DNA from: a plasmid | Strand: one strand, 5' to 3' | Length of the DNA stretch: 5,206 bases | Sequence record: NC_010930.1 | Part shown: positions 1 through 5,206 of the stretch, piece by piece | Layout of the letters: every line of letters begins with the position of its first letter | How positions within the stretch are numbered: position 1 is the stretch's first letter | Program-made: the position numbers and the translations under genes | The notes under the pieces: generated by a model | What the model was told of the DNA's origin: nothing | Database searches by the model: none | Seen by the model: only the letters and a program-made list of their open reading frames with translations

Positions 1-268
1 CGGTGGGAACGAGTTGAGCAAGTGCCGGAATCACCTTGGTGGGCAGGGTGAACACCTGAAGAGAAACGGAAGAGTCTACGCCAGAATCATCGATGTACTG
101 CACGGGAACGCGGTAGACCTGATGACCCTCGACGAGCTTGGCCTCGCCGCTGGGCTTGCCATCGGCGGTGTACCCCTGCTTGGGGTGCATGGTTGCCGGG
201 TCAATTTTCTGAGTCACTTGCAGGATACCGGCAAAACGGTCTGCGGCGACAGGGGGAACAGTAAACAT
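1..268 (-). CDS. Hypothetical protein, N-terminal part. ATG at 268, open to the left edge. Probably continues across a circular junction into 5206..5101 to give about 124 aa.
   Basis: Minus-strand translation from ATG 268..266 reads MFTVPPVAADRFAGILQVTQKIDPATMHPKQGYTADGKPSGEAKLVEGHQVYRVPVQYIDDSGVDSSVSLQVFTLPTKVIPALAQLVPT with no stop before position 1. A GGAAAGGA Shine-Dalgarno-like element lies 6-7 nt upstream on the minus strand (plus 276..283). Composition is protein-like. The listed plus ORF 14..307 is its antisense shadow. Confidence 0.55.
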   Translation of the reverse strand, partial: MFTVPPVAADRFAGILQVTQKIDPATMHPKQGYTADGKPSGEAKLVEGHQVYRVPVQYIDDSGVDSSVSLQVFTLPTKVIPALAQLVPT

Positions 269-313
269 TTTTTTCCTTTCCAGTTACGCTCTCTACCAAA
301 CAGATAGAGGAAT

Positions 314-329
314 CCCCGCTGACGCGGGG
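314..329. repeat. Short GC hairpin: CCCCGC, loop TGAC, GCGGGG.
   Basis: Perfect 6-bp inverted repeat with a 4-nt loop, read directly. It sits in the leader/promoter region of the minus-strand gene that starts at 268. Confidence 0.4.
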
Positions 330-349
330 TAAATGGCCGGGGCGCGGGA

Positions 350-405
350 TTGCACCCCCAGCAAGCTTCATATGTAATATTACATCAGTAATGGTACATA
401 GGTAA
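350..405. promoter_or_regulatory. Divergent promoter region with a perfect 14-bp palindrome, ATGTAATATTACAT (372..385), overlapping candidate -10 hexamers on both strands.
   Basis: Plus strand: TTGCAC (350..355), 17-nt spacer, TGTAAT (373..378), upstream of the ORF that starts at 435. Minus strand: TTACCT (revcomp of 400..405), 17-nt spacer, TAATAT (revcomp of 377..382), upstream of the gene that starts at 268. Both -10 candidates lie inside the palindrome, so it is a plausible operator. The -35 matches are weak. Confidence 0.35.
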
Positions 406-434
406 AATCACGGCGTGTTGTGTAAGATAAAGTC

Positions 435-896
435 ATGTCCACAGATAGAAAAAAGAACATCAGAGATAAGCAACTTCTCGATTCCGTCACCGAAGAACAA
501 ATCAATGAAGAAATGACAGAAATCAAAAAAGCACTTTTCCACCAAATACATCGTCACGGCAACAAGTTGGCCTCAGAAACAGACCTCGATACGTCACTTT
601 CCAAACTTCTACTGCTACGAAAACTCAGCAATGAACTAAACGATCTAGCTGAGATTGTCGCAGCTAGTGCCGTCAGCAGACATGTATCGCTAAGCAATAT
701 CGGAAGAGCCTACGGACTTGACCCCGCCAATGTGAAAAGAAAATTCAAAGACCTTGACGCCATCAACGCCGCCAAGATGAAATACTACGAGACCAAAGAG
801 CCAGTACCAGTAACAATCAACGGCAGAACAATCATGTTCGATAGAACATTCATTAGTGGAGAATACAAAGAAAAATCCCTCTGGCCACGCGAATAA
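435..896 (+). CDS. Hypothetical 153-aa protein with an HTH-like segment (VSLSNIGRAYGLDPANVKRKF). Markedly A/T-rich relative to the rest of the window.
   Basis: Clean ATG..TAA ORF. By eye it is far poorer in G+C than the flanks (not computed). Lys/Glu/Asn-rich and helical in character, with an HTH-like motif near residues 85-105. No family recognised. Weak SD (AAGATAAAG). A stable hairpin follows the stop. Confidence 0.6.
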   Translation: MSTDRKKNIRDKQLLDSVTEEQINEEMTEIKKALFHQIHRHGNKLASETDLDTSLSKLLLLRKLSNELNDLAEIVAASAVSRHVSLSNIGRAYGLDPANVKRKFKDLDAINAAKMKYYETKEPVPVTINGRTIMFDRTFISGEYKEKSLWPRE

Positions 897-904
897 ATGT
901 GCCT

Positions 905-927
905 GTGGGCGCATCGAGCGCCCACAA
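905..927 (+). terminator. GC-rich hairpin immediately after the stop of ORF 435..896: TGTGGGCGC, loop ATCGA, GCGCCCACA.
   Basis: Perfect 9-bp inverted repeat with a 5-nt loop starting 9 nt after TAA 894..896. No T-tract follows. Hairpins without a T-tract are common as terminators in high-GC Actinobacteria. Confidence 0.4.
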
Positions 928-1039
928 CCACTGTGCTGGGGTCCCCCTGCCCCCATCACTCGAAAGCTTCGAGGACGCAGGGGAAGTCACGGCCAAGAAT
1001 GCCGTCAATGGTGACGCATGCACTGGCCGGTGCCCGTAG

Positions 1040-1066
1040 GTCTTCCCGACGCGTTGTCGGGAAGAC
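1040..1066. repeat. Perfect 11-bp inverted repeat: GTCTTCCCGAC, loop GCGTT, GTCGGGAAGAC.
   Basis: Read directly. It lies in the 245-bp non-coding stretch between ORF 435..896 and the HTH gene that starts at 1142. Candidate operator, terminator or origin hairpin. Confidence 0.5.
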
Positions 1067-1075
1067 GGGAGGGTG

Positions 1076-1132
1076 GCGCTACCGTTATCGCCACCAGTGG
1101 CGTGATACTTGTAGCGCTACCGGTGACGCTAC
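1076..1132. repeat. Iteron-like direct repeats. GCGCTACCG occurs twice (1076..1084, 1113..1121) with a variant ACGCTAC (1126..1132). GGTGACGC occurs twice (1010..1017, 1121..1128). Also a 10-bp palindrome GTAGCGCTAC (1110..1119) and a small IR CGCCAC-CA-GTGGCG (1089..1102).
   Basis: Repeats read directly from the sequence. They cluster just upstream of the start of the HTH-protein gene (1142). Confidence 0.4.
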
Positions 1133-1141
1133 TATTGAGCT

Positions 1142-1663
1142 ATGGCAGCTAAGACATACAGCGTTGATGAACTTGCACATCTGACCGGCCTATCGGTGTC
1201 GGGTATCAAAAAAGCGATTGCGGAGAAACGTATCAAGGCTCGCAAGATCGGGCGTAGCTGGGCGATTGACCCGAGCGACCCGACCGTGCAGGGCTGGTTG
1301 ACCAAGGCCGATGTGGTAAAGTCCCCCGATGTTCAGGCCTTGACCGAGGAAATCAGCAAGCTTCGCCGTGAGAACGCGAATCTTGCCAAGCGCGTCCGTC
1401 AGGCCGAAGCCGGACAACGCAGGGCTGAGAGGGAAACCCGCCAGTTGGAGGCGGAGCTTGCGGAGGCCTACAAGTCCAGTACGGAGCAGGCGCATGAGAA
1501 CGCCCGGAAAATCTATGAGCTGTCTCATGAAGTCATCGAACAGGCGGCGCAGGAGAACACAAGGACATTGCTCAAGGTCGTGGGCTTGCTTGCCAATACC
1601 GAGAAGCCTATGCAGATTCTGTCAGGTCAAGTAGCGCCAGAGGAGGCGACACCGGAGGCGTAG
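1142..1663 (+). CDS. Excisionase-family (MerR-superfamily, HTH_17-like) DNA-binding protein with a C-terminal coiled-coil. 173 aa.
   Basis: The N-terminus YSVDELAHLTGLSVSGIKKAIAEKRIKARKIGRSWAIDPSD matches the excisionase-type HTH pattern (hydrophobic-x-E-x-A-x-x-L-G-[VL]-S, then k-i-G-r-x-w-x-i). Residues 65-140 show heptad-like E/R/A/Q/L periodicity (LTEEISKLRRENANLAKRVRQAEAG...). ATG..TAG is complete. Shadow ORFs 1190..1528(-) and 1368..1634(+) were discarded. Confidence 0.7.
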   Translation: MAAKTYSVDELAHLTGLSVSGIKKAIAEKRIKARKIGRSWAIDPSDPTVQGWLTKADVVKSPDVQALTEEISKLRRENANLAKRVRQAEAGQRRAERETRQLEAELAEAYKSSTEQAHENARKIYELSHEVIEQAAQENTRTLLKVVGLLANTEKPMQILSGQVAPEEATPEA

Positions 1664-3305
1664 CCTTTTCCGGTTGTTCAGCATTCCATTTGTCATCGAA
1701 CGGAACCGGCTTGGCAGTACGCGCGACGACCTTCATATCCTGGCGTAGGTCTTCCCATTGGTAGCGGATACCCTGTATCTCGGTTTTCTGACGTTTGGCC
1801 TTGCCTGCCTTTGTTCGGTCGAAGCTGATGTTCCAGAGTCCGTTATCGTCAAGAACCTGTGCTTTGTGGCCGGGCAGGAGTTCGCGGAGCTTGTCCCAGT
1901 CGTGGTCTTCGATGGCGTGTTTGGCCTGTGCGAGAATCTTCGGGTTGTGTTTCAACGCCTCGTCGTATGGTGCTGATTCGATTCGCCATGCCATGACGGC
2001 GCGTTGCGTCTGTTGCTCGATGATTTCATTATCGTTGAGGTCATCGATACCGAAGTGTTCCTTAAGTCCGGGCGACCAGCGTATGCATTGGCGACCTGAG
2101 GTGAAGGAGACGTATTCAATCCACTTCCGACGTCGTTCGCCAGCCGACATCTTCAACGGGCATTCATCGTCCAACAGCTGGAACGGGTTGATATGGGTAT
2201 CTCCGTCACCCTCGTGACCGTCTTTCACATCACCGCGCGCCATCTCGCCGGACACCTCCCATGTGTGAGAGTCTTCCGCCTTGTCGTCCTGAAACTTGCT
2301 GATGTAGAGCGCGATGACCTTGCCGTGGTCATCTACCCGTTGCAGATCCACTCCGTGGGCTTCGCTGGGTGTGATGACCCATTTGCGTTGCCCGTTGGCG
2401 GTCCTGCTTTCGTTCCACTCGTCGGCCACCTTATTCAGGTTCTCCGCCCAACGGGGGAACAGCCATGCGCGGAACCGTTCTAGCATGTCATCGTCCACCT
2501 TGGTTTCAGCGAACAGAAGCACGTGCAGGTGAGGGTGCCAGCCGTCCTCGTCGCCCAAGGTGATTTCGACGCTCTTGATATTGCCGATAAGTCCGAGCCG
2601 GTTTCGCCATTTGTCCCAAGGTTTGCCGCGAATGACCTTGCGGAAGCCGGAGAGCAGGGCGTCAAGGGTGAACGCCAATGGCATGGTGCCATCGTGCCTC
2701 AGCGTGAGGGTCATGAAGAGTATGCTTCCGCCGTTTTCCAAGTGCTTGTTGACCGCCGTCTGAATCTCGACCGAGCGGCGTTGGCGAATGGTGGCCGAGC
2801 AGGTCGGGCATGACCATATCGAGGAGCATTTGACCACACCGGCGTAGGAGCCACGGCCTGATTCGTTCAGCCTGAGTTCGGCGTGCCCGCCATGACGATA
2901 CCGGCGGTGTTCCGCAGCGACCTTGACTTTCACGCCTTTCGCGTATCCGTTGGCGCGTTGGCCGCAGTATGCAGGTCGTCGTACCTCGTCGTACACCCGT
3001 CGCATGTTCGGCTTCTTCTTGCCTGATTGTCCGGAGTCGATGAACGCTTGCGACCACAGCAGATTCTTACTTTTCCAACGTCGGATATAACGGCTGATTT
3101 CAGCGTTACGGTCGTACTTTTCACCGTTCTTAGCAGGGGGGGTTACGAATTTAGTATTATCCCTAGAGCCGCTTCGCGGCTTCGCGGCTTCGGACTGCGC
3201 GCCGGCTTGCGCCTCTGCTACGTCCGCGCCGCTATCCGGTGCGTCCGGTTTATGTGAAGACGTTACCCGCTCTTTGGGTGTCGTCCTCTGAGTTGCTATA
3301 CTCAT
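1608..3305 (-). CDS. rep: Rolling-circle replication initiator (Rep) of HUH superfamily I type, pIJ101 / pSAM2-RepSA-like. 565 aa from ATG 3305; the ORF track starts it at TTG 3323.
   Basis: Motif 1 FMTLTL is at nt 2717..2700. The HUH motif WHPHLHVLLF is at nt 2537..2523 for HPHLH. Motif 3 ALYISKFQDDK has Tyr at nt 2306..2304. The spacing between motifs (about 60-70 aa) is typical. A Cys cluster CSSIWSCPTC (nt 2828..2799) lies just upstream of motif 1. All internal plus and minus ORFs are shadows. Confidence 0.88.
   Translation of the reverse strand: MSIATQRTTPKERVTSSHKPDAPDSGADVAEAQAGAQSEAAKPRSGSRDNTKFVTPPAKNGEKYDRNAEISRYIRRWKSKNLLWSQAFIDSGQSGKKKPNMRRVYDEVRRPAYCGQRANGYAKGVKVKVAAEHRRYRHGGHAELRLNESGRGSYAGVVKCSSIWSCPTCSATIRQRRSVEIQTAVNKHLENGGSILFMTLTLRHDGTMPLAFTLDALLSGFRKVIRGKPWDKWRNRLGLIGNIKSVEITLGDEDGWHPHLHVLLFAETKVDDDMLERFRAWLFPRWAENLNKVADEWNESRTANGQRKWVITPSEAHGVDLQRVDDHGKVIALYISKFQDDKAEDSHTWEVSGEMARGDVKDGHEGDGDTHINPFQLLDDECPLKMSAGERRRKWIEYVSFTSGRQCIRWSPGLKEHFGIDDLNDNEIIEQQTQRAVMAWRIESAPYDEALKHNPKILAQAKHAIEDHDWDKLRELLPGHKAQVLDDNGLWNISFDRTKAGKAKRQKTEIQGIRYQWEDLRQDMKVVARTAKPVPFDDKWNAEQPEKATPPVSPPLALLDLTESA
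3274..3302 (+). promoter_or_regulatory. Candidate plus-strand promoter antisense to the rep start: TTGGGT (3274..3279), 17-nt spacer, extended -10 TGcTATACT (3294..3302).
   Basis: The hexamers and the TG extension are read directly. The predicted transcription start is near 3309, right at the rep start codon (3305..3303) on the other strand. Confidence 0.25.
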
Positions 3306-3308
3306 GGT

Positions 3309-3413
3309 TGTAACGACTTTCAAGTTATGGCCGATAGCGCGAAGTTTGGCGACAGGGCGCTATCAGCGAGCTTCAGATTCCCCGGGGTTCCAGCCCCGGG
3401 GTTTCTTCTTTCT
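3309..3413 (+). ncRNA. Candidate small antisense countertranscript (ctRNA) covering the rep translation-initiation region and leader.
   Basis: It would run from the candidate promoter above to the hairpin plus T-tract at 3380..3413, giving about 100 nt. It contains an internal 8-bp-stem hairpin, GATAGCGC (3333..3340) paired with GCGCTATC (3357..3364), with a 16-nt loop. The overlapping plus ORF 3304..3489 is not credible as coding. This architecture is typical of ctRNA copy control in rolling-circle plasmids. It is hypothetical here. Confidence 0.2.
3380..3413 (+). terminator. Intrinsic-terminator-like element on the plus strand: tandem palindromes CCCCGGGGTT-CCAG-CCCCGGGGTT, then TTTCTTCTTTCT.
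   Basis: Two self-complementary CCCCGGGG octamers (3380..3387, 3394..3401) can pair as an 8-bp stem with a 6-nt loop. A T-rich run follows on the plus strand only. The minus-strand side is A-rich upstream and not T-rich downstream, so it would not terminate tra-to-rep transcription efficiently. Confidence 0.4.
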
Positions 3414-3427
3414 ACTAAACCAACAGC

Positions 3428-4309
3428 CTAAACTACAGGCTTATTATTTGCAATCGCGTCAATGGCAGTCATCGCGTCGTTCTCGCTGATGTAGGCAAAC
3501 CGACACATGGCGGCCTGACCATTATCAAGGCCGATGACCGCGCCACCGGGTCGTGACGTTGGGATATCCAACGGGGAGGGCGAGCCATCAGGCAGATTGC
3601 CCAGCACGGCGCGTGCGGCCTCGGGGGTCGATATCTGGAAGCAGATACGTGCGCCGCAGTTGTCACGGAGCTGGCTTGGCAGGCAGTCGGTCGTGGGTTT
3701 CTGGGTGATGGCGAAGAGCAGGTATCCGGCAGACCGTCCCTTTCTCACGATGTTGGTGGCGGCACCGGTGATGTCCTGAGCCAAATCCCTGAGTTCCTTG
3801 ACGGGGCGACCATCATCGCTGGTCACTCCCTTGGGGTCGAAGTAGGTCTGGCATTCGTCAACGATGATGACTTCAAGCGGTGGCCTCTTATCCGGTGGAA
3901 GATTCCAGAAGTTACTTTCGCCGTAATTGGCTCGCATAGAGGCGGTTCGAGATTTCATATCACGATTGAGATTAAGGATTGCTTCATGTACAAGGTCGAT
4001 GTCATCACGAATGAACGTCGTGGCGGCGTTTTCCGCCCAAGTCCAGTCATCGCCGCCCTTGCCATCGATGATGTGCAGGTTGACCTGACCGGACAAGTAG
4101 AGCGCCAGCACGATAATCATCATGCCAGCGGTCTTGCCGCTTCCGGGTCTTCCACCCACCACAACGCCACTCTGGTTCCTGATGATGATGGACGCGGGGG
4201 AGCCGTCCTCAAGCAAGCCAAACGTAATGCGTCCGGCCACTGGGTCAAACGGCAGAAGCCGGAACTTTGATGGCTCCGGCTTCTGTTGGTGTTTCCATGG
4301 GAATCTCAT
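3428..4309 (-). CDS. tra: FtsK/SpoIIIE-family DNA translocase ATPase, TraSA/TraB-like conjugal dsDNA transfer protein. 294 aa from ATG 4309. It has no N-terminal transmembrane segment.
   Basis: Walker A GGRPGSGKT is at nt 4156..4130 and Walker B VIIVDE at nt 3871..3854. An FtsK-like motor segment follows (AITQKPT...RICFQ). The ORF track begins at TTG 4432, but ATG 4309 has a GGAG SD 7 nt upstream and forms an ATGA overlap with the stop of the upstream gene (4308..4306), so 4309 is preferred. Confidence 0.85.
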   Translation of the reverse strand: MRFPWKHQQKPEPSKFRLLPFDPVAGRITFGLLEDGSPASIIIRNQSGVVVGGRPGSGKTAGMMIIVLALYLSGQVNLHIIDGKGGDDWTWAENAATTFIRDDIDLVHEAILNLNRDMKSRTASMRANYGESNFWNLPPDKRPPLEVIIVDECQTYFDPKGVTSDDGRPVKELRDLAQDITGAATNIVRKGRSAGYLLFAITQKPTTDCLPSQLRDNCGARICFQISTPEAARAVLGNLPDGSPSPLDIPTSRPGGAVIGLDNGQAAMCRFAYISENDAMTAIDAIANNKPVV

Positions 4310-4899
4310 GCGAGGACTCCGATGACAGCGTTGTCGAGTGCGGTCTTGACCGTGGGACTGGTGGAGAGCTGAACGGTGAACAGTCCGGGGTTGGCCGTGT
4401 CCTCGCTGATGGCGAATGACCGGCACCGCCAAACCCTCGCGTTCTGGGTCAGCAGTTCCTTGAGGTGGTCGGGGTTCATGCCCGATTCACCGCCACCGTC
4501 GAACCTAACGAACGTGTCGCCGTCCCGCTTATAGGTGGTGGCCGGAATGGTCTTGGTCTTATCCTCGTCCGTGTAGATTTCGGCCTTGCGGAGCTTCGAG
4601 CAAGTGTTGACGCGATCGAAGCGTGCGACTATCCCCCAGAGGGGAACAAGGCCGACCAAGGCGTTGGACATGCCGGAGCGCAGGGGCTTCCAGAAGATTC
4701 CGGCAACAAGCAGGATTACGGCGACGGCGAGGGCGAGCCAGCCGATGATGTCGGCGTGGAGCATGAACGGCAGGACGATGACGGCCAGCCAGACAAGGGT
4801 AAGCCCCACGGTGCCGGAAACGTCCGGCTGGTTTTTCTTGGCTTCCTGCTTGGCCTGAGCCTTGGCAGTTTCCTGACCAATTTTCTTAAGTTCACTCAT
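4306..4899 (-). CDS. Membrane protein with two transmembrane helices (198 aa), translationally coupled to the FtsK-like ATPase. Candidate membrane anchor or Spd-like partner.
   Basis: ATG 4899 has a strong GAGGAGG SD 9 nt upstream. The N-terminal tail is Lys-rich. Two hydrophobic helices follow: TVGLTLVWLAVIVLPFMLHADI and IGWLALAVAVILLVAGIFW. A soluble C-terminal domain of about 110 aa comes next. The stop TGA 4308..4306 overlaps the tra ATG. Confidence 0.7.
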   Translation of the reverse strand: MSELKKIGQETAKAQAKQEAKKNQPDVSGTVGLTLVWLAVIVLPFMLHADIIGWLALAVAVILLVAGIFWKPLRSGMSNALVGLVPLWGIVARFDRVNTCSKLRKAEIYTDEDKTKTIPATTYKRDGDTFVRFDGGGESGMNPDHLKELLTQNARVWRCRSFAISEDTANPGLFTVQLSTSPTVKTALDNAVIGVLA

Positions 4900-5107
4900 G
4901 CCAATCGACCTCCTCAATCAGGTTGGACTCGATAAGGTGCTGGATAGCGGTGGAGCGAGTTTCCGCATAGCCAGCCGCGCAACGCTTCTGCACATAGGCA
5001 TCGAGGGTATCGACACTAATGGTGGGAAGCGTGATGGAGAGCCTACGACGGCGAGGCGGGAGAAGCTTCCGCAACTCCCTTGGTGAAACCTCCTGAAACT
5101 CAGTCAT
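4892..5107 (-). CDS. Small (71 aa) ribbon-helix-helix-like (CopG/Arc/MetJ-type) putative transcriptional regulator.
   Basis: From ATG 5107: MTEFQEVSPRELRKLLPPRRRRLSITLPTISVDTLDAYVQKRCAAGYAETRSTAIQHLIESNLIEEVDWHE. This fits a basic N-tail, a beta-strand (RLSITLP), helix A (VDTLDAYVQKR..GY) and an N-capped helix B (ETRSTAIQHLIE). The stop TGA 4894..4892 lies 5 nt inside the next gene. The alternative start ATG 5146 (84 aa) is less likely because its N-terminus is low-complexity and collides with the upstream frame. Confidence 0.5.
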   Translation of the reverse strand: MTEFQEVSPRELRKLLPPRRRRLSITLPTISVDTLDAYVQKRCAAGYAETRSTAIQHLIESNLIEEVDWHE

Positions 5108-5206
5108 CGAGCACCCCCGTGATGGAGTCCAGAACCTCGATGCCATCGGCGGTGAGGCTCCAAGCGATGCGCCCGTTGCGCACCCATGGCACCATGCGGA
5201 CGGTAC
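5101..5206 (-). CDS. C-terminal fragment of a protein entering from the right edge (...TVRMVPWVRNGRIAWSLTADGIEVLDSITGVLDD*). Probably the C-terminus of the gene that starts at 268 if the molecule is circular.
   Basis: This is the only protein-like open frame entering from the right edge. It ends at TGA 5103..5101, inside the GATGACTGA start/stop overlap with the next gene (ATG 5107). It is in phase with ORF 268..1 across the junction: pos 1 plus 5206, 5205 gives GGT. Confidence 0.4.

Follow-up and report, generated by a model that had tools for sequence, protein, structure and literature searches.

Several small plasmids of Streptomyces, namely pSVH1, pIJ101 and pSG5, combine a Rep of the Rep_1 family with an FtsK-like translocase, and carry neither a relaxase nor a type IV secretion system (T4SS). 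A core consisting of a rolling-circle Rep and an FtsK-like Tra protein is likewise typical of the pSAM2-type AICEs, whose TraSA is a short protein of ~306 aa. A Rep_1 rep also accompanies a gene with an FtsK/SpoIIIE domain on p1B146 of Corynebacterium tuberculostearicum (4.2 kb) and on the 4.4-kb plasmid of Streptomyces sp. NBC_01166, two replicons in the 4-5 kb range in which a ~130-aa ORF precedes the FtsK-like gene. In Streptomyces, TraB is made as one 772-aa chain, which has an N-terminal part of its own and recognises clt through its C-terminal domain (PMC4447253). FtsK-type conjugation has been tied to hyphal growth (PMC3429521), and AICEs were almost absent from the Bifidobacteriales in surveys of 2008-2012 (PMC3218068, PMC3429521). 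Within Bifidobacterium, the plasmids pCIBb1 (B. breve, NC_002133, 5,750 bp) and pASV479 (B. pseudolongum, NC_010877, 4,815 bp) share a backbone of a 124-aa-type ORF, a small ORF, a membrane protein, an FtsK-like ATPase whose gene overlaps the preceding one by 4 nt, and a Rep_1 rep. The ATPases of these two plasmids appear in database records as 'hypothetical' or 'AAA family ATPase', and no transfer test of the family was found in the searchable literature.

A circular plasmid of the pCIBb1/pASV479 family

The window, i.e. the whole stretch of 5,206 bases analyzed here, possesses the backbone and gene order of pCIBb1 and pASV479, and seven genes account for ~90% of its length:

1-268, minus strand: 5' part of a junction-spanning 124-aa ORF (ATG at 268), first gene of the conserved module
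5102-5206, minus strand: 3' part of the same ORF, in frame once the window ends are joined
4892-5107, minus strand: 71-aa probable ribbon-helix-helix (RHH) protein by weak matches; shares bases with the 5' end of the membrane gene
4306-4899, minus strand: 197-aa membrane partner, putative N-terminal half of a split translocase
3428-4309, minus strand: 293-aa TraB-like FtsK/SpoIIIE-fold motor ATPase, predicted from Pfam, AlphaFold2 (AF2), Foldseek and a family profile
1608-3305, minus strand: rep, 565-aa HUH rolling-circle initiator of the Rep_1 (pC194/pIJ101) family
1142-1663, plus strand: 173-aa DNA-binding protein of the HTH_17/excisionase type, with a long coiled coil, predicted from Pfam HTH_17
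435-896, plus strand: 153-aa ORF in a low-GC stretch (~43-45% versus ~57% elsewhere)

The window is a complete, circular and non-integrating plasmid of 5,206 bp. The 124-aa ORF remains in frame across the joined ends and aligns over the junction with its pCIBb1 counterpart, and the intact gene is called in independent, differently permuted contigs. Similarly, the two ends of a 5,347-base MEGAHIT contig overlap identically over 141 nt, leaving a unit of 5,206 bases, and the exact ATPase recurs on ~5.3-kb contigs with other permutations, which come from at least 37 index blocks of the contig collection. Pfam, PHROG and other family searches of the window genes recovered no match to integrase, relaxase or T4SS families. 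With neither an integrase nor an att site, the window represents a plasmid rather than an AICE. These observations agree with the original prediction, which had seen no relaxase or integrase and had proposed a non-integrating element.

The host is most likely a human-gut Bifidobacterium. A search of PLSDB found no DNA-level match to the window, and megaplasmids of B. longum match short stretches of it. At the protein level the ATPase is 63% identical to its pCIBb1 counterpart, the membrane protein 58% (ORF 4842-5414) and the first ORF 52%, and the corresponding values for pASV479 are 62%, 48% and 44%. The Reps are only 32-36% identical, and that of the window is longer (565 aa versus ~350-390 aa). 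The accessory genes also differ, with the HTH_17 coiled-coil protein and the low-GC 153-aa ORF in the window and ParA in pCIBb1. The plasmid is an additional member of the already sequenced pCIBb1/pASV479 family and not a new type of element, and because of this membership the pairing of Rep with an FtsK-like protein has precedent in the host group.

In the case of rep the longest ORF extends over 1608-3323, and the likely start is the ATG at 3305, the one also called in independent contigs. The original prediction had suggested Pfam searches for both main proteins, and both score above the respective cut-offs (for the ATPase see below), with Rep reaching 43.6 bits against Rep_1 (PF01446, E 3.3e-11, cut-off 33.2). 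Rep further matches phrog_11698 (E 1.3e-53) and, in BLASTP, pIJ101 Rep (E 3e-34), pSVH1 Rep (E 1.5e-26), which is likewise long at 605 aa, and pC194 RepA (E 6e-4). All 80 of the 80 Rep homologues in the database lie on small contigs, and nearly all contain Rep_1. A MAFFT alignment with pC194 RepA and the Reps of pIJ101, pSVH1, pCIBb1 and pASV479 places the following motifs, all on the minus strand:

2799-2828: Zn-finger-like CxxxxxCPxC (CSSIWSCPTC)
2700-2717: motif 1, FMTLTL
2514-2537: HUH motif, HPHLHVLL
2295-2306: catalytic Tyr motif, YISK

The three HUH motifs read earlier from the sequence are therefore genuine by alignment and by the Rep_1 match. Tyr334 of the window protein corresponds to Tyr214 of pC194, and Rep is an HUH initiator of the Rep_1 family with one catalytic Tyr. 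The Phe said to stand in place of a second Tyr in motif 3 is indeed present, four residues past Tyr334, but it has no special meaning, because this position varies in the family (I, W, T, D).

A TraB-like translocase split over two genes

The 124-aa ORF, the RHH-like protein, the membrane protein and the ATPase form a conserved four-gene module on the minus strand. The ATPase possesses both Walker motifs, encoded on the minus strand:

4130-4153: Walker A, GRPGSGKT
3854-3874: Walker B, EVIIVDE

It matches Pfam FtsK_SpoIIIE (PF01580) with 29 bits against a cut-off of 24, and its AF2 model (mean pLDDT 93.6) recovers TcpA, the FtsK motor and EccC as best PDB folds in Foldseek (E 3e-16 to 1e-11). 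A profile of the ATPase family scores pSVH1 TraB at 145 bits, TcpA at 77, FtsK at 65 and EccC at 42, with pIJ101 Tra a weak relative at 43 bits. NCBIfam plasmid_TraB is the commonest and strongest family match in 40 of the 40 aligned family members, and BLASTP of the window protein against pSVH1 TraB gives E 9e-22. These comparisons support the placement of the family in the FtsK clade nearest to the plasmid and AICE Tra proteins, in agreement with the original prediction. Streptomyces TraB is the nearest characterized relative of the motor. The NCBIfam TraB score of the window protein itself, however, is 32 bits, which lies far below the equivalog cut-off of 800 bits.

The earlier description of an FtsK/SpoIIIE motor of about 294 aa is correct as to its Walker motifs, Pfam family and, within one residue, its length (293 aa), but the protein is better viewed as one half of a split gene than as a single short motor. 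The start codon of the ATPase gene and the stop codon of the 197-aa membrane gene share bases (ATGA), an overlap kept in more than 10 relatives. The membrane partner has hydrophobic helices at about aa 28-69, followed by a soluble beta-beta-alpha-beta-beta domain. In hhalign comparisons with a full-length profile of 81 long homologues, which are single TraB-like proteins of 450-510 aa from other actinobacteria, the membrane partner family aligned with columns 50-200 (Prob 96.4%, E 1.3e-9) and the short ATPase family with columns 212-479 (Prob 100%). The two halves thus tile the long proteins collinearly and without overlap. The soluble domain of the membrane partner alone gave E 7e-5, versus 0.21 with a reversed control. 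The evidence for the homology of this N-terminal part comes from profile-profile comparison alone; HMMER recovered no fused relative of the membrane partner among 1.84 billion proteins, and hhalign found no match to the N-termini of pSVH1 TraB and pIJ101 Tra. The AF2 model of the partner is of low confidence (pLDDT 64), and its top three PDB folds are TcpA structures (E 0.04-0.07). Taken together, the 293-aa ATPase is the C-terminal half of a translocase distributed over two translationally coupled genes, and the 197-aa protein probably supplies the N-terminal half. In contrast, the translocase of the NBC_01166 plasmid is one fused protein of 477 aa; the FtsK-like proteins of this plasmid and of p1B146 are ~30-33% identical to the window motor.

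The 71-aa protein has only weak matches to the RHH part of a HicB-like antitoxin (E 0.058) and to a phrog transcriptional repressor (E 0.037), and is 41% identical to pCIBb1 ORF 29-196 (E 1e-6); it could be a regulator of the module or its DNA-binding partner. For the 124-aa ORF, searches of Pfam, PHROG and PADLOC recovered no family; its aa 8-115 align across the junction with pCIBb1 ORF 199-663 (E 1e-36), and it corresponds to ORF 3527-3916 of pASV479.

Possible DNA transfer and competing explanations

In favor of a role in transfer, the module occurs with at least three families of Rep, namely Rep_1, REP_ORF2-G2P and CRESS-like Viral_Rep. On long chromosome-like contigs it adjoins rep, an HTH_17 gene and a tyrosine integrase, an arrangement typical of AICEs, and a named Bifidobacterium pullorum genome has a fused-gene relative at its tmRNA gene. 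The relationship to pSAM2-type AICEs in the original prediction is borne out by these integrated relatives, which have either the full integrase / HTH_17 / rep / tra layout or the tmRNA site. The window itself differs in having a Rep_1 Rep and not one of the RepSA/REP_ORF2-G2P type.

The further comparison to a TraSA/TraB-like module of the Streptomyces type holds only in part. The profile is indeed nearest to TraB, but, besides the low equivalog score, the window motor ends directly after the motor domain, without the ~107-aa C-terminal part by which TraB recognizes clt. The window also has no GACCCGGA-type repeat array: a scan for a clt-like array of 8-bp repeats found none, while the same scan recovered the pSVH1 array directly after traB. 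Homologs of the Spd spread proteins and of the GntR-type Kor repressor are likewise absent from the window, and the presumed host is unicellular, whereas the TraB systems of Streptomyces operate in mycelial hosts. Because the TraB C-terminal domain, a clt array and Spd proteins are lacking, Streptomyces-type transfer of double-stranded DNA is no more than a reasonable inference.

TcpA of Clostridium perfringens pCW3 (PDB 6o1w-6o1z) suggests a different role, in which the ATPase and its membrane partner would form a TcpA-type coupling protein (T4CP), with Rep doubling as relaxase and single-stranded DNA being handed to the T4SS of a co-resident conjugative element, making the plasmid mobilizable. 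By sequence and fold TcpA is the best solved-structure match of the motor (Foldseek E 2.8e-16, TM ~0.7; profile E 1.6e-20), and the fold of the membrane partner matches the N-terminal subdomain of TcpA best, albeit weakly. Rolling-circle Reps can act as relaxases in ICE-mediated mobilization in Firmicutes; moreover, the presumed host is unicellular, bifidobacteria have conjugative megaplasmids like pMP7017, and the stretches matched by B. longum megaplasmids point in the same direction. However, the ranking of PDB folds is biased, because no TraB motor structure appeared among the matches, and the family profile places pSVH1 TraB well above TcpA (145 versus 77 bits), which is only ~20% identical to the window motor. 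TcpA also works with a relaxase and a Tcp T4SS-like apparatus, both absent from the window, and the uniform preference of the family for NCBIfam TraB and the T4SS-free layout of the integrated relatives further speak against such a role, which we regard as rather unlikely. That the pair instead serves plasmid maintenance, by clearing copies from the closing septum or resolving multimers in the manner of chromosomal FtsK, is improbable. The motor does have the FtsK fold, and sequence does not demonstrate intercellular transfer, but the family scores TraB above FtsK, neither an FtsK gamma domain nor a Xer or dif partner is found, several sister plasmids have a separate ParA partition gene beside the module, and integrated elements, for which segregation is unnecessary, contain the module as well.

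An HUH Rep, a P-loop ATPase and a membrane protein on ~5 kb are also reminiscent of the filamentous phages of Gram-positive bacteria, and the ATPase of a small inovirus-like or other capsid-less virus-like replicon might be a Zot/pI-type morphogenesis ATPase. Weak Zot (PF05707) matches in some distant long homologs, a weak Zot-like PHROG match (E 0.003) and the presence of relatives in IMG/VR would fit this. Yet the window protein has no Pfam Zot match, in fused homologs the membrane part precedes the ATPase, which is the order of FtsK and TraB and the reverse of pI/Zot, there is neither a small coat-like transmembrane ORF nor free coding space, the gene content of the IMG/VR relative L019 is limited to an integrase, the ATPase and a CRESS-like Rep, structural genes being absent, and no DNA-level match was recovered among 50,697 phage records; a viral origin is thus very improbable. 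We give even less credence to an anti-phage defense role, to which PADLOC matches to mad8 (E 1.6e-16, 58.7 bits) and SspH (E 4.6e-10), both FtsK-type ATPases, and restriction-modification cargo beside the module in several relatives could point. MADS is an eight-gene operon (bioRxiv 10.1101/2023.03.30.534895), and the window lacks its other components and also any methylase or nuclease; the restriction-modification genes vary between relatives like cargo, while rep and integrase genes are the constant partners of the ATPase.

The explanation we consider probable as a whole is that of a circular rolling-circle Bifidobacterium plasmid of the pCIBb1/pASV479 family with a split TraB-like DNA pump. 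Rep would nick the double-strand origin and the plasmid would replicate via single-stranded circles, with the structured region 897-1141 (see below) possibly serving as single-strand origin. The two translocase halves might assemble into a membrane-bound hexameric pump, working like TraB/TraSA of pSVH1, pIJ101 and pSAM2, that sends plasmid DNA, probably double-stranded, into a neighboring cell without a relaxase or T4SS. Because the C-terminal recognition domain of TraB is missing, DNA recognition would fall to another module protein, such as the RHH-like or 124-aa protein, or to a cis site such as the hairpin at 4253-4285.

Non-coding elements and accessory genes

Four non-coding or structured elements were delineated:

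4253-4285: CAGAAGCCGGA / TCCGGCTTCTG, a perfect 11-bp inverted repeat that folds into a 13-bp hairpin within ATPase codons 9-19
3380-3401: intergenic hairpin CCCCGGGGTTCCAGCCCCGGGG, lying past the ATPase stop and ahead of the rep start, with a T-run after it on the plus strand
269-434: divergent intergenic region upstream of the module, with hairpin CCCCGCTGACGCGGGG and motif GGCGCGGGATTGCACCCC
897-1141: non-coding region of 245 nt with five to six stem-loops

Both hairpins, that inside the ATPase gene and the 22-nt intergenic one, are shared with pCIBb1. The former recurs at this position in pCIBb1, in five metagenomic relatives and in a B. olomucense contig; the inner stems vary among these sequences, and G-U pairs occur on the sense strand. 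Its stability exceeds that of synonymous-codon resamplings in 7 of 12 relatives, and in the window none of 300 resamplings was as stable (z = -3.0); it is a candidate mRNA element, clt-like site or origin element. The intergenic hairpin, terminator-like by sequence scan, is an identical 22-mer at the equivalent pCIBb1 site (L001 3935-3956), despite flanking proteins of only 36-63% identity; pASV479 and the B. olomucense contig do not have it. The region 269-434, which contains a promoter-like site on the plus strand (379-408), is a probable promoter/operator; motif GGCGCGGGATTGCACCCC is common to the window, pCIBb1 and the B. olomucense contig, and most Logan contigs have a variant with a 62-bp insertion that duplicates hairpin CCCCGCTGACGCGGGG.

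The region 897-1141 contains a perfect 11-bp inverted repeat (1040-1066) and an 18-nt repeat (1072-1121). When folded as single-stranded DNA it is more stable than all of 200 shuffles (z = -6.1 for the plus and -6.6 for the minus strand), suggesting a candidate single-strand and/or double-strand origin; the double-strand origin was not located in the plasmid.

The 173-aa gene and rep converge, with an overlap of 56 bp at the 3' end of rep; the encoded 173-aa protein has an HTH_17 match of 30.5 bits (cut-off 27) and a TIGR01764 match at the cut-off. It is an accessory module outside the conserved backbone, and in the sister plasmid L054 a ParA module takes the place of the window stretch 1067-1869. 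The 153-aa ORF, for which family searches recovered no match, is kept in L054.

Rep and the proposed two-gene translocase

The replication and transfer functions predicted for this plasmid center on a set of minus-strand genes, listed here by position in the window:

1608-3305, minus strand: rep, 565 aa (longest ORF 1608-3323, with the likely ATG at 3305)
3428-4309, minus strand: ATPase gene, 293 aa, FtsK_SpoIIIE
4306-4899, minus strand: membrane protein gene, 197 aa
4892-5107, minus strand: RHH-like protein gene, 71 aa

Sequence profile analysis of Rep recovered the Pfam Rep_1 family (PF01446; 43.6 bits against a cut-off of 33.2, E = 3.3e-11), and independent contigs yielded both the same family call and, with a gene caller, the same length of 565 aa. 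An alignment that took in RepA of pC194 and the Reps of pIJ101 and pSVH1 (Streptomyces), pCIBb1 (Bifidobacterium breve, NC_002133), pASV479 (B. pseudolongum, NC_010877) and p1B146 (Corynebacterium tuberculostearicum) placed the motifs CSSIWSCPTC, FMTLTL, HPHLHVLL and YISK in register with those of the family. The latter three lie opposite FLTLTT, NPHFHVLI and Y214-SGK of pC194, with Tyr334 aligned to Tyr214, and the pIJ101 and pSVH1 Reps fall into the same register. The three HUH motifs proposed in the original prediction were all recovered in this comparison, which had been set beforehand as the one on which that assignment could fail. The Phe that it had read as replacing a second Tyr is indeed present four residues past the catalytic Tyr, but at a position that varies across the family, and no meaning is attached to it. 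Rep can hence be classified, on its motifs and profile match, as a member of the Rep_1 (pC194/pUB110/pIJ101) group of HUH rolling-circle initiators. Exact copies of CTTGATA, a nick-site type sequence, occur in the window solely inside coding regions; comparison with the relatives revealed no nick motif shared outside genes, and the double-strand origin was not located in the window.

The ATPase shows a Walker A motif (GRPGSGKT), a Walker B motif (EVIIVDE) and a match to Pfam FtsK_SpoIIIE (PF01580; 29 bits, cut-off 24). Its AlphaFold2 model is confident (pLDDT 93.6) and displays an FtsK-type fold, with the conjugative coupling protein TcpA, the FtsK motor and EccC as top PDB fold matches. For the placement of this motor within the larger superfamily, a profile of 40 members of the ATPase family was scored against characterized proteins at equal database size.

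Scores of characterized proteins against the ATPase-family profile
Translocase of the 4.4-kb plasmid of Streptomyces sp. NBC_01166: 179 bits
p1B146 translocase: 162 bits
pSVH1 TraB: 145 bits
TcpA: 77 bits
FtsK: 65 bits
pIJ101 Tra: 43 bits
EccC: 42 bits

By these profile scores the family is nearer to characterized TraB than to chromosomal FtsK, the T7SS proteins EccC/EssC or the T4CP-like TcpA. Placement in a non-transfer FtsK clade, named in advance as the outcome that would speak against a transfer motor, did not occur (145 bits for TraB as against 65 for FtsK). The NCBIfam plasmid_TraB model was the commonest and strongest family match in all 40 members, albeit far under its equivalog cut-off; the window ATPase itself scored 32 bits against NF041214 (cut-off 800) in a match limited to residues 174-236, and so falls short of an equivalog. 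The original prediction had read the sequence correctly, and where homology is concerned its interpretation stands.

For the shortness of this motor, put at only about 294 aa in the original prediction, a split gene is the likely basis. Homologs at about 40% identity in other actinobacteria, encoded on comparable small contigs, are single proteins of 450-510 aa; their named sources include Propionibacterium, Leucobacter, Jiangella and Microbacterium, the protein of the last being called 'TraB protein'. Upstream of the ATPase lies a gene for a 197-aa protein that combines membrane helices with a soluble beta-beta-alpha-beta-beta domain; the stop codon of this gene and the start codon of the ATPase overlap as ATGA. 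As BLASTP of this protein against the long homologs yielded a single marginal match in the transmembrane region, profile-profile comparison (hhalign) was needed, and a full-length profile of 81 long homologs was used. The membrane-protein family aligned with columns 50-200 of this profile (Prob 96.4%, E = 1.3e-9) and the short ATPase family with columns 212-479 (Prob 100%), so that the two tile it collinearly and free of overlap. The soluble domain of the 197-aa protein aligns by itself too (E = 7e-5, versus 0.21 for the reversed control). Weak support for the split comes from the AlphaFold2 model of this protein, which is of low confidence (pLDDT 64) and whose three top PDB fold matches are all TcpA (E = 0.04-0.07). 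No membrane-associating N-terminal region is present on the 293-aa polypeptide itself, and it appears that this region is supplied by the separate, overlapping 197-aa gene. That the motor is one half of a split gene and the 197-aa protein the other is, on the strength of these alignments, well supported but not proven; the motor assignment of the original prediction stands, and the short length would reflect the split. A HMMER profile search of 1.84 billion proteins recovered no fused relative of the membrane protein, returning nine short relatives and one spurious Ig-repeat match, and hhalign of its profile against the N-termini of pSVH1 TraB, pIJ101 Tra and the p1B146 and Streptomyces 4.4-kb plasmid translocases gave no signal.

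A closed circle of the pCIBb1/pASV479 family

The window is a complete circle in the plasmid state. A minus-strand ORF with its start at 268 extends past base 1 and, re-entering at 5206, stays in frame up to its stop at 5102. The 124-aa protein that it encodes can be aligned over the junction to a pCIBb1 ORF (52% identity, E = 1e-36) and also to one of pASV479; no Pfam, PHROG or PADLOC family was found for it. A MEGAHIT contig with the same genes comprises 5,347 bases with an identical terminal overlap of 141 bases, which gives a unit of 5,206 bases, as long as the window itself. The exact 293-aa protein recurs in at least 37 index blocks, on ~5.3-kb contigs with different permutations, and every contig carrying it is about 5.3 kb or shorter. 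Seven genes occupy nearly the whole window, and family searches with them returned no integrase, relaxase or T4SS match, in agreement with the earlier description of an element devoid of relaxase and integrase. Its non-integrating character, likewise proposed there, is borne out by the closed 5,206-bp circle, and the plasmid is accordingly not itself an AICE. An Rfam scan of the window gave nothing at E values up to 1.

In pCIBb1 each of the five minus-strand genes has its best match, and the gene order is conserved (E from 1e-6 to 2e-140), with identities of 52% for the 124-aa ORF, 41% for the RHH-like ORF, 58% for the membrane protein, 63% for the ATPase and 36% for Rep. pASV479 matches four of the five, and about ten metagenomic plasmids with sizes of 4-8 kb share the layout. 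At the DNA level megablast found no match in PLSDB beyond trivial hits and none in phage records. From the shared gene order and protein homology, the window is a new member of the pCIBb1/pASV479 family, which has been in the databases for many years, rather than a new type of system; the family ATPase is annotated there merely as 'hypothetical protein' or 'AAA family ATPase'. The host is likely to be Bifidobacterium, as judged from the taxonomy of the named close relatives (pCIBb1, pASV479, a B. olomucense contig and a B. breve plasmid protein), all of which belong to this genus; human gut metagenomes are the source of two related contigs.

Rep has diverged far more rapidly than the module: in a sister plasmid (L054, 5,653 bp) the membrane protein and ATPase are 98% identical and Rep 70%. 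L054 shares 97-99% identity with window 1-1066 and 86% with 1870-5206. In place of the intervening 1067-1869, where the window has an HTH_17 coiled-coil gene and the rep 3' end, it has a ParA module; in the window these two genes are convergent and overlap by 56 bp (1608-1663).

In most public copies the unit is 5,268 bp rather than 5,206 bp (L004 3147-3208, and the other Logan contigs L005-L010). The extra 62 bp, located upstream of the module in the divergent intergenic region (window ~312-331), consist of a second copy of a hairpin, ATCCCCGCTGACGCGGGGTA, and a further 42 nt. A 153-aa ORF at 435-896 has a GC content of ~43-45% against ~57% for the rest of the plasmid and lacks a family match; it may be recently acquired cargo.

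Departures from canonical TraB systems and the genomic contexts of the module

Similarity to pSVH1 TraB stops at about residue 665 of 772, where the window ATPase ends, so that the latter is devoid of the last ~107 residues of TraB. The TraB C-terminus recognizes clt (PMC4447253). No clt-type array was detected in the window, either as clustered 8-mers or as a 7-10-mer array above a first-order Markov background, while the same scan recovered GACCCGGA four times directly after pSVH1 traB as a positive control. Homologs of Spd or of GntR-type Kor are also absent from the window. Given that the C-terminal domain, the clt array and Spd/Kor are all lacking, the ATPase is best regarded from its sequence as TraB-like and not as a strict member of the TraB family.

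The sole candidate cis sites in place of clt are two conserved hairpins:

4253-4285: hairpin in the ATPase gene, 13 bp, codons 9-19, where the ATPase protein is poorly conserved
3380-3401: intergenic hairpin between ATPase and rep, CCCCGGGGTTCCAGCCCCGGGG, 22 nt

The first occurs at the same place in pCIBb1 (L001 4790-4820), the B. olomucense contig (L011 4614-4652) and five metagenomic plasmids (among them L050, L052, L055 and L056). Its inner stems differ among the relatives and have G-U pairs on the sense strand; the 3' arm is formed by FRL codons and the 5' arm by variable codons. In stability it surpasses synonymous-codon resamplings of the same peptide in seven of 12 relatives (z = -3.0 and 0/300 for the window), all seven being Rep_1 plasmids, and is not significant in AICE-type relatives. 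It is a candidate for an mRNA control element, a recognition site or an origin element. The second hairpin is identical in pCIBb1 (L001 3935-3956), and a 12-mer, AAGTTTGGCGAC (window 3342-3353), is common to pCIBb1 (L001 3894-3905) and the B. olomucense contig (L011 5527-5538), even though the proteins neighboring CCCCGGGGTTCCAGCCCCGGGG and AAGTTTGGCGAC are just 36-67% identical. The CCCCGGGGTTCCAGCCCCGGGG hairpin is terminator-like on the plus strand, though no plus-strand gene ends there. As single-stranded DNA the non-coding stretch 897-1141 folds far better than its shuffles (z of about -6) and is a candidate single-strand origin.

The same module is also found on contigs of 25-55 kb, where it adjoins genes for a tyrosine integrase (417 aa), an HTH_17 protein (55 aa) and a Rep of the REP_ORF2-G2P type. 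In this setting the membrane protein is 199-215 aa long and the ATPase 288-323 aa, the latter sharing 52-57% identity with that of the window; a 123-148-aa ORF and, optionally, a small one complete the module. These elements are flanked by housekeeping-type genes, with restriction-modification cargo alongside (type ISP or MmeI-like in L046 and L048). Three AICE-like elements were delimited:

L046 6653-11431 (chromosome-like contig): transfer module, REP_ORF2-G2P rep, tyrosine integrase, 55-aa HTH_17 protein
L048 6788-11542 (chromosome-like contig): transfer module, REP_ORF2-G2P rep, tyrosine integrase, 55-aa HTH_17 protein
L012 3354-10218 (B. pullorum genome): transfer module, REP_ORF2-G2P rep, tyrosine integrase; at the tmRNA gene

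In B. pullorum the relative is a fused protein of 485 aa, encoded beside rep and integrase directly downstream of the tmRNA gene. A further fused protein, FtsK-like and of 476 aa, is encoded in an IMG/VR contig (L019 1-4026, IMGVR_UViG_7000000204_000009) together with a tyrosine integrase, a CRESS-type Rep (Viral_Rep and RNA_helicase/superfamily-3-type domains) and two small ORFs only; though catalogued as viral, it resembles a minimal integrative element more than a virus. The module context matches the AICE layout as reviewed (PMC2440964). The module is found in combination with Reps of several unrelated families, an integrase being present in some cases and absent in others, as would be expected if it served transfer. 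Surveys from 2011-2012 found AICEs to be nearly absent from Bifidobacteriales and tied FtsK-type transfer to hyphal growth (PMC3218068, PMC3429521). In a plasmid relative (L051 4895-6477) that has the full module, the usual place of rep is taken by two ORFs of 248 and 278 aa, unannotated and without a Pfam match, which may be an undescribed replication module.

Potential mechanism and competing interpretations

The best-supported reading combines a rolling-circle Rep with a two-piece TraB-like pump. Rep would replicate the plasmid via the rolling-circle route, and the pump would export plasmid DNA into a neighboring cell without a relaxase or T4SS, possibly assisted by the RHH-like and 124-aa proteins. 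The gene identities are shown by the sequence; transfer as such, and the form in which the DNA would move, are what we infer. More tentatively, and with the balance of probability leaning against it, such a pump, lacking the known clt-binding domain, might move DNA between unicellular gut bifidobacteria independently of T4SS and relaxase; widespread 5-kb plasmids and integrase-bearing AICE-like islands would both be driven by the one four-gene module, and the hairpin in the first motor codons would act as a recognition or control site. If true, this would overturn the view of FtsK-type conjugation as an adaptation to hyphal growth that is near-absent outside Actinomycetales, and the system would provide a test of Streptomyces-type double-stranded DNA conjugation in non-mycelial bacteria, elements of this type having been judged almost lacking in Bifidobacteriales by surveys of 2008-2012. 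Bifidobacteria are important gut commensals and probiotics, whose genetic manipulation is difficult. A self-moving 5-kb plasmid with one ATPase-driven pump would explain the spread of small plasmids and of the related chromosomal islands, some with restriction-modification cargo, and would offer a very compact transfer module for vector building; without transfer, the element would be an ordinary cryptic rolling-circle plasmid. What is new here is the closed circle, the split translocase, the unexplained conserved hairpin, and the presence of the four-gene module in AICE-like islands too, among them the one in the B. pullorum genome.

The main rival, which we consider rather improbable, is a TcpA-like coupling pair operating with Rep as relaxase and a helper T4SS. 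TcpA is the best fold match of the motor and the weak top match of the membrane protein; in profile scores the ATPase family is closer to TraB than to TcpA. Less probably still, the FtsK-like pair might serve in plasmid maintenance, against which stand the separate ParA genes of sister plasmids and the existence of integrated relatives. An inovirus-like replicon was considered given a weak Zot-like PHROG match of the window ATPase (E = 0.003) and rejected, as the domain order is wrong, no coat-like ORF is present, the ATPase has no match to PF05707 (Zot) and there is no phage DNA match. Similarly, a defense ATPase of the MADS or Ssp type was rejected: the ATPase matches PADLOC mad8 (E = 1.6e-16, over nearly the full 314-position model) and SspH, but the other window proteins gave no meaningful PADLOC match and no further defense component is present in the window. 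MADS is an eight-gene operon (bioRxiv 10.1101/2023.03.30.534895), and a complete Ssp system would have SspFGH plus a modification module. The mad8 match reflects a shared fold, and together with that to SspH it implies that some defense systems use a similarly short FtsK-type ATPase.

Follow-up and report, generated by a model that had tools for sequence, protein, structure and literature searches.

The tra-rep spacer of a bifidobacterial plasmid

The window, i.e., the whole stretch of DNA analyzed (5,206 nt), is a complete circular plasmid of the pCIBb1/pASV479 (Bifidobacterium) type. Its circularity is based on nine metagenome contigs, each of 5,206 bp plus the assembler overlap and variously permuted. 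Within it, tra, coding for an FtsK/SpoIIIE-like product, is followed by rep on the same (minus) strand, and the tra stop codon (3430..3428) is found 26 nt before the first of the hairpins described below (SL2). The Rep protein matches Rep_1 (PF01446, pC194/pIJ101-like), rather than the pMV158 or pT181 families named in the initial annotation. Across the plasmid family, tra is the gene best kept at the DNA level, and the spacer between both genes, which measures 109 to 123 nt in all the relatives, is the sole non-coding block kept family-wide. A megablast search of the whole window against PLSDB retrieved fragments only, and a single-protein scan of genome contigs for relatives gave no match; the relatives (L-numbers below) were reached via protein clusters and profile scans. 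The RefSeq record of pCIBb1 has no annotation under the element described here and places the rep start 320 nt too late. A plus-strand ORF (3304-3489) was rejected as a gene, since a 1-nt indel inside it breaks the frame among 95%-identical relatives. Elsewhere, the plasmid has a type I-E CRISPR repeat-like unit, with a hairpin at 307-334, beside a protospacer that a spacer of B. longum matches. The spacer of a mini-array in L012 had no match among plasmids or phages.

The features of the region are collected in Table 1. A Shine-Dalgarno (SD) sequence pairs with the 3' end of the 16S rRNA, and the one probably used by rep is conserved in the relatives. The candidate rep promoter, in the form TTGCAA/TTGCGA, 16-17 nt, TA(G/A)(G/A)CT, is kept in L011, L153, L020, L017, pCIBb1, and L154; a promoter scan lists another minus-strand site instead (ATGACT-18-AATAAT, 3472..3443).

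Table 1. Features of the tra-rep region, with coordinates in the window
Feature	Position	Strand	Remarks
Candidate double-strand origin inside rep	3126..3160	-	GCTCTAGGGATAATACTAAATTCGTAACCCCCCC; preceded by GCTTCGCG repeats, 3161-3185
Candidate -35 of countertranscript promoter	3274..3279	+	TTGGGT; inside rep codons 9-11; read from sequence
Extended -10 of countertranscript promoter	3294..3302	+	TGc TATACT; overlaps rep codons 2-3 (AGT ATA)
rep start codon	3303..3305	-	Rep_1 family, 565 aa, 3305..1608
Predicted countertranscript (ctRNA)	3309..3410	+	~100 nt; both ends predicted
SL0, 5' hairpin of ctRNA	3310..3328	+	Loop CUUUC (3317-3321), complementary to rep SD GAAAG
Probable rep SD	3317..3321	-	GAAAG; 11 nt before ATG
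SL1, recognition hairpin	3330..3367	+	Stem GATAGCGC/GCGCTATC, 3333-3340 and 3357-3364; loop 3341-3356
SL2, intrinsic terminator of ctRNA	3380..3413	+	9-bp GC hairpin + UUUCUUCUUUCU
Candidate rep promoter	3425..3453	-	-35 TTGCAA (3453..3448), 17 nt, -10 TAGGCT (3430..3425, contains tra stop TAG)

A conserved hairpin module opposite rep

Folding of the plus-strand RNA 3309-3413, as suggested in the initial annotation, gave -43.7 kcal/mol compared with -31.8 ± 3.3 for shuffled sequences (z = -3.6), and none of the 200 shuffles was as stable. That annotation had also described a hairpin plus T-tract about 100 nt downstream of a promoter, oriented for the plus strand only, with a further stem-loop in between. 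All of this is borne out. SL2 (CCCCGGGG-TTCCAG-CCCCGGGG at 3380-3401, followed by the tract TTTCTTCTTTCT at 3402-3413) was the strongest match in a terminator scan of the window (nine pairs, eight of them G-C, then TTTCTTCTTT), no T-tract follows the hairpin on the minus strand, and the intervening stem-loop is SL1, SL0 bringing the hairpins to three. The absence of a protein gene end at this site, also stated in that annotation, is correct for the plus strand but not for the minus strand, on which tra stops. Terminator-like sites numbered 7 in the window versus 4.6 ± 2.1 in shuffles. As in known countertranscripts, this intrinsic terminator is located on the same strand as the putative promoter and within 50 to 150 nt of it, which would give a small RNA. 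SL0 includes G.U pairs and is predicted to form in the plus-strand RNA only (7 G.U versus 1 A.C). The SL1 loop carries the invariant AGUUUGGCGAC and exposes a YUNR U-turn, UUGG within UUGGCG (3346-3351), another property of this class of RNAs, for which a YUNR U-turn rule for exposed recognition loops has been described (PMC4485353).

The promoter proposed in the same annotation (TTGGGT, 17-nt spacer, TGcTATACT, immediately next to the rep ATG) was found as described; this predicted promoter sits at the 5' end of rep and is read from the opposite strand. Its -35 matches the consensus at 3 of 6 positions, and this is why a generic sigma-70 scan of the window did not list it. The window group, L013, and L015 share the TTGG of this hexamer, which the pCIBb1-like lineages lack; beside an extended -10 the -35 is probably dispensable. 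TGNTAYACT occurs once in the window versus 0.09 times expected. Judged on the window sequence alone, the putative promoter is not significant, and it gains its weight from being conserved. Eleven lineages retain TAYACT (the window group, L013, L015, L020, L017, pCIBb1, L154, pASV479, L147, L149, and L181), with an offset from the rep ATG of 0, 3, or 6 nt depending on the lineage, i.e., it is retained even where extra codons shift it by 3 or 6 nt (pASV479, L147, and L181). It is built from the rarest synonymous codons (AGT, 10% of Ser; ATA, 9% of Ile; GTA, 14% of Val). AT-rich rare codons right after start codons are common for translational reasons, which counts against the ctRNA.

The whole module recurs opposite rep in nine lineages in which Rep identity is only 32 to 95%, and it is found on the antisense strand in the window, L011, L153, L013, L015, L020 (B. 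aerophilum), L017 (B. olomucense), L154, pCIBb1, and pASV479. With a covariance model (R1), matches were obtained at 3309-3414 and at the corresponding positions of pCIBb1, L153, L154, and pASV479; in pCIBb1 (B. breve NCFB 2258), the predicted RNA would span 3862-3969. Stem positions are paired in 91.2% of the cells versus 81.0% in shuffles and 34 to 45% in slid controls, and 13 pairs have changes on both sides, a number that none of 500 shuffles reached. In SL1, five pairs changed on both sides and 95.7% of the cells are paired; the SL2 stem also covaries, with pairing kept and sequence not. Covariation in an inverted repeat shows a hairpin and does not settle whether its role is in RNA or DNA, or on which strand. 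The arguments for the strand (U-tract, G.U pairs, and -10) are indirect. On the antisense strand, the GC hairpin has a T-rich tail behind it in all lineages, and this extends to the distant L147, L149, L181, L156, and L166. There are 25 G.U pairs versus 2 A.C for the plus-strand RNA, a count that leans towards the strand used for structure prediction, and the plus-strand RNA is 3 to 6.5 kcal/mol more stable than the minus-strand RNA in seven of the nine lineages.

The 10-mer of the SL1 loop does not vary among the window, L013, L015, L020, and pCIBb1, is flipped in L017 and pASV479, and is the only non-coding 10-mer common to the plasmid family. A flip in two lineages would be tolerable for an RNA-RNA kissing pair. 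Plasmid ctRNA loops usually diversify to escape incompatibility, so that an invariant loop is unusual for such an RNA and would equally fit a protein-binding or nick site; this must be counted against the antisense reading. No Rfam family matched either strand of the window in a cmscan search at E <= 10, while the same tool finds CopA on R100 with 106 bits. The countertranscript families of Rfam include CopA (RF00042) and also ctRNA_pGA1, ctRNA_pT181, ctRNA_pND324, and ctRNA_p42d.

Probable antisense control of rep and competing explanations

We consider it likely that the plus strand at 3274-3413 encodes a cis-antisense RNA of ~100 nt that restrains production of the Rep initiator and, in this way, copy number. 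The extended -10 in rep codons 2-3 would drive transcription away from rep, and the RNA would form three hairpins, with SL0 presenting the anti-SD loop CUUUC, SL1 the UUGGCG used in recognition, and SL2 acting as terminator with its U-tract. The rep mRNA probably starts (around 3418) at the promoter overlapping the tra stop and would have a leader of ~113 nt with complementary hairpins, holding the entire ctRNA target. First contact would be a loop-loop kissing of SL1 with its complement, from which pairing would extend. The SD GAAAG would then become double stranded, leaving rep untranslated, and the duplex may also be a substrate of RNase III. The predicted ctRNA covers -4 to about -105 relative to the rep ATG, including the SD. 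It had been described as lying over the rep start and leader; the leader stands, but the start codon falls outside, the RNA start being predicted ~4 nt upstream of the ATG. The target depends on the proposed rep promoter at 3453..3425, and it counts against this scheme that a promoter downstream of SL1 would leave the mRNA without the target hairpin. In the sense leader, no minus-strand terminator and no U-run were found in 3306-3370. Given this lack of an attenuator of the pT181/pIP501 type, translational inhibition appears likelier than attenuation. The ctRNA of the initial annotation withstood every computational test applied, has been strengthened by comparison (recurrent module, compensatory stems, rare-codon -10, and loop motif), and remains a prediction. 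Antisense control of rep is the customary brake on plasmid copy number, expected for a small rolling-circle plasmid and otherwise ordinary biology. A literature search, covering sources other than the account of the pCIBb1 authors, found no description of such an antisense RNA for this plasmid family.

The hairpins might instead act in the sense transcript without any antisense RNA, SL2 being a tra terminator lacking a U-tract or a 3' stabilizer, and SL1 and SL0 a structure of the rep leader involved in mRNA stability or in binding a protein such as Rep (autoregulation). The short distance from the tra stop to SL2 on the minus strand (26 nt) would fit, the sense RNA is itself stably folded (z = -2.9), and a conserved U.G in the outer SL1 stem of the sense RNA (C.A on the other strand) suggests that the sense hairpin matters. 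It would be expected to matter anyway as the ctRNA target, and such a role accounts neither for the T-tract kept on the opposite strand in all lineages nor for a TAYACT maintained by rare codons at varying distances from the ATG, nor for SL0 and most G.U pairs being found in the plus-strand RNA only. We regard this explanation as unlikely. Mere coincidence of an ordinary GC hairpin with a fortuitous -10-like hexamer is hardly credible; the number of terminator-like sites in the window, little above that of shuffles, and the silence of the promoter scan at this site speak for it, but the co-conservation of the module with compensatory changes over at least nine lineages already contradicts it.

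A role in DNA has also to be weighed. SL1 could be the double-strand origin (dso), with Rep nicking a cruciform or hairpin immediately before its own gene, within the invariant loop, and the other features being incidental. The nick core of Rep_1 plasmids is CTTGATA-like, and nothing similar was found in 3306-3427. Nick sites of rolling-circle replicons are typically in hairpin loops and kept within a Rep family amid diverging surroundings (PMC5714925), and the conserved spacer with the only shared non-coding 10-mer in its loop has this appearance. On the other hand, the inverted loop of L017 and pASV479 would put the nick on the other strand and reverse leading-strand synthesis, the motif is absent from L147 and L149, whose Rep cores are more similar (40-42% identity), the U-tract, the -10, and SL0 are left unexplained, and a more widely conserved DNA motif, CCTWGGKA...TAACCCCC, is located within rep. 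With a spacing of N17-20, the latter is conserved as DNA in L013, L015, L020, L017, pCIBb1, L154, pASV479, L016, L156, and L166, amid the otherwise divergent N-terminal region of rep. It resembles the nick cores (CTTG/ATA) known from phiX174 and pC194. SL1 was rejected as dso on the loop flips, the absence from L147/L149, and this better motif, which is a candidate origin preferable to SL1; we find an origin at SL1 improbable. Other candidates were discarded: a pC194-type core CTTGATA is found only inside genes, at inconsistent sites; the phiX174-core-like AACTTGAAAG before the rep ATG is not conserved; and AACTTG upstream of the ATG is missing from pCIBb1, L015, and pASV479. In Streptomyces plasmids, TraB binds 8-bp repeats beside its own gene, and a clt transfer locus recognized by the FtsK-like Tra could likewise reside in the conserved loop or in the GC inverted repeat. 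The element is directly downstream of such a gene, the one best conserved in the family, the loop orientation would be immaterial, and TraB has been reported to recognize 8-bp TRS repeats in clt (PMC4170104; PMC3218068). Nevertheless, clt loci have several repeats, while each plasmid has a single copy of the loop motif, also when 2 mismatches are tolerated, and the only direct repeat is the palindromic hairpin arm itself. SL2 retains pairing rather than sequence, the promoter and U-tract would have no explanation, and unrelated Rep_1 plasmids rich in AT (e.g., L128 and L143) also have UUGGCG/CGCCAA hairpin loops ahead of their rep genes. A transfer locus seems to us very improbable.

Relation to known countertranscript systems

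The predicted antisense RNA can be compared with those of several plasmids. RNAII of pMV158 (rolling-circle, Rep_2) is, like the ctRNA proposed here, intergenic just upstream of rep, has an intrinsic terminator, and inhibits rep translation, but it is 48 nt long with a single hairpin, has no U-turn loop, and pairs via its 5' tail (PMC4485353), whereas ours would extend over ~100 nt and form three hairpins, with a YUNR loop. In addition, Rep here is Rep_1 and not Rep_2, and the gene upstream is tra and not a CopG repressor. The antisense RNAs of pT181 (RNAI/RNAII) and pIP501 (RNAIII) are located within the rep leader, as here, but they induce a terminator in the sense leader, and no minus-strand hairpin with a U-run is found here between SL1 and the ATG. 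The origin of pT181 is inside the rep gene, like in the layout proposed here. A closer precedent among actinobacterial rolling-circle plasmids is pGA1 of Corynebacterium glutamicum (pCG1 family), whose host belongs to the same phylum (Actinomycetota). In this plasmid, a small countertranscript whose promoter lies at the 5' end of rep overlaps the rep start and leader and lowers Rep (PMC9592669, citing Venkova-Canova 2003), for which the RNA described here is a predicted analogue. According to the same source, the nick site of pGA1 is within rep, as is the candidate dso here, although in the 3' part rather than in the 5' part. There is no similarity in sequence or structure between pGA1 and the window, as judged by the lack of an Rfam family match at E <= 10.

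The recognition loop leads to the theta replicons of Enterobacteria. CopA/CopT (IncFII R1/R100, RF00042) have the same loop hexamer pair, CGCCAA/UUGGCG, as the window. The loop of R100 CopA is CUCGCCAAAGU (CopA has ...ACUCGCCAAAGUUGA...), that of the window in the sense RNA GUCGCCAAACU, and that of pASV479 in the antisense RNA CUCUCGCCAAAGGU; the 10-mer CUCGCCAAAG is common to pASV479 and CopA. Other similarities are the long stem interrupted near its top, an antisense RNA of ~90-100 nt ending in a terminator, and the targeting of the rep leader with translational control as the outcome, predicted in our case. Unlike in the CopA system, it is the antisense RNA that carries UUGGCG in the window, the target having it solely in the flipped lineages, and CopA acts via the tap leader peptide, while no such leader ORF was seen here. 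Since the CopA model has no match in the window, the resemblance would be convergent or reflect a general design rule rather than homology. In the Inc RNA of ColIb-P9 and the RNAI of IncB/IncK, according to the title of a 1998 article by Asano et al., the antisense loop 5'-rUUGGCG-3' recognizes the target, the same arrangement that we propose. These RNAs block a pseudoknot that activates repZ/repA translation. An activation of this kind was rejected here, as no complementary downstream partner was seen by eye.

A survey of UUGGCG/CGCCAA hairpin loops gave 25 in 144 kb upstream of Rep_1 genes versus 45 in 817 kb elsewhere. Eleven of the 25 belong to the pCIBb1-like family, and after discounting related loci, the excess is about twofold and merely suggestive. 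As a tentative proposal, UUGGCG/CGCCAA could be a general fast-kissing module, reused convergently by the theta replicons of enterobacteria (CopA, Inc RNA), by actinobacterial rolling-circle plasmids, and perhaps also by those of low-GC hosts. The natural loop inversion in L017 and pASV479 would then swap the U-turn partner without loss of function, and the loop invariance would predict cross-incompatibility or cross-talk among divergent bifidobacterial plasmids. If so, these flips are a natural experiment on the symmetry of kissing loops. pCIBb1 and pASV479 have served as starting material for Bifidobacterium cloning vectors. The sites of a copy-control RNA, its promoter, and a likely origin tell vector builders which bases to keep, which mutations might raise copy number, and which plasmids would be incompatible. 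Beyond this practical side, the loop shared with CopA, together with two natural flips, offers a clear comparison by which to examine the U-turn kissing rule beyond the Proteobacteria.

A complete plasmid and its relatives

The window is a single complete circular plasmid, because nine metagenome contigs with exactly the same Rep protein (5236, 5261 or 5347 bp) each amount to 5206 bp plus an assembler overlap, with a cut point that differs from contig to contig. The nearest named plasmids are pASV479 (Bifidobacterium pseudolongum) and pCIBb1 (B. breve), with a Rep identity of 32 to 37% and the same tra-then-rep order. Among related plasmids and contigs (L numbers), protein-cluster look-ups gave Rep identities to the window of 95% (L010, L011), 70% (L012, L153), 57% (L013, L014) and 56% (L015), and profile scans added L020 (B. 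aerophilum), L017 (B. olomucense) and the gut contig L154. By BLAST, the tra-rep spacer is the sole non-coding block conserved family-wide; in the window, L011, L012, L013 and L015, which are the five closest lineages, it is 109 to 123 nt long.

Features of the window and its relatives
Feature	Replicon	Coordinates	Strand	Remarks
orf124, orf71, orf197	window		minus	orf124 wraps window ends
tra	window	4312..3428	minus	FtsK/SpoIIIE-like
rep	window	3305..1608	minus	Rep_1, PF01446
orf153, HTH_17 gene	window		plus
Antisense module	pCIBb1	3845-3975		unannotated
Antisense module	pASV479	1975-2100		unannotated
SL1 loop	window	3341-3356
Inverted SL1 loop	L017	2940-2965
Inverted SL1 loop	pASV479 (L152)	2025-2045
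Origin motif	window	3160..3126	minus	GCTCTAGGGATAATACTAAATTCGTAACCCCCCC
Origin motif	pCIBb1, L020, L017			CCTTGGGAAAAGACGAATAAAATAACCCCC
Origin motif	pASV479			CCTTGGGAAAACACTAATAACGCAACCCCCCC
Origin motif	L156			CCTTGGTACATCGCGAACAGTGTTACCCCCCC; L166, L016 similar
Origin motif	L147, L148			CTCTTGGTACATCGC
CRISPR-related region	window	307-369	plus
CRISPR-related region	L012	897-1020
CRISPR-related region	L235	1372-2081

Bifidobacterial plasmids of 4.8 to 5.8 kb (window, pCIBb1 and pASV479) have the FtsK/SpoIIIE-like gene directly upstream of rep together with a small membrane-protein gene, the arrangement found in conjugation modules for double-strand DNA of the Streptomyces type. Despite this layout, PLSDB/MOB-suite typing classes them as non-mobilizable. 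A plus-strand hairpin at 307-334 (GAGGAATCCCCGCTGACGCGGGGTAAAT) is very similar to the repeats of type I-E CRISPR arrays, and the adjoining 31 nt (335-365) match spacer 3 of the I-E array of B. longum DS1566 (megaplasmid p1) at every position, which supports Bifidobacterium as the host. An AAG PAM-like triplet (368..366, minus strand) lies on the correct side of the protospacer. In L012 such repeat units occur twice, at a distance of 62 nt, and a second spacer-like insert, of 35 nt, had no match in PLSDB or the phage set; L011 and L017 partly keep the protospacer and have no repeat. The repeats may form a mini-array carried by the plasmid; alternatively, a solitary repeat could serve as a decoy, or recombination at the shared spacer could have brought the repeats in. 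The divergent promoter region that separates orf124 from orf153 is AT-rich and holds a perfect 14-bp palindrome (ATGTAATATTACAT, 372-385), most likely an operator; it contains TAATATTAC, which is the geminivirus origin nonamer as well. Between orf153 and the HTH_17 gene, a cluster of hairpins (899-931, 1040-1066 and 1072-1137, one with a perfect 11-bp stem) accompanied by GYGCTACC direct repeats may be a single-strand origin or a site similar to iterons; from 1067 onward it is missing in L012, where a ParA gene is found instead.

A probable antisense RNA across the rep leader

Every element of the countertranscript (ctRNA) proposed in the initial annotation was in place when checked against the sequence. 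TGNTAYACT occurs once in the window (0.09 expected), and a generic promoter scan did not report the antisense site, as its TTGGGT fits only 3/6 of the -35 positions. Among the relatives compared, TAYACT, usually preceded by TGn, immediately follows the complementary sequence of the rep ATG, where it is encoded by the codons AGT-ATA or AGT-GTA (in the window plasmid, AGT makes up 10% of Ser, ATA 9% of Ile and GTA 14% of Val codons). One extra codon separates ATG from AGTGTA in pASV479 and L147, and two in L181, and all three keep the hexamer. This points to selection on the -10 hexamer as DNA and not as N-terminal peptide. For pCIBb1 (NC_002133.1), RefSeq places the rep start at 3536 (GTG, 387 aa). 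The ATG with AGTGTA that the family conserves is at 3858..3856, and the ORF is interrupted between the two; either the old sequence contains a frameshift or the record is mis-annotated. In the re-sequenced record, NZ_CP102537.1, the annotated rep gene lies under the module.

Folding of the RNA 3309-3413 gave the hairpins SL0, SL1 and SL2 (-43.7 kcal/mol, z = -3.6). SL0 has 5 to 7 bp and CUUUC within its loop; the sense strand accordingly reads GAAAG, which is the likely Shine-Dalgarno sequence (SD), 11 nt upstream of the ATG. The SL1 stem is wholly different among lineages (GATAGCGC, AGCAGCT, TCAGCGG, CAGCGGT, GCGTGCGGT) while the loop retains AGTTTGGCGAC; a 3x3 internal loop and a short upper helix are predicted below it. 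SL2, a GC hairpin, shows compensatory changes, and in every case a T-rich run comes after it on the plus strand. In the window, this hairpin (3380-3401, with TTTCTTCTTT) ranks above all other terminator-like sites and is on the plus strand. That no protein gene ends there is right for the plus strand, but on the minus strand tra ends 26 nt from the hairpin. The terminator tail (3402-3413) is interrupted rather than a plain U-run (UUUCUUCUUUCU in the window, UUUCCUUUU in most relatives), reading AAAGGAAA or AGAAAGAAGAAA on the sense strand, close to where the rep mRNA is predicted to begin. When nine lineages were aligned with MAFFT, 91.2% of cells paired, versus 81.0% in shuffles and 34 to 45% with slid partners; 13 pairs changed on both sides, a number reached by 0/500 shuffles.

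The U-tract is on the plus strand in every lineage, and the minus strand reads AATCTGAAG after the hairpin. SL0 is predicted for the plus-strand RNA only, which is the stabler by 3 to 6.5 kcal/mol in 7/9 lineages, and the consensus structure holds 25 G.U pairs on this strand versus 2 such positions on the other. These counts favour a plus-strand RNA, as supporting rather than decisive evidence, because they are biased somewhat to the strand used to derive the structure. The sense RNA likewise forms SL1 and SL2, as would be expected of a ctRNA target.

Loop function, origin and mode of control

The invariance of the SL1 loop first suggested a nick site. However, two lineages, L017 and pASV479, have the loop in inverted orientation on an unchanged stem, so that the antisense strand reads GTCGCCAAAC or TCGCCAAAG and a nick site would change strand. 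The flip makes no difference to a sense-antisense loop pair, as both loops persist and only the partners are swapped. The tra-rep spacers of L017 and L020 are nearly identical apart from the flip, which therefore looks recent in L017 and appears to be a hairpin-mediated loop inversion. The nick-site reading was dropped on account of these flips, of the 5'-UUGGCG-3' in the loop, and of a better origin candidate. The latter is an AT-rich island in the N-terminal part of rep, where conservation is poor, with the motif CCTWGGKA-N17-20-TAACCCCC preceded by short GC-rich GCTTCGCG repeats (3126-3185, minus strand, rep codons ~41-60). Relatives keep the motif although the peptides that it encodes differ, which places the constraint on the DNA; the island is a likely double-strand origin. 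Its motif resembles the CTTG/ATA cores of phiX174 and pC194. PMC9592669 gives pGA1 as a precedent for an origin inside rep. In pT181, too, the origin lies within the rep gene.

On the sense strand, TTGCAA (3453..3448), 17 nt and TAGGCT (3430..3425, including the tra stop codon) recur in six other lineages as TTGCAA/TTGCGA, 16-17 nt and TA(G/A)(G/A)CT. We infer that this pair is the rep promoter, with an mRNA start near 3418, in which case the leader would hold the full complement of the ctRNA; the generic scan offers another hexamer pair at 3472..3443. Neither a terminator scan nor reading of the sequence found a hairpin plus U-run in the sense leader before the ATG, which makes attenuation as in pT181 unlikely. 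The anti-SD loop of SL0 and the full complementarity over the SD point instead to translational inhibition: the RNAs would make a kissing contact at SL1, after which translation of rep would be inhibited.

Comparison with known antisense systems

No curated Rfam family fits the element, and a PLSDB search found it in pCIBb1 only; the original pCIBb1 and pASV479 papers may already mention it. Its loop is like that of CopA of R100, located with Rfam (...ACUCGCCAAAGUUGA..., family consensus uCGCCAAAaU): the window sense loop is GUCGCCAAACU, and the pASV479 antisense loop has the 10-mer CUCGCCAAAG in common with CopA. The 3x3 internal loop and short upper helix of SL1 also recall the interrupted upper stem of CopA. 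A paper on the Inc RNA of ColIb-P9 carries the same UUGGCG hexamer in its title. In a rough survey, hairpins with the hexamer in the loop were found upstream of other Rep_1 genes (e.g., L128, L143, L134, L139, L029, L218 and L232), with an excess over background of only about twofold, related loci discounted. The hairpin of L128 and L143 is GCCCATTT-TTGGCG-AAATGGGC with flanking A and T runs, and L150 has CGCCAA within the loop of an antisense terminator. In L232 (1-60), a distant Rep_1 relative (28% identity), the same loop (AAGTTTGGCGAC) lies in another stem; downstream come a small ORF that has a strong SD, and then rep. The contig ends at the hairpin, so that only part of the element is visible. 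The element would be a standard plasmid countertranscript in function, and the only parts that a specialist might not expect are the CopA-type loop in common and the natural loop flips.
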